A stretch of 64,000 bases of DNA, taken from Promethearchaeota archaeon (lineage in GTDB: Archaea; Asgardarchaeota; Lokiarchaeia; Sigyniarchaeales; SOKP01). Under the pieces are notes generated by a model. It made no database searches and was not told the origin of the DNA. It saw only the letters and a program-made list of their open reading frames with translations. The DNA is taken from assembly GCA_016839765.1 (NCBI GenBank), contig JAEOTP010000034.1:36606-100605 (forward strand). Reading direction: 5' to 3'. A program made the position numbers and the translations under genes. Positions 1 through 64,000 of this stretch are shown piece after piece; positions within the stretch are counted from its first letter, which is position 1; every line of letters begins with the position of its first letter.

Positions 1-426
1 CTTCCTTTCTTAGTGGAAGATAGATTTAATATTCTTATGAAGCTAGATCAAGTTAATGACAAAGCAGAATTTTTTGCTCGGTTTCTCCAAGTTTATCCAT
101 TCAAGCTTTATGCTGACATTAAGGAAAAGTTTATAACATTATGCGATTCTTGTTATAAAACAGTTAAAGAATTGATAAATATTGCTACATTAATAGAAAC
201 GGATTTTGATGGAGCCTATAAAGTAACGTTTAACGTAGAATCAAATAGAAGAGAAGCTCGTAAAGCAAAATTTGAATTATTAGATATTCTATTTAAGAAA
301 AAAGATGATCCTACTAAGATTTACCTAACTTCTAAACTTGTAACATATATTTACGATATTGCTTCTTGGGCCGAACAAACTTCAGATTATTTAAGAGGAT
401 TAATAATAAAATATCCAACAAGATAA
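1..426 (+). CDS. DUF47/PhoU-like phosphate transport regulator, 5'-truncated by window edge
   Basis: Frame open from base 1 (LPFLVEDRF...); helical DUF47-like pattern (RFNILMKLDQVNDKAE...VESNRREAR...IASWAEQTSD); 21 bp upstream of a PiT transporter, the usual DUF47-pit pairing. Confidence 0.75.
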   Translation, partial: LPFLVEDRFNILMKLDQVNDKAEFFARFLQVYPFKLYADIKEKFITLCDSCYKTVKELINIATLIETDFDGAYKVTFNVESNRREARKAKFELLDILFKKKDDPTKIYLTSKLVTYIYDIASWAEQTSDYLRGLIIKYPTR

Positions 427-447
427 ATTATAGACGGTAGAAAAGAT

Positions 448-1416
448 ATGGAACTAATGTATATCATTACTATTTTTTTGGTTATTTCAATCATTATTAG
501 TTTTGGAATAGGTGCTAACGATGAAACTATGGCTACTCTATATGGTTCAAAAACATTAAGAATGAAAGAATTACTTATTCTCGCAAGTATCTTTGCAATT
601 TTGGGCGCATTAGTATTAGGAGAGGGTGTAAGTGAAACTATAGGGAATAACCTATTATCTATTGAGGTTACAACTTCAATTGTATTAACAATACTAATTT
701 CTACAGCCATTTGGCTAATTGTTTCTTCTGCATTAGGTTTGCCAATTTCTACCACGCACGCAACTATTGGTTCAATTATCGGAGTGGGAATTTTATTAGG
801 TGGAGGTTTTGGAATAAATTGGCTTACTATTTTGGAGATGGGAATTTGGTGGATATTATCGCCAGTTATAGGATATATTGTTACTTATTTCGCGTATAAA
901 GCAATTCACAAGGTAATAATTAATCGGCTCTCAGGTTTCAGAAGTTTTGAAAAAACAGAAAAAAATTTCTCTTACATTTTACTGGCGGTTATCTGTTGGA
1001 CTGCCTTTTCTAGAGCTGGGAATGACTGTTCAAATGCAGTTGGCATTGTGGTAGGCGCTGGAGCTGGAATAGATATTACAATCCTATTAATAATTACTGG
1101 GCTTAGCTTTGCAAGTGGAATAGTGATTTTAGGAAGAGGCGTGATAAAAAATGTTGGAACAATTACAGAGCTACACCCAAGTACTGCTTTTGCAAGTGAA
1201 ATTCCTACTGCAGTTATATTGTTCTTTGGAACCCTATTAGGAATCCCATTATCCGGTTCACATATGTTGGTTGCATCATTGGTAGGATTAGCAAAGGCTA
1301 GAAGAGCACCAACAAGCAAGGGTCTATGGAAAATTGTTTTAATATGGTTAATAACTTTTCCAGTAGCAGCAATTCTTTCTATTGCGATCTTCTTTCCTAT
1401 TAATATGATTATATAA
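448..1416 (+). CDS. pit: Inorganic phosphate transporter, PiT family
   Basis: GAND signature, LGLPISTTHA and LGIPLSGSH motifs, second repeat AGNDCSNA, many TM helices. Confidence 0.9.
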   Translation: MELMYIITIFLVISIIISFGIGANDETMATLYGSKTLRMKELLILASIFAILGALVLGEGVSETIGNNLLSIEVTTSIVLTILISTAIWLIVSSALGLPISTTHATIGSIIGVGILLGGGFGINWLTILEMGIWWILSPVIGYIVTYFAYKAIHKVIINRLSGFRSFEKTEKNFSYILLAVICWTAFSRAGNDCSNAVGIVVGAGAGIDITILLIITGLSFASGIVILGRGVIKNVGTITELHPSTAFASEIPTAVILFFGTLLGIPLSGSHMLVASLVGLAKARRAPTSKGLWKIVLIWLITFPVAAILSIAIFFPINMII

Positions 1417-1508
1417 TTTTTCTTTATTATTAGGTTAGCTCTTTTCAATATAATATTTATATAATTCAGGTTACTTACTAATTTTATCAAACTATAAAAT
1501 TATGTAAT

Positions 1509-2330
1509 GTGATCGAAATGTCAAACAATAGAAAAGGTCTTATTGGAATCATCATAGGGATGTTTCTTGTAGGAGGTTTAGCAGGTGGATTTATTGGTTA
1601 TTTCTTTCCAAGGGGAGTACCAACCGCAGGTTCTTTTAATGCTGTTATTGATGGATATTTCAATGAAGATGAGGGATGGCAATATTCTGATTGGCAATAT
1701 ACAGAATATCTGCTAACTGATGATGATAATCTAGATTGTTTTAACTTTTTTTATGTTCATTTAACTCAATCATCACTTTATATCTTAGTAGATTTTGTTA
1801 GTGATATTACAAATGATACGACTGACGAATATCTTGCTGTCTGGATTGACACTGACAATTCTCAAACAACTTTTTATGGTGATATTGATTGGAACAGTTT
1901 TGTTGGTGCTCCAGGACATGAACTGTTATGCTATATACCACAAACAAATACGATTAATGATACTTTGCGTATTGATGTCTGGTCAATTACAAATATATAT
2001 TTAACAACTTTAAATGAATCAGAGTCTACAGTTAAGTTTGGATTCCAATCTTCAATAAATGGGGTACAATTACATCGAATTTTTGAAATTGAAATAAATA
2101 GAGATTCACTAAGTGCATTTAATGCTACTAATTTTAATTTAGGTTTTCTAGGTTATGGAACAGTATTAATTCCCTTATACTTTGACACTGGTTTTTGGGG
2201 CGCTCCAACGCTATTTTCTTCAGACTTTTATTATTGCAATTATTTCTATCTTTCTGGATGGATAAGAGAAGCTGCTTTCTTTAAATGTGGATATGGAACT
2301 GGTATATATGATTTAACAAATAAACCTTAA
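1509..2330 (+). CDS. Membrane-anchored extracytoplasmic protein, possible DOMON/CBM9-like beta-sandwich
   Basis: N-terminal Gly-rich TM helix; VIDG..EGW, LYILVDF, LAVWIDTDN, FEIEI pattern resembles DOMON/CBM9-like folds. Confidence 0.45.
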   Translation: MIEMSNNRKGLIGIIIGMFLVGGLAGGFIGYFFPRGVPTAGSFNAVIDGYFNEDEGWQYSDWQYTEYLLTDDDNLDCFNFFYVHLTQSSLYILVDFVSDITNDTTDEYLAVWIDTDNSQTTFYGDIDWNSFVGAPGHELLCYIPQTNTINDTLRIDVWSITNIYLTTLNESESTVKFGFQSSINGVQLHRIFEIEINRDSLSAFNATNFNLGFLGYGTVLIPLYFDTGFWGAPTLFSSDFYYCNYFYLSGWIREAAFFKCGYGTGIYDLTNKP

Positions 2331-2648
2331 AATTAACCTTAAAATTAAATCAAAATTTTTTTTCTTTATTTTGCGGAAAAAGGGATATTCCTTGATACAG
2401 ATTTAATTTTTTTTATATAATGTATTTTTAGCATTTCAGTATAAATTCATTTGTTCAAATCGTGCTTGAGCAAATATTTTCATTCGAAGTCAAGTCATGC
2501 GCTTAAAAGGGATAATAATAAATATCATTATAAATATTTTACTAACTCCTAATTACATATTAAATGAAAAAAGAAAATAAGATTTTAGTTTTTGATATAT
2601 AATTTACTTTTGAACCCTGAATTAGAACTTCAGGAAGTTTTTTTGAGA

Positions 2649-2963
2649 TTACCCTTTTACATCTTTTTTCAGTTTCATTAAAACGGGGAGACTTTTTGCA
2701 ACTTCTATAGCGGGGGAGGTTTTGACAAATTTTATAAGACCAGGACGCGCAATTCTCCACATATTAGTACTTCTGACCATCGCCTCTTCACTCTCGGCTT
2801 CAGTTAAACTAATCCCCCAATAGTCTGATGTACTTACATGAAAAACAATATCATTAATTCCTTCAGTGGGATAAATTTTTTTGCTAATTAACTCTTGAGC
2901 TACTTCAGCTATCTCGGTTGGATCCAGATCAGGGTTAAGTTCCCAGTATGAAATAAATAACAC
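2649..2963 (-). CDS. DUF3303-like small protein
   Basis: MLFISYWEL..., YWGISLTEAESEEA, KTSPAI pattern; GGTGG upstream of GTG start. Confidence 0.55.
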   Translation of the reverse strand: MLFISYWELNPDLDPTEIAEVAQELISKKIYPTEGINDIVFHVSTSDYWGISLTEAESEEAMVRSTNMWRIARPGLIKFVKTSPAIEVAKSLPVLMKLKKDVKG

Positions 2964-3166
2964 TTTTTTACCACCTTAAGTATAAATTTAATATTTTTTT
3001 CACTTTTTATGAATTAGATTTCAAATTAATGTACAAAGAAATATATATCTATTTAAATCTTTAAAGCTTTGTAAGAATAATCTTATGCAAGAGAACAATA
3101 AAAAAAGCAAATTAAATAAGCTTTTAAATCGATTAATTGTGCTTGAATCCTTATATTATGCCATTC

Positions 3167-4549
3167 TTATATTTTTTCAAACCTAGCTTGAAAAAATCTT
3201 AAATATTTAGGTTCATAAATCATTTTCAAACCCTTTATTATATCTCGTTTTTCATAAAGTCTTATAATAGATTTTGCCGTGTATTCCATGTGCGTATTTG
3301 TGTAAACCCTTCGTGGAATGGTTAATCGTACTAATTCCAATGCTGGAAAAATATTTTCTCCTGTTTCCTTATCCCTTCCCTTAGATACAGCTCCTCGCTC
3401 CATAGTTCTTACTGCTGAATCCTCATATATGGCCGCAGCTAACGTCTGAGCTGGCCATTGATTCCTCGGAAGATGTGGTAAGAATTTCAATGCATTGAGA
3501 AATACAGCATGTCCACCAATGGGTTTAACGATAGGTACACCAACATCCATGAGCATTTCTCCCAAATGACGTACTTGGTTTATACGATATTTGAGATAAT
3601 TATATTCTGCTCCTTCTCTCAAACCACGCGATAGAGCCTCCAGATCTCTGCCAGCGAGTCCCCCGTAAGTGTGGAGCCCCTCATAAACTACAACCATGCT
3701 TCTGGTATGTTCGAAAATATCTTTCTCGTTTGTAGCAAGAAATCCACCAATATTTACTAGGCAATCCTTCTTGCTAGAATAAATACATCCATCCGAATAA
3801 CTCATCATTTCTCTGAGAATTTCTATAATTGGTGTACTTTCATAACCTTTTTCGCGTTCACGGATGAAATACGCATTTTCACTTGAGCGAGTAGCATCAA
3901 AAATAATTCTTAATCTATAATCATCGCAAAATTCTCGTAAATTTCTTAAATTCTCCATAGAAATAGGTTGCCCTCCAGCCATATTAACATCCATTTCTAC
4001 ATTAACAAACGCAATTTTATCAACACCATATTCATCAATGAATGCTTGTAGTTTTTGTAGGTCAACATTTCCTTTAAAAGGGTGCTCATTTTCTGGATCA
4101 TGCGCCTCATCAATAATAATATCCACCATCTTCCCTCCAGGTAATTCAACATGAACTTTTGAAGTAGTAAAGTACATATTTCGAGGGACAAGTTGTTCTG
4201 GTTGTACCAGATAGCTATACATTAAATGTTCAGCAGCACGTCCTTGATGAGTAGGTACAACATATTTAAAACCTAAAACATCTTGTATTGATTTCTCCAA
4301 ATGATAGAAGTTACGTGCACCAGCATATGCTTCATCTCCCAACATCAGACCTGCCCATTGATTATCTGACATTGCAGAAGTACCAGAATCAGTTAATAAG
4401 TCAATGAAAACATCTTCAGATTTTAACAAAAATGTATTATAACCTGCTTCTTGAATTGCTTCTTTTCTTCTTTTTTCATCTGGCATTCCCACATGTTCAA
4501 TCATTTTAATTTTAAAAGGCTCAACAGGACCATTCATATTCTTAAACAC
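3167..4549 (-). CDS. tpl: Tyrosine phenol-lyase (PLP beta-eliminating lyase)
   Basis: IDLLTDSGT, GDEAYAG, PTHQGR, SSKKD (PLP Lys), RLTIPRRVYT; NMYFTT and LRFF residues favour TPL over tryptophanase (FDTT/RHF). Start may be the ATG at 4537. Confidence 0.88.
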   Translation of the reverse strand: MFKNMNGPVEPFKIKMIEHVGMPDEKRRKEAIQEAGYNTFLLKSEDVFIDLLTDSGTSAMSDNQWAGLMLGDEAYAGARNFYHLEKSIQDVLGFKYVVPTHQGRAAEHLMYSYLVQPEQLVPRNMYFTTSKVHVELPGGKMVDIIIDEAHDPENEHPFKGNVDLQKLQAFIDEYGVDKIAFVNVEMDVNMAGGQPISMENLRNLREFCDDYRLRIIFDATRSSENAYFIREREKGYESTPIIEILREMMSYSDGCIYSSKKDCLVNIGGFLATNEKDIFEHTRSMVVVYEGLHTYGGLAGRDLEALSRGLREGAEYNYLKYRINQVRHLGEMLMDVGVPIVKPIGGHAVFLNALKFLPHLPRNQWPAQTLAAAIYEDSAVRTMERGAVSKGRDKETGENIFPALELVRLTIPRRVYTNTHMEYTAKSIIRLYEKRDIIKGLKMIYEPKYLRFFQARFEKI

Positions 4550-4794
4550 ATTATTTATTAATTAAATGTATAAGTATCTTGGAGTAGAAAAAGATTTTTG
4601 CTAAAATAACCCAAAATTTTCCCATTAAAATAGAGAATTCCATTATTTTATATATATTGATGAAAGGATCAGAGGAAATAGTAATCCCATAATTTAAAAT
4701 AATAGGTTTGAAGATTAAAAATATATACAAAAATGTCTTAGTGTTTATCAAAATCAATTTTAATTTTAACGTTAAAAAGTGAATTTAAGATAAA

Positions 4795-5988
4795 ATGGCA
4801 CCAGTAATGATTTGGAACCCTATAGAACGATTTTTATGGGGTATAGCTATCGCATTTTTAATAGCCTGCGGGCTTCGATATTTAAATAAAGGGAGAAAAA
4901 GGGAACTCTTAAATGAAAAGATATTGATGTTTGGTTATGCTGGTTTTCTTATATTTATATCGTTCACTCAAATATTTATTTATCTTTTTGATCTTCAAGT
5001 TCAAGGTATTATGATAGATGATACATTTTATGGTACTTACGATTACACAGATTATAGTTTAACATTTGAAATTTTGCATAAATTACTTTCAGCTTCTTTT
5101 GCTATAGGGGTTACAATATTCTTTCTAGCGTTTGAGATTACCATAAAGCGGACAAAATATATTCTTACAATAGTAAATAGTATATTCTCGATTTTGATTA
5201 TTGTCCTACCTTTAAGTTTGTCAAGAGACATTGCTGATTATTTTGTTGGAACATTATCGATAATTTTAATTACATTTATCATATATTTACATACAAAGTG
5301 GTCTCGGCTTGAGTTTAAAGCAATTTCTTCCTTTTTATTGCTCGGCTTCTTATTAATTGAGAAAGGAATTTTTCTAAGTGGAAGTAATTATAAATCTATT
5401 AATGTTTTTCCTTTAGTATTAGGTCCCATTGTCTACATATTAGGAACTTCTATGATTTTAATTCCAACAATCATTAATCCAAAAGTAATTTCAAGAGCTT
5501 TAGTTTATTGGTTAGTAGGTGGTGTTCTTTTTTTTCTGGTAGATTTAGCTATATTTATAACTTTGATATTTAGTGGTTTTATTCCAATTGTTTTGATAAT
5601 AAATATAGTAGGATTAACATATCGTATGATAATCTTCTTACTAATTATTAAGGATATAAAATCAGGAGCTAGTCAAAAGGCAAAAGGTGAGAAAATAGAT
5701 AAGGTCCAAGATGTTTTAGGAGTATTTATTAGACCTGAAAGGATTACTGAGGAAGAATTATCAATTTGCAGGGAAAAAAAAGTATGTTTGGTTTGTAAAG
5801 CAAAAATAGGGGGTTTTAATACTTTTATTTGCTTAGAATGCGATACTTTATATTGCGAGAATTGTGCTCGAACACTCTCCAACATGGAAAACGCGTGTTG
5901 GGTTTGTAATGCTCCTTTTGATGAAACAAAACCCTCAAAACATTATGAAATATCAAAAGAGAAAGAGCCAATTAAAAAGATTAAATAA
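4795..5988 (+). CDS. Polytopic membrane protein with C-terminal C4C4 RING-like zinc finger
   Basis: Multiple hydrophobic helices, then CLVC-x11-CLEC-x4-CENC-x10-CWVC. Confidence 0.8.
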   Translation: MAPVMIWNPIERFLWGIAIAFLIACGLRYLNKGRKRELLNEKILMFGYAGFLIFISFTQIFIYLFDLQVQGIMIDDTFYGTYDYTDYSLTFEILHKLLSASFAIGVTIFFLAFEITIKRTKYILTIVNSIFSILIIVLPLSLSRDIADYFVGTLSIILITFIIYLHTKWSRLEFKAISSFLLLGFLLIEKGIFLSGSNYKSINVFPLVLGPIVYILGTSMILIPTIINPKVISRALVYWLVGGVLFFLVDLAIFITLIFSGFIPIVLIINIVGLTYRMIIFLLIIKDIKSGASQKAKGEKIDKVQDVLGVFIRPERITEEELSICREKKVCLVCKAKIGGFNTFICLECDTLYCENCARTLSNMENACWVCNAPFDETKPSKHYEISKEKEPIKKIK

Positions 5989-6081
5989 ACCCAAATCAAA
6001 TAGAATTAATAAAGTTTAATAGATAGGTATAACGCAATAAGGAAATTTATCTAAATCCATCACAGAAATCACTATTTTCGT

Positions 6082-6516
6082 TTAAAACTTAATTTTCATA
6101 ATTTCATCCTCTGAATCACTAGAACCCATAAGGATGCAATTTGATAAGTTTGAATTTCTAAGGTTCAATGTACTATTTTTGGTAATAATGCAGTTTTCAA
6201 GCTTTAAATTTTCTCCAATCTTTACATTCTCAAAAACAATCGAATTTGAAATCTCTGTATAATCTCCGATTTCTGAATTAGCTCCGATATATACGTTGGG
6301 CCCTAAGAGGACGTCATCGCCAATTTTAACATTTTCTTCTAAAAAAACAGGTTCAATAAAAGTCGGATAATCACCAATATAACTTGCGATTCTATTTTTG
6401 ATTTCTGATAAAAATGAATTAAATAATATTTTTAAATCAACAGTTTTAATATTTTCAGGATTATTTATTATTTCTTCAATTTCCATTATTTTTTTTTTCA
6501 TAGATTCCATCTTCAA
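6082..6516 (-). CDS. Left-handed beta-helix (hexapeptide repeat) protein, like the NDP-sugar synthase C-terminal domain
   Basis: PVFLEENVKIGDDVLLGPNVYIGANSEIGD...ISNSIVFENVKIG; no nucleotidyltransferase domain. Confidence 0.75.
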   Translation of the reverse strand: MKMESMKKKIMEIEEIINNPENIKTVDLKILFNSFLSEIKNRIASYIGDYPTFIEPVFLEENVKIGDDVLLGPNVYIGANSEIGDYTEISNSIVFENVKIGENLKLENCIITKNSTLNLRNSNLSNCILMGSSDSEDEIMKIKF

Positions 6517-6542
6517 TAATTATCTCCAATTTTTTATTAAGA

Positions 6543-7259
6543 TTATAATCCCATCAATTCTATTAATTTTTCAATATTATCACCTGTCTTAGCACTCGTA
6601 GTAATTACATCTATATTTGGATTAATTTTTTTAGCGTCATTAGTCATTTTACCAAGATTTGTACCTAATCTCTCTAATAGATCAATTTTATTTATAACGG
6701 CAATATCTGACATTTTAAACAGCATTGGATGCTTTTCGATTACCCACTCTCCTTCCGTAATCGATACGATTACAATTCGTTTATCTGTTCCAAGTATAAA
6801 TTCGGATGGACATATTAGATTTCCAACATTTTCAATAAAAACTACATCATACTTTTCTAAATCTTTATTTTTAATAATTTGATGTATGTGGTATGCATTT
6901 AGAGCGCATTCACGACCTGTATTGATTTGTATCGTTTCTGCATTATATTGTTCAATCCGATTTGCATCTACTCGTGTGGTTATATCACCACATATTACCA
7001 ATATTTTATATTTCTGTGCTAATTTTTCAGCTATTTTCTCTAAAATTGCTGTTTTTCCAGCACCAATCGCTCCCACAATATCAAATGATTTAATATTATT
7101 GTCTATTAAGTTTTGATGTATTTTTTGAGCTAATAATTCATTATCTTGTTGTACCTGTTTTTTAGTTTGAACAACCAAATCTCGAATTTCATCTGTTGCA
7201 AGATTTGTACTTTCAAGTTCTTTTATTCTAGTTATTTCTTCTTTTTCTTCTTCTGAAAT
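6543..7259 (-). CDS. hypB: Hydrogenase nickel-insertion GTPase HypB (probable ATT start at 7259; ORF track start 7178)
   Basis: GAIGAGKT, INTGREC, ENVGNLICP, ITEGE..KHP, NKID, SAKTG. Confidence 0.88.
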   Translation of the reverse strand: MSEEEKEEITRIKELESTNLATDEIRDLVVQTKKQVQQDNELLAQKIHQNLIDNNIKSFDIVGAIGAGKTAILEKIAEKLAQKYKILVICGDITTRVDANRIEQYNAETIQINTGRECALNAYHIHQIIKNKDLEKYDVVFIENVGNLICPSEFILGTDKRIVIVSITEGEWVIEKHPMLFKMSDIAVINKIDLLERLGTNLGKMTNDAKKINPNIDVITTSAKTGDNIEKLIELMGL

Positions 7260-7271
7260 CTAAAATCACCT

Positions 7272-7505
7272 TTAATTAAAAAGTTCTAAGCCCAACTTTA
7301 TAATGAATGTTATATTTAGATAAAATTTTTGTTTTTTACCATAATCAGTAAAGCAAAAATAAAAGGCGTCATTTAAATAAACATATTGGAATGGACAAAT
7401 ATAAGGAAAATTTCCATAAATAAAAGCAATTCTGCAACTATTTGCATCTAAGATTGGTTTTTTTATTTCACTTTCAGCCATTTTTGGTAACTTTACAATT
7501 CCCAT
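7272..7505 (-). pseudogene. Truncated pyridoxamine 5'-phosphate oxidase-like (flavin-binding) gene
   Basis: CRIAF..FPYICPFQYVY..FYFCFTDYGKK matches the family N-terminal half, then sequence diverges and stops at 77 aa. Confidence 0.6.
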
Positions 7506-7607
7506 TTCAACTCAATCTTTTCTCAATTTATTACATAATAAAAAAATATCATATTTTTAAAGATATCTTTTTTTATTTAAATTAAAACATTTTATACCTA
7601 TAAGGGG

Positions 7608-8531
7608 TTATTTTGAGAATTTTAAAACAATAATATTTGCTATTAAAATTAATACTCCCCCTATTAATGTGAAAATGGATAAATTTTTTAAAAAAATAAT
7701 CGTATTTATTGTCGCCATAACGGGTTCAAAATAAGAAAGAATCACTATATTTCCTCCTTTATCATTTTTTACTCCTACATTATATAATGTAAACGCTAAA
7801 GCAGTAGGGATTAAACCTAGTAAAAAACTAAAACCAATATCAACTAAGGATAATCTTGGTATATCTGCTGCTCCTAAAGGTAAGAAAATTAAAAAAAGGA
7901 GGAGAGTGGTTAACCATGATAAAAAAAGATCAAAATTGCCATTTGATTTAATGTTTTTTTGAGTTCTAATTCTTTTATTATAGATTTTCTTTTTTGAATA
8001 TACTAGAATCGCTAAATTTAATCCAGACAAAATACCAATAATAATACCCGGTGAGATTAAATTTCCATTCCAAAATTCCATTATAATTGCTACACCTATT
8101 ATTGCTAAAATAAAACTAATAATATTTATCCTTGATACTTTTTCCTCCTTAGAAATTATTAAAAGGATAAGAAGAAAAATTCCACTCGTGTATAGCAAAA
8201 AAGCCGCAATAGCATATCCTGAAATAAGAATATTTAAGAAATATAGAAAAATAACTAGCGGATTTGTAATACATAGTAGAATAAGATATTTCCAATGGAG
8301 TTTTAAATTTTCTTTAAAAAATTTTTTTGAAAAGGATTTTGAAATTAACATATATATAGTTAGAAATAAAGTACCAAAAATACCTCTAAGCAATACTATT
8401 GTATATACCGGAAAGTTAGATAATAAAGTTATAAATAAACCTACATTTCCCATAAAAATACCAGATAAAAACATGCAGATTTTAGATATTACTGGTTTAA
8501 CATAAAATTTTGTTGATTCCATCCAAATCAA
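7608..8531 (-). CDS. EamA/DMT family transporter
   Basis: About 10 TM helices; LGLIPTALAFTLY, ILSYFEPV, LIGGVLIL. Confidence 0.85.
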   Translation of the reverse strand: MIWMESTKFYVKPVISKICMFLSGIFMGNVGLFITLLSNFPVYTIVLLRGIFGTLFLTIYMLISKSFSKKFFKENLKLHWKYLILLCITNPLVIFLYFLNILISGYAIAAFLLYTSGIFLLILLIISKEEKVSRINIISFILAIIGVAIIMEFWNGNLISPGIIIGILSGLNLAILVYSKKKIYNKRIRTQKNIKSNGNFDLFLSWLTTLLLFLIFLPLGAADIPRLSLVDIGFSFLLGLIPTALAFTLYNVGVKNDKGGNIVILSYFEPVMATINTIIFLKNLSIFTLIGGVLILIANIIVLKFSK

Positions 8532-8576
8532 TGATTCATTCGTTTTTTTAAAGGATTTACAAAACAGGAAGTTTTT

Positions 8577-9128
8577 TTATTCAATTCCATAAAAATCAAG
8601 AGCTAAAGGCACGGTATGTCGATGAAAATAAAGTGCATCTAAAGATTGGATAAACTGATAATTATTCAAAATTTCTTTCAATTGGCCTAAATTTAATTTA
8701 TGCAGATTATGGTTTTGTATTAAAATCTTAGGAATTTTCTTCTCTACGCTTCGAAGTTTTTTTATTAAAACTTTCTTGCATAACAGAGGGTTAAAAGTAC
8801 CTAAAAACTCAATCAGGTTTATTAAAAATGTTCCAGATTCATTATTAATTGCAAATATTACTGGTTTGGTTGCCTTTAGAGAATTAATTGATATTATTTG
8901 TTTAAAAGCAATTCTTCTAATTGATTCATTTGAATCACTAATCAATAAATTTTCTAAAAAATTAAATGTCTTAGAATCTTTTAAACCTAACTTTTTGAAG
9001 TATTTGATATACTTGATTCTCAAATTCTCATCTTGACTGTTTTCTATTAATAATTTTAGTATATCAGGATTGAATCTATCAATTACACCCCTATGCTTAA
9101 TATTTTTGGAGTTATTATCCATATCCAA
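8577..9128 (-). CDS. HEAT-repeat protein
   Basis: LIENSQDENLRIK, LENLLISDSNESIRRIA. Confidence 0.6.
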   Translation of the reverse strand: MDMDNNSKNIKHRGVIDRFNPDILKLLIENSQDENLRIKYIKYFKKLGLKDSKTFNFLENLLISDSNESIRRIAFKQIISINSLKATKPVIFAINNESGTFLINLIEFLGTFNPLLCKKVLIKKLRSVEKKIPKILIQNHNLHKLNLGQLKEILNNYQFIQSLDALYFHRHTVPLALDFYGIE

Positions 9129-9235
9129 GTTTAGAATTAAAATCTATTCAACATTTTATCTTGATAAATAAAAAGAAACGTAGAATATAATCTTTGAAGA
9201 CTTCATGTAATAGTTTGATTATTTAAAAAAAAAGA

Positions 9236-10561
9236 TTAATCAAGTTTTGCGCCACAATTAGGGCAAATTATCGCATTTCTAAGAGTAGTTCCACATATTC
9301 TACAAAGATTTATTGTTTTTTTCTTAGGAGGTCGTAATGAGGTAATGGATATTTTATCTTGTGCTAATGTTGAAGTGTCAGAATCTTCAGAAACATTTAC
9401 CATGGAATTGGGAATTGCATCAATTAGTTTTGGTTTACCATTATTCTTTGTTGGTATCGTAATCTCTGTTCCAAAAAATCCACCTATACGGACTTTTTTT
9501 AACGAGGGTGCCTCATTTTCAACGGAGGTAGGTTCTGTTTTAATTTCTTCTTCACTATATACCTCATCAGTATATTGATCTGGAATTTCATCAACTTCAG
9601 AATATTCTTCTTCAGAAGGGATTTCAGTTACTTCTAATTCTTCTGGATGATTCTCTCGGTATATTAAATTTACAAATTCCTCATCTAACTTCAAGAGAGT
9701 ATCACATTGAACACATCTAAACAAATGCTTAAATCCTATATTATTAGCAATGGAGTATTCTGCCACGCAACAGGAATGATATCTGGCATTGCAATTAAAA
9801 CATTTATGTACTTCATCAGAATATGCGTCACATATTGGACATAATTCTTGTTCACATAGATCACATTTTTCTTCTTGTTCTGCATCTAAAGAGATTAAAT
9901 CAACGGCTAGTCTTTCGTAAAATACTTTATCTTCCTCCAAGATATATTCTGTATCATCGGTTTGAATTACATTAAACTCAGTCTTATTTTGTATTAACGA
10001 TCCTAAGATATTTTGAAATAATTTGATATCATTACAATAAAATACGCCTCCATGAGTTTCTGAGACAATGACTTTTAATTTAACATCATCCACATAAAAT
10101 TTTTGATCTCCTACCCTTATAATATCAATAAATGTATCAAATTTCCTGGCTTTAAGTAATAAATCATATAATGCATTATGATACTCTTCTGAGAGTGAGC
10201 TGGGAGTATCAGATATTATTATTATTCTGTAATTCTTTCTCGCAGTTCTAATCTTTCTAAAAACATAGGATAAGATTTCAAATAATCCATTCTCTAAATA
10301 ACTCTTTTGAGTTTCGCGAGCTTCCCAATATTCATCTAAAATATGTACTAATGAATCTGCTTCGTTTTCATCATATGTAGTTATGGGAGCTCCTTTTTCT
10401 TGAAATAAAACAAGACCATAAGAACTCAAACTATTGAATTTATCTTTATCTTTAATAAACGAAGTAATTGCTTTTGTTAATGTCTTCTTTTTCATAAAAT
10501 CTAATAGAAGATCAATGTAAAAAATGAATTCCTCTGAATTCACAGCCGCTTTCTTAAACAT
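9236..10561 (-). CDS. vWA-like domain + C4HC3 RING/PHD-like finger + C-terminal zinc ribbon (paralog A)
   Basis: FYID, YGLVLF, IIIISDTPS, FIDIIR, GGVFY vWA-like elements; CDLC/CPIC/CFNC-x4-HSCC/CVQC; acidic linker; terminal CRIC...CPNC. Confidence 0.65.
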   Translation of the reverse strand: MFKKAAVNSEEFIFYIDLLLDFMKKKTLTKAITSFIKDKDKFNSLSSYGLVLFQEKGAPITTYDENEADSLVHILDEYWEARETQKSYLENGLFEILSYVFRKIRTARKNYRIIIISDTPSSLSEEYHNALYDLLLKARKFDTFIDIIRVGDQKFYVDDVKLKVIVSETHGGVFYCNDIKLFQNILGSLIQNKTEFNVIQTDDTEYILEEDKVFYERLAVDLISLDAEQEEKCDLCEQELCPICDAYSDEVHKCFNCNARYHSCCVAEYSIANNIGFKHLFRCVQCDTLLKLDEEFVNLIYRENHPEELEVTEIPSEEEYSEVDEIPDQYTDEVYSEEEIKTEPTSVENEAPSLKKVRIGGFFGTEITIPTKNNGKPKLIDAIPNSMVNVSEDSDTSTLAQDKISITSLRPPKKKTINLCRICGTTLRNAIICPNCGAKLD

Positions 10562-10711
10562 CCCAACACCTTTCTTAAGAAGAAATTTATAATAAAATAT
10601 GAATAGGAATTTATTTAAACTAATAATAGAATTTTTATTTATTTTTATTGATCTTTCATTATTTCTGTTGTTTCACGAAAAATATTATACAGCTCTCCAA
10701 AATTAAGAAAA

Positions 10712-12097
10712 TTAGGTTGAAAAATTATGTCCACAATAAGGACAAGAGTTAATACCGACCATATTTTTGGTTAATTTTGTACGACATTCAGGGCAAATCA
10801 TAAAACTTCCTTCATCTTCATCCTTCTCTGAGTTCTTATTATTTAAAGATATACTAACATATGTTTTCTTGGCTTTTTTATCTTCATATCTTATTTCTGG
10901 CTCTAATAATTTATTTTTTTTTATTTTATCTTGAGTAGAATTGTGAGAAATTTTTTGATAGATTAATTTATCTCCTTCCTTTCTTACAGTGTATACCTTA
11001 CCAAAAAAACCGCCTATTCTTACTGTTTTTGGGTGGACCTGCAGAGTATCTGAAAATTCTAGGCTCTGATCTTGACTCTTATCTAAAAAATCTATTTGCT
11101 GATTAAATGATTCTTTAATAAGGTCTTCTTGAGTTTCTGTTACTGTTTTAATATCTTCGGTCTCGATATAATCTTCAACAGTTTTTATATTATCATCTTC
11201 AGGTTTGACTATATCATCCTGTTTGATTTTTAAAAGAACATCACACCTTGGGCATCTAAATATGTGAGGAATACCGATATTATGCTTGATTGTATAATTA
11301 GTGATACAACAATTATGAAATACACTCCCGCAATTTTCACACATAAGGGGGATATCATAAATATTAGTACAAAAAGGGCAGATATCTTTTTGACAAAAAA
11401 AACATTTTATTCCTATTTCTTCTTTTGTTCGTTTTAGCTTTTTTGCCAGACGGGAATAAAAATCATAATCTTCCTTTTTAATCTTTATTTTTACTTCTTG
11501 ACCTTCAATAAGACTTATTAATTGTTTAGGCTTCACTAACTTTTTTATAATGTTCATAAAATCTTTCTTATCATGGAGATAAAAAATACCTCCTTTAGTA
11601 TCACTTGTTAAAATATTTAACTTTACATCATCTTTAAAGAATCTTTCGCTCTTTTCAGAAATTCGTACAATATCTATAAAAGTTGGAAGATTTTTGATTT
11701 TTGATACGAGATTAAATAAGGCGTCAGTGTAATCCTCTGATAAATCACTTGGTGTATCTGTAATAACAATTATTCTATTTATCTTTGACTTTTTTCTCGT
11801 AGTCTCAGCGATATAAGAAAAAATATAGAAAAAGCCATTTTCAAAAAAGGATTTTTTTTTAGGACGCGTCCTCCAATTTTCTTCAATAGTATTTGCTATA
11901 ATACTAGAATCTTTTTTATCAATAATAAAGATTGGATTTCCCTCTTCTTGGAAGATTAATAACCCATAATGTCCTTTAAGATTACTTTTATTTTTTTCAG
12001 AAATATAATACTTTATTGCTTTAATTAGTTCTTTCTTCTTTAATATATCCTTTGTTAGATCTAAATAAAAAAAAATATCTTCATAAGAAGTTTTCAT
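10712..12097 (-). CDS. vWA-like domain + C4HC3 RING/PHD-like finger + C-terminal zinc ribbon (paralog B)
   Basis: Collinear with 9236..10561: FYLD, IIVITDTPS, DDVKL, GGIFY, CFFC/CPFC/CENC-x4-HNCC/CPRC, HNIGIPHIFRC, VRIGGFFG, CPEC...CPYC. Confidence 0.65.
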   Translation of the reverse strand: MKTSYEDIFFYLDLTKDILKKKELIKAIKYYISEKNKSNLKGHYGLLIFQEEGNPIFIIDKKDSSIIANTIEENWRTRPKKKSFFENGFFYIFSYIAETTRKKSKINRIIVITDTPSDLSEDYTDALFNLVSKIKNLPTFIDIVRISEKSERFFKDDVKLNILTSDTKGGIFYLHDKKDFMNIIKKLVKPKQLISLIEGQEVKIKIKKEDYDFYSRLAKKLKRTKEEIGIKCFFCQKDICPFCTNIYDIPLMCENCGSVFHNCCITNYTIKHNIGIPHIFRCPRCDVLLKIKQDDIVKPEDDNIKTVEDYIETEDIKTVTETQEDLIKESFNQQIDFLDKSQDQSLEFSDTLQVHPKTVRIGGFFGKVYTVRKEGDKLIYQKISHNSTQDKIKKNKLLEPEIRYEDKKAKKTYVSISLNNKNSEKDEDEGSFMICPECRTKLTKNMVGINSCPYCGHNFST

Positions 12098-12251
12098 GAA
12101 ATAAAAAACCTAGAACCTTTTAATTTATTTTAAGAAATTTATTTTTTAAATATTTATTATCTTCCAAAATTTTAAAAAGTAAAATTTGATATTACTTATT
12201 AATATAGGTGAATAAGGTTATTAGAAATAAGTAAATAATTAGTGCATATAT

Positions 12252-14177
12252 ATGGAAGATTTTTTAAAGCAAATCCAACTTTCGGAACATGCGATTAAAA
12301 TTTATCTTAATAGTTTAGGGAGGAAACCATTATCCTCAAATGAGTTGTATTCAATGGTCCCTACCCTTTCTCAAGAAGAATATTTAAATATCATTAATGA
12401 ACTTACTACGATAGGATTATTAATTCCAATTACCCCCCAATCATCAGGAATTTTAAACCAGTATTTGGCATTACCACCATTTAATCCAATTATAAACTAC
12501 TTAGAAAATATTAATAGTAACTTAGGTAGTATAAAAAATCAATTACATCAATTATTAGCCAATTCATTAACAAAGCTATTTAACGAGAATAGTATAATTG
12601 AAGTAGAAACTATTTTTAAAGCATTTAAAGATACAAAAAAAGATATTCAAGAAGAAACAATAATTCAAAAGCAAGAAGTTGAAGATATTGTTCAGGGAAT
12701 GGAAAATCTTAGAGTTATGGAAGCGGTATTAGAGGATCTACACCAAACGGTAAAAGGAATTACTCAAACTCAATTTGGAAATTTAATAAAGACAATCTCA
12801 AGTATTAAAGATGAGATTAATGTAAAAATTGGAAATTTAGAACTTAAAAAACATGAGAACAGTATAAAACAGGTTATAGAGGAATCATTCAAAAAAAATT
12901 TGGATAGAATGACTTCACAATTAACTGCTAATTTGCACAAACTCATAGAAGAGGAAGTGAAGAAGACAATAGAATCTTTAAACAATATTATTGAATCCAG
13001 TTTTCAATTTAGAGATGATTTCAAAATGTTATTACTAAACTCTTTAAATAATTTTGAGTTAAAATTGACATCTATTTTTGATTTACTGAAAAATAAAAAA
13101 GAATCTCTATCCAATGATTTAGAAGAGTTTCAAGAGACTATACTTAATAATTTAGAGAACATCATAAAAAATTCTGTTGATTCAATTGCAGCTTTAAATA
13201 ATCCAATAAAAAATGTCATGGAAACCTATAGGAATTTGATAACACCAGAAAAAATAAAGATTGAAAATATTTGGGCAGTTAATAATATCTTAAAAGTTGA
13301 TGAGGAAATCATAAATTTAATTAATAGATCTAAAAAAAAAATACTATTTATCGTTCCAAATTTAGAGGGTCATTTAAATGATCGGCAATTTAAGACTGCA
13401 TCCAGTAATCTCAAAATAAAAATCGCTTCCTCAGAGGCTCAAACAAATAGTAGTGCTAAACAACTAAAAGGAATTAAAAATCTTGATTATAGGACTCTTA
13501 AGAATGATAATATCTTTATATTAAAATCAGATAGTGATTATTTAGTTATAGGTATTAGAATTGAAACAAGAAATAAATTAGATGACTTTATCGGTTTTGG
13601 TACAACTTATAAACCTATTATCCAGTTAATGGACCCCGCTATAGATTCAATCTGGAATAAAGCAACTTCAGATTTACATCAAGCTCCAAAATCAATTGGT
13701 ATAAGTACTTCAATGGGAGAAAAATCATCTGGTACAACCTCTAGCACACCTGATATTAAAATTCCAGTTCAAAAATTTACTCCAACACCAATAAAATTAC
13801 CAACCACAAAAATTAGTACAATTCAACTACCACAGCAAGAAGTCCCTTCTCCAAGTATAAATTTATCTCATCAAATGGAACAGCATTCAGATTTTATTGT
13901 AAAGGTACATCCTAAAGCGGGAGATGAGGCAGGTTTTTTGATAAATAATGCATTTAACACATTAATCCAAAAATTAGGGACCCTAAAAGGCGAGGAATTT
14001 AGTATAGAGCTACAAAAAGTTGCTGACCTAATTTTAGAAAATAAGGGTTTTTCAGTTACCTTACATAAATTACGAAGTACAATTAATCAATATAAAGAGC
14101 AGATAGATCTCTTAACCCCAAACGATGTAAGACAAATAATTGAAAAAATTGAAGAATGGAAAAGCCATATTCTATAA
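12252..14177 (+). CDS. TrmB-like wHTH + long helical/coiled-coil region + PLD/TrmB-effector-like domain + Pro/Ser/Thr linker + helical C-terminus
   Basis: N-term LSEHAIKIYL...INELTTIGLL..YLALPP; heptad-rich middle; IINLINRSKKKILFIVP. Confidence 0.5.
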   Translation: MEDFLKQIQLSEHAIKIYLNSLGRKPLSSNELYSMVPTLSQEEYLNIINELTTIGLLIPITPQSSGILNQYLALPPFNPIINYLENINSNLGSIKNQLHQLLANSLTKLFNENSIIEVETIFKAFKDTKKDIQEETIIQKQEVEDIVQGMENLRVMEAVLEDLHQTVKGITQTQFGNLIKTISSIKDEINVKIGNLELKKHENSIKQVIEESFKKNLDRMTSQLTANLHKLIEEEVKKTIESLNNIIESSFQFRDDFKMLLLNSLNNFELKLTSIFDLLKNKKESLSNDLEEFQETILNNLENIIKNSVDSIAALNNPIKNVMETYRNLITPEKIKIENIWAVNNILKVDEEIINLINRSKKKILFIVPNLEGHLNDRQFKTASSNLKIKIASSEAQTNSSAKQLKGIKNLDYRTLKNDNIFILKSDSDYLVIGIRIETRNKLDDFIGFGTTYKPIIQLMDPAIDSIWNKATSDLHQAPKSIGISTSMGEKSSGTTSSTPDIKIPVQKFTPTPIKLPTTKISTIQLPQQEVPSPSINLSHQMEQHSDFIVKVHPKAGDEAGFLINNAFNTLIQKLGTLKGEEFSIELQKVADLILENKGFSVTLHKLRSTINQYKEQIDLLTPNDVRQIIEKIEEWKSHIL

Positions 14178-14221
14178 TTAATAAACTTTTAATATTTTAA
14201 TGCCTCTAATCTTACAAAACA

Positions 14222-14986
14222 TTAAGAGGATTTCTTCTTCTTAAAAAGATTTAAAAAGAATCTAAATAAAATATACCCTACTAAGCTAAAGAAAGAGATT
14301 GCGAAGAATAAAGCTACGATTATTGATACTATAAAATTTGGATTTATAATTCCAATTATTCCAAAAATTGGGCATAGTGGAGCAATTAGGATAAAAAGTA
14401 CATAGATTGTTTTTCCCTTCTCCCCAAAAGTAATATGTATAGTAATATTAAACCATCCGATTAAAATCATGAAAAATGGTGTTGCATAATAAACAATTTC
14501 TAGAAAGGGAACCCCCATTCCGCCCATTGCAAAAGTATAAAAATAATTAGCATAAAAATAGGTAATTATTAATAAGGCACTAGCAGGTGTAGGAACCCCT
14601 GTAAATCCTGTATCAGTAGATATATTAAATCTTGCTAATCTTAACAAAGCACCTAAGGCAAAAAGAATACAACCCACTAATAAAAAATAATCATAAGGAG
14701 TTCCGGTTTTAAAAGCTTGAAATGTTAATATAGCGGGAGATATACCAAAGGTTAGGCAATCACTTAAGGAATCTAGTTCTCTTCCCATCTCATTTACCGT
14801 CCCAGTTTTTCGAGCGATATAACCATCAATTAAATCTGTACCTATTGAAATAGAAATTAAGAAAAATCCAAAAGAAATAGCATCACGTGTACCTATACAA
14901 GCAGAAATAAGAGAAATCAATCCAAGAGTTGTTCCAATCAGAGTAATATAATCTTTTAGCTTTAATAAACTTGGTATGGTAGACAT
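14222..14986 (-). CDS. pssA: CDP-alcohol phosphatidyltransferase (archaetidylserine synthase/PssA type)
   Basis: DLIDGYIAR...GRELDSLSD..FGISPA, LRLARFN, FTGVPTPA. Confidence 0.85.
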   Translation of the reverse strand: MSTIPSLLKLKDYITLIGTTLGLISLISACIGTRDAISFGFFLISISIGTDLIDGYIARKTGTVNEMGRELDSLSDCLTFGISPAILTFQAFKTGTPYDYFLLVGCILFALGALLRLARFNISTDTGFTGVPTPASALLIITYFYANYFYTFAMGGMGVPFLEIVYYATPFFMILIGWFNITIHITFGEKGKTIYVLFILIAPLCPIFGIIGIINPNFIVSIIVALFFAISFFSLVGYILFRFFLNLFKKKKSS

Positions 14987-15131
14987 GATAATATAATTTA
15001 AATTCCTATTATAGTAATTTAAAGCTTATTTCTATTATAAAATTTCCTTAACACATAAATAAAGGTTTATAGATTCTCATTAAATTTATTAAATTATATT
15101 ACTTTTTTTTGATCAATTAAAAGAACTATAT

Positions 15132-15914
15132 TTGGTAAAAATGTATTGCTCTCACTGTGGTATAAAAATAAAAGATACAAATCAGAAATATTGTGAAGAG
15201 TGTGGAAGTGAATTAAAGAAAAAATTTGAAAGTAAGGAATCTGAATCAAAAACAGTAAGCACTACCCCTGAACCAGAGCAACTTAAAGAAAGTGGTTTAT
15301 TTAATCTAGATCGATCTTATTACTTAATCAAAGAACGGATGTGGGACATGGGATTTGGTGACATAATGGATGAGAAGGGGAAGTTAATTGGAAAGATGAA
15401 TAGGATTATTTTTAGTATTAGACGCAGGGTAGAACTTCAGGAAGTTGATGGAACAGTTGTTGCTACAATTCATAGCAAAATTCTCTCAGCTCGAGGTGCA
15501 CAGGATTTAAAAGATCCCGCAGGAAATATGATTGCAAGGATAAAAAGGAAGATACTGACATTTTTCAAGCATAAATTCTATTTGGAATCGCCAGATGGCA
15601 CGAGATGGTATGAAGCTATCGGAAACTTCATGGGTTGGTCATTTAAAGTCTATGAGGTTGCTACAAATAAGTTAATCGCTGAAATTGAAAAAGCAGATAG
15701 GTGGCGGGATGTATTTCTGGGAGGCATGTTTGATTTTGCAGATACTTACGCATTGAAAATATTGGATAATGAGACTGATAGGAGAATATTACTAGGATTT
15801 GTATTATCCATAGATAATGTTCTGCATGATACAGCGGGAATGGGCCCAGGTTTCAGACCTGGTCCAGTTTGGCGAGGCCCCTATCGCAGGGGTAGATTTC
15901 CTAGACCACTCTAG
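15132..15914 (+). CDS. Zinc ribbon + LURP-one-related/scramblase (Tubby C-like) domain protein
   Basis: CSHCG...CEECG; IARIKRKILTFFKHKFYL, GNFMGWSFKVY, ADTYALKI..LLGFVLSID. Confidence 0.75.
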   Translation: MVKMYCSHCGIKIKDTNQKYCEECGSELKKKFESKESESKTVSTTPEPEQLKESGLFNLDRSYYLIKERMWDMGFGDIMDEKGKLIGKMNRIIFSIRRRVELQEVDGTVVATIHSKILSARGAQDLKDPAGNMIARIKRKILTFFKHKFYLESPDGTRWYEAIGNFMGWSFKVYEVATNKLIAEIEKADRWRDVFLGGMFDFADTYALKILDNETDRRILLGFVLSIDNVLHDTAGMGPGFRPGPVWRGPYRRGRFPRPL

Positions 15915-16164
15915 ACTTTTTTTAACGTTATTCTGAAAAAGTTAGATACCTTTTAAAATAATTAATTTGAATTACTTATAAGAAGTCATTAAGGATAAAA
16001 TATTATTGAATAATGAATAATAACAATTTTGCCATAAATCCAATTTAATCGATTAAATAAATTTTTATTTAAGTAATTTTATATTTTGGTAAATTGAACA
16101 TACTATTAAAGTAATCTATTTCATAATATCGTTTCAAACGAATATTAGAATTTGGTAATAAGTT

Positions 16165-17031
16165 ATGGCAGAAGCATACGATGAGTTCATTGTATTTGAT
16201 TTAGAGAATACAGGAGAACGTAGAAAACTTAAAATAAATCAAGAAGAACTTCAGGATCATTTAAATCCCGAGCAAGTGCTTATTATTGTTCGTGAAGATT
16301 TAAGGAGAATATATATTTGGAAAGGTTCTAAATCTCCCGTAAGAAAACGTTTTATTAGTTCAAAAGTTGCCCAAGAATTGCAGAAAGAACTTACGCATGA
16401 TCCTCGTTATCATAGATGTAAAATAGTATCTATTGACCAAGGGGATGAATTACAAGAATTTCTTAATGCATTTCGCTTAGAATCGATGATAGTAGAAGAA
16501 CGATTACCAGATATGCATTATATTAGAAATATTGAAAGGGAAAAACTAAAAGAAGCTGAGCGTCTTGTTAAAGAGAAAGGAATGAGAACGGTAGAACTTG
16601 AGAAAGAATATTTTTCTCCAGGATTGGTAGATAGTAATAGTGACGTAGTCATATCTTCCTTCGCTATGGGTAGTCCAATAGCGAAAGCTAAATCATCTCA
16701 AAAGGCAAGTTCTTTTTTAGCTAGGCGATCTTTTGGATTCTCAGAAGAAGAAAAACAAAAAATTAAAGAAAAAATTTTAGATTTGAAAATTCCTGAAAAC
16801 TATGTGAGACAAAACTTAATTTTAGGACATACACTTTATGGAGCAGTTTCTAAAGTAACAGATGTATTTGGGAAAAATGTGGTTGATATTGTATGGGAAG
16901 AAGTTAAAAAGGTACCTAAAGGTGTAATGGAATTGGATAATAATAAATTTAGAGTATATTTTGATGAAAAAAAAGGTATAGTAGAAGCTGTTGAGGTATT
17001 AAAGGAAAAGGAAACTCCAAAACAAAATTAA
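16165..17031 (+). CDS. Single gelsolin-domain protein with C-terminal extension
   Basis: LNPEQVLII...RIYIWKGSKSPVRKRF...IVSIDQGDELQEFL matches the gelsolin repeat core. Confidence 0.8.
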   Translation: MAEAYDEFIVFDLENTGERRKLKINQEELQDHLNPEQVLIIVREDLRRIYIWKGSKSPVRKRFISSKVAQELQKELTHDPRYHRCKIVSIDQGDELQEFLNAFRLESMIVEERLPDMHYIRNIEREKLKEAERLVKEKGMRTVELEKEYFSPGLVDSNSDVVISSFAMGSPIAKAKSSQKASSFLARRSFGFSEEEKQKIKEKILDLKIPENYVRQNLILGHTLYGAVSKVTDVFGKNVVDIVWEEVKKVPKGVMELDNNKFRVYFDEKKGIVEAVEVLKEKETPKQN

Positions 17032-17177
17032 AATCAACCATCTAAACAAAAAGAGGAATAAGCAGAGTTAGATAAGAAATCAAACAAAAGAAAGAGATCA
17101 ACGCCAATTAAATGACAATTACCGAAAATTCTTATCGCTAGGAATTAACTTATTTAAAAAAATATAATTATAGAGAT

Positions 17178-17930
17178 TTATAAGCTATAGAAATCATTAT
17201 CTTCAGGTTCTATTTCCTTAAGAGGCTGTTCTTCAGGTTTTTCATCTTCAAATTCTTCGATTTCAGGTTCTTCATCTTCAAATTCTTCGATTTCAGGTTC
17301 TTCATCTTCAGATTCTTCGATTTCAGGTTCTTTATCTTCGGGTTCTTCGATTAGTTTATGTTCTATTTCTGGCTCTATCTTTCTTTCATAATCAACTCTT
17401 TTCTCGAGCTGTTCTTTAGGTTTATTCATCTTTTTTATTTTTTTTAATCCTTCTATTGCCTCTTTTCTAACAATAGGACTTCTATCTTTTAGGGCTTTAG
17501 TTAATATATCAATAGAAATAGGATTATGTTTATTTCCTAATTCATCCGCAGCCTCTTTCCTTACCAAAGCATCAACATCGTTTAAGAGGATATAAGTTAA
17601 AATGCCAAGTACCTCAGATTCTCCTAAATCTCCAATTGTATCAACAGCGTCTCTCCGAACGTCTGCATTTGGATCTGTCAATGCTGTTTTTGCTAATTCT
17701 ATTAAAGTTCTATCTGAATCTCCTAAGGGTATAATACTACTTAAATCGACTCCACAGAATTTACAAAAATTATGATTAATTTTAATAACTTTTCCACATA
17801 TAGGGCAAATACGGTTAAGTTCAAAATCAATAGGGTTATCCTTTGGTTTCATCGGTTTTGGTGTATTTGTGGGAGGATTTCTTACTCTATAAGGATTTTC
17901 TCCCGATGGAGGATTATAATTTCTACCCAT
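17178..17930 (-). CDS. Zinc ribbon + HEAT-repeat protein with acidic repeat tail
   Basis: CPICG...CKFCG; DPNADVRRDA, DVDALVRKEAA, DRSPIVRKEA; EPEIEE(F/S)EDE repeats. Confidence 0.8.
   Translation of the reverse strand: MGRNYNPPSGENPYRVRNPPTNTPKPMKPKDNPIDFELNRICPICGKVIKINHNFCKFCGVDLSSIIPLGDSDRTLIELAKTALTDPNADVRRDAVDTIGDLGESEVLGILTYILLNDVDALVRKEAADELGNKHNPISIDILTKALKDRSPIVRKEAIEGLKKIKKMNKPKEQLEKRVDYERKIEPEIEHKLIEEPEDKEPEIEESEDEEPEIEEFEDEEPEIEEFEDEKPEEQPLKEIEPEDNDFYSL
17232..17352. repeat. 30-bp coding tandem repeat, about 4 copies
   Basis: Unit TTCAGGTTCTTCATCTTCAAATTCTTCGAT with few substitutions. Confidence 0.9.
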
Positions 17931-18086
17931 TTTTTATTATCTCACTTTTAATGAATATCTTTATCTTCTTTTAACTTATGATATATATGAATTAGACACT
18001 TAATTAAGTTATTGTAGTCCAATGTTTATTTGAAAATCTAATAAAATAGAAAATAAAAAGTGAAAAAATTTTATAATTAGGCTTTC

Positions 18087-19148
18087 TCATGCAATAGTTA
18101 TATCTTTACATAAATATACATCTTGAACAGCATTTAAAATTTTAATTCCTTCATGGGTTGGTTTTTTAAATGCTTTTCTGCCTAGGATAAGTCCCATACC
18201 ACCAGAACGTTTATTAATGACAGCTGCTTTGACAGCATCTTGAAGATCATTCCCTCCTGATTCACCACCAGAATTAATTAACCCTACCCGCCCCATATAA
18301 CAATTAGCAATTTGATATCGATTCCACTCTAAAGGATGATCTTTAGCTAGTTTTTCATACACTAGTTTATCTGTTTTACCAAATTTAAGATCAAGAAAAC
18401 CTCTACTAGTCGTAGAAATTTTTTGTTTTATAATATCAGCTTCAATTGTAACACCAATATGATTTGCTTGGGCTTCTAAATCATTTGCGGTATGATAATC
18501 TTTTCCATCTTTGACAAATTCTTCTTTATTTCTTAAGTAACACCATAAAACACATACTAATCCGAGTTCATGGGCATATCTAAACGCCTCACTTATCTCT
18601 TGAATTTGTCGACGTGCCTCTAATGAGCCAAAGTAAATGGTAGCGCCAACAGCCGCAGCTCCCATTGCCCATGCTTGATCCACATTAGCAAATAGTGTTT
18701 GATCTGAAATTTCTGGTTTTGTTAATAATTCATTGTGATTAATTTTTACTATATTGGGGATTTTTCGGGCATATTTTCGACTCATTATACCTAAAACTCC
18801 AAGAGTAGAAGCTATAGCATTGCACCCTCCATCAATAGCTAGCTTTATAATATTCTCTGGATCAAAATAAGAGGGATTTATAGCAAAACTAGCTGAAGCA
18901 CTATGTTCAATACCTTGATCAACTGGTAAGACGGAGAGATACCCTGTTCCTGCTAATCTACCTCGTTGGTTCAACAAACGTTCCATATTTCCCAGTACAA
19001 TATTATTGCGATCGGAATGTTCCCATACTCTTTCAATAAAGTCTGGACCAGGGGTATAAATCATATTCTTTGGAATTCCAGTACAACTATAACTCAATAA
19101 TTCATCTGCTTCTGGTCCAAGTAGATCTTTTATTTCGTTAAAATTCAT
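18087..19148 (-). CDS. fbaB: Class I fructose-bisphosphate aldolase (DhnA/FbaB type)
   Basis: [55 protein letters not shown]. Confidence 0.92.
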
Positions 19149-19232
19149 TATAATATCATCTGATTTAAATTTAAATTGATTTTTATGAATTAAAGTCTAA
19201 AAGTTTTTCTTAATTGATATTTTTTATCACAC

Positions 19233-19556
19233 GTGACAGATTTTAAAAATTCTGAAACCGTAGAAGAGATATGCAAAACACTTGATGGAAATAGATATTA
19301 TCATGATCTCTATTTGAAGGCTGTTAATCATCCAATCAGAAGAAAAATTCTTAAGATCATAAATAAATCGAATAATATTTCAAGAAGTAAATTATTTGAA
19401 TTATTATCAGAAAATCAAGTAATAAATGATATATCTGTTCTTGATTATAACATGGCTTTTTTAATAAAGGCATTATGTATTGAAAAAGAAGTAATAAATG
19501 AAGAAATATTTTATAGTATTACCCAATCTGGGAAAGTTATTGAATTTCTTAAATAA
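19233..19556 (+). CDS. ArsR-like winged-helix regulator
   Basis: AVNHPIRRKILKII...LDYNMAFL...YSITQSG. Confidence 0.7.
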   Translation: MTDFKNSETVEEICKTLDGNRYYHDLYLKAVNHPIRRKILKIINKSNNISRSKLFELLSENQVINDISVLDYNMAFLIKALCIEKEVINEEIFYSITQSGKVIEFLK

Positions 19557-19570
19557 AATGTTTTTGAACT

Positions 19571-20026
19571 CTAAAATTCTTTTAAATATTTTTTATAGCA
19601 ATTACAACAAGGAATTCCAAAATTTAAATTTAAATTACTAAGCTTAGAATCATTATAGTCAATGATACGGACAAGTATTTCTCTGATATTGTCCAATTTT
19701 TCATTGAAGTAGAATTTCTTTAAATTAGAATAGTGATTAGTCTTTTTACATATTGGACATATAGAGTAGTATTCAATAAAGTTAAAAAATAATTTTTTCT
19801 CTTGTTTATTTAAAGACTCTAACTTTAAATCTGGATTATTAATAATTATTTCTTTTAAATGATTTAATTCCTCAAGCATCTCATCCCGTAAAAGATTTGA
19901 GCGCCTTAGAGGGGACTTTATAGATTTTTTTGTTTTACTATAATCGAAATCATCTAAATATTCTAAAGCTTCATTGAAGAATATTAAATTGTTTTTTCTT
20001 ACTCTTTTAATTTTATCTTCAGTCAT
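19571..20026 (-). CDS. Hypothetical zinc-binding protein
   Basis: CPIC ... GIPCCNC. Confidence 0.55.
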   Translation of the reverse strand: MTEDKIKRVRKNNLIFFNEALEYLDDFDYSKTKKSIKSPLRRSNLLRDEMLEELNHLKEIIINNPDLKLESLNKQEKKLFFNFIEYYSICPICKKTNHYSNLKKFYFNEKLDNIREILVRIIDYNDSKLSNLNLNFGIPCCNCYKKYLKEF

Positions 20027-20142
20027 TCTATCAGATAATCACAAGTCAGTAGTTATTTTATATCTAAGGGATCTAGTATAATTTCATTTTAAAATTTATA
20101 TTATAACTAGCTTAACTTTTTTTCTTAAAAAAAGTGTTCATT

Positions 20143-21426
20143 TTAAATAAAATGAAAGCTTTTTTCCTTTCGAGAAAAAATATCTTCTTTTTTGGTATCC
20201 TTCAGTCTTCTGATATCCATTACTTTTGAGGACGCAAAATATTCAAAATCAAAATCTACTTCATCACCACTTTCCCTACCAGGGATCGGCATTAATCGCG
20301 CAGTTAAAGGTTTATCAAATTTAACTGAAATAGTAGAGAGATCTAGTAAAATATAAAATAATTCTTTTTGAGTAATATTTCCAGGTAAAGGAACACAGTC
20401 AAGACCTGTTCCACAGATTGTTGCATATAAGAGAAGAGTATCTAAATCAAATTTATTTTCTGAGAGACTCTGAGAAATAGCAAAGTCTTCTAAAACAGAG
20501 GGCATAAATCCAGAAAAGCCAATTACTTTCTCTTTTCTTGGAATTGCATTTTTAATTAATGCAACTCCAATTAATGAGCCATGAGCTCCAAAATATTCAT
20601 ATCCTAGTTTTTCAAAAGCAGTACCTATACTTTTTTCAATGGTTGGATAAGGTGCTGGAGAAAAATCAATTCCATGAAATTCAATATTATATTTTTTTGG
20701 TATTTCCTCACAAATTACTGTTAGATCATTGTAAATTTCATTGAACTTTCTTCTAAGATTCATTTGAGCTTCTTCTAATGTTTTGGAATTCTCAAAAACA
20801 GAAACTACTTCATCTGCCATTTCAAGAGCAAGGCCAAATGAGGGCCTTTCAGCTATGTGATATGCCGCAGGGAAGAAAGGAGTATCTGGAGTAACATTAG
20901 AACTTACACAAAATTTTAAATTGTTAAAAGGATCAGGTTCAGAGAGACTTTTTATAATTTTAGCAGCAGATCTTAAAGCAGATAAATTTATTCCGTGATC
21001 TCTTGACGCAACTTGTAATGAAGTAAAAAATTTTTCCTTTCGTTTAATAAATTGAGGAACTTCATTTAAAAAGAGCTTTTCATACACTCCATATTTTTGT
21101 ATTTGAATATCAGCGAGAACCGTACAAGCTGCAAAATAATCAATTTCATATTCTTTTATTAATCTCTCAATTATACTTAACTGATCATGAATTCGTGTTA
21201 ATGTCTCATTTAAATTTTTTTCATATACTTGTTGTTCATAAGATAAAATTGGTTGGGAGCATAAGCGCTTAGTTTGAACTTCAATATTTACATCGTTAAA
21301 TTTCTTCGTTAATTCACTATTTAGTGAGTAAAATGCTTCAAGTTTTCCTTCTAATATATTTTCTAAAACTTTATCTTCTGCTAAAAAAGGTATTTTTTGA
21401 CCAATTGTAATTGCTCGAATCTTCAT
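20143..21426 (-). CDS. DUF711 family protein (PFL/RNR-like barrel)
   Basis: MKIRAIT, TPFFPAAYH, GIDFSPAP, GFSGFM..VLED, ICGTGLDCVPLPG, KPLTARLMP. Confidence 0.85.
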   Translation of the reverse strand: MKIRAITIGQKIPFLAEDKVLENILEGKLEAFYSLNSELTKKFNDVNIEVQTKRLCSQPILSYEQQVYEKNLNETLTRIHDQLSIIERLIKEYEIDYFAACTVLADIQIQKYGVYEKLFLNEVPQFIKRKEKFFTSLQVASRDHGINLSALRSAAKIIKSLSEPDPFNNLKFCVSSNVTPDTPFFPAAYHIAERPSFGLALEMADEVVSVFENSKTLEEAQMNLRRKFNEIYNDLTVICEEIPKKYNIEFHGIDFSPAPYPTIEKSIGTAFEKLGYEYFGAHGSLIGVALIKNAIPRKEKVIGFSGFMPSVLEDFAISQSLSENKFDLDTLLLYATICGTGLDCVPLPGNITQKELFYILLDLSTISVKFDKPLTARLMPIPGRESGDEVDFDFEYFASSKVMDIRRLKDTKKEDIFSRKEKSFHFI

Positions 21427-21591
21427 TTTGTATTAATTTAACAAAATATAATTATTTATTTTTAACTGATGTAATTATAAAGAACACTATTTAATAAGAT
21501 TTATAGGATTAATTATTAAATATTATAAAACTAATTGTAAAAGTTTTTTATTCAAAAGAATGATGTTATCCAGATTTTAAACTAAATAAAT

Positions 21592-23991
21592 TTATAGCTC
21601 GTCCAATTTAGCTTTTTCTTTAATTAATTCCTCTTTCATCCTAGGTTTCGTAAATTCTCCAGGTTTTATTGGCCCTAATTCTTCTAATTCCTTTTTAAAA
21701 TCTGTTATGACACGAGCAAATTTTTCACCCTCGCCAGCAGATATACTTGTGATTTTAACACGTTTTTCATGAATACCAGTTTGACCCAACATCTCTTTGA
21801 TACTGCCATATCGAGTTTTTGTTTTAAGAAAACCAGTATCATAATGACAATCTTGCTCGTAACATCCAGCAATTAACACTCCATCAGCACCCAAAAAGAA
21901 TCCTTCAAAAATTAAAGCAGGATCTAACATTGCAGTACACATGACATGAATTACACGTATATTTGAAGGGTATATTATTTTACTTGTTCCGGCGAGATCT
22001 GCCCCAATATAGGAACACCAATTACATAAAAAGGCTAATATTAAAGGATAATCACTTTTTTCTTTACTTAAAACCGTCCTTATCTGGGTAGATATCTGGC
22101 TTTTCTTAAATCCTGGAATATAGAGAGCATCACTATGACACATTGCTGCACATGCACCACAACCTGAACAATTAGCTTGAGTAAGTTTTAATTCGTTTCC
22201 TTCTATTTTTATAGCATTGTAAACACAAATCTGTTCGCATAATCTGCATAAATCGCAATTTTCAACATTAAAATAGACTATATGAGGATCGAGTTCCACA
22301 TTACCTTTAGAAATTAAGGCAATTGCTTTTGCAGCAGCGCTTTCTGCTTGTGCTATACTGTTTGGAATATCTTTTGGACCTTGAATTGCACCAGCTAAAA
22401 AGATTCCATTTACCGATGTTTCAGACGGTTTAATTTTTAAATGTTTCTCAAGTAAAAAGCCATATGAATCCTGTGAAATGTTTAAAATCTTACTTAATTT
22501 ATCAGTTCCGTCTGCAGGTTCCATTCCTACTGCTAAAACAACTAAATCGGTTTCATTTTCGAATAGCTTTCCTTCAATTACATCTTCACCTCGTATCAGC
22601 AACTTACCTTCTTCTGAGAGATCGCCTTTTAAGATAGCAGATATACTACTCTTTATAAATCTAATTCCAAATTCTTCACGAGCTCTATTGTAAAATTCTT
22701 CACAGTTTTTTCCTACAGCTCTTATATCATTATAATAAATAGAGACTTTGATCTCTGGGTGTTCTTTTTTCAATAAAATTGCTTCCTTTATAGCTAGATT
22801 ACAACAAACTTGGCTACAATAATCATGATGGATAACTTGATTTCGAGATCCAACACATAATACAAATGATACCTTACTTGGAAATTTTCCATTTGATGGT
22901 CTAACAACTCTGCCTCGTGTGGGACCATCATTATTAAGTAAACGTTCCATTTGCATCGTCGTAATCACATCCGCATATTTATCATAATTAAGTTCTCCAA
23001 GTAGATTAGGGTTAAATGTTTTAAATCCTGTTGCTACGATAATGGATCCAACTTTAATTGTTAATTCCTCTTCTTTTTGGTCAAAATCAATAGCATCTCT
23101 ATCACATGCTTGAGCACATGCTTTACATCCGATACAATATTCTTCCATAATATTTGGATAGAGCGGAATTGCTTGTGGATATGAAATATCAATAGCTTTT
23201 CTTGGGAAAAATGTATCCTCTACATCGATTGGGCAAACATCCCTACAAATATTAAAACAACCTACACAATTTTCCTCAACAATGAATCGAGGCTTTTTGG
23301 TGATGGTCACATCAAAATTTCCTACATAACCTTCCACATTCTTTATTTCAGAATAAGTATAAAGCTCTATATTGGGATGATCATTTACCTCACTCATTAA
23401 AGGTCCTAAAATACAAATACTACAATCTAAAGTTGGAAAAGTTTTATCAAAAAGAGCCATATGACCACCTATAGTTAAATCTCTCTCCACTAGATATACT
23501 TTATATCCGGCTTCTGCAATAACTAAGGCTGCTTTTATTCCTGCGATACCGCCTCCAATTATTAAAGTAGAAGGTGTAATCCTCGAATATTGAACTTCTA
23601 ATGGCTCTAAAAGCTTGACTTGCTCAATTGCCATGTGTATTTGATCAATTGCTTTTCTAGTTGCTTTTTCGGGCTCATTGCTATGTACCCACGAATTTTG
23701 CTCTCGAATATTAGCAAACGAAATAAGAAATCGATTTATACCGGCCTTTTCAATTGTTTTTCTGAATAATAATCCATGCAATTTAAATGAACAAGCGGCA
23801 ATTACAATACGATCAATCTTATTCTCCTTTATTTTTTCAATAATCTTGTTTAAGCCTACCTCAGAACATAAATATTGATCCCCAATCACATATACATCTG
23901 GAAATTTACTGAAATGGTCAATTAACTTGTTATTATCAATAACTCCACTAATATTTTTTCCACAATCACATATATATAATCCAATTTTCAA
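21592..23991 (-). CDS. hdrA: Heterodisulfide reductase subunit A fused to C-terminal MvhD
   Basis: YICDCG, AACS, ANIREQ, GGGIAG, KTFPTLDCSICI, CVGSR, CSQVCC, GPKDI; ferredoxin motifs; C-term FLCNWCSYIGADLAG...VMC..GC..DCHY. Confidence 0.93.
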   Translation of the reverse strand: MKIGLYICDCGKNISGVIDNNKLIDHFSKFPDVYVIGDQYLCSEVGLNKIIEKIKENKIDRIVIAACSFKLHGLLFRKTIEKAGINRFLISFANIREQNSWVHSNEPEKATRKAIDQIHMAIEQVKLLEPLEVQYSRITPSTLIIGGGIAGIKAALVIAEAGYKVYLVERDLTIGGHMALFDKTFPTLDCSICILGPLMSEVNDHPNIELYTYSEIKNVEGYVGNFDVTITKKPRFIVEENCVGCFNICRDVCPIDVEDTFFPRKAIDISYPQAIPLYPNIMEEYCIGCKACAQACDRDAIDFDQKEEELTIKVGSIIVATGFKTFNPNLLGELNYDKYADVITTMQMERLLNNDGPTRGRVVRPSNGKFPSKVSFVLCVGSRNQVIHHDYCSQVCCNLAIKEAILLKKEHPEIKVSIYYNDIRAVGKNCEEFYNRAREEFGIRFIKSSISAILKGDLSEEGKLLIRGEDVIEGKLFENETDLVVLAVGMEPADGTDKLSKILNISQDSYGFLLEKHLKIKPSETSVNGIFLAGAIQGPKDIPNSIAQAESAAAKAIALISKGNVELDPHIVYFNVENCDLCRLCEQICVYNAIKIEGNELKLTQANCSGCGACAAMCHSDALYIPGFKKSQISTQIRTVLSKEKSDYPLILAFLCNWCSYIGADLAGTSKIIYPSNIRVIHVMCTAMLDPALIFEGFFLGADGVLIAGCYEQDCHYDTGFLKTKTRYGSIKEMLGQTGIHEKRVKITSISAGEGEKFARVITDFKKELEELGPIKPGEFTKPRMKEELIKEKAKLDEL

Positions 23992-24136
23992 TTTAGAACC
24001 ACTTAATACCGATGAATTTACGCAAGCTTATGAGTAATATAAAAATGAGTATCTATTAATTATTGCTAATTAGTAATGTAAGATAATTTTAACTTTTCCC
24101 AAATATAAAGAAATTTTAGAGACTGCTTATTATTTA

Positions 24137-24745
24137 TTAAGATAGTTTTTTAGCATTTTCAACCATTTCTTTAGGGAGAAAAGGATAAACCTTTATTATA
24201 TCAAAATTATGTTTTTTCAGTTCTAAGAAATATTCCTTTTCTATTTTATATTCTTTTCTTGCCCATTCTAAGATTTCGCTTCTCGTATAAAATCTCCCTT
24301 TTAATAACCGTAATCCTGGGCACTTTTTTGAATAGTTAGTCAAGTTCTTTTTGTTAGTAACCATCATTTTCCAAAATGGGAAACATCTGCATTGAAAAGG
24401 TCGCGCTTCATGAACGGTACATATATTATCGATTAAAAAATGACAATGCTCATCATCTCCCGTAAATTTAAATCCCAAAGTGTTAAATTTATACGTTTTC
24501 CCTCTTGTTTCTTCTGGACTTTTCCAAAACAAAGTATCTTTAATCACTTTTAGATACTGTTTTGCAAATGATCTCAGTCCATTTTCTCCCTTTAAACGAA
24601 GATGATTTGCTAATCTTACTATATCCTCTTTATAAAGATAAACCTCGCCTTCTTTAAACCCTCTACAACAATCTCCGCACATTTGACAAGAGAACTCAAT
24701 ACCATTTTCTAGAAACTTTGATAACTTTATCTCTGCGGATGTCAA
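24137..24745 (-). CDS. YkgJ/CxxCxxCC cysteine-cluster protein
   Basis: CQMCGDCC...CHFL..NICTVHEARPFQCRCFPFW...CPG. Confidence 0.85.
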   Translation of the reverse strand: MTSAEIKLSKFLENGIEFSCQMCGDCCRGFKEGEVYLYKEDIVRLANHLRLKGENGLRSFAKQYLKVIKDTLFWKSPEETRGKTYKFNTLGFKFTGDDEHCHFLIDNICTVHEARPFQCRCFPFWKMMVTNKKNLTNYSKKCPGLRLLKGRFYTRSEILEWARKEYKIEKEYFLELKKHNFDIIKVYPFLPKEMVENAKKLS

Positions 24746-24858
24746 AGTAAACTTAATTCATATAAAAATTAATTCTAATTAATACATAAATATAGGAAAA
24801 ATAAATTTAAAATTAAATATTAATTCATTGATTATTTACACAATAAGGAGTTAAGCTA

Positions 24859-27108
24859 TTGGTTAAAACACTTATTTTAAATAAAAAGAATAAATTAATT
24901 CTTGAAGAAATAGAAAGCGAGTTAAATAAATTTGAAGATCTACTAGAAAGCAAGAATAGCCAGCAAAAAATACATTATAGTAAATGGTATAATTATTTTG
25001 TTAAAATATATGGAAGCAAATATACAAATCTGCGTTTATATATATTATTTGCTTTACTTTATTTCTTAGGGTATCTATTTATCCTAAAATTTATCTTGAA
25101 ATGCAATATTTTTTCTCATTTTAAAAGATTTACTATTGAAAAATTTGATAATTTAAAAGATAAGATTAAGAACGAATATAACGAAAAATTATTTCTTTTT
25201 GATGATTATTTCAGTCCTTTTTTTGAAATGCTTGAAGATATGAATCAAGATTCATATACAAAATTCATGAATATTATAGACAAAGAGATTTTTGGATTGT
25301 CGATACCTAAGGATGACTTTTTTAATTTTTTTATACAAAACTTTTTCTCGAATCTAATTAGGCATAAATCGGGTGAGTTTTATACTCCAAAATTTCTAGC
25401 CAAAAAAATGGTTGATGAAAGCTATGAATTTGGAGAAAAAGTACTTGATCCTAGTTGTGGTTCAGCCAATTTTCTAGTTGAAATTCTTAAAATTATAATT
25501 TCTTCCAATAAATCAGAAGAAGAGAAAATAGCAGCAATAAATAACCTTAACGGTTATGATATCAACCCAATTTCAATTTTTATAGCTAAGATTAACTTTT
25601 TTTTGTTGTTGAAGGAAAAAGTTTCAAAGATTAAATTCAATCTTTTTATAACAGATGCATTATTCCCATCAGAAATTAGGCCAAAGGAAAGGTTTGATTT
25701 AGTAATTGGTAATCCTCCTTGGTATACATTAAGAGATATAGAATCAATTGAATTACAGCATCAAATAAAACAATTAGCAGAAAAATTAAAAATCAAACCA
25801 CGACCAAAAAATGTTTTGAATATCGAAATCGCATCCCTTTTCTTTTATAAAGCAAAATGCGCGTATATGAAGGAGAATGGTAAGATTTTTTTTGTAATAA
25901 CGAAAGGAATTATGAACGGGTCTCACGCATCTCGTTTCCGTAGTTTTGAAGGTTTTTTTAATATAAAAATTTGGCAATTTAAACCCAATATAGAAAAAAT
26001 ATTTAATATAGATTTTATATGTTTATATGCTAAGAAATCAGACTCTTATCACCTACATAAAACATTTGAAATTCCAGTATACTATTATAATATAGCAGAA
26101 AATCAAACAAATCCTAATTGTTTTGAAGATTGCGATTTAAATATGGAAAAGAAAGAAATTTTTATTCCTTATCACGTTGAAAAAAGAAATGCTAAAACCT
26201 ATATTCATAAATTAGTGTCAAAAGAAGAATATCAAAACCTGTTATTTTTCAAACAAAGTGAATATAAAAAACTATTTCATAAAGGGGCAGATTTAAATCC
26301 TAGAAATTTAATCTTTATCAATTACGAAAGGTTTAATAACTCTTTAGTTAAAATTAATCCTGACGAGAGAATCTTTAAAAGAGCAAAAACACCTTGGAGT
26401 AAAATAGAGTTTAACAATGAAATTATTGAAAAACAATATATTTTTAAAGTTATTAAAAGTACTGAACTTGTTAAATTCTTTGTCTATAATTTTTATGATG
26501 TTTTTCTACCACTTTCAAAGGAAGATTTAAACTTTAATTATTCCAGATTACCAAAATACGCTAAAAATTTTTATGATAAAATTAATCGTATTTACTTAAG
26601 ACATAAAAAAGAGACTACTAAAAATAAATCATTAATGGATAATTTAAATCGTTGGTCAAAACTCATTAATCCGCGCCAAAGTGCTAAAATAAAAGTTGTA
26701 TATAATAATTCTGGTTCAATTCTAAATTCTGCGGTGATTCTAGGAGATTATTTAATAACAGGAGATTTAAGTTTTTATAATGCAAAAAGTTTAGAAGAAG
26801 CCTATTATCTATCAGCGATTTTAAATTCACCTCTAATAAATAAACAAATTCGGATTAAAAAGAGTTCAAGGCATATATTCAAAATTCCATTTGAAAATCC
26901 AGTTAAAATATTTAATCCAGAAGATGAAAATCATAAATTATTAGCAGATTTAGGTAAGAAAGGGCAAACTATTTCAAAATCAATCTATGAGACTCTGATT
27001 AAAAGGGAGAAACGGATTCCTTCTAAATTAAAGATTCAAAAAAGTATTGATAAAGAATTGAGACCTTTATTAAATCAAATTGATAAATTAGTAATAAAAG
27101 AATTTTAA
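24859..27108 (+). CDS. N6-adenine DNA methyltransferase (gamma class) with C-terminal target-recognition region
   Basis: GEFYTP, VLDPSCGSANF (motif I), GYDINP, VIGNPPW (motif IV), YYLSAILNS. Confidence 0.85.
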   Translation: MVKTLILNKKNKLILEEIESELNKFEDLLESKNSQQKIHYSKWYNYFVKIYGSKYTNLRLYILFALLYFLGYLFILKFILKCNIFSHFKRFTIEKFDNLKDKIKNEYNEKLFLFDDYFSPFFEMLEDMNQDSYTKFMNIIDKEIFGLSIPKDDFFNFFIQNFFSNLIRHKSGEFYTPKFLAKKMVDESYEFGEKVLDPSCGSANFLVEILKIIISSNKSEEEKIAAINNLNGYDINPISIFIAKINFFLLLKEKVSKIKFNLFITDALFPSEIRPKERFDLVIGNPPWYTLRDIESIELQHQIKQLAEKLKIKPRPKNVLNIEIASLFFYKAKCAYMKENGKIFFVITKGIMNGSHASRFRSFEGFFNIKIWQFKPNIEKIFNIDFICLYAKKSDSYHLHKTFEIPVYYYNIAENQTNPNCFEDCDLNMEKKEIFIPYHVEKRNAKTYIHKLVSKEEYQNLLFFKQSEYKKLFHKGADLNPRNLIFINYERFNNSLVKINPDERIFKRAKTPWSKIEFNNEIIEKQYIFKVIKSTELVKFFVYNFYDVFLPLSKEDLNFNYSRLPKYAKNFYDKINRIYLRHKKETTKNKSLMDNLNRWSKLINPRQSAKIKVVYNNSGSILNSAVILGDYLITGDLSFYNAKSLEEAYYLSAILNSPLINKQIRIKKSSRHIFKIPFENPVKIFNPEDENHKLLADLGKKGQTISKSIYETLIKREKRIPSKLKIQKSIDKELRPLLNQIDKLVIKEF

Positions 27109-27218
27109 TATCAAAATAATAGGGAAATATTATATTAAAATATAAAATTGTTAATTTTCTTGTGTTATATTAAGAAAACTTAATTTACATATGATTTATA
27201 ATAAAGTAAATTCCCATA

Positions 27219-27743
27219 ATGATAATTAGAAACTTTGTTTTTAAGCTCCTTGTAGCTGGAAATGGCGGCGTGGGTAAAACAACCTTGCTAAGGAGATATG
27301 TAGATGGCATCTTCGACGAATCTACAATTACAACTATCGGAGTTGATTTCTTCTTAAAAGAAATGTCATTGGAAGAAGGAAATTGCTCCTTACAATTATG
27401 GGATTTGGGAGGACAAGAGCGTTTTAGACACCTGCTTTCAAACTTCATTATGGGAGCGCGAGGAGCTCTTCTCTTATTTGATTTAACCAAAATGCCTCAA
27501 ATGCTTCATATATTAAATTGGGTAAACATGGTAAGGTTGCATGATTTAGATCTACCAATTATTCTTGTCGGTACAAAATTAGATCTTGAGGATGTTATAG
27601 CTGTTGATGACGAAACGGCTTTAGATATAAAAAATACCTTTAATATGCTTGAATTTATAAAAACATCTTCAAAAACAGGTTATAATGTAAATCATGTATT
27701 TGAATGTATTGCAAAAGAACTGATGTTAAAAAGAAAATATTAG
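27219..27743 (+). CDS. Rab-like small GTPase
   Basis: GNGGVGKT, TIGVDF, WDLGGQERF, GTKLD, TSSKTG. Confidence 0.92.
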   Translation: MIIRNFVFKLLVAGNGGVGKTTLLRRYVDGIFDESTITTIGVDFFLKEMSLEEGNCSLQLWDLGGQERFRHLLSNFIMGARGALLLFDLTKMPQMLHILNWVNMVRLHDLDLPIILVGTKLDLEDVIAVDDETALDIKNTFNMLEFIKTSSKTGYNVNHVFECIAKELMLKRKY

Positions 27744-27793
27744 ATTATATGATTAATTACTTCCCATAATTACCTTACTTCTATAACATAATA

Positions 27794-28606
27794 ATGGAAG
27801 ATCAATTAGTAATCCTTGGTTCTGGCGGAGGTAGGCATCATATTAGAACGCAATATAGGGCTACAGGAGGAATTTTATATAAGTTTAATAGAATTCAGGC
27901 TCATATTGATCCTGGTCCTGGAGCTATTATACGTATTAGCCAATATGGTGAAGATCCGCTAAAAACAGAACTATTTATCGCAACACATGCGCATGTTGAT
28001 CACTATAATGATTTAAGTGCATTAATTGAAAGTTCGAGAGAAGTATTACATGATAAACAATATAATTATTTCAAAAAAGGTACTTTGATCACCACAAATG
28101 ATGTATTACGATACATCTCAAGTTATCACTTAAATATGCTTGAAAGAATAATTCCTTTCAAAGCTGGAGATAGATTACTTTATAAAAATAGTGAGATAAT
28201 CGGGACAAAAACCATTCATTCTCCTAATATGGAGGGATTTGGTGTCCGTTTTAATCTTAAAGATTATTCTATAGCTTTTACAAGCGATACTAGGGTATTT
28301 GAGGGATTTTCAGATCAATTTAATCAAGTTAATATTATGATTCTTAACCTCTTAAGACCGGATTCTATTAAATGTAAACGCCATCTGTGTACGGATGAAG
28401 TTATTCCTTTTCTTAATAAAATAGAGCCAAATCTTAATTGTTTAATCATTACGCATTTTGGAGCTTATATGGATTCGCCAATATCACCTAAAAACTTTGT
28501 TTCAAGCCAAGTAGAAAAAATAAGGAAAAAAACGAATATTAAAAATGTTATTGCTGCTAAAGATGGTTTAAAAATTAACATTGAGAATTTATTGGAAAAT
28601 AATTGA
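27794..28606 (+). CDS. Metallo-beta-lactamase fold hydrolase
   Basis: IDPGPG, THAHVDH, TSDT, HL, THFG. Confidence 0.85.
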   Translation: MEDQLVILGSGGGRHHIRTQYRATGGILYKFNRIQAHIDPGPGAIIRISQYGEDPLKTELFIATHAHVDHYNDLSALIESSREVLHDKQYNYFKKGTLITTNDVLRYISSYHLNMLERIIPFKAGDRLLYKNSEIIGTKTIHSPNMEGFGVRFNLKDYSIAFTSDTRVFEGFSDQFNQVNIMILNLLRPDSIKCKRHLCTDEVIPFLNKIEPNLNCLIITHFGAYMDSPISPKNFVSSQVEKIRKKTNIKNVIAAKDGLKINIENLLENN

Positions 28607-29311
28607 ACGAATAATTCATTACTTATTTTTTGTTAAACCAAATTAATTAGTGTAAATCAAGTTTTGACATAGTATTCAACTCCTTGATTACTTTTTGAAA
28701 TAACAAAAACTTTTTCATAAAAATTTTGTAATCTTTATTATATTATTAATGGTAGCTAAAAAGATTAAATTATATTATTTGTTGTAAATTTGGGATGTTA
28801 TTGTATTCAAAACATTCTAAAAAATATATTAAATGGGAGTAACTTCCCGTAAAATATTTTTAATTCCTCATATAAATTATTTGAAAACAAAATGTTGTGG
28901 AGTAATAAAATTTTATAGATAGATTTAGGGAAAGATGCCTTTTGTTCATGATATTTAGATTCCAATATTTCATAATACATGACTTTTTAAAGATGAAATT
29001 ATAATAGTTATTGGGAAGGGAAATATGATACGATAATTTGAGCTAACATTGGATTTCGCCCTCTATTAAACTCTTTGAGTTTAATTCTCTCCCTGATTTT
29101 TCTATTTTGCTCGAATGCTCGTTCCCTTCTTTCTTTCTTATTTTAACTAACATAGCTGTAATTATTTATGAATTTAGTTTATTAAATTAATGAATTATAA
29201 TAATTACAAAATAAGAAGTGATTAATTGAAATTTCTTTTAAAATTTTAACCAAAATTTCTAACTAAATTTAACATATTAAGGTGTTATTTTCTATTGAAA
29301 GTTAGTAGAAT

Positions 29312-29467
29312 TTAATTTGATTTCCTCCAATGCTTACAGACAATACATTGTAAAATTTTTTCTAATTCAGTGCCTCTAGGATTAGCGGCTCTTCTGATAA
29401 TTTTCATTATCATAACATTTCCACATTTTTCACAAAGACGCAATCCTTTTCCCTTTAATTTTTGCAT
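29312..29467 (-). CDS. 51-aa zinc-ribbon protein (not in ORF track)
   Basis: Hand translation MQKLKGKGLRLCEKCGNVMIMKIIRRAANPRGTELEKILQCIVCKHWRKSN; two CxxC knuckles. Confidence 0.7.
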   Translation of the reverse strand: MQKLKGKGLRLCEKCGNVMIMKIIRRAANPRGTELEKILQCIVCKHWRKSN

Positions 29468-29756
29468 TGGTATTAATAATATCCAAAATTAATTTACATT
29501 AAAAATCTGACCAAATTATTGATTCATTCTTATACGTAAATGTGCTGATAAAAATTAACACATTTTTGTTGTCTTATAAATAGGGTAAACATTAATAAAT
29601 TTAAGTCATAAAAAATATATCGCCATTTGTGAGATTACAAACATAGAGATTTTTTAGCTCAATCAATCGAATAATTATAATTAAAAGCCCAAATATTTAT
29701 AAATTCTCAATATCAAATTTTCAAGTACAAATAATAAATGAAATAGTGAAAAAATA

Positions 29757-29909
29757 ATGTCCTGTCATGATTTAAAAGAGGGAGATACTCTAGTATGTGA
29801 AGATTGTGGACTTGAATTAAAAGTGTCCAAAGCATGCAATTGTTCCGAGGAAAGTGCTTGTACTGAAGGTGGTTTTGATTGCTGCGGAATGGCAATGAAA
29901 AAGAAGTAG
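29757..29909 (+). CDS. 50-aa Cys-rich desulforedoxin-like/metallothionein-like protein (not in ORF track)
   Basis: Hand translation MSCHDLKEGDTLVCEDCGLELKVSKACNCSEESACTEGGFDCCGMAMKKK; CxxCG...CCG frame. Confidence 0.8.
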   Translation: MSCHDLKEGDTLVCEDCGLELKVSKACNCSEESACTEGGFDCCGMAMKKK

Positions 29910-29919
29910 AAATATAATA

Positions 29920-30822
29920 TTATTTATTTTTTTTTAAATTAATTTTTAACACGGTTATCAGGATTGCTATAAAGATTAACCCCATCCCTATCCAATTAAA
30001 AAGCGATAAAATCTCATTTCCAATTAAAAATCCAAATAATACTGCAAAAACAGGCTCTAATGTGAAAATAATAGCTGTTTGAGAAGGGCCTTGGTGTTTT
30101 TGACCCCAATTCTGAAATATAAAGGTTAAACTAGTGGCTCCAAAACCCATATAAAGCATTATCAACCAAATTTCTAATTGGCTTGAAAAAAGATCATATG
30201 ATTCTCTGAGGATCAAAGAAGATGTAAAACACAGAAGTGTTAACGTTATTAATTGAATAATGGTATAAAGATACACATCAAAAATTCTCACATTTCTATC
30301 ATTTAGGACAATAAAGATGGCACAGAAAACCGCACATCCTAAAACTAATAAATCCCCTATAATAATTCCAGATTTGTTTTCTAGTAATTTTTCTATTAAT
30401 AATAATGCCATACCGATTACAGATAAAACAACAGCAATCCAGATTGTATATTTCACTCTTCTTTTATATAGAAACCATGTTATAAAAGGAACCATTACAG
30501 TACTCAGTCCTGTAATGAAACCTGCTTTACCAGCTGTTGTTGTTTGAAGCCCATAAGTTTGAAACACCATTGAAAGATAGTAAATAAACCCTGTCAATAT
30601 TCCCAACAATAAAATTCTTTTGTTAACTTTTTTAAAATGAAAAAATAAAGGGATAAAACCAATTGTTCCAAGTAAATATCGTAATCCAAGGTACAAAAAA
30701 ATTGGAATATCTTGAGTAAGAGTTTTAGTAATGATGAAAGTTGTACCCCATAAAATCGTAGTAAATATCAAAAAAAGATTCGCAATTACTTTTATTTTTT
30801 TATTATGTTTCTTTTCATTCAT
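29920..30822 (-). CDS. EamA/DMT family transporter
   Basis: LWGTTF, GLQTTTAGKAGFITGL, GDLLVL, IIFTLEPVFA. Confidence 0.9.
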   Translation of the reverse strand: MNEKKHNKKIKVIANLFLIFTTILWGTTFIITKTLTQDIPIFLYLGLRYLLGTIGFIPLFFHFKKVNKRILLLGILTGFIYYLSMVFQTYGLQTTTAGKAGFITGLSTVMVPFITWFLYKRRVKYTIWIAVVLSVIGMALLLIEKLLENKSGIIIGDLLVLGCAVFCAIFIVLNDRNVRIFDVYLYTIIQLITLTLLCFTSSLILRESYDLFSSQLEIWLIMLYMGFGATSLTFIFQNWGQKHQGPSQTAIIFTLEPVFAVLFGFLIGNEILSLFNWIGMGLIFIAILITVLKINLKKNK

Positions 30823-30929
30823 ATAAATTACAGTCTACTAATTTATGCTATGATAAAAATGTTTTTATGAAAGTTATTAGAATTGAAAAGGTAAATAACA
30901 ATTTTATAACAATTTTACAATTTTTACTG

Positions 30930-30953
30930 AAAATCGAACTGCAGTTCAATTTT
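30930..30953. promoter_or_regulatory. Near-perfect 24-bp palindrome, candidate operator
   Basis: AAAAT-C-GAACTGCAGTTC-A-ATTTT, about 110 bp upstream of the EamA start. Confidence 0.35.
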
Positions 30954-31057
30954 TATTCGCTTCTGATTGAATAATTATTAAAATTGATTAGATTTAAAAT
31001 AAACAATTATAAAATAAAAATTAAAAAAAAAAATTTAGATAAGATTATTTCATAAAA

Positions 31058-33178
31058 TTACCAAGGCCAGACAAATCCTTTATTTTCCACGGAAAACTCA
31101 TACGCTGATGTTAGTATATGATCTGCTCGATTGCTAATAATCATTACATGGAAGTTATTGTATGTTTTTTCAGTTGTCCTCGTACCACTTTGGGTAGCAT
31201 ATGAAATATGCATGTGATTTTCCCAAAGATACTCTATACCGTGGGCTCCGCCTCCATATCGAACGGTTAATATTGTTATCTCATAATCATTATCCCATAT
31301 GCCATCTGTTATATACCAACCATCTGTTTCCCAATTACCTTCACCAGATTCTACATCATCAGTGAATCCTAGTTCAGGTATGGATATATCATCAACATAC
31401 ATATTTTGCAATGTAAATGCTCCATCCTGCCAAAGGCGGAAATGAAGTTCAATTTGATGCCCTGCAAATGGACTAAGATCCATACTTACCGGTATCCAAC
31501 CTACGCTAGAACCCGTAAATGCATGCCATTTGCCAGCTGCTAAGTAATCTCTTGGTTCACGACCAGCAGGCACATTTGGATTATCTTGACTAAACGGATC
31601 CGTGCTGACTGTAATGCCAGGCGCCTCTAAAGTAGTGTATTCATCTGTATCATAATCATAAACCTCAACATATCCATAGTCCCAGTCCAATTCAATTTCA
31701 TAGAAGGTGTTAAAATTTAGAGTAGCCCCTCCTGCAGGAATATCAAAGGTCTGATGGAAACTATGCCAAGCCCACGCGTTGGCACCGGAATACCACTCGT
31801 AACTTCCGCTAGACGGAAGATTTCCTGAAAAATCAGTCGCATCAAAATGGATAGTAGCTAATCTATTAGTGAATCTATAATATTGAGCGGTGTAGGGTTG
31901 TGGATCGATTCCAAACCACCACGAAGAATGTAATGTAAAATCTGCTTCATAAATTATTTCTCCCCAGGCATCTAATACAGCATCAAGGGTCCAGCCCCCC
32001 GAAGCAGCGCTGGGTATATCTAATAAATCATAGCCATACCAGCCTCCCCCCTTAGAGGGATCATCAAGAAAATTAGCAATAGTCCACCGATCAAAAAGTG
32101 TGTCAAAATGCATCCAATAACCGTGCTTATATAAGGTTTTTTGAACTCCTTCGATTCCATTTGCTTGTTCTTGGACTAAATCCTTAATGAAATCAATACC
32201 AAATTTCTCATACATATACAATGCAAATAAATATGAAGCACCATAATCTTCTAATCCGTTACCCCAGAATGTAAGAGCTGTAAGCCAGTGATAAATAAGA
32301 TAGTTTGCTATATGACTAGTCCAATGTCCATAACCACACAAATACATTGCTAAATCAGCACAACCTTCATCGACCCAAGAAGGTTCGTCAGGATCTTGAT
32401 CAAAATGGACCAGATGTTGAAATTCATGAGCAAAAACAGCTTCCATAACTTGACTTGAACCCGGGCCTACACGATTTTCCCAGTCATATGTATCACAATG
32501 AAATACATTTTTATTGAACTCACCACTTACGGCTGAAGAGAAGTATCCTACTGCATAAGAAGTTGCAGTATCATCGTGGTATGATCGATCTCGTATATTA
32601 AAAATTAAAACCCATACTTTTTGGCCTTCATCCCCACGTGGGAGCGGTTCTCCAAAAACGCTGGTTACAGTAGGATAAATTACTGTATCAAATTCATCTA
32701 AAAGATATTGGCATTGTGCTAAGGTATAATTATCCCAGTATCTATCCCATGTCCCAAAAGGATTAGCATTATGAAAATAAGTGCCATCATAACTATCATA
32801 CGCATCTTTGGTGATTAAGATAAGTCCATGCACGCCCTCTAATAAGATAATAAAATCTTCATCATACGATTCTGGCAACCAACTATCGCTTAGAGGGAAT
32901 GTAAATTCATCACCCACCTCTGCAGGTTCTCCAATTGGGCTCGCTTGAGTAGCTTCAGCTGGACCTACTTCTGCAGCTTTCTTTCTCATAGCCATTTCTT
33001 CATATCCAAGATCTTCACGGGAAAAATCCACTGGAGCACGGTTATCGATTAAAAACGTACTCTCGCTGGATGCTGTTGGAATAACAAGAAACATGAGGGT
33101 TCCCGAAGAAACTCCTAAAACTAAGATAGAAATAAGAAGGATTGAATAGCTTTTATTTCTCATTTTTTTATACTCCAA
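31058..33178 (-). CDS. Secreted zinc metalloprotease, immune inhibitor A (M6)/M30-like, with C-terminal beta-sandwich
   Basis: N-terminal signal/TM; AHEFQHLVH + WVDEGCA; DYGASYLF; YEIELDWDYGYVEV, DLSPFAG, YVDDISI. Confidence 0.8.
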   Translation of the reverse strand: MEYKKMRNKSYSILLISILVLGVSSGTLMFLVIPTASSESTFLIDNRAPVDFSREDLGYEEMAMRKKAAEVGPAEATQASPIGEPAEVGDEFTFPLSDSWLPESYDEDFIILLEGVHGLILITKDAYDSYDGTYFHNANPFGTWDRYWDNYTLAQCQYLLDEFDTVIYPTVTSVFGEPLPRGDEGQKVWVLIFNIRDRSYHDDTATSYAVGYFSSAVSGEFNKNVFHCDTYDWENRVGPGSSQVMEAVFAHEFQHLVHFDQDPDEPSWVDEGCADLAMYLCGYGHWTSHIANYLIYHWLTALTFWGNGLEDYGASYLFALYMYEKFGIDFIKDLVQEQANGIEGVQKTLYKHGYWMHFDTLFDRWTIANFLDDPSKGGGWYGYDLLDIPSAASGGWTLDAVLDAWGEIIYEADFTLHSSWWFGIDPQPYTAQYYRFTNRLATIHFDATDFSGNLPSSGSYEWYSGANAWAWHSFHQTFDIPAGGATLNFNTFYEIELDWDYGYVEVYDYDTDEYTTLEAPGITVSTDPFSQDNPNVPAGREPRDYLAAGKWHAFTGSSVGWIPVSMDLSPFAGHQIELHFRLWQDGAFTLQNMYVDDISIPELGFTDDVESGEGNWETDGWYITDGIWDNDYEITILTVRYGGGAHGIEYLWENHMHISYATQSGTRTTEKTYNNFHVMIISNRADHILTSAYEFSVENKGFVWPW

Positions 33179-33747
33179 TTTGTTTTTTATTAATTAATTT
33201 CAACTTTTTTATTATTTTTCGTTTAGATTTCTTTACACGCCGAAAAGTTTTTCGGTTTATTGCCACTTTAATAAATTTTTAATATTTCCAAAAACCATCA
33301 TAAGATGATTCAAGGGAACATTTAATAATAAACTACATTCTAATATATAAAATTTACTGTTTCATCGAAGCAATAGGCAAACAATGAGCTTTAACCTATG
33401 GGTATTCATACATATTTGTTATAAAATGCAATTTATATTTGAGATAACAAAAAGAAAAAAAATATTTAACGCCATTAAATTAGAATCTCTTAATTTATTA
33501 TTTTACAACTAATTAAGATTTTGTTATCATAAAACTTTAGCTTAAAATGAATTTCTACGTTTAAATAAATTACTATTTGTTGGTACAACACTTTTATTTA
33601 ATGGTAAAACTATCCAATAATACTATGATATGGTAATTAAATACAGGCGAATCGAAGCAAAAATTTAAAAATATGAGGACTATCTTTAGGTAGACAATTT
33701 GTTTTTTCAAATTGGTTTCAACTTTTTTATTAGATTCGGATTAGAGC

Positions 33748-33781
33748 TTAAAAAAAGTGGGCTTTCTTCCACTTTTTTTAA
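33748..33781. terminator. 13-bp inverted repeat hairpin with A/T tails (bidirectional terminator-like or operator)
   Basis: TTAAAAAAAGTGG-gctttctt-CCACTTTTTTTAA. Confidence 0.4.
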
Positions 33782-33998
33782 CATTATTCACTTTGTAGGT
33801 TAATTTTCTTTTTTTTTAAGCATTTAAACGCCTGCTAATTAGATTTAACATTTTTGTAATTAATATTATATAATTTATTAATTTCCAGCATTAATTATAC
33901 TTTTACTGCATATTTCATATAAGAAATATTTTAAAGCTGCATTGATTTTTAAATTCAATATTTAAATCATTGTATAGAAGTTAAAAATAGGTGATTGC

Positions 33999-35471
33999 TT
34001 GGTAAAAACTTACACACATATTAATGAAAAAATAAAAAATGGCGATGTTGTAGTGGTTACTGCTGAAGACATGATAAAGATAGTTGAGGAAAATGGACCT
34101 AAAATCGCAGCTGAAGAGATTGACGTAGTTACCACAGGAACTTTTGGTCCTATGTGTTCCAGTGGTGCTTTCTTAAATTTTGGTCACTCAGATCCACCAA
34201 TCAAGTTTGAACATCTCTGGCTTAATGAGGTTCATGCCTATCATGGTAATGCTGCGGCTGATTGTTATATTGGAGTGACTAGGATGGCAGATAAAAGGCC
34301 ATTTGAATATGGAGGAGGCAACGTTATTGAGGATCTTGTTTCTGGTAAAAAGATAAGATTAAGAGGTATCTCAAACACAACAGATTGTTATCCCCTTGGA
34401 GAGATGGATACCTCTTTTACTATTGATGATTTGAATCAAGCAATTTTATGTAATCCGAGAAATGCGTATCAGCGGTATGTATGTGCGGTAAATAGTACAG
34501 ATAAAACACTATATACTTACATGGGAAAATTATTGCCTCATTTTGGAAATGCTCATTACGCAGGTGCAGGATGTTTAAACCCATTAAGTAACGATCCTAA
34601 CTATGAAACTATAGGAATAGGAACTAGAATATTTCTTGGAGGAGGAATTGGCTATGTCATAGGAGAAGGAACTCAGCACAATCCATCAAATGGATATGGT
34701 ACTTTATTTGTAAAAGGTGATTTGAAACAAATGAATTCCGAGTATCTGAGAGGGGTTAATTTTGAAAAATATGGGACGTCTATGTTTGTTGGTTTAGGTA
34801 TTCCAATCCCTGTATTAAACGATAATTTAGCTAAGAAAACAGCAATAAAAGATGAAGAAATTATCACTGATGTAGTTGATTATGGTATTCCGAGGAGGGA
34901 CCGACCCATTTTAAAGAAAGTAACGTATAAGGAACTTAAAAGTGGGTTAATAGACTTAAATGGAAATAAAGTAAAATGTTCATCTCTTTCTTCGTTATAT
35001 TATGCTCGAAAAATAGCCAATGAATTAAAAAGTTGGATAGAAGAAGGTTTATTTTACTTAAATCCTCCCGCCGAAACTTTATCAAGAAACACCATTTATA
35101 GATCGATGAAACAAACCTCAGAACTAAAATTTGTCAAGGATTTAAAGAGAGATGCTATAATTTGTTATGATGATTGTAATCTAAAAATGGTTGCTCAGAA
35201 AATTATCAAAGAAAACATGAATCACATTATCATTACTAATAGAGAAAGGGTTCTGAAAGGTATAGTTACGAGTTTTGATGTAACAAAAGCGATTGCTGAA
35301 GATAAAACAGATATTAACGAAATCATTACAAAAAAAGTCATTACTACCACTGATAATGAACCTATTGAAGTTGCTGCTAGAAAGATGAAAGTTAATGATA
35401 TTTCAGCTTTACCTGTTATTGATGAAAATATGAAAGTAATTGGAATACTAACTTCAGAAGAGTTGATGTAA
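33999..35471 (+). CDS. L-aspartate semialdehyde sulfurtransferase (homocysteine biosynthesis, DUF39 + CBS pair; MA1821/MJ0100 family)
   Basis: VDVVTTGTFGPMCSSGA-like motif, NPRNAYQ, LYTYMG, GIGTRIFLGG, EGTQH; two C-terminal CBS domains; GGTGA upstream. Confidence 0.9.
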   Translation: MVKTYTHINEKIKNGDVVVVTAEDMIKIVEENGPKIAAEEIDVVTTGTFGPMCSSGAFLNFGHSDPPIKFEHLWLNEVHAYHGNAAADCYIGVTRMADKRPFEYGGGNVIEDLVSGKKIRLRGISNTTDCYPLGEMDTSFTIDDLNQAILCNPRNAYQRYVCAVNSTDKTLYTYMGKLLPHFGNAHYAGAGCLNPLSNDPNYETIGIGTRIFLGGGIGYVIGEGTQHNPSNGYGTLFVKGDLKQMNSEYLRGVNFEKYGTSMFVGLGIPIPVLNDNLAKKTAIKDEEIITDVVDYGIPRRDRPILKKVTYKELKSGLIDLNGNKVKCSSLSSLYYARKIANELKSWIEEGLFYLNPPAETLSRNTIYRSMKQTSELKFVKDLKRDAIICYDDCNLKMVAQKIIKENMNHIIITNRERVLKGIVTSFDVTKAIAEDKTDINEIITKKVITTTDNEPIEVAARKMKVNDISALPVIDENMKVIGILTSEELM

Positions 35472-35867
35472 TTGACAATTATAAATTGTACTTTACCCTT
35501 TGGAATCGTAAAAGATATTGGTGATTATTCAAAAATCATTAATGAAATTCTGCAATTTGACATTACTTTTAACATTCTTAAATTTTCAACTGTATCCACT
35601 GGTGTAAATATTCTGTTAGATGTACCAGAGGATAAAATAAAAAGGATTGCAGAATCGTTGAGAAAGAATAATGTTATTGTGAATAAAAAAGGAAGAATCA
35701 TTATTAATGATGATAAATGCATTGATTGTGGCGCATGCATTTCTTTATGTCCAACAGAAGCATTGTTTTTAAATGAATATGCTAGATTAGAATTTTCTTA
35801 TGACAAGTGCATTGGATGTCTATTATGTTTAGATTCATGCCCACGGCATGCAATTGAAGAAATGTAA
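35472..35867 (+). CDS. NIL domain + 2x[4Fe-4S] ferredoxin (MA1822/MJ0099-like partner)
   Basis: FNILK NIL-like segment; CIDCGACISLCP, CIGCLLCLDSCP; abuts the DUF39 gene. Confidence 0.88.
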   Translation: MTIINCTLPFGIVKDIGDYSKIINEILQFDITFNILKFSTVSTGVNILLDVPEDKIKRIAESLRKNNVIVNKKGRIIINDDKCIDCGACISLCPTEALFLNEYARLEFSYDKCIGCLLCLDSCPRHAIEEM

Positions 35868-35909
35868 ATTGTGGATTTAAAAATTATAAAATTGTTTCTT
35901 TTTAAGATA

Positions 35910-36923
35910 TTATTGTTGAGTAATTATTTCAAATATTTCTTCTATACGACGAGTCTTCCTTCTTAAAGTAATACAGCGTTCTTCTTCACAACCTCGTAAT
36001 AATGCAACCAATTCATTCAGATGGATTGTAGGAATATCTAATTTTTCATTGAACCATTTATCCATCTTTTCTCTATATTCTGGTTTGCTCAAAGTGTATA
36101 AACAAGTAGGGCAAGGTGTTATAATAAAATCTGCTCCAACATTTTGAGCACTCGATAATTTATTAGCCGTTATTTTTAGCGCTTCTCGAGGATTTATTAA
36201 GAGCTGTGAGGCACCCCAACCGCAACAGCTCTCTCTCTCTTGGTAATCAACAGGTGTTCCACCAAATAAAGTTATGAGTTCTTCTAATTTAGACTTATCC
36301 TTTAAATAATGATTAACACTACGTTTATCTCTTGATAAGTTTAAATAATGACATCCATAGTGGACTGCAACTTTAAAATCACTTAAATCGAATTTTAATG
36401 AATTTATCACATCATTTCTGATCAAGTATAAAAAATCTAAATCGTGGATAAACCGTACCTTTGGATTTTCCAAAATATCATACATTCTAGGATATGTCTC
36501 TCTTTTAACATTTTTTTTTAACTGATTTAGAATTTCTTGAGTTTTTTTCTTTACTTGAGGTATTTTTAAAAACTCTCTTCCTCTTAAGAGAGAATTATAA
36601 CACCCGTTGCATGAAAATAATAAAATATCTGCTTGTTGATTAATTTCATTTAAATTTCTTTCATTTATAGCCGCAAATTGAGCTCTAGTTATTAAATTTC
36701 TTTGAAAAAAGGTTCCAGTGCAACATGACTGATTCTTACATGTAGATACTTCGAGTTGAAGACTCCCAAGTAGATCATGAATTCCCCATCTCACTCCAGG
36801 GAAATATTTTTCTAAGCATGCTTTAAATAAACATAATTTCTTATCTTTAAAAAATTCTAAAGGATTCTCTTGAAAATTTCTTTCAATTTCCTCAATATCA
36901 AGAGCTAAATCATAGGTTTCCAT
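35910..36923 (-). CDS. hdrB: Heterodisulfide reductase subunit B-like (CCG domains)
   Basis: QSCCTG, SCNGC, VHYGCH, SCCGWG, PCPTC. Confidence 0.8.
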   Translation of the reverse strand: METYDLALDIEEIERNFQENPLEFFKDKKLCLFKACLEKYFPGVRWGIHDLLGSLQLEVSTCKNQSCCTGTFFQRNLITRAQFAAINERNLNEINQQADILLFSCNGCYNSLLRGREFLKIPQVKKKTQEILNQLKKNVKRETYPRMYDILENPKVRFIHDLDFLYLIRNDVINSLKFDLSDFKVAVHYGCHYLNLSRDKRSVNHYLKDKSKLEELITLFGGTPVDYQERESCCGWGASQLLINPREALKITANKLSSAQNVGADFIITPCPTCLYTLSKPEYREKMDKWFNEKLDIPTIHLNELVALLRGCEEERCITLRRKTRRIEEIFEIITQQ

Positions 36924-36949
36924 AATTTATTTGCTTAATGTATTTAAAA

Positions 36950-37462
36950 TTATTTCTTCTTCTTTCTTTTGTTTTTGCTTGCCTTAAAAACATATTTTAT
37001 TCGTGCAAAATTGCAAATCTCATTTAATTCATCAATCCTCTGTTGGGGTAATTTTTCACCTAAAGGTTCTTCCAATACAACTCCAGTTGTAAGGAACCTC
37101 TCTGCCATTTCTACGTATTTTCTTAAATCATTGTATTTTGGTCCATATCCTTTTTTAAATGACTCATTTCTGAGATTGATAATTAACATTGGAATGTTTA
37201 TATTTTCCCTGGGACATACTCGTTTGCATCTTTCACATAAATAGCAATACCAAATATCAGAATCTTTTAAAACGGATTTATCTCCACGTAAAACTTTTCT
37301 AATAATCTTTCTGATATTAAATTCAGATACTTTTGCTGCAGGACAATCGCCTACACATTTTCCACAGCTAATACATTGAATTATATTTTTATTTTCGTCT
37401 ACATCTTCTACGAGTTCCTCATAAAATTCCCAATTCCACTCTGAATCTGAATATTCATCCAT
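36950..37462 (-). CDS. hdrC: Heterodisulfide reductase subunit C-like
   Basis: CISCGKCVGDCP, IWYCYLCERCKRVCP; directly upstream of hdrB. Confidence 0.82.
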   Translation of the reverse strand: MDEYSDSEWNWEFYEELVEDVDENKNIIQCISCGKCVGDCPAAKVSEFNIRKIIRKVLRGDKSVLKDSDIWYCYLCERCKRVCPRENINIPMLIINLRNESFKKGYGPKYNDLRKYVEMAERFLTTGVVLEEPLGEKLPQQRIDELNEICNFARIKYVFKASKNKRKKKK

Positions 37463-37751
37463 GATGTGATTCCTTATATTTTTAATAAGAAGAATATTAT
37501 AAATGCTAAGAGAAAATCATAATTCATAATAAAAAAATTATTGTATTAAAAAAAGTAATTTAATTTGTATATATATTTTAATTTCAAAAATTAGATAATC
37601 AAATTATTAGTTAAGTTAATATTATTTCTGAAAATCGATAAAGAAGAAAATATTTATTATTTAAGAAATTTTTTTGAAAAATATCACCATAAAAAATTCC
37701 AAGTAATCAACCAAAATTAAAGCGACCTTATTATTAACTGGAGTATTACTA

Positions 37752-38444
37752 ATGGTTCTTTATAAAGATGGAAAAGTATATTTAAAACTGGTATATTGGG
37801 GTATGGCAGGATCAGGTAAAACTACCATACTTCAAACCCTTTACAAGTTAACAAAAGAAACAAAGAAAGAAATTGTTCCAATTGGTAATTTACAAATAAT
37901 AGCGAGGGAAAGTGGGGCAACTTTATATTTTGATAGAGGTTTATTTCAATCAACGAAACAAAAACAGGTCTATTATAGGGTATTTACAGTTGCGGGACAA
38001 TCAAGTTTTTCACCTCTTAGAATAAAACTGTTTGATAAACCAGAAGATAAAACTGATGCTGTTATATATGTGATTGACTCTCAGACTAAATTTCTTGAAG
38101 ATAACATTGAATCACTTCGAGAATTAAAAAGCGTTGCTAATGATAAACTAATTAAAGAGATCCCCTTTATTGTAATGCTTAATAAACAGGATCTCAAAGA
38201 AATTATTGATAAAGACAACTTTATTCAAATTTTAAAAAATGAAAAACTTTGGTATGAACCTGGGAATAGCCTAAATAGATGGAATCCTATAATTTATGAA
38301 ACTTGTGCTTTGTATGACCAAGAAAAAGATATTTATCGTAGTTTTCATGAATGTGCTAGAAGAACTGCATTATATCAAATTTATGGAGATGGAAAGGCAC
38401 CTTCAGAAGAAAAAATATCTGATACTTCCATACTGACAATATAG
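37752..38444 (+). CDS. MglA-like small GTPase
   Basis: KLVYWGMAGSGKTT, TLYFD, FTVAGQ (T replaces D in G3, MglA signature), NKQDL, TCA. Confidence 0.8.
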   Translation: MVLYKDGKVYLKLVYWGMAGSGKTTILQTLYKLTKETKKEIVPIGNLQIIARESGATLYFDRGLFQSTKQKQVYYRVFTVAGQSSFSPLRIKLFDKPEDKTDAVIYVIDSQTKFLEDNIESLRELKSVANDKLIKEIPFIVMLNKQDLKEIIDKDNFIQILKNEKLWYEPGNSLNRWNPIIYETCALYDQEKDIYRSFHECARRTALYQIYGDGKAPSEEKISDTSILTI

Positions 38445-38470
38445 ATTACGAATTTTTAAAAAAAAATTAT

Positions 38471-39235
38471 TTATTTTTCCCTAATAAAAATAGAATGCAT
38501 CCATCTTGGTAGCAAAAATCCCCCGTAGAACTCTATAGCACTAATTATTAATAATACTCTTACAATTACCACCATTATTGCTAATAACGGATCAGTTGGA
38601 TCCTCAAAAATAGTACCTAGTAAGGAATCAAATACAGCTGCTATTGTAAACGTAATAAATGCTGCTCGCAATAATTTTCCTTTCACACGCACTTCTTTAT
38701 CTTTAGATTTTACTGATTTTTGGGAAAAAATAATTCCAGTTATAAACATTACAAGGATAACGATCACTAAATAAATAAGGATGAAATCTCCAAAATTTAC
38801 TGTGAATGGACGCGAAAGAACGCCTATAGCATTAATATCTGTAAAGAAAAGATAAAAAAACATAACTTCAAAAGCAATGCTCAAAATAATAGTTAAGGTA
38901 ATAACGATTTTCTGTTTTTTTTTGCCAATCATATCTGTGAAAGCTGTTAACCAACTCAAAAGTGCAATTGGGATAAAGCAATTCCCGATAATAAAATACC
39001 ATTCTCTTGGCAAAAATTCCTGGAAAATTAAATACATTATAAAACTAATGGAATCTGGGAACCAAGGGTTAGCTACACCTATCCAAGAGATTCCTACAAG
39101 GATATAAAGCCTTGATTTATATTTAGTATATTTTGAGAGAATTGTAAATCCAATTATAAGTGAAATCAGCACAAAAACTAAACTGAAACTTCCTTGTAAA
39201 TAATCAACTAATTGTAAATCCAAATTTTTCACCAA
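38471..39235 (-). CDS. Approximately 7-TM membrane protein
   Basis: About seven hydrophobic helices, basic cytoplasmic loop SVKSKDKEVRVKGK, C-term LLPRW. Confidence 0.7.
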   Translation of the reverse strand: MVKNLDLQLVDYLQGSFSLVFVLISLIIGFTILSKYTKYKSRLYILVGISWIGVANPWFPDSISFIMYLIFQEFLPREWYFIIGNCFIPIALLSWLTAFTDMIGKKKQKIVITLTIILSIAFEVMFFYLFFTDINAIGVLSRPFTVNFGDFILIYLVIVILVMFITGIIFSQKSVKSKDKEVRVKGKLLRAAFITFTIAAVFDSLLGTIFEDPTDPLLAIMVVIVRVLLIISAIEFYGGFLLPRWMHSIFIREK

Positions 39236-39337
39236 TTTTTAAACTTCAATGAAAGTTAAATTTGAATAAATAGTGATTAAATATATTTCTTTTGGATTTA
39301 TTCTAAATTTAGCAAAATTCAATTATTGAAAAAATAA

Positions 39338-40411
39338 TTAGATTACTGAATAATTAAAGAGGATTGGTTGGTCTTTTAAATCATTTAATAACAATTCTGT
39401 ATGATATAAATATTGATTTAAAGAAATTTCTTGATTTTTATATCTTCTAATTAGAATTTTTATTATGTAGAAAGGAGAAAACTTCAAGAATCGAATATCA
39501 GAAAATAAATAGGCTATACCTTTTGCTTCGAATAGGATTTTTTTATCCATCAGCTCATCAAATAAATCCTGTCGATTATTTAATAAACTTAAACAATCAT
39601 TTACAGAAAGATTTGTATTTCTCAAATTTTTTATTAAAAGATATACATCTTTATCAACTAGAAAATTGATTATTGCTTTGTTCTCTAACTCTTGACTACA
39701 ATTATATTTTGAATAAAACTTAATAAATTCTTTTTTATATTTTTTTAGGACACGCTGTTCTATATTTTCCTCATCAGGTATTCTTTTGGGAGGGACTCTT
39801 GCACATGTAAAATCCTTGATTAAAAAATAACATTCTTTACTACCTGGAATACTTCTCTTTAAAATTAGATTCTCTCGAAGAAATGATATTAAAAGTAAAT
39901 CAATATTTACAGTAGAAAATCCATATTCTTGTCTTAATAAGTTTGTTAATTCTGTTTTGGAAATTACTCCATTTCTTAATATTTGTAAAATTGTGAACTT
40001 AATTTTATCTTGGAAAAAATTTATCAAATCTTCACTTTCCAATTTGTTATAATTCTTTATTGTGTTAAACGCTTCAGAAATAGCTCTAGTCATTTTATTT
40101 GTGTTCATTAACTCAATAAGATTTTTGCCAATAATAGCTAAAATATCAGGAGAAATAACATCCTCTTTCTCTTTTTTACCACTTAAAACAAGAACTAAAA
40201 AATACATTTCACTTTCGAATTCTTGTAATATAGAAATGAAGTGGTTGTTCTGATCTTCTAATTCTATTAAAAAATTTTCTTTATTTAGTTCATGTTGAGC
40301 CCAAATTTTTAAAAATAAATCTTTTTTAGGGAATTCTTTTTCTGGGGGATATTGGATTAATGGTTCGGGTCCAGTGCTTTTATTCCAATGAACAATGATT
40401 AATCTTTCCAT
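39338..40411 (-). CDS. Longin-like domain protein with C-terminal winged-helix-like region
   Basis: LIIVHWNKSTGPEPLIQYP start typical of longin/uDENN-like folds; ILQILRNGVISKTELTNLL wHTH-like. Confidence 0.55.
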   Translation of the reverse strand: MERLIIVHWNKSTGPEPLIQYPPEKEFPKKDLFLKIWAQHELNKENFLIELEDQNNHFISILQEFESEMYFLVLVLSGKKEKEDVISPDILAIIGKNLIELMNTNKMTRAISEAFNTIKNYNKLESEDLINFFQDKIKFTILQILRNGVISKTELTNLLRQEYGFSTVNIDLLLISFLRENLILKRSIPGSKECYFLIKDFTCARVPPKRIPDEENIEQRVLKKYKKEFIKFYSKYNCSQELENKAIINFLVDKDVYLLIKNLRNTNLSVNDCLSLLNNRQDLFDELMDKKILFEAKGIAYLFSDIRFLKFSPFYIIKILIRRYKNQEISLNQYLYHTELLLNDLKDQPILFNYSVI

Positions 40412-40524
40412 AATTCCAATGTTTAAATATAGAATTATAATATATTCAATATATTATTAAAAGTAGATTATATAATTAAGGCTATTGTTTAACTTGAATG
40501 GATACCAAAGAAGATTTTTTGAAT

Positions 40525-40776
40525 TTAAAAAAATTTAGGAAAGTTATACTCAATATTTTCTAATGCTTCAATAAGAAGATCATTTATTCGACTATCGTCT
40601 AAAAAATCTATTTTATTAAACACATTTTCAATCATTTGGTTTGCAAGTTGCTTGTCTTTTTCTGTGGGATGATGTTTCCTAGAATTAAATAAAAATTCAA
40701 ATTCTTCTTTTAACCATTCTAATTCCTCAATTAGAGAATCTTCCAAAAGTTCATCATAATCCCCGCAGTAAAACAA
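40525..40776 (-). CDS. Small acidic helical hypothetical protein
   Basis: 83-aa ORF, GGGGT upstream of TTG start. Confidence 0.55.
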   Translation of the reverse strand: MFYCGDYDELLEDSLIEELEWLKEEFEFLFNSRKHHPTEKDKQLANQMIENVFNKIDFLDDSRINDLLIEALENIEYNFPKFF

Positions 40777-40890
40777 CTAAATACCCCTACCCTAATTATT
40801 ATTTATAATAATTAAAATGATACTCTAAGAAACTAGTAGGGTCCGACTATAAATATTTTAGTTTTCCAAAAAATGAAATGACTAAATTAT

Positions 40891-41064
40891 TTAATCATAT
40901 ATTTTTTTAAATTGATATCTTGTAATTGTCTTAGAAAGTTCCCAAATTGACTGAAGATCATTTGAGCTAATTGCATTCGTTAAATCTTTATATAATTTTG
41001 ATAAGTATGATTGATCATATTCAATGATCTCTGTTTTATTAAATATTTTATCTTGTTTACTCAT
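40891..41064 (-). CDS. 57-aa hypothetical protein (not in ORF track)
   Basis: Hand translation MSKQDKIFNKTEIIEYDQSYLSKLYKDLTNAISSNDLQSIWELSKTITRYQFKKIYD; fills the gap, co-oriented with neighbours. Confidence 0.45.
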   Translation of the reverse strand: MSKQDKIFNKTEIIEYDQSYLSKLYKDLTNAISSNDLQSIWELSKTITRYQFKKIYD

Positions 41065-41285
41065 ATAGCAAATTCAAATTTAAAAAGTTAAAAATAGAAA
41101 TAATATCTCGATAACATCTATTCGACAGAAGTTGATAAAAAGGAGGTTTCAATTTATAATCTTTTCTACTATAATATATCTCGTATTAAATTAGCCAAAC
41201 ATTATTAAATTTTGTGGAAGTTAACATAAATAAGAGAATAGTAATAATACCTTTTTTCAACTTGATTTTAAAGATTTAAATTGAT

Positions 41286-42128
41286 TCAAGGTGATTTTTC
41301 AACATCAATCTTTTTCCCATAATATCTAACAATAAGATAATACATTATAAACATTAAAACCAAAATTGCTAAAATTATTAATAATACACTATTAAAAAAC
41401 ACGGATTGTGCTTCAATTTCTGCTAAGGGTAAAAGGTCAAAATCAACAGGAGGGACAATACCTAATATTGAACCCAACCAAGAATAAAAAAAGGCTCTAG
41501 GGATTGAACCTAAAAAGGTTCCAACTGTATATTTTTTAATATCCATATCTACTAAACCAGAAGTATAACTAATAGGGTCGAACGCTATAAAAGGTAAAAA
41601 TCTTGCTGTAACAATTGCTCCCATTCCATATTTATGAATGAAATTATCTGCTAAATTAATAGCTTTTTCTCCTACAAATTTTTTAGCTAATGGGCGCCCT
41701 CCTTTTTTACTTATATAAAAACATAACAACGCCGCGGCCATTGACCCTATAACGCCCATTATTCCACCTCCAATCAAACCCCAAATAATACCAGTAGCTA
41801 GAAGTAGTATTTCAGATGGAATTGGGATCAAAAGGCCTTGAATACCCATTATAACAATAAAGAGAAGTATCCCCAAAAATCCTAAATTATGAATTGGATT
41901 TACAAACCAATCAATTACTACACGATATAAAATAGTTTTATCAATGAAATAAATATAATACAGCAAAAAGATTGAGATTATAATCAATACAATGAAGATG
42001 ATAATGTATAAAATAGTTTTTTTGTCAAAGGAAGAAAAATCAAAAAGATTTTTAAAATATTTTTTTAATTTTTCAGAAAATGAGATATTTTCTTCTAAAT
42101 TATCTTGCGCATCATCCATTTGAATCAC
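41286..42128 (-). CDS. TVP38/TMEM64/DedA (VTT domain) membrane protein
   Basis: PIPSEILL.ATG..WG, GGRP, ARFLPFIAFDPISY, GSIPR. Confidence 0.9.
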   Translation of the reverse strand: MIQMDDAQDNLEENISFSEKLKKYFKNLFDFSSFDKKTILYIIIFIVLIIISIFLLYYIYFIDKTILYRVVIDWFVNPIHNLGFLGILLFIVIMGIQGLLIPIPSEILLLATGIIWGLIGGGIMGVIGSMAAALLCFYISKKGGRPLAKKFVGEKAINLADNFIHKYGMGAIVTARFLPFIAFDPISYTSGLVDMDIKKYTVGTFLGSIPRAFFYSWLGSILGIVPPVDFDLLPLAEIEAQSVFFNSVLLIILAILVLMFIMYYLIVRYYGKKIDVEKSP

Positions 42129-42296
42129 TTTTAAGTAAGATATGCAATTTAAATTTCTATAAAAATCATTTTTTTTATTATTTCACTTACAGATAGGGTT
42201 TATTCTTGAAAAGATCATTATAAAGAATGAATTAATTTTAATAACAATTATTAAATAGATTATTGACTGATAACAAATAAAAATCAATGAACTTAG

Positions 42297-43091
42297 ATGG
42301 AATTATCAAAATCTATTAAATTATTAATTATTGTTTTACTAATTTGGATAGTCTTAGCTATTTTATTCGGTATTTATGATTTGGAAATCTCTATTGCTTT
42401 AGTTAATGGGCAATCAAGTTGGGGTAATTTTGGAGCTGATTATGGGGAAGTTCCAGGCTATGCATTGATAGCGATAGCGTTAGCAACATGGTTAGGAAGT
42501 TACATTAAAAATATTAAAAAGCAGAAAATCTTAATTATTTTAGCTGTTATTACTGGAGTGATTTATTTTTTACTTGGAATTTTTGATAATGATAATACGG
42601 ATATATCTCTTGGAATTAGTTTAATTATACTGCCTTTAATATATCTAATTACAACATGGAATACAGATTGGATAAGATATAGGAAAATTGCGTCTATAAT
42701 ATCTATTTTAGCATTAATTAACCCTTTATTACTTGTACAATTAATAAAAGTATTTTGGGGGAGAGTTCGATTTAGAGATCTTGCGATAGGATATACTAAC
42801 TTTACACCATGGTTTATTCCACGTGGAATTACGGGCAATTTTAGTTTTCCCAGTGGTCATACAGCAATGGGGTGGATGTTTTTACCCCTTCTCATTAGTG
42901 TTAAAAATAAAGAATTCAAATTACCCTTAAAGCTAACATTATTTATAGGAATAGTTGGTTGGGGGATGTTTGTTGCCATGTCCAGAGTTATTGTAGGGGC
43001 TCATTATGCCTCTGATGTCCTCTTTTCTTCTGCATTTGCTACAGTTATAACAAATTTATTATATAGGAAAATCTACTTAAGGAATATCTAA
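42297..43091 (+). CDS. PAP2 family phosphatase
   Basis: KVFWGRVR, SFPSGH, SRVIVGAHYASDV. Confidence 0.9.
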   Translation: MELSKSIKLLIIVLLIWIVLAILFGIYDLEISIALVNGQSSWGNFGADYGEVPGYALIAIALATWLGSYIKNIKKQKILIILAVITGVIYFLLGIFDNDNTDISLGISLIILPLIYLITTWNTDWIRYRKIASIISILALINPLLLVQLIKVFWGRVRFRDLAIGYTNFTPWFIPRGITGNFSFPSGHTAMGWMFLPLLISVKNKEFKLPLKLTLFIGIVGWGMFVAMSRVIVGAHYASDVLFSSAFATVITNLLYRKIYLRNI

Positions 43092-43159
43092 TTGCAATTT
43101 TTTTTTCTTTTTTATTTCTTATTTAATATATTATCTAAATCAAAAGTAGTTGGAAAAAA

Positions 43160-43822
43160 TTGAAAGCAATTTTTAAAAATATATATCATGTTGGCGATTC
43201 AGGCTGTTCTGTGTTCATGGTTGATACAAATAGTGATGATGGTCTTGTATTAATTGACTGCGGAATGAGCTTTCATATGATAACGAACATTCAAAATTTT
43301 AACTTAGATCCTATGGATATAAAACATTGTATTTTAACCCACTTCCATATTGATCATATTGCAGCTTGTTTTGAACTCAAGGAATATAATACTAAAGTAA
43401 AATTCTATGCGCATGAATTAGATGCCAAAGCTATTGAAGAAAAGGGCCATAATCAAAAAACAGCCGCTTCTTGGTATGGAGTGAAATATAGACCAATCAA
43501 GCTAGAAAGGCATTTTCAAGCTGATTTTGAAATTTTGAAATTTGGAGATATAGAATTTCAGTGCATTCACACTCCCGGTCATACTCCCGGCTCAATCTCT
43601 ATTCTTATTGAAATTGAAGGCACTAAGGTCTTATTTGGTCAAGATATTCATGGTCCCTTTATGGCGAGTTTTGGTTCTAATCTGGTTGATTATCAAAAAT
43701 CGATGCAAAAATTATTAGAATTAAAGGCTGATATTTTATGTGAAGGCCATTTTGGTATTATTAAACCAGCTAGTGAAGTTGAGCGCTATATAAGACGTTA
43801 TATGGCTCAAAATCGTCCTTAA
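43160..43822 (+). CDS. Metallo-beta-lactamase fold hydrolase
   Basis: LIDCG, THFHIDH, HTPGHTPG, GQD, EGH. Confidence 0.9.
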   Translation: MKAIFKNIYHVGDSGCSVFMVDTNSDDGLVLIDCGMSFHMITNIQNFNLDPMDIKHCILTHFHIDHIAACFELKEYNTKVKFYAHELDAKAIEEKGHNQKTAASWYGVKYRPIKLERHFQADFEILKFGDIEFQCIHTPGHTPGSISILIEIEGTKVLFGQDIHGPFMASFGSNLVDYQKSMQKLLELKADILCEGHFGIIKPASEVERYIRRYMAQNRP

Positions 43823-43874
43823 TTTCTAATTAAAATCAATTTTTTTATAATAATGAAATATTGAAAGGAATTTA

Positions 43875-46800
43875 TTATTTAATATTGCTTTTAATGGTTT
43901 TTATATTGCTCTTTAATACTTTAGCTAATGGCATTTTAGTTAAGCGATTTTCAGAAAGTATTCGAAGTGCCTCTTCATGTCGGTTTAATGCTTCCGAATA
44001 ACTCTTTTGATCTAAATATATCAATCCCATTTTATAGTTTGTATCAGCCATACCTTCATAGTTTTGAAGTTCTTCAAAAATTTCAAGAGCTTTTTTACTG
44101 CTCTTCCACGCCTTAGTATATTCCCCTTGATTTAGATGGACTAATGTCATGTTATTTAAATATTTAGCCTTTATTTCGTTATGATTTATTTGTTCTGCAA
44201 TTGTTATTGCATCTTCAAACCTTTTTAATGCCACAGGGTAATTTCCTTCGTCTAAATAAATTAAACCAATATGATTCAAGCTTTTTGCTTTTCTTTCTAA
44301 ATTATTAAACTTTTCATCAATTTTTAATGAGGCTTCAAAATTTTTCAAAGCGTCAAGATATTCACCTTGATCTCGATAGATGAGAGCTGTATTATATAAA
44401 TTTTCTGCTTTTTCTTTTGAATCTTCTAATACTTTAAAGAATTTTATTGCTCTATCATACCAATTTAAGGCTTCATTATAATTCCCTTGATCTTGATATA
44501 TCAGGCCTATTTTATTTAAACTAAATGTTTTTCCAATAAGGTTTCCTGTTTCATCAAAAATTTCTAGAGCTAGTTTATATCGTTTAAGTGCATCTCTATA
44601 TATACCCCTCTGATAATATATCAAGCCAATTTCATTAAGTAAATTAGCTTTTCTGTCATAATCATATATCTTATCAGCAGTTTTAAGTGCTTCTTGATAC
44701 CATTTAAGAGCTTCTTTAAAGTTGTCCAAATCTTTATAAACTAATCCTATACTATTAAAACAGTCCGTTACACCCTCAAGATTTTCTATTTCAGAAAAAA
44801 TCGTATATGATTCTTCAAACCATTTCAAAGCTTCGGAATAATGGGTTTGATCATAATAAATCATTCCAATGTTTCTTAATATTGTAGCTTTTCTAGATAA
44901 ATTTCCTAATTGTTCTTCGATTTCAAGAGCTTCTCTATATTTCTGCAAGACCTCAGGATAACTTTTTCGAATTAAATAAATATTACCTATATTAGTTAAA
45001 CGAATTGATTTTCCTTTTAGATTTGCTAATTGTTCGTCGATCTTTAAAGCATCTTCGAACCATTTTTGAGCTTCAGAATAAGATTCTTCATCATAATAAA
45101 TATCACCAATGCTATTTAAAACATCTGCTTTTATTTCCAGATTTCCAATCTGTTCTGCTACATAAAGAGCATCTTGAAATCTTCTGATAGCTTCTGGGTA
45201 ATGTTTCTGAGTTTGATAAATTTTTCCTATAATATTAAGGATTTCAAGTTGTATTTCGAAGTTATCCAATTGTTCTACGATCAAAAGGGCTTCCTCAAAT
45301 CTTCTTAAAGATTCTAAGAAATTCCATTGATCTTTATAAATACTTCCAACAAAGATTAGACAATTAGCTTTCTTCTGTAAATTACCTATTTGTTCACAAG
45401 TTTTAACCGCATCCTCTAAATTTTCCAAAGCATTAATATCATCTCCTTGATAATGATAATTTAATCCAATATTATGAAGGGTATCGATTCTGCCTTCTAA
45501 ATTTTTTGCATTATCATAAATCTCAAGTGCTTTTTCAAATAATTTTGCAGCCTCAGAATAATTTCCTTGATCCTGGTATATAGTTCCAATTTTATTAAGA
45601 ATTTCAGCTTTTTTCTCTTCTAATCCTAAATCTTCGAATATATCCAAAGCATCTTTATACCTATTTAAAGAATCAGGAAAATTTGCTTGTTCTTGATAGA
45701 AATATCCGAGATTTTTTAATGTATCAGCATTTCCTTCGCGGTTATTTAACTCAGTGTAAATATTTAAAGCTTGCTGAAAGTTTCTTAATGTTTCCGTAAA
45801 TTTTCGTTGTTCCAAGTGAATTAAGCCCACCACATTAAGATAATCAGCTTTACTATTTCTATCCTTTAAATCCTCAAAGATTTTTAATGCTTTATCAAAA
45901 GTATTTAAAGCTTTAGAAAAGTTTCTTTGATCTTTATAAATTAGGCCAATATTTTTTAAGACTTTAACTTCTCCATTAAGATCACCTAAATCCTCAAAAA
46001 TTCCTAATGAATCTTCAAACCATTGTAAAGCATCAGAAAATTTATCCTGACTTTGAAAGATAAGACCAATTTGATTTGATAACTCTGCTTTTATTTTAAT
46101 TTTTCCATATTCTTCAGCAATCTGAAAAGCATCTTCAAAATTTTCTAAAGCTTTTGAATAATTCCATTGATCTCTATAAATAATCCCGAGATTTCTAAGA
46201 GAATCCATTTTACCTTCAACATTTTGCAATTTATCGAAGATATTCAGAGCTTCATTGCATTTTTCTAATCCTAATAAGGAGTTATCCTTTAAATGATATA
46301 TATAACCTATTAAATTAAGTATATCCGCTTTTTCTTTCAGATTCTCTAAATTATCATTGATCGTGAAAGATTCTTCTAAATAATTTAAAGCCTCTTCATA
46401 ATTTTCTTTTGAATAATAAACTTTACCAATACTTTTTAGATTAACTGCTTTTTCATTTAAATTAACTAACTTTTCATTGATTTTAATCGCAGATTCATAA
46501 TTTTTTAATGCCTCCGTAAGATTGCCTTGATTTTGATAAATTAGACCAATATTGTTAAGAATCTCTGATTTTACTTGAAAATTTTTAACTTTTTCATTTG
46601 CTTTTAAAGCTTGGGTTAAATATTTTAGAGCTTCCTCAGAATTATTCAAGTTGCTATAAACCAATCCTATATTTTTAAATACAGCAACTTGTTGCTCAAT
46701 ATTCTTCATTTTAAATTGTACTTGAAGGGATTTTTTGAGCCATTCTAAAGCTTTATCATAATTTGTTTGATCTCGATTAATTATACCCATATTCAATAAA

Positions 46801-47933
46801 GCAACTGCTTTCCATAAATCTTCCTCAGATTCATCTGCTATACGATATATTCTTTCTAAACATCTTAACGCATCATTATATCTTTTAGTTTCATAAAATA
46901 TTTTATGTGAAATATAAAGTTTTTTTAATTCATCAGGTTCCTTAATGTTATTTCTAAGCCATTCCATTAAATCAATTGAAAATTTTTCAGAAGGAATAAC
47001 ATCTTTATTCTCCAAGTATTTCTCAATTAATTTCGGGGTATTTGTATCTAATCGATATACATTAACTGAATCATTGATTAGTTTGATATCTAATAAAAAT
47101 TGATCAATCTCATTTATTTCTTTTATATCGTGCATCCTTTCAGGTTGAATTTCATATAAATTTTCTTTTGAAGTATCCTCACTGACATGATTTATCCAAA
47201 CTAAATTCTTCAAATTTTTCATTATTTTAAGAGTTGAAATGATATCTAAATCATTTTTTCCTGAATAACCAAAGATGATTAAAGAGCGATCGTCAGATAT
47301 ATTTTCGAGAAATTGAGCTTTATAAGGTTCTAGTTGAAGTAAATTATTTTTATCGTAATTGAGCCCTAATAATCTAATCGTATTAATAAAGGAGTCTTTT
47401 GTATCTTCTCCGGTTATTATATTTTTTGGAGAACCATGTATCTTATAAATTGTATATTTCCCACTTTTTAGTAGTCTATTTGGATCTTTATATTTTTCAT
47501 AATCTCTCTCAGTAATCACAGGTACAATCTTTTTCTTTTGAATATTTAATTTTAGTAAAGCGTGTTCTACCAGGGAATCAAAATTGGAAGTCATTAAAAA
47601 ATGCCCCTTTTTAAGCATTTCCGCTAAAAAGAAATGTATTAAATTTGGTTTATCATTTTCCAAATAGAAATTTGCAAATGAAAGCTCACTATCGAAAGTA
47701 TCTTGAAATACTTCAATTAAAATTTCAAATTTTAATTCCTCAATTTGAAGGATCTTTTCGACTTCTGATTTTACACACGTATATTTTATTAGCGTTTCCA
47801 TTACTTTTCGAGCACTAGGCATCGATGAAGGGGATTCAATTGAAGATCCTGCGCCCGCAAGAAAAACAAGCTTTTTATCATCACCCAATAAATCTGAAAA
47901 TCTCAAATCGGTTAATTTTTGCATTGAACTCAT
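43875..47933 (-). CDS. SIR2-like NAD+-binding domain + about 25 40-residue TPR repeats
   Basis: FLAGAGSS, TSNFD, KIHGS, IIFGYSG..D; repeats of A..LN.IG.IY..QGNY.EAL..FE.AL.I. Confidence 0.88.
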   Translation of the reverse strand: MSSMQKLTDLRFSDLLGDDKKLVFLAGAGSSIESPSSMPSARKVMETLIKYTCVKSEVEKILQIEELKFEILIEVFQDTFDSELSFANFYLENDKPNLIHFFLAEMLKKGHFLMTSNFDSLVEHALLKLNIQKKKIVPVITERDYEKYKDPNRLLKSGKYTIYKIHGSPKNIITGEDTKDSFINTIRLLGLNYDKNNLLQLEPYKAQFLENISDDRSLIIFGYSGKNDLDIISTLKIMKNLKNLVWINHVSEDTSKENLYEIQPERMHDIKEINEIDQFLLDIKLINDSVNVYRLDTNTPKLIEKYLENKDVIPSEKFSIDLMEWLRNNIKEPDELKKLYISHKIFYETKRYNDALRCLERIYRIADESEEDLWKAVALLNMGIINRDQTNYDKALEWLKKSLQVQFKMKNIEQQVAVFKNIGLVYSNLNNSEEALKYLTQALKANEKVKNFQVKSEILNNIGLIYQNQGNLTEALKNYESAIKINEKLVNLNEKAVNLKSIGKVYYSKENYEEALNYLEESFTINDNLENLKEKADILNLIGYIYHLKDNSLLGLEKCNEALNIFDKLQNVEGKMDSLRNLGIIYRDQWNYSKALENFEDAFQIAEEYGKIKIKAELSNQIGLIFQSQDKFSDALQWFEDSLGIFEDLGDLNGEVKVLKNIGLIYKDQRNFSKALNTFDKALKIFEDLKDRNSKADYLNVVGLIHLEQRKFTETLRNFQQALNIYTELNNREGNADTLKNLGYFYQEQANFPDSLNRYKDALDIFEDLGLEEKKAEILNKIGTIYQDQGNYSEAAKLFEKALEIYDNAKNLEGRIDTLHNIGLNYHYQGDDINALENLEDAVKTCEQIGNLQKKANCLIFVGSIYKDQWNFLESLRRFEEALLIVEQLDNFEIQLEILNIIGKIYQTQKHYPEAIRRFQDALYVAEQIGNLEIKADVLNSIGDIYYDEESYSEAQKWFEDALKIDEQLANLKGKSIRLTNIGNIYLIRKSYPEVLQKYREALEIEEQLGNLSRKATILRNIGMIYYDQTHYSEALKWFEESYTIFSEIENLEGVTDCFNSIGLVYKDLDNFKEALKWYQEALKTADKIYDYDRKANLLNEIGLIYYQRGIYRDALKRYKLALEIFDETGNLIGKTFSLNKIGLIYQDQGNYNEALNWYDRAIKFFKVLEDSKEKAENLYNTALIYRDQGEYLDALKNFEASLKIDEKFNNLERKAKSLNHIGLIYLDEGNYPVALKRFEDAITIAEQINHNEIKAKYLNNMTLVHLNQGEYTKAWKSSKKALEIFEELQNYEGMADTNYKMGLIYLDQKSYSEALNRHEEALRILSENRLTKMPLAKVLKSNIKTIKSNIK

Positions 47934-48062
47934 TTTCGCACCCTTAAAGTTCTTATTATTCTTACTTAGTTAAGTAATAGGATTTTTTTTCAATCTTAAA
48001 TAATTTTGCCTTATTGATTAAATTAGACATAATTTGATAATTATAATCCCAAAATTTAATTT

Positions 48063-48884
48063 CTATTTAATAAAGAAAGAACTAATTTGATTCTTTATTT
48101 TTTCAAGATGATTATCTTCTATACAATCATGATCCATTCCGAAAATCACCACAATATCAATATTTTTAAGATCTTTTGGAATAATTTGGTTTAATTCATG
48201 AATTGGAGTGATTTTATCTAATTCTCCAATTATTAGTTTCATTTCATTATATTCAATTTCTTTTATAAAGGTTTTAATTTGGTACTCTTTTCTTTTTAAC
48301 TCTATTTTAATTTTTTTAATAAATTTATCAATATCTTCAATACCCCGAATATTTCCTGGGAGGAATCGATTTATATAGTATAGTGATTTCGGAAAGTTCT
48401 CATTATAAACATGTCTTTCTAAATCCAGAATTGGACATAACAATAACAATTTATTAATTATGTTAATTTGGGAACATAATATTAATGCGATGTAACTTCC
48501 AAAACCGTGCGTAAGAATATTGATATTTTGAATGCTAAAAATTCTATTTTCTGACATAATTTGAATAAATTCTATAACTTTAAAAGAATCTGATACTTGT
48601 GATTCGATTGATATAATTCCTTCACTAGATCTATATCCTCTAAAATTAAAAACCAGAAAAGCAAAACCAATTTCTAATAAGTATTGATAATTTCTAACAA
48701 TCTCTTTTAATGTGAAAAGTTGAGGAAAATCATGAAAATAAATTATTAAAGGATAAGGTTTTTTAAAATCATCTCTTGGAAAATAGAGTATACCCTTAAA
48801 AATTTGACCTTCGTTATGAATTTCTATTTCTGAAACTTCATAAGGGCCATCATACTGTTTATCTTTGAATTCCAAAAAATCCAC
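48063..48884 (-). CDS. Alpha/beta hydrolase fold protein lacking the nucleophile Ser
   Basis: FNFRGYRSSEG, elbow THGFG (not GHSxG), GELDKITP, GMDH. Confidence 0.75.
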   Translation of the reverse strand: MDFLEFKDKQYDGPYEVSEIEIHNEGQIFKGILYFPRDDFKKPYPLIIYFHDFPQLFTLKEIVRNYQYLLEIGFAFLVFNFRGYRSSEGIISIESQVSDSFKVIEFIQIMSENRIFSIQNINILTHGFGSYIALILCSQINIINKLLLLCPILDLERHVYNENFPKSLYYINRFLPGNIRGIEDIDKFIKKIKIELKRKEYQIKTFIKEIEYNEMKLIIGELDKITPIHELNQIIPKDLKNIDIVVIFGMDHDCIEDNHLEKIKNQISSFFIK

Positions 48885-48975
48885 ATCTATATATTCTATA
48901 ATAATAAGGTTTATCTAATTTAATTAATAGTCAAAAATAAAAGTATTATTGTAAAATTTCTACTTTAATAAAAAA

Positions 48976-49824
48976 ATGGAATTAGAAGATTGGCATACTC
49001 ATAACTCTCTTTGTCGTCATGCCATTGGTTCTATTGAAGATTACGTGGAAAAAGCAATTAAATTTGGGATAAATCTTATTGGGTTCAGTGATCATTTTCC
49101 TTACGAGTTTTTAAAAGGAATAGAGGGAATACCATATGAAGAATATGCAATGAAGCTTAATCAGATTGAACCGTATCTCTCAACTGCAGAGAAATTAAAA
49201 GAAAAATTTAAAGATAGGATTGAAATTAAAATTGCTTTTGAATTAGATTATATAGAACATCAGGTTGCTGCTTATAAAAGACATCTTGATAAATATCTTG
49301 ATAGATTAGATTATATATTAGGATCTGTTCATATTCTTCAAAGAAAAGGCCAGATCTTCGCATTTGATGATAATAGATTTTTAAAAAATTATGAATTGTA
49401 TGATAGTATAGCTGGGCTTTATTTAGATTATTATCACACTTTAGAAAAAATGATAAGATCCGTAGAATTTGATTTTGATATTATAAGTCATTTTGATCTA
49501 CCAAAAAAATTTAATAAAAAACCAGAAAATTCAGAACTGATCGATGAGCAAGTAATAAAAATATTAGAACTTGTAAAAAAAAAGAATTTAACAATGGAAA
49601 TAAATACTAGTGGTTTGAGAAAACAGATTAAAGAACAATATCCGAGTGTTAAAATTATTAAAAAAATGCATGAATTAGATATTCCGATCTTGCTTGGTTC
49701 AGATGCCCATCATCCTGATGAATTAGGATTTAACTTTAATAATATAATTAAGTTAATAAAAGAAATAGGTTATGATCAATTAGCTTATTTCGAAAAAAGA
49801 AAAAGATCTTTCATTGAACTTTAA
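48976..49824 (+). CDS. hisJ: Histidinol-phosphatase, PHP/HisJ family
   Basis: DWHTH..LCRHA, GFSDH, GSVH, SHFDL.KK, EINTSG, GSDAH. Confidence 0.85.
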   Translation: MELEDWHTHNSLCRHAIGSIEDYVEKAIKFGINLIGFSDHFPYEFLKGIEGIPYEEYAMKLNQIEPYLSTAEKLKEKFKDRIEIKIAFELDYIEHQVAAYKRHLDKYLDRLDYILGSVHILQRKGQIFAFDDNRFLKNYELYDSIAGLYLDYYHTLEKMIRSVEFDFDIISHFDLPKKFNKKPENSELIDEQVIKILELVKKKNLTMEINTSGLRKQIKEQYPSVKIIKKMHELDIPILLGSDAHHPDELGFNFNNIIKLIKEIGYDQLAYFEKRKRSFIEL

Positions 49825-49839
49825 TTATTGTGGTTTTGA

Positions 49840-50562
49840 GTGATAAGAATGGAGGGAAAAAGGGATAAATGTGAAATATGTGGAAAAGATTTGGTTTATG
49901 CCACAAAAATTGGTGGTTATAAGGAATTAATATGCGAATTTTGCGAAAATATAATTAATACTAATATTTATTGCGAGGATGGTCATTATATATGTGATTC
50001 ATGTCATATCAAAGGTCCAATTGAAATCATTGAAGACATCTGTGAAAAAACTAATATAAAAGATCCATTTAAATTAGCAGATAAAATAATGAAGCATCAC
50101 AAATTCAAGATGTATGGTCCCGAACATCATGTATTAACTCCTGCTGTTATAATAACTGTATTAAGAAATAATAATATCACAAAAACAAATGGAGAACTAA
50201 TCACTTTATTTGATATTAAAGAAGCAATTAGAAGAGCTTCAAAAATACCTGGCGGATGGTGTGGTTTTTATGGGTCCTGTGGAGCGGGAATGGGCTCTGG
50301 AGTAGCCATAAGTATTTTTACTGGAGCAAACCCCAGTAAGAATATACCACGTTCTTTAGCAAATGAGATGACTTCAAGGTCTTTATCAAAAATAGCTGAT
50401 AATTTGGAGCATTGTTGTAAAAGATCCGTTAAAATATCCATTTGTGAAGCCTTAGATTTTATGAAAGAAAAATTTAATATTAATTTGAATTTTTATCAAA
50501 AAAAATGCGCCTTTTCTATCCTAAATGATAAATGTGAAAAAGCCTCATGCCCAATGTTTTGA
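49840..50562 (+). CDS. DUF5714-like Cys-rich protein
   Basis: CEICG, CEFC, C..GHYICDSCH, GPEHH, PGGWCGFYGSCGAG, HCCKR, CPMF. Confidence 0.75.
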   Translation: MIRMEGKRDKCEICGKDLVYATKIGGYKELICEFCENIINTNIYCEDGHYICDSCHIKGPIEIIEDICEKTNIKDPFKLADKIMKHHKFKMYGPEHHVLTPAVIITVLRNNNITKTNGELITLFDIKEAIRRASKIPGGWCGFYGSCGAGMGSGVAISIFTGANPSKNIPRSLANEMTSRSLSKIADNLEHCCKRSVKISICEALDFMKEKFNINLNFYQKKCAFSILNDKCEKASCPMF

Positions 50563-50610
50563 GACATTCATAAGAAAAAGGAGTTTATCAATAGATTCTA
50601 AATATTATTA

Positions 50611-51597
50611 TCATTCTATTTTTCTTGAACGTAACCAGCCCTCCATTACGAGTGAACGATATAATTTTAAATGTTTAGGATCTCTTGTGTGGATAACTAA
50701 ATGATTCATATTATTTTTTCCAATAACAGCAAACAGTAATTCTTCCCCATCTCTATCTATTACGTATCTATCTTCTCCTTCATACATTCGAATTGATATA
50801 TTATCAAGACTTTCAAATTCTTCTAAAAGTTCTGCATCTTCTTCTAATGATGCATCAATATAACATGAGATTTTCATATTCACTGAGGATCTAACTTCAT
50901 ATAAATATAATTCTTGTAAATCCTTAATATTTGGGACGGCAATAGTGACATTATGTAGGGCCTTTATTAATATCTCCCTCATTTTTTCAAGAATTCTTGA
51001 TTTTGGAATTTCAATTTCTGTCCAATCAATTATTTTTGCTCCAGAAGCTGCAGCTAATTGACTTCTTAACTTTTCATTTTCTTTTTCCAATGCTTCTAAA
51101 TCTTCATCCGCAGTCATTAATTCATTATTCAAAATCTCTAGTTTCTTTTCTAAATCGTCAACGAGTTTTTCTTTTTCAACTAGAGCATCTTTATCAACAG
51201 TAGTTTCAACTAAAGTCTTAATTCGTTTTTCTCTCAATTCGATTGATTTTTCTAGCGCCTCGATTTTTTCATCTTTTATTTTTACTGAACTATCTAATGT
51301 ATTAACTTGTTCAGATTTTAATTTTAAAGAATCTTTAAGTGTTTGAATTTGATCTTCTTTAAGTTTCATGGATTTTTGTAAATTTTCTATCATTTCATCT
51401 TTAGTTTTTATTACTTGATCTATTGTTTTTATTTTTGTATTCAATTCTTCTACTTTCCCTAATTCCTTAATGGTTAATTCTAGTTCTTTCTTTAAATTAC
51501 TGATTTGTTTATCTTTAAGTTTAATTTCTTCAAGTAGTGTGCTGATACGATCGCCTTTTGTCTTTGTTCGACTTTTTAACTCATCCATGTTTTCCAT
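50611..51597 (-). CDS. Coiled-coil protein with C-terminal PLD/TrmB-effector-like domain
   Basis: 14-residue coiled-coil repeats; ILIKALHNVTIAVP...IDRDGEELLFA. Confidence 0.6.
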   Translation of the reverse strand: MENMDELKSRTKTKGDRISTLLEEIKLKDKQISNLKKELELTIKELGKVEELNTKIKTIDQVIKTKDEMIENLQKSMKLKEDQIQTLKDSLKLKSEQVNTLDSSVKIKDEKIEALEKSIELREKRIKTLVETTVDKDALVEKEKLVDDLEKKLEILNNELMTADEDLEALEKENEKLRSQLAAASGAKIIDWTEIEIPKSRILEKMREILIKALHNVTIAVPNIKDLQELYLYEVRSSVNMKISCYIDASLEEDAELLEEFESLDNISIRMYEGEDRYVIDRDGEELLFAVIGKNNMNHLVIHTRDPKHLKLYRSLVMEGWLRSRKIE

Positions 51598-51872
51598 GGT
51601 TTCTATCTCATTTTTTTTCTGATTTATAAATAAATAAGAAAAATTTCCTTTTTATTTCTTAGCTAAATATAGAATTAATTCTTAATAAAAATTATAGAAT
51701 CACATATGGTTAATCTAGGTGAAAAGAAAGAAATAATATGTTTCTATAGATTATTTTATGAAGCTGAATGAATAGCAAGATGTTCCTCTTTATGACAATA
51801 TCCAATTTTATTCTCTGCTATATATAGAGGATTAAGAATAGTTTTATATGTAATTACTCCTATTATAAATTC

Positions 51873-52607
51873 ATGAATTCAGAACCTAACCTTAATGATT
51901 TAGAAATTGACTTAACAAAATTAATTGAAAAGGAAATAAATGAGAAACATGGTATTCTTGGAATCTCAGTATCTTCACATGGAGGAACCCATCTTGCGAG
52001 TAAATTTAAAAAAGAGATTAAAATGACCAAAACAGAAATATCTGCTGCAAGTAGTAGTATGGTCTTTCTTTCCTCAAAAATTTTAGCCGATTCATTAAAC
52101 CAAAAAATATCATATAATTTAATCACTGGAAAGGAGAGAATAATCGTCTCAATTTTAACTGAAAATGTTGCTCTAATGGCATATCTAAACAGACAATTAG
52201 CTGAACTTGAAGGATTAGATTCATATATAAATTCCCTAAAAGTCTTTGCCATTCAACTATCTGCAATCATAGATACTTCTGACCTAATTAAAGAAGAAAT
52301 ATTTGTTGCTGTAAAAAGAGCTATACCGAATGCCTTAGTGATAGCAATAATAACCAAAGATGGTTTACCAATTAAAATTCAATCAACCATGCCTGAACCA
52401 ATACTTTCTGCAATGACTTCTGCTATATATAATTTAGCAGGTATTCTATTGGGGGGAAGTCTAGAATACTCCATTATTGGGGGTGAGAATGGTTCTATTA
52501 TAATTCATGAATTAGATGAAACCAGAATTCTCGCAATTGCTGTACCAGAAGCAGATGAAAGGAAATTAGGTTCTTATATAGCAAAAATAAAATCATTAAT
52601 TAAATAA
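51873..52607 (+). CDS. Tandem Roadblock/LC7 (MglB-like) domain protein
   Basis: Two repeats: GISVSSHGG..ISAASSSM and IAIITKDGLPI..LSAMTSAI..GENGSIII. Confidence 0.8.
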   Translation: MNSEPNLNDLEIDLTKLIEKEINEKHGILGISVSSHGGTHLASKFKKEIKMTKTEISAASSSMVFLSSKILADSLNQKISYNLITGKERIIVSILTENVALMAYLNRQLAELEGLDSYINSLKVFAIQLSAIIDTSDLIKEEIFVAVKRAIPNALVIAIITKDGLPIKIQSTMPEPILSAMTSAIYNLAGILLGGSLEYSIIGGENGSIIIHELDETRILAIAVPEADERKLGSYIAKIKSLIK

Positions 52608-52616
52608 CATTAAAAT

Positions 52617-53867
52617 TCAAGAGATAATCTTACTTATCCCATCTGCTACCTTTAACGCTCCGAAAAAAGATTCAGAAAAGGATTTTGCACTAAATAAGAT
52701 GGAGCATACAGGTTCTCCCTTAACCACATTCTTGATTGGTTCACTTTTATCTTGAATAAACTTGAGATTGTTTATTTTTTCTAATTTATCTATTGGAACT
52801 TCTTTAGGTGCGAAAAAAATTAGCTTAGTAACATATTTCTTGCAAAGATGATTATTTAATATTTCAATAATTTCATTCCACTTCTCTTGATTAAAACTTT
52901 TAATATGTAAATCTAATAAATTTATGTTCATAGAATCCTCTGAAGCCCTTATAGACCCTGGAATTCTTGGATTAATTTCCATTAAATAAGGGTAATGATT
53001 TCTTAACACAAAATCAAATCCGTTAATCCCTCTTAATCCTAATATATTTGCGAGCATAATTGAAATCTCGGAGATCAATTTATTATCTTCTTTTAATAAG
53101 TTTCCTGGAACGATATTTCCACAATACATGAATTGTTTAGGTGGATTAACACACTCTAAACCAATAATTTGACGGTTAATAGATATAACTTTAGTTTCAG
53201 CTCCATTAGAAATTGTAGTACAACTAACTGGTATTCCCTCAATATACTCTTGAATTAACCAATTTGAAGAATTATAACCATTAAATTCTAAGTTCTTAAT
53301 TCGAAAGGTTAATTGTTCTTTGTTTTCAATTTTATATACATTTATTCCTCCAGAACTCTTTTTCTTTTTCAAAATGAAAGGGTATGCTAAAGATTTATTT
53401 AATTTCTCAAATTTCTTTAATTCATAGCTAATTGGAACTTTATATCCCATTTCTTTAAGAGTATGATAAATTTTAGAAAGATTTCTGGCATTTTCCATGA
53501 CACTTATATTATTATTAAGGCTTTTAGTACCATCTTTTTTTTTTTTAATTTCATCAAGAATATATTTACGTTCTTCTAAATGATCATCCATGCCACTAGC
53601 AATAATTAAATTTTCTATATCAGAATACTTATTTAATAAATCAATTGTATAGTGAGCTAAAAACTGTTGGTAAATATTTTTAATTGAGCTATATCGCGCA
53701 ATTAATTCTTTTGTTATAATTATAGAATCTTTAACATATGGATATAAATCTAAATCTCCAAAAAAATCAACAACATATACATCATATCCTGCTTTATTCA
53801 AAGAATAAGCAAGAGGACGTGTATTAAAACCGACAACTAAAACAGATTTCTTTTTTCCGTCCATCAA
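52617..53867 (-). CDS. ATP-grasp domain protein (archaeal type)
   Basis: VDFFGDLD, KSSGG, IQEYIEG, YCGNI, GINGFDF, EINPR. Confidence 0.85.
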   Translation of the reverse strand: MMDGKKKSVLVVGFNTRPLAYSLNKAGYDVYVVDFFGDLDLYPYVKDSIIITKELIARYSSIKNIYQQFLAHYTIDLLNKYSDIENLIIASGMDDHLEERKYILDEIKKKKDGTKSLNNNISVMENARNLSKIYHTLKEMGYKVPISYELKKFEKLNKSLAYPFILKKKKSSGGINVYKIENKEQLTFRIKNLEFNGYNSSNWLIQEYIEGIPVSCTTISNGAETKVISINRQIIGLECVNPPKQFMYCGNIVPGNLLKEDNKLISEISIMLANILGLRGINGFDFVLRNHYPYLMEINPRIPGSIRASEDSMNINLLDLHIKSFNQEKWNEIIEILNNHLCKKYVTKLIFFAPKEVPIDKLEKINNLKFIQDKSEPIKNVVKGEPVCSILFSAKSFSESFFGALKVADGISKIIS

Positions 53868-53907
53868 ATAATGAATAATTTTTGAGTTTAAAGAAATTTT
53901 TTCAAAT

Positions 53908-56112
53908 TCATAGAATTCTTTTTAATTCTAAAATCAAATTTTCTGGATTGTAACGATCGAATTGAAATATCTGAGCTTTACCAAATTTTTTAAAATTTTT
54001 CTTTATTTTATCTGCTGCGTATGTATTAACCCCTAAAGCTTGTGTGGCATAACTTTTTTTAGGTTCTAAAACAACCACGTGAACTCCTTTTTTTGAGAGT
54101 CTTTTAGTTAATTCTTTTAGCTCCTTAACGATTAGCGTATAATCAGTCTGTACTTGGGCGACTAAGTCGGGATATTTTACAGAAATATTTGATCCACAAT
54201 CTGAACATATGAAAATAACAGGAATAACATTTCTATTTTTTAATTTTTCAGCATTAATTAATTTAACACATTTTTTTAGTGCAGCTGCCATGGGAGTATA
54301 CGACTTTCCTTCAATACTTTTTAGTTTATTAAGAGCGTTTTTAAAATAAACTGTTGGCTTTTGAAGAACTATTGCTTCTTTACCTCTAAATATAATTAAA
54401 CTGATTTTATCTCTTTTTCTATATCCTTCCTTATGTAAGGATAAAATTACATCTGTCATTTGTTTTATCACATAATACATCGATGCAGAACTGTCAAGTA
54501 CAAAAAAAAGTAAAAGGGGTGCACGATATTCGAAGATCTTATCCATTAAATCATATTTATTGAATTTTATAGGAAATTCTATATCTGTTTGATTATATAT
54601 TGTGTTTTTCAAATAGCTTCTTATAGTTGCATCTAAAGCTAAACTCTTTGGTTTATCTATGGGGGTTCGATAAGAAATATACTTTCCTTTTTGAGAAGAT
54701 GCTATTTTAATTCGCCTTCCTATACCACGACCTCCATAATTTGAAACTTTTCGTTCTTTTCGGATATTATCAAGAACGGAACTCATTTTTTGTTCCATTT
54801 TATAAATTAATGGCAATTCCTCAGTTTGATTTTCAAAAAATTTAAGATCTATCTCTTCAAGGGGAATATTTTTTACTTTCCAACCTCCTGCAGGAGCAGG
54901 ACTCCTTTTTTTGTTATCAGGATATTTAGGGGGAGGTAATTTTTGTTCTTTAGTCTCCGGCATTTTAACTTTTCTCGGATCTACTGATTGTCGTTTGAAT
55001 TCTTTATGTAATGTATCATCCTGTTTTAATGGTCCTTCCGAATCAGGGTTAGGCTTATAAGCATTAGGATCCTCATATGCTTTTTGTATTTTTCCATAAA
55101 CTTCTGCAATTTTAGCTTGAATTTCTTTGGGAGTCATCTCATAATGAAGCGACTGAATTCTATGTTCGAAAACTAAATCCAAAGCTACATTTAAATCTTC
55201 CTCTGTAATTTGTGTTCTACTATTAAAAGCAGCATGAGCTCTAGCACAGCGTATGAAAGTTATATCTGCTCTTTGAGAAAAGATCTCTAATTCATTAACA
55301 ATCATAGATACAAATTCAAAAACAGAGGATGGCACTTTTACTTCTTTTAGTATTTCTCTCGCTTTTTTGATCTTATCTCGTAGTTCTTTCTCTTCTTCTA
55401 CATATCTCTTAATAAATGTTTTTGGATCATCATCAAATTCGATAACTCTTCTTGTTATTTCTGCTCTTAACTTTGAATTTCTTGGTGCTTTTATTTTAAC
55501 TTCCAAACCGAGACGATCAGCAATTTGGGGCCTTAATTCACCTTCCTCAGGATTCATTGAACCCACTAAAACGAATCGGGATGGGTGCATAACAGAGATT
55601 CCTTCTCTTTCAATGATATTTACACCAGAAGCAGCTGCATCCAATAAAGTATCAACTATATGATCCTGCAGGAGATTAATCTCATCGATGTAAAGTATCC
55701 CGCGATTTGCTTTTGCTAATAAACCTGGATGAAGACTTTTAATGCCTTCAGTGAGGACTTTATCGATAGAGAGACTACCACAAACCATATCTTCTGTAAT
55801 TCCTAATGGCAGGTTTACAAGTCTCATTTCACGAATATCTACTTTTATCTCTCGTTTTCCTTTCTTTATACGGCATTCTTCACATAAATCTTCATTTTCT
55901 AAGTGAGGATCACATGAAAATGGACAATCCTTTACAACTTCAATCTCAGGCATAACTTCAACAAGGCTTCTTACGGCTGTTGATTTCCCTGTACCTTGTT
56001 GTCCTGATAATAATATTCCACCAATTTGTGGGTCAATAACGTTTAAAATAAGCCCCATTTTCATTTTGTCCTGTCCTAAAATAGCTACGAAAGGAAAGGA
56101 TGAAATTTTCAT
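53908..56112 (-). CDS. Mg/Co-chelatase ChlI/ChlD-like AAA+ ATPase with C-terminal vWA domain
   Basis: FPFVAILGQ, GQQGTGKST, LYIDEINLL, GSMNPEEGELRPQ; vWA MIDAS DSSASM, TP, SD. Confidence 0.88.
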   Translation of the reverse strand: MKISSFPFVAILGQDKMKMGLILNVIDPQIGGILLSGQQGTGKSTAVRSLVEVMPEIEVVKDCPFSCDPHLENEDLCEECRIKKGKREIKVDIREMRLVNLPLGITEDMVCGSLSIDKVLTEGIKSLHPGLLAKANRGILYIDEINLLQDHIVDTLLDAAASGVNIIEREGISVMHPSRFVLVGSMNPEEGELRPQIADRLGLEVKIKAPRNSKLRAEITRRVIEFDDDPKTFIKRYVEEEKELRDKIKKAREILKEVKVPSSVFEFVSMIVNELEIFSQRADITFIRCARAHAAFNSRTQITEEDLNVALDLVFEHRIQSLHYEMTPKEIQAKIAEVYGKIQKAYEDPNAYKPNPDSEGPLKQDDTLHKEFKRQSVDPRKVKMPETKEQKLPPPKYPDNKKRSPAPAGGWKVKNIPLEEIDLKFFENQTEELPLIYKMEQKMSSVLDNIRKERKVSNYGGRGIGRRIKIASSQKGKYISYRTPIDKPKSLALDATIRSYLKNTIYNQTDIEFPIKFNKYDLMDKIFEYRAPLLLFFVLDSSASMYYVIKQMTDVILSLHKEGYRKRDKISLIIFRGKEAIVLQKPTVYFKNALNKLKSIEGKSYTPMAAALKKCVKLINAEKLKNRNVIPVIFICSDCGSNISVKYPDLVAQVQTDYTLIVKELKELTKRLSKKGVHVVVLEPKKSYATQALGVNTYAADKIKKNFKKFGKAQIFQFDRYNPENLILELKRIL

Positions 56113-56270
56113 ATTTTTACTCCAGATAAATCTTCTAACAACTTAAATTGTTTAGTTAGACATTCTTTTAATTAAAAAGAATATTAAGTAAAATAAAGAT
56201 TTTCCTTTTAAACCTTATATTAAAAATAGGGTTTATAAAATTAAAATAAAAAAAGAATCCATTCAAATAT

Positions 56271-57221
56271 TTAAAATTTTTTAGATAATAATGTTAGTTT
56301 TTCATTGAGATTTGAAACACACTCATCCCATTCTGCTAAAACTTCTTTAATTTTTGGTATAATTATGTCTCTTTCTTTAAATTCTAAATAATCCATAAAC
56401 TGTTTAATCTTCTCTATTTTTATGAAGGTTTCAGCTACGTATTTCCGTATTTCACGAGTTTGATTATCTAAAACTTCATAGATTCTATGAGATTCTCCTT
56501 TACGCATCAATGTGGCTAAATATTCTTCAGTACCAAGAAATAATGAGTCTAATTGATTAATTTGGTTTTTAATAAATCTATCATATGTTTCTAAAATATT
56601 ATCACTTGGGAAAAAGTTAGTAATATCAATAACAAATTTCTGTGCTTGTATTACTAACTGTTCCATGCTTTCAAATCCCTCAATTCTATATTCAACTTCA
56701 TGAAAGTTACTTCTCTCGTTATTTCCATCATTTAATCTGAAAATTTTAAAACCGGGATCGTTTTTTAACTGTTTTACCGGATCCCCTTTTCTTTCTGGAT
56801 ATTCTACCTGTCTAACTAGACGTTCTGGATTAAATACTAGAGAAATAGCAAGGGAATTTAAACTTTGATATGCTACTGTAGTTTTTCTATCACCAAATCC
56901 CGAAAGCATAACTCTAAAGCCTGGATGACTATGCCACCAACCTATTACATAATCACCTTTATCAAAAGCTTCTTCTTCAATGATTACCGTCGAAGCATAA
57001 TCTTCTTCCGACCAGACGTATTTATCAACTATAGCCTTGGGATCATAAACTTCATGCATAATTGGATATGCTTTTGAAATTAATACATCATCATTTTGAT
57101 TTTTGCCAATGAAAATCCCGTTTGCTTCTATCCACTTATCTTTTGGTATTTTTTGATTCGCAAATCTCACACTCGCAGCAATAATCGTTAAGTACGCCTG
57201 TTTAGGAATAATCACAGTCAT
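56271..57221 (-). CDS. JAB/MPN domain protein with helical C-terminus (MPN-1)
   Basis: EANGIFIG, IGWWHSHPGFRVMLSGFGD, ISLVFNP, GFKIFRL. Confidence 0.85.
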   Translation of the reverse strand: MTVIIPKQAYLTIIAASVRFANQKIPKDKWIEANGIFIGKNQNDDVLISKAYPIMHEVYDPKAIVDKYVWSEEDYASTVIIEEEAFDKGDYVIGWWHSHPGFRVMLSGFGDRKTTVAYQSLNSLAISLVFNPERLVRQVEYPERKGDPVKQLKNDPGFKIFRLNDGNNERSNFHEVEYRIEGFESMEQLVIQAQKFVIDITNFFPSDNILETYDRFIKNQINQLDSLFLGTEEYLATLMRKGESHRIYEVLDNQTREIRKYVAETFIKIEKIKQFMDYLEFKERDIIIPKIKEVLAEWDECVSNLNEKLTLLSKKF

Positions 57222-57641
57222 TATTTATCTACTTTAAGATAATTATCATTCTTGATAATTTTATACTACTGCATATATTTATGTCTATTTTTTTCTTAAG
57301 AATCTTCTAAAGTTAATAAAATTCTGTTAATTTTCTATAATCACATTATTTCGCTCATTATTTCTGTTAAAAACATATTTTCCTCTAACCAATCATCTTG
57401 AAGGATTTTTCAGCTTGAAAATTTAACTTATAATATTGAAGAAGCTTTTTTGGAGTGAATAAGGTCTAAGCGAAGTTAAAATTAAAAAATTAGTAAGAAA
57501 TTATTAAATTCTAATTCTATTAGCTGTTTTTCATTTAAAAGATAAAATTATTTATATTCATAATATACCATTATATTATTACTAAATACAAATTATTACT
57601 GATTCCAATATAATTAAAATCATCTTAAAGAAAGGATAAAA

Positions 57642-58271
57642 ATGGCTGAAAAAGGTTTTGAACCACTAACAAGTCAACTGGGTATACCTGGGACTTCTTA
57701 TAGGATTCAGCTGGGATTAATTAATGAAAAATGGGCATCAAGATTGTTGAAAGGACAAAATGTTATAGATTCATACATTTATAAGGATGAAGATATAGCA
57801 GAAGGGGGATTTCCTAATCAAAATCTCATCGTGGGTTGGGTCTTACGTACTGTGGCAATTCCAAATATAAACCCACATCAAGTAATGAAAACCACTCAGG
57901 CTTTAGTGAAACAAGCAATTGAAAAGAAAGAACAAAAGAAAGTTATGGCGCCCATACAAGAAATTAAAAAGGTTGAATTAGAAAAAGTACCTGAAAGTGA
58001 AATAAAAAGACCTCAATCAGTGGGATGGGTAAAACAGGAAGGAATGAAGTCTGTACAGGAATTAGAAGAAGAAAAACGTCAAGCCTTTAAAGAAAGAATG
58101 GTATATAAGAAACAAGAAGAAGAAATAAGAAGATCTGGTACAATCACAACCTCAAGAGAGTTACCTTCTATACCTAAAGGTGAAGAAGCGCCATCAACAT
58201 TCTGTCCTCATTGCGGAAAAGATTTAGATTGGAAATATTGTCCTTTTTGTGGGGGAAAACTTCCACATTAG
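57642..58271 (+). CDS. Hypothetical protein with charged linker and C-terminal zinc ribbon
   Basis: Globular N-terminus, RELPSIP, CPHCG...CPFCG. Confidence 0.75.
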   Translation: MAEKGFEPLTSQLGIPGTSYRIQLGLINEKWASRLLKGQNVIDSYIYKDEDIAEGGFPNQNLIVGWVLRTVAIPNINPHQVMKTTQALVKQAIEKKEQKKVMAPIQEIKKVELEKVPESEIKRPQSVGWVKQEGMKSVQELEEEKRQAFKERMVYKKQEEEIRRSGTITTSRELPSIPKGEEAPSTFCPHCGKDLDWKYCPFCGGKLPH

Positions 58272-58391
58272 GAGTAATGTTATAAAATTCTCTAAATTTA
58301 TTTTTTGTAATACTATAAATTAAATAATTCAGTTTTTAAATGAGATAAATTATAAATATTACAAAAATTAACTATATCTAAACGTAATAGA

Positions 58392-59864
58392 TTGAGTGAT
58401 AAAGTAATGGGCAAAGATACAGATACAAGTGTTGTTACCATCAAACCAATGGCCTATTATAAGATGTTAGTTCATGTTCTTAGATTTGGATCAAAAACAC
58501 AAGCCGTTAATGAATACAAAGAAGTTATGGGAATGCTAATTGGTCATCTAGAGGGACAGGGCGAAATTAAGGATGTAATCATAGAAGATGTTGTACCTAT
58601 AACACATGGAGGATCAATTGAAGTTAAGTTTTCTGCAGAACAGCTTGGTGCTTTTGGAGAAATTGATAGGCAAATCTGGGAACACCATGGTGAAGAAAAT
58701 TGGTTTAGTGTTGGTTGGTATCATAGTCACCCGAATTTGGGAATTTTCTTCTCTAGCACTGATATATTTAATCAAATATTTTGGCAAGATAAAAATCCTA
58801 GCGGTCTAGGAATAGTATTTGATCATGCCTATTTGGAAAAACCTAGTGATTTAGGTTTTAGAGTTTTTAGATTAGAAGATCCTTCAAAAGGACTAAATTC
58901 TAAGTATTATGAAGTTAAAGCTATAGTCGAGCCACCAGATAATTTTGAATTTTATGAGAAAATAATTGATTTGATAAATAAAATATACTCGAAAGAAGCT
59001 CCAATTCTTGAATTAAATGAAACCACTGATTTATTTAGCGATATATTTTTTCCTGAACAAAAACAACTAGAAAGTAAAAAACCTCAATTATCAGTACAAG
59101 AATTGTTAAATAATTTAAAGAAAGGGTTTTCAACTTTTATAGATTTATCAATTGAACCTCTAATTAACATACTTAACCTTTGGAGCCAAGATATTGTAAA
59201 AAAGATGTTCTATAATAATACACAAATGAGAAATGATTTAATTGATATAAAAGAAAATCTAACCACTGGCATAAGTAACCTCCAGAAGTCATTTAACTTC
59301 TCATTGCAAGACGATTTAAAGAAATTAGATTTCTATATAGATGGTAAGCTTGATAAACTTGATGAAGGACTGAATAATATGGAAAAAGCAATTCATCAAT
59401 TTAAAGAGAACCTTACACTACAAATAAATCAATTAATTGAAAATTCATTTTTACAAAACATTAATCAAATGATTGATAACTTTGATAAAAATCTTGGAGA
59501 TTTAAACGGAATAAATGAAATGAATGAGATTGTTTTACAAACTTTAGAGCCAGATTATGTTGAATTAGAAAAGCTATTTAATATCATTGATCCTACAAAA
59601 AGTAGAATAAAAGGCGCTATAGAGGATAATCAAGAGATAATTCTAAACAATTTTGGGAAAAAATTACCCCATATTAAAGACATCTTTTCCAATTTAGATA
59701 AGGATTTAAGAAAACTCCTCTCAGATTTAAAAGCAGCTATACTAGTTCTCGAGGGTTCTAAAGGTCCTGTTCTAAACAAAATTGAAAAATTAGAGAATGA
59801 GAAAAAAAATCTTCATAATACTATAAGAGAATTAAAAAATGAAATTAAAGAATTGAAGAAGTGA
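58392..59864 (+). CDS. Rpn11/CSN5-like JAMM metalloprotease (MPN+) with long helical tail (MPN-2)
   Basis: KMLVH..., EVMGMLIG, VGWYHSHPNLGIFFSSTD = complete E-HxH-x7-S-x2-D. Confidence 0.9.
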   Translation: MSDKVMGKDTDTSVVTIKPMAYYKMLVHVLRFGSKTQAVNEYKEVMGMLIGHLEGQGEIKDVIIEDVVPITHGGSIEVKFSAEQLGAFGEIDRQIWEHHGEENWFSVGWYHSHPNLGIFFSSTDIFNQIFWQDKNPSGLGIVFDHAYLEKPSDLGFRVFRLEDPSKGLNSKYYEVKAIVEPPDNFEFYEKIIDLINKIYSKEAPILELNETTDLFSDIFFPEQKQLESKKPQLSVQELLNNLKKGFSTFIDLSIEPLINILNLWSQDIVKKMFYNNTQMRNDLIDIKENLTTGISNLQKSFNFSLQDDLKKLDFYIDGKLDKLDEGLNNMEKAIHQFKENLTLQINQLIENSFLQNINQMIDNFDKNLGDLNGINEMNEIVLQTLEPDYVELEKLFNIIDPTKSRIKGAIEDNQEIILNNFGKKLPHIKDIFSNLDKDLRKLLSDLKAAILVLEGSKGPVLNKIEKLENEKKNLHNTIRELKNEIKELKK

Positions 59865-59876
59865 TTGTGAAATATT

Positions 59877-61277
59877 ATGATAAACACCCCTAACAATAAT
59901 AAAGAAGAAAAACTCGAGATTGCAAAAGATTGGAAAGTGTATATAAGAAATGACGCTTTTAGAAAAATGCTTAGTCATATAGTTAGGTTTGCTAATAAAT
60001 CATTGGAAGATAATCAAGAAGTAATGGGCATTTGTATAGGTGAAGCAAATTCAGAAGACAAGACTTTAAATTTAATGAATATCATTCCTGTATGTCATGG
60101 AGATATCGTAGAACTTGGGTTTTCTCAAGAAGTTCATAAAAAAATTATACAAATTGAAGAAAAAATTATTACTACAAATTTAAAAATGATTGGTTGGTAT
60201 CATTCGAGACTAGAAGGTGGTCTTTTCTTTTCTCACGCAGATAGGAGTAATCAATTATATTTTCAAAATGAGAAACACCCATATGGATTTGGAATTGTAT
60301 TTGATAATAACCTCCTTAATTCTGGAAATAAATTTGGATTTGAGATTTTTAGATTTAAAGCCTTTTCAAAAGGAATAGACAGTGAATATGTTGAAGTGCC
60401 TTTTGAACTGGAAGTACCTAACACTTTAGAATTTTTCAAATGGATAAAAGCGCTGGTAGAAGATCTTCAGAGAAAAAATCCTATAGTGATCAATGAGTTT
60501 GATGAAATTAGAAAACCAATGCCTGGAGAACTTCAAGAAATCCCAAAAATAGAAGATGTTGCGATTAAAAACGGTGATGATGATTTTAATGCTCAAATAC
60601 AACCAATATTCACAGGTTTTAGAGAGGGCACTTCGCAATTTGTAGATAATTTTATTGATGCCTATAAAAACCAATTAAGTAATTGGATGATTGATGTTAG
60701 AAATGGCTCATTAAAAGGTATTGAACAGATTAGAAGTATTGTGAATCAGATGAAATATTCTTTTGAACAAGGTTTAGAAAATATCCAAAATTACTTTGAT
60801 AAAAGTTTTTCTGAAATTTCAGATGTATTTATCACAAATATTTCAGAATATATTGATAGAAGAGTTGAAACCCAAAAAGAGTTTACAATCAAATTTTCAG
60901 ATTCATTCGAGGAAATTTCTAACGACATACAATCTATAATAGAAAATAATTTAAAAGAATTTACTGATAAATTAAAAGAAAAAATATCATATGAAGAGGT
61001 AAAATTATATAATATTAATCAAATAAACACTAAGATTAAGCCTTTACTTAATAAATCCTCAGATTTATTAACTAAGACTTTTAATAATACAAATGCTCTT
61101 TCTGACGATCTCATAAATGAAATTAAAAGATTGAGTTCCAGGTTTAGTTTAAGTTTGAATGAAGAAATTGAAAATCTAAATTTAGATTCTGATCCTATTA
61201 AAGAAAAATATAAAGAAATCGAAGAATTAATTGAACGGCTCCAAAAAGTCATCTCAGACTTTAGACAATTAAAATAA
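59877..61277 (+). CDS. Degenerate MPN (MPN-) paralog with long helical tail (MPN-3)
   Basis: EVMGICIG, IGWYHSRLEGGLFFSHAD: second Zn-ligand His replaced by Arg. Confidence 0.85.
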   Translation: MINTPNNNKEEKLEIAKDWKVYIRNDAFRKMLSHIVRFANKSLEDNQEVMGICIGEANSEDKTLNLMNIIPVCHGDIVELGFSQEVHKKIIQIEEKIITTNLKMIGWYHSRLEGGLFFSHADRSNQLYFQNEKHPYGFGIVFDNNLLNSGNKFGFEIFRFKAFSKGIDSEYVEVPFELEVPNTLEFFKWIKALVEDLQRKNPIVINEFDEIRKPMPGELQEIPKIEDVAIKNGDDDFNAQIQPIFTGFREGTSQFVDNFIDAYKNQLSNWMIDVRNGSLKGIEQIRSIVNQMKYSFEQGLENIQNYFDKSFSEISDVFITNISEYIDRRVETQKEFTIKFSDSFEEISNDIQSIIENNLKEFTDKLKEKISYEEVKLYNINQINTKIKPLLNKSSDLLTKTFNNTNALSDDLINEIKRLSSRFSLSLNEEIENLNLDSDPIKEKYKEIEELIERLQKVISDFRQLK

Positions 61278-61315
61278 TAAATAGAAATTATTTAATGCTA
61301 CTTCTTTAATTTATA

Positions 61316-61630
61316 TTAGAAAAATTCTAATGAAGATACAGAGGATATATTTAATTTATACTTAGGGATATTAGTATTGAGTCTTTTTAATTGGTTTCTT
61401 TTTGCTATATTACTTAATATCCTACCAATTCTATCTACTCTAATATCTATTCCATAATTTTCTTTCAAAACAGAATTAATTTTATAAGAAGAAAGTATAA
61501 CTATTTCTGAAATATTTTTTTCACATAGCCTTTCAATTGCTTGTTTCACTAATTTTAAGATCGTTTCTTTATTGGGTTGATTCTCCATGTTCATATTAAT
61601 ATTATATTTGAAGGTTTTTAAAATTTTCAT
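61316..61630 (-). CDS. Small basic winged-helix-like hypothetical protein
   Basis: LSSYKINSVLKENYGIDIRVDRIGRILSNIAK..KYKL; true start probably a downstream Met. Confidence 0.55.
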   Translation of the reverse strand: MKILKTFKYNINMNMENQPNKETILKLVKQAIERLCEKNISEIVILSSYKINSVLKENYGIDIRVDRIGRILSNIAKRNQLKRLNTNIPKYKLNISSVSSLEFF

Positions 61631-61768
61631 CTATAAAATTTGGTTTCCTATTTTGAAAGTCCTTTTATTATTAAAATGAACTTAAAAGTATACTAATTTA
61701 TAAAAGAAAAAAATCATTTATATAAACTTAAATTAACCACCATTAGTAATCTAAATATTCTTTTTGCT

Positions 61769-64000
61769 ATGAAATCTAATAATCTATTATCCAAAATAAA
61801 AAAATTTTTAAAACCAATTTATCAGAAAGTTATTCTCAAAGAGATTTATTTAGAAGGAAAAGAGCCTCCAAAATCATATGCATTTAGTAAGAAGTTTATA
61901 GGAATCTATGCTCTGTTTTTTTCAATTTCTTTAATACTTTTAATAGTAATGAATATATCTGATATTACTTTCTCATTGTTTTTTGAGCAACTTTTTATTG
62001 TTGGAAATGTTATTGTTGCTTTATTTATTTTTCTCTCTCTTTTATATAGCAGTGATAAGCTCAGAATTTTTATTTTTGAAAAACATACCGGTATAAAACA
62101 ACTAATAATCTATTTAGGGGCAGGAATTGGATTTTATTTCCTCTTTCGAATGCTTATTTTATATAAACTGAATCTAATGACTTATCTATATTTTTTATCA
62201 ACAGTTTGGTTAATTTTATTAAGTACAAGGTTTTATATGTATTCTAGAAAGTTTGCAACAAAATTAGAAGCTAAATTTATAGCAAAGTATTCGTTAACTA
62301 GACGTTTCTTAGCAGGAATATCTCCTTATTTTATTCTAGGTTTATTAATTGTACTAGCCTTATTTTATCGACTTGTACTGGTGTTTATTTCTTTAGATTT
62401 TTTTGGATCTTATGATCCTCAGGGAGCAGTTGCGGTGTATCAAATAGAAATGCGATTAGTAATGCCATTGATTTATTTCAGTCTTATTATGACACTTTTA
62501 TTTATTATTTTTGAGTTTATTTTTACCCGCAGAAAGGCAGAAACTAAAAGAGCTGGTTTATTTGACAATTACACATTTTCTTTAATTGTATTTTTTATCT
62601 TTTTCTTTCAGATCTTTCAGATTACTATCTTTTTATTATTAAGACCAGAAACATTTAGCGCTTTAAAAGCTACGGTAGGTGCTACTAGCTCTACAGTATC
62701 CTTTATTTTTGTTTTTGAGTTTTTAATTTCCATGATTTTTCTATATAGGGTAATAACAAAGTTAGGTAGGTCTCTAGGTTGGCAAATATTTTTATTTAAA
62801 AGAGATGGATTGATCTTACTAATTTTGGGGTGTGTTATTGCTCAGACTTTAACCCGTTTTGGCTTAGAAGCTCAAATTTCAAACCAAGAGGTAAGTATTA
62901 TTGGAAATTTCTTGATGTATGATAAATATATTATATCTATTATAATGATCATCTTTCTTGGAGCAACTTTATTGGTTTATTATCTAAAACCTCAATCAAC
63001 CTCAATGTTCATTAGACTCCAAAAAGAAACAGTTGATGAAGAACAAGAAAAATTAGAAATCATATATAAACTATTAAAAAGTGAATATATAAGAAGAGGT
63101 GAAGCTTATCCAATTGAAATTTTAGATCGCGAATTGATAAAAGCAACAAAACTTCCTAAAAATGTATTATATTCTCTCATCAATGAGTTAGTTAACAGCG
63201 ATATGGATATAATTATAAGAAACATAAAAGATGATTATGGTATTACTCAAAAATTTATTGATTTTGTATCTATCACAGAAAAATTTGATAAAAAAGAAGT
63301 AGCACAGAAAAAAGCAAAATCTTATTTATCTCAGAGATTATACGAAACGATGACTAAAAAATCTCCCGACTTATTCAAATTAAATAGAGGTTTAGAATCA
63401 GATAAAGCTTCCGATCTATTTATGTCTTCACTTACAAACACTTATAGCAAAAAGTTAAAAGATGAAAGACTAATAGAGAAAAAACAGCAAGAAGCCGTTA
63501 TATCTTTTACCGAAAAAGAAATTCCAAAATCTTTAAAAAATGTACTCATTGAAATATTAAAAAAAGAATATATTTATCGGATTGAAAATAACGAAAAGTA
63601 TCCTGATTTTTATTTTTCTATTTCTGAAATAGCATCAATAATTCAAATGGAAACAAAGATTAATGCAGGAGAACTTTATCCAATTTTAGAAAATTTAGAT
63701 ATAGAGGATATTGAGTTAAGACTCTTAAAGAATAGTAATGAACCAGAAGATAAAATTATTAGATTTTTTCCTATTGCAGATGATGCACTTATGTATTCAC
63801 TAGCCAATTTTAGACCTAATGAATTCAACAAGATAAAAATTGAAATTATAAACCGATTTGTCAGATTTCTTAAAAGGAAGAAAAGTAAAGCAGGTATTTC
63901 TAAATTGAAAAAAGGAATAGGAAATGATACGGAGGAACAACGTGCATGGGATAATATATTAAAAAATTTACATAATCATTATCCTCTTTATATTGAGACA
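61769..64000 (+). CDS. Large polytopic membrane protein with duplicated cytoplasmic wHTH-like domains, 3'-truncated (not in ORF track)
   Basis: ATG at 61769, frame appears open to the window end (744 codons); about 10 TM helices, then soluble repeats IYKLLKSEYIRR.. and LIEILKKEYIYR.. Confidence 0.8.
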   Translation, partial: MKSNNLLSKIKKFLKPIYQKVILKEIYLEGKEPPKSYAFSKKFIGIYALFFSISLILLIVMNISDITFSLFFEQLFIVGNVIVALFIFLSLLYSSDKLRIFIFEKHTGIKQLIIYLGAGIGFYFLFRMLILYKLNLMTYLYFLSTVWLILLSTRFYMYSRKFATKLEAKFIAKYSLTRRFLAGISPYFILGLLIVLALFYRLVLVFISLDFFGSYDPQGAVAVYQIEMRLVMPLIYFSLIMTLLFIIFEFIFTRRKAETKRAGLFDNYTFSLIVFFIFFFQIFQITIFLLLRPETFSALKATVGATSSTVSFIFVFEFLISMIFLYRVITKLGRSLGWQIFLFKRDGLILLILGCVIAQTLTRFGLEAQISNQEVSIIGNFLMYDKYIISIIMIIFLGATLLVYYLKPQSTSMFIRLQKETVDEEQEKLEIIYKLLKSEYIRRGEAYPIEILDRELIKATKLPKNVLYSLINELVNSDMDIIIRNIKDDYGITQKFIDFVSITEKFDKKEVAQKKAKSYLSQRLYETMTKKSPDLFKLNRGLESDKASDLFMSSLTNTYSKKLKDERLIEKKQQEAVISFTEKEIPKSLKNVLIEILKKEYIYRIENNEKYPDFYFSISEIASIIQMETKINAGELYPILENLDIEDIELRLLKNSNEPEDKIIRFFPIADDALMYSLANFRPNEFNKIKIEIINRFVRFLKRKKSKAGISKLKKGIGNDTEEQRAWDNILKNLHNHYPLYIET

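What the first reader, a model, noticed from the sequence alone, without database searches (positions are those of the whole stretch)
58392..61277. Adjacent MPN+ / MPN- gene pair with long helical tails: candidate archaeal analogue or precursor of Rpn11-Rpn8, CSN5-CSN6 and BRCC36-Abraxas heterodimers
Seen: two paralogs 12 bp apart on one strand, both with Rpn11-like N-termini (KML.H..R, EVMG). The first has a complete JAMM (HSHPNLGIFFSSTD), the second has lost a Zn ligand (HSRLEGGLFFSHAD), and each continues into about 250 aa of amphipathic helix. Known: eukaryotic JAMM isopeptidases in the lid, CSN and BRISC work as active/inactive MPN heterodimers bundled through C-terminal helices, whereas typical prokaryotic JABs are small single-domain enzymes. 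Inferred: an obligate MPN+/MPN- deubiquitylase complex, perhaps including the third MPN and nearby vWA or wHTH proteins.
Basis: partly seen in the sequence, partly recalled or inferred. Interest (0 to 1): 0.85.

Follow-up and report, generated by a model that had tools for sequence, protein, structure and literature searches.

The report
Stalked active/decayed MPN pair, Lokiarchaeia
Two neighbouring sister genes of a Loki-type Asgard archaeon encode eukaryote-like MPN (deubiquitinase-type) proteins on long helical stalks; the first always keeps its zinc active site, while the second has lost it at least six times in related species yet stays conserved, so the "enzyme plus dead twin" design of eukaryotic deubiquitinases seems to have arisen here separately.

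Summary
Two co-oriented paralogs 12 bp apart (Q1 58392/58407-59864; Q2 59877-61277) both match Pfam JAB. Q1 has a full JAMM site. Q2 reads HSR in place of HSH. Each has an MPN head, a linker and a helix of about 200-240 residues.

Across species genomes, Q1 keeps E/H/H/S/D in 51 of 51 and Q2 in only 5 of 53. Q2 carries many different lesions that map to at least 6-7 separate losses, yet it is under purifying selection (dN/dS 0.11-0.32).

Two distant Promethearchaeota lineages carry the same tandem pair with both copies intact. A tree shows one old duplication. The pair is therefore a parallel archaeal invention, not the precursor of Rpn11-Rpn8, CSN5-CSN6 or BRCC36-Abraxas.

A complex prediction supports pairing (ipSAE 0.62, best control 0.00) through an MPN-MPN helix bundle and a parallel stalk in constant register. 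Homodimers were not tested.

The conserved partners are a zinc-ribbon protein, a 104-aa protein and a large membrane protein. The third MPN and the AAA+/vWA gene are not among them.

I found no paper describing this. The scan has already reported the same pair on several other genomes with the same conclusions.

The parts
58407..59864 (+). Q1: MPN+ protein on a helical stalk. It is 485 aa from the ATG at 58407; the mechanical ORF starts at a TTG at 58392 (490 aa). Residue numbers in this report use the 490-aa form.
   Evidence: Pfam JAB scores 44.9 bits. Orthologs start at MGK.
58431..58991 (+). Q1 MPN domain (residues 14-200).
   Evidence: AF2 model. Foldseek hits are BRCC36, CsRpn11, Rpn11, CSN5 and eIF3f/h.
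58722..58763 (+). Q1 JAMM core H-S-H-x7-S-x2-D (residues 111-124). The catalytic Glu44 lies upstream in EVMG.
   Evidence: The site is invariant in 119 of 120 cluster representatives and in 51 of 51 species genomes.
58992..59129 (+). Q1 linker (residues 201-246). It is low-confidence in the monomer model but contains invariant residues (E207, N209, E210, F215, P221, P231).
59130..59858 (+). Q1 helical stalk (residues 247-489). The hydrophobic period is 3.64, changing to about 3.5 in the last ~55 residues. The C-terminal end after a Gly-Pro break is conserved.
59877..61277 (+). Q2: the degenerate MPN paralog on a matching stalk (466 aa).
59934..60491 (+). Q2 MPN domain (residues 20-205).
   Evidence: Pfam JAB scores 44.6 bits. 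The best PDB sequence hit is DrBRCC36 5cw6 at 1.3e-6.
60201..60242 (+). Q2 degenerate JAMM core H-S-R-x7-S-H-A-D (residues 109-122). The second zinc-ligand His is replaced by Arg.
   Evidence: This clade always has SHAD.
60528..60545 (+). ELQEIP motif in the Q2 linker. It is nearly invariant in the family, and a like motif (ELPSIP) sits in the zinc-ribbon protein at 58158-58175.
   Evidence: There are 6 matches in the whole genome.
60639..61274 (+). Q2 helical stalk (residues about 255-466). It has the same 3.64 to 3.5 period profile as Q1 and a conserved C-terminal LIERLQK..FRQLK end.
57642..58271 (+). Zinc-ribbon protein (209 aa) just upstream on the same strand. It has a very conserved ~95-aa N-domain, a charged linker with RELPSIP and a C-terminal CxxC..CxxC. 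It is a candidate partner.
   Evidence: An ortholog lies near the pair in L058. Its partial distance correlation with Q1 is 0.56.
61316..61630 (-). Conserved 104-aa protein with no Pfam family. It is a candidate partner.
   Evidence: It is present in 52 of 53 loci at 64-97% identity. A 61%-identical ortholog sits beside the pair in L058.
61769..64000 (+). Large multi-pass membrane protein that runs off the window (773 aa in the nearest relative). It is a candidate anchor.
   Evidence: The L058 ortholog is 31% identical over 737 aa and lies next to the pair. Its partial correlation with Q2 is 0.55.

Best explanation
Q1 and Q2 are the two subunits of one rod-shaped complex.

Shown:
- They are products of a single old tandem duplication of an MPN-plus-stalk gene.
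- Q1 is an intact JAMM-type zinc isopeptidase in every species.
- Q2 is kept by selection, but its catalytic residues have decayed independently in many lineages. In this genome the second zinc-ligand His is Arg.

Predicted:
- The two MPN heads dimerise through helix alpha-1 and the last MPN helix of each chain. The BRCC36 alpha-1 helix is needed for BRCC36-KIAA0157 heterodimer formation (PMC4579573); from my own knowledge the same helices pack together in Rpn11-Rpn8.
- The tails zip into a parallel two-stranded stalk in constant register, about 190 residues or roughly 28 nm long. The stalk is built mostly on an 11-residue (hendecad-like) repeat.

Inferred:
- Q1 removes ubiquitin or a ubiquitin-like tag. 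The genome has Ub-like, E1 and E2 genes.
- Q2 acts as a non-catalytic scaffold or positioning partner.
- The conserved far ends of the stalks dock the heads to other proteins of the conserved module: the zinc-ribbon protein, the 104-aa protein and the large membrane protein.
For: Identity of the proteins:
- Both pass Pfam JAB.
- The nearest solved relatives are CsRpn11, BRCC36, Rpn11 and CSN5, by sequence and by fold.

Asymmetry between the two genes:
- Q1 keeps E/H/H/S/D in 119 of 120 cluster representatives and in 51 of 51 species.
- Q2 keeps it in 16 of 81 representatives and in 5 of 53 species, with about 19 different degenerate signatures.
- On the Q2 tree the intact copies are scattered. 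E-to-Q arose twice and His2-to-Arg arose twice. At least 6-7 separate losses follow if loss is irreversible.

Q2 is not a pseudogene:
- The frame is open in all loci.
- dN/dS is 0.11-0.32, and 0.12-0.33 for its MPN domain.
- Its predicted interface residues are more conserved than the rest of its MPN domain (entropy 1.33 against 1.67; permutation p 0.02), while its catalytic columns vary.

Ancestry:
- In L058 and L061 the same tandem pair has two intact sites.
- First genes (SH-aLRT 97) and second genes (97) are sister clades (94). Single long-tailed MPN proteins are the outgroup.

Pairing:
- Complex prediction on the full-length chains with alignments gave a score of 0.62; the best control scored 0.00. 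The mark was reached by 58 of 80 solved complexes and by 2 of 110 mismatched pairs.
- The runs agree in at least 81% of contacts, and partner pLDDT is at least 70.
- Contacts fall on Q1 19-37 and 179-204 against Q2 28-43 and 178-204, and then on Q1 254-443 against Q2 263-448 at a constant offset of +9.
- MPN heterodimers have been solved, so this pass may partly reflect likeness to them.

Linkage:
- The genes are adjacent and co-oriented in 50 of 51 loci, with a 12-bp gap here and overlapping in L058.
- Both genes were found in 25 of 25 genomes of one family.

Co-variation:
- The partial correlation of pairwise distances is highest for Q1-Q2 (0.74; tail against tail 0.74) among seven neighbouring families.
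- Both tails share the same hydrophobic period profile.

Substrate context:
- Ub-like genes, an E2 and an MPN gene lie together on contig C17. An E1 and an MPN gene lie together on C33.
Against: - No experiment exists.
- The predicted stalk register (+9) differs by about 3 residues from the BLAST homology alignment (+6).
- No fused Q1-Q2 protein was found. This is weak evidence.
- In this clade Q2 always has a His next to the motif Ser (SHAD), so residual metal binding is not excluded.
- In L058 and L061 both copies look active, so an inactive partner is not intrinsic to the system.
- The 3.64 period also fits lipid-binding amphipathic 11-mers. Weak Apolipoprotein Pfam hits are on record for relatives.
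- The substrate is unknown, and the genome has two other MPN genes inside its Ub/E1/E2 clusters that could be the main deubiquitinases.
- The distance-correlation test uses non-independent species pairs and has no p-value.
Confidence: 0.6

Rival explanations
1. There are two separate homodimeric rods. Q1 forms a homodimeric stalked isopeptidase. Q2 forms its own homodimer with a non-catalytic job, for example a receptor for a Ub/Ubl tail or a structural rod. The genes are neighbours only because they arose by tandem duplication and act in the same pathway.
For: - Both are full-length paralogs with matching stalks, so each could self-pair.
- The complex test cannot tell a true partner from a close cousin (note).
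- BRCC36 and Rpn8/CSN6 fragments also crystallise as homodimers (PMC4579573, PMC4140821).
- Q2 keeps the Ins-1-like HGD..VELGF segment invariant, which would suit a binding role of its own.
Against: - Q1-Q2 has the highest residual co-variation of distances, above all tail with tail.
- Gene order and abutting or overlapping frames have been kept since before the L058/L061 split.
- Q2's best-conserved MPN residues lie on the predicted Q1-facing helices.
- Neither gene was found without the other in the complete loci.
Confidence: 0.2
2. The tails are not a coiled-coil stalk. They are long amphipathic 11-mer helices that lie on a membrane or lipid surface, as in apolipoproteins, perilipins or synuclein, and so hold the MPN heads at the membrane next to the large membrane protein.
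For: - The hydrophobic period is 3.64 over about 170 residues in both tails.
- Weak or faint Apolipoprotein (PF01442) hits are on record for relatives.
- A conserved multi-pass membrane protein is in the module.
Against: - The complex model gives a continuous inter-chain seam with 276-293 confident contacts and a constant register.
- Conserved prolines are almost absent between residues 251 and 454, unlike the proline-punctuated apolipoprotein repeats.
- Hendecads are also typical of straight two-stranded coils. This last point is from my own knowledge.
Confidence: 0.1
3. Both subunits are active in this genome. The Arg at the second His position is compensated by the clade-specific His next to the motif Ser (SHAD), so Q2 is still a metalloenzyme with an altered site.
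For: - SHAD is invariant in all 19 cluster representatives and 8 species of the HSR clade.
- Glu, the first His, Ser and Asp are kept here.
Against: - Sister clades have lost Glu, the first His or Asp with no such pattern. This shows that catalysis by Q2 is dispensable in this family.
- The position after the Ser is not a known ligand position in JAMM enzymes (my own knowledge; PMC300881 gives the motif).
Confidence: 0.07

Closest known systems
BRCC36-Abraxas / BRCC36-KIAA0157 (ABRO1), the core of BRCA1-A and BRISC in eukaryotes
   Same: - An MPN+ enzyme is paired with an MPN- pseudo-enzyme.
- The MPN domains associate, and helices C-terminal to each MPN domain pack together (the 'coiled coil helical bundle'). 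Alpha-1 mutations break that dimer (PMC4579573).
- BRCC36 chains are the top fold hits for Q1 (6gvw_B, 3.1e-10) and the top sequence hit for Q2 (5cw6, 1.3e-6).
   Different: - The origin is separate. Q2 is the sister of Q1 and arose inside Promethearchaeota.
- The stalk is about 190-240 residues instead of two short helices.
- The second subunit is still intact in some species.
- No UEV (BRCC45) or MERIT40-type partner is linked to the pair.
- Linkage specificity and any dependence of activity on the partner are unknown.
Rpn11-Rpn8 (proteasome lid) and CSN5-CSN6 (COP9 signalosome)
   Same: - An active/inactive MPN heterodimer uses a conserved MPN-MPN surface, and the inactive partner supports the enzyme (PMC4140821).
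- The Q1 fold matches Rpn11 and CSN5 chains.
   Different: - Those pairs sit in PCI-MPN assemblies and join a multi-subunit helical bundle.
- Here no PCI gene is adjacent; the genome gives only marginal PCI hits elsewhere, and the control genomes give such hits too.
- Here the tails form a long two-chain rod.
- The pair was found in one archaeal family plus two distant lineages.
CsRpn11 of Caldiarchaeum subterraneum (PDB 6fjv/6fju), the characterised archaeal Rpn11-like deubiquitinase
   Same: - It is the best PDB sequence match of Q1 (1e-8).
- It is an archaeal, eukaryote-like JAMM with an Ins-1 segment.
[quoted passage not shown]
   Different: - CsRpn11 is a small protein (the solved chains are 155 and 228 residues), monomeric in solution, and encoded in a ubiquitin operon (PMC6043591).
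- Q1 has a ~290-residue linker and stalk, has a degenerate twin, and lies outside the genome's Ub/E1/E2 clusters.

Membership tests
JAMM/MPN+ metalloisopeptidases (Pfam JAB PF01398; Rpn11, CSN5, BRCC36, AMSH type): Q1 | Sequence match to the family model above its curated cut-off | tested here: met
   44.9 bits against a cut-off of 22.5.
JAMM/MPN+ metalloisopeptidases: Q1 | Complete E-x(n)-H-x-H-x7-S-x2-D metal and catalytic motif | tested here: met
   E44, H111, H113, S121 and D124 are present. They are invariant in 119 of 120 representatives and in 51 of 51 species.
JAMM/MPN+ metalloisopeptidases: Q1 | MPN fold | tested here: met
   AF2 model, with block pLDDT in the MPN region mostly between the mid-50s and mid-80s. 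Foldseek probability is 1.00 to BRCC36, CsRpn11, Rpn11 and CSN5.
JAMM/MPN+ metalloisopeptidases: Q1 | Ins-1 segment that pairs with the Ub/Ubl C-terminal tail | tested here: inconclusive
   A conserved HGGSIEVKF segment lies at the Ins-1 position in the alignment with CsRpn11. Its conformation and binding were not tested.
JAMM/MPN+ metalloisopeptidases: Q1 | Zinc-dependent cleavage of Ub/Ubl isopeptide bonds | not testable with these tools
   This needs an enzyme assay.
MPN- pseudo-enzyme partners (Rpn8, CSN6, Abraxas/KIAA0157 type): Q2 | MPN domain with an incomplete JAMM site | tested here: met
   JAB scores 44.6 bits. The site reads HSR instead of HSH. 48 of 53 species orthologs lack at least one of the five residues.
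MPN- pseudo-enzyme partners: Q2 | Kept by selection despite loss of catalysis | tested here: met
   dN/dS is 0.11-0.32 in ten close pairs. The frame is open in all loci.
MPN- pseudo-enzyme partners: Q2 | Forms a heterodimer with its cognate MPN+ enzyme | tested here: inconclusive
   The prediction passes (0.62 against 0.00) and the distances co-vary. Homodimers were not modelled and there is no experiment.
MPN- pseudo-enzyme partners: Q2 | Needed for the activity or placement of the MPN+ partner | not testable with these tools
   This needs biochemistry.
BRCC36-Abraxas family (orthology) | The second subunit descends from the Abraxas/KIAA0157 lineage, and the pair predates eukaryotes | tested here: not met
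   Q2 and its positional orthologs are the sister clade of Q1, with archaeal single long-tailed MPNs as the outgroup. The two share 29% identity over their full length. No eukaryotic sequence could be put in the tree.
BRCC36-Abraxas family (orthology) | UEV (BRCC45) and vWA (MERIT40) partner subunits | tested here: inconclusive
   The neighbouring AAA+/vWA gene is not kept with the pair in L058 or L061 and co-varies with the third MPN instead. No search for UEV partners was made.
PCI-MPN complexes (proteasome lid, CSN, eIF3) | The MPN pair is embedded among PCI-domain subunits | tested here: inconclusive
   The genome gives four marginal PF01399 hits (best 23.9 bits). None is near the pair, and the same search rings in four non-eukaryotic control genomes.
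PCI-MPN complexes (proteasome lid, CSN, eIF3) | Short C-terminal helices that join a multi-subunit helical bundle | tested here: not met
   The tails are single helices of 200-240 residues, predicted to form a two-chain rod.

The most novel reading that the evidence does not exclude
The pair is the head of a so-far undescribed Asgard machine: a roughly 30-nm two-chain rod whose conserved far end docks on a Promethearchaeota-specific multi-pass membrane protein. The docking would involve the 104-aa protein and the zinc-ribbon protein, which shares the [ED]L[QP][ES]IP motif with Q2. A ubiquitin-type isopeptidase would thus be held at a set distance from the membrane. Because living species span the whole series from active/active to active/dead pairs, the family would be a natural experiment on how pseudo-deubiquitinase partners such as Rpn8, CSN6 and Abraxas come into being.
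Probability: 0.25. Interest if true: 0.8.

Novelty: new variant of a known kind. Interest (0 to 1): 0.66.

Why it matters
In eukaryotes the JAMM deubiquitinases Rpn11, CSN5 and BRCC36 work only beside a dead MPN twin. How such enzyme/pseudo-enzyme pairs arise is inferred only from end states.

This archaeal family shows the same design arising independently, and it shows the process in progress:
- one old duplication;
- a first copy that never changes its active site;
- a second copy that is still intact in some species and has been disabled in at least six different ways in others, while staying under selection.

That makes a direct test possible. Intact and decayed second subunits from sister species can be compared for what they contribute to the first.

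It also shows that Asgard MPN proteins include stalked, probably multi-subunit forms, not only small operon-encoded enzymes like CsRpn11. And it points to unknown partners (a membrane protein and a zinc-ribbon protein) for a ubiquitin-type system in the closest archaeal relatives of eukaryotes.

Tried and rejected
- **Fused Q1-Q2 protein.** A search among longer proteins (817-2330 aa) found none. This is weak evidence.
- **Fold of the zinc-ribbon protein's N-domain.** AF2 gives four strands plus helices (pLDDT 75-88). Foldseek found nothing at E <= 0.001. VIA-align's best Z was 5.6, with a few PH-like folds near Z 4. I make no fold assignment.
- **Membrane protein.** It has no Pfam family. The Atlas shows only its own Promethearchaeota cluster.
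- **Charge pairing along the stalk.** I intended to compare hetero- with homodimers by e/g charge pairs. The repeat is a mix of heptads and hendecads with stutters, so a heptad-based count would not be sound, and I abandoned it.
- **Placing L058 taxonomically.** Its genome is not held.
- **Third MPN, AAA+/vWA and ATP-grasp as part of the complex.** Rejected as core parts. They are absent from the pair's neighbourhood in L058 and L061. The third MPN has a negative or zero residual correlation with Q1 and Q2 but 0.63 with AAA+/vWA.
- **PCI partners.** Only marginal hits, far from the pair.
- **Eukaryotic MPNs in the tree.** I could not include them because no tool gave me their sequences by reference, so 'not the precursor' rests on the archaeal tree, the distribution and the shared tails.
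- **Regex motif counts.** The counts were partly wrong because of an earlier GW match. I replaced them with alignment-based counts.
Full report
**1. Observation**

The region holds two co-oriented ORFs: Q1 at 58392-59864 (490 aa from a TTG) and Q2 at 59877-61277 (466 aa). They are 12 bp apart. Orthologs begin MGK, so Q1 most likely starts at the ATG at 58407 (485 aa). I keep the 490-aa numbering.

Both proteins pass Pfam JAB/MPN (PF01398) at 44.9 and 44.6 bits against a cut-off of 22.5. Q1 has the full JAMM signature: E44 in EVMG, and H111, H113, S121 and D124 in H-S-H-x7-S-x2-D. Q2 keeps Glu, the first His, Ser and Asp but has Arg for the second zinc-ligand His.

The two are paralogs over their whole length: 29% identity, 401 aligned positions, E 1e-36. 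A third MPN gene (Q3, 56271-57221, minus strand) and an AAA+/vWA gene lie upstream.

**2. Architecture**

The AF2 model of Q1 was built from a 37-row alignment and has mean pLDDT 71. It shows:
- an MPN domain at 14-199;
- a low-confidence linker at 202-246 that nevertheless contains invariant residues;
- one unbroken helix at 247-489.

Foldseek places the head with BRCC36, CsRpn11, Rpn11, CSN5 and eIF3f/h. By sequence, the best solved relative of Q1 is CsRpn11 (1e-8) and of Q2 is zebrafish BRCC36 (1.3e-6).

In both tails the family-averaged hydrophobicity has a sharp period of 3.64 residues, close to 11/3, over about 170 residues. It changes to about 3.5 in the last ~55 residues. Conserved prolines are almost absent between the start of the stalk and a Gly-Pro break near its end.

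**3. Organism and distribution**

The genome is a 3.3-Mb, 96%-complete MAG. Relatives carry the names Promethearchaeota or Promethearchaeia, that is, Loki-type Asgard archaea.

I searched 151 species genomes sampled across the phylum. Full-length Q1 and Q2 were found in 25 of 25 genomes of the window's family (six genera). In the other 126 genomes only short MPN proteins matched.

The genome has four further MPN genes:
- a 268-aa gene next to an E2 and Ub-like genes;
- a 163-aa gene next to an E1;
- a 416-aa gene with a helical tail;
- a 522-aa gene fused to a TPR-like domain.

A ubiquitin-type system is therefore present, and it has its own small MPN genes.

**4. Active first copy, decaying second copy**

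Alignment-based counts of the five catalytic positions:

| Sample | Q1 with E/H/H/S/D | Q2 with E/H/H/S/D |
|---|---|---|
| 90%-identity cluster representatives | 119 of 120 | 16 of 81 |
| One genome per species | 51 of 51 | 5 of 53 |

Among the Q2 representatives, 27 have Gln for Glu and 21 have Arg for the second His. Others have lost the first His (to Leu, Asn or Ser) and sometimes Asp as well. Among species genomes, Q2 shows about 19 different degenerate signatures.

On a Q2 tree rooted with Q1, the intact copies are scattered: one is basal and four are nested. Separate, well-supported clades carry different first lesions. E-to-Q arose in two clades. His2-to-Arg arose in two clades. His1 was lost in at least two more. 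If a lost site is not regained, this needs at least six losses, and seven if two His1-to-Ser clades that flank an intact species are counted apart.

The window's His-to-Arg is fixed only in its own subclade. There it always comes with a His after the motif Ser (SHAD).

Q2 is not a pseudogene:
- dN/dS is 0.11-0.32 in ten close pairs. For its MPN domain it is 0.12-0.33, higher than Q1's MPN domain in all ten pairs and about twice as high in most.
- Q2 is nonetheless the fastest-evolving gene of the neighbourhood, at 29-95% identity against 40-95% for Q1.

**5. One old duplication, with the second copy ancestrally active**

A search of 1.8 billion cluster representatives with the Q1 head found 542 relatives. 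They include single long-tailed MPN proteins of 530-683 aa from other Promethearchaeota.

Two distant lineages carry the same tandem arrangement:
- L058: 454-aa and 466-aa genes with overlapping frames.
- L061: 456-aa and 455-aa genes.

In both lineages, both copies keep Glu, both His, Ser and Asp. In the tree, all first genes form one clade (SH-aLRT 97) and all second genes form its sister (97; joint node 94). The single long-tailed proteins lie outside.

So the duplication is old but lies inside the archaeal phylum. The second copy began as an enzyme, and decay is seen only inside the window's family.

This argues against the pair being the ancestor of Rpn11-Rpn8, CSN5-CSN6 or BRCC36-Abraxas, and for parallel evolution. 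One caveat applies: I could not add eukaryotic sequences to the tree.

**6. Do they pair?**

Complex prediction was run on the full-length chains with my alignments.
- The score was 0.62 (runs 0.58, 0.62, 0.66). The best of three controls scored 0.00.
- The mark was reached by 58 of 80 solved complexes and by 2 of 110 mismatched pairs.
- The runs agree in at least 81% of contacts, and partner pLDDT is at least 70.
- MPN heterodimers have been solved and the two chains are paralogs. The pass may therefore reflect likeness, and it cannot separate hetero- from homodimers.

The confident contacts form two zones.
- Helix alpha-1 and the last MPN helix of each chain pack together (Q1 19-37 and 179-204 with Q2 28-43 and 178-204). 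BRCC36 alpha-1 mutations break the BRCC36-KIAA0157 dimer (PMC4579573). CSN6 and Rpn8 likewise use one conserved MPN surface (PMC4140821).
- A seam runs from Q1 254-443 along Q2 263-448 at a constant offset of +9. This is a parallel rod of about 190 residues, roughly 28 nm.

Independent support:
- Q2's predicted interface residues are more conserved than the rest of its head (entropy 1.33 against 1.67; permutation p 0.02), while its catalytic columns vary.
- Among seven neighbouring families in 27 species, the residual correlation of pairwise distances is highest for Q1-Q2 (0.74; tail with tail 0.74). This is a heuristic on non-independent pairs.
- The genes abut or overlap in nearly all genomes.

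Against: no fused form was found, and the model's register differs by about three residues from the BLAST alignment of the tails.

**7. Neighbourhood**

Fifty-three related loci were examined. In most loci that extend far enough, the order is Roadblock, ATP-grasp, AAA+/vWA, Q3, zinc-ribbon protein, Q1, Q2, 104-aa protein, membrane protein.

In the distant L058 lineage the pair still sits beside orthologs of:
- the zinc-ribbon protein (41% identity);
- the 104-aa protein (61%);
- the membrane protein (31% over 737 aa).

It does not sit beside AAA+/vWA, Q3 or the ATP-grasp gene. L061 also lacks those three, and its locus shows no zinc-ribbon, 104-aa or membrane-protein ortholog either.

In the co-variation test, Q3 goes with AAA+/vWA (0.63) and not with Q1 (-0.30) or Q2 (-0.04). 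Q1 goes with the zinc-ribbon protein (0.56) and Q2 with the membrane protein (0.55).

I therefore read the core module as zinc-ribbon protein + Q1 + Q2 + 104-aa protein + membrane protein. The Q3/AAA+/vWA/ATP-grasp genes form a separate unit.

The zinc-ribbon protein has a nearly invariant ~95-aa N-domain of unassigned fold. It also carries a RELPSIP motif that resembles the nearly invariant ELQEIP in the Q2 linker. The pattern occurs only six times in the genome.

**8. Mechanism proposed**

Shown:
- paralogy;
- the asymmetry of active-site conservation;
- purifying selection on Q2;
- one ancient duplication;
- conserved linkage.

Predicted:
- head-to-head and stalk-to-stalk pairing.

Inferred:
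- Q1 is a zinc isopeptidase for Ub or a Ubl.
- Q2 is a scaffold or positioning subunit whose own catalysis became dispensable once the dimer had one good site.
- The conserved stalk ends dock the rod to partner proteins, perhaps at the membrane.

I put 0.6 on the core claim, an MPN+/MPN- heterodimer on a two-chain stalk.

Rivals:
- separate homodimers (0.2);
- tails acting as lipid-binding amphipathic 11-mers (0.1);
- a still-active Q2 through the SHAD histidine (0.07).

**9. Novelty**

Three full-text searches found no paper describing an archaeal MPN+/MPN- pair or these stalked proteins. The characterised archaeal relative, CsRpn11, is a small monomer, and that paper says PCI proteins, which scaffold the proteasome lid around Rpn11, are not known in archaea (PMC6043591).

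The design (enzyme plus dead twin) is known, so I class this as a new variant of a known kind.

The scan itself has already reported this pair on several other genomes, with follow-ups reaching the same reading.

- the two outgroup lineages with both copies intact, and the tree that dates the duplication;
- the separation of the Q3/AAA+/vWA unit from the core module;
- the shared linker motif;
- the hendecad period.

Noticed in passing
window 57642-58271 (+); motif at 58158-58175 and at 60528-60545: The zinc-ribbon protein upstream of Q1 has a nearly invariant ~95-aa N-domain with no clear fold match. It also has a RELPSIP motif resembling the ELQEIP of the Q2 linker. The pattern [ED]L[QPE][ESK]IP occurs only six times in ORFs of at least 80 aa across the genome. 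It may be a shared docking motif.
   Followed up: partly
L058:4158-6565 and L061:6206-7509: In the two distant lineages where both long MPN genes are intact, two extra short (198-215 aa) MPN-like genes with degenerate sites sit just upstream; three of the four match Pfam UPF0172 or JAB, at least weakly. L058 also has a 258-aa TPR protein there. The window's genome has no orthologs of these. It looks as if separate short dead MPN subunits exist where the long second copy is still active.
   Followed up: partly
window 53908-57221 (-): The third MPN (Q3, 316 aa, with S-x3-D spacing) and the AAA+/vWA protein co-vary with each other (residual correlation 0.63) and not with Q1 or Q2. They are not kept beside the pair in the distant lineages. 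They probably form a separate module with the ATP-grasp gene.
   Followed up: partly
G000:C87:13180-14745 (locus L055:581-2146): A 522-aa MPN+ protein is fused to a TPR-like C-terminal domain. It is conserved at 514-566 aa across the family. MPN plus helical repeats in one chain is reminiscent of MPN/PCI assemblies, but I did not test this.
   Followed up: no
G000:C17:126179-131313 and G000:C33:160627-161800: Ubiquitin-type clusters: Ub-like ORFs, an E2 (HPN motif) and a 268-aa MPN+ gene lie on C17. An E1-like (ThiF-type) gene next to a minimal 163-aa MPN+ gene lies on C33.
   Followed up: partly
window 58392-58409: The mechanical ORF of Q1 starts at a TTG (58392). Orthologs start at MGK, which corresponds to the ATG at 58407.
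   Followed up: yes
window 61769-64000 (+); L002:11893-14214: The multi-pass membrane protein next to the pair is 773 aa in the nearest relative. It has no Pfam family, and its cluster's members with a known phylum are Promethearchaeota. Downstream genes (an MFS transporter and a P-type ATPase) look unrelated, so the module ends here.
   Followed up: partly
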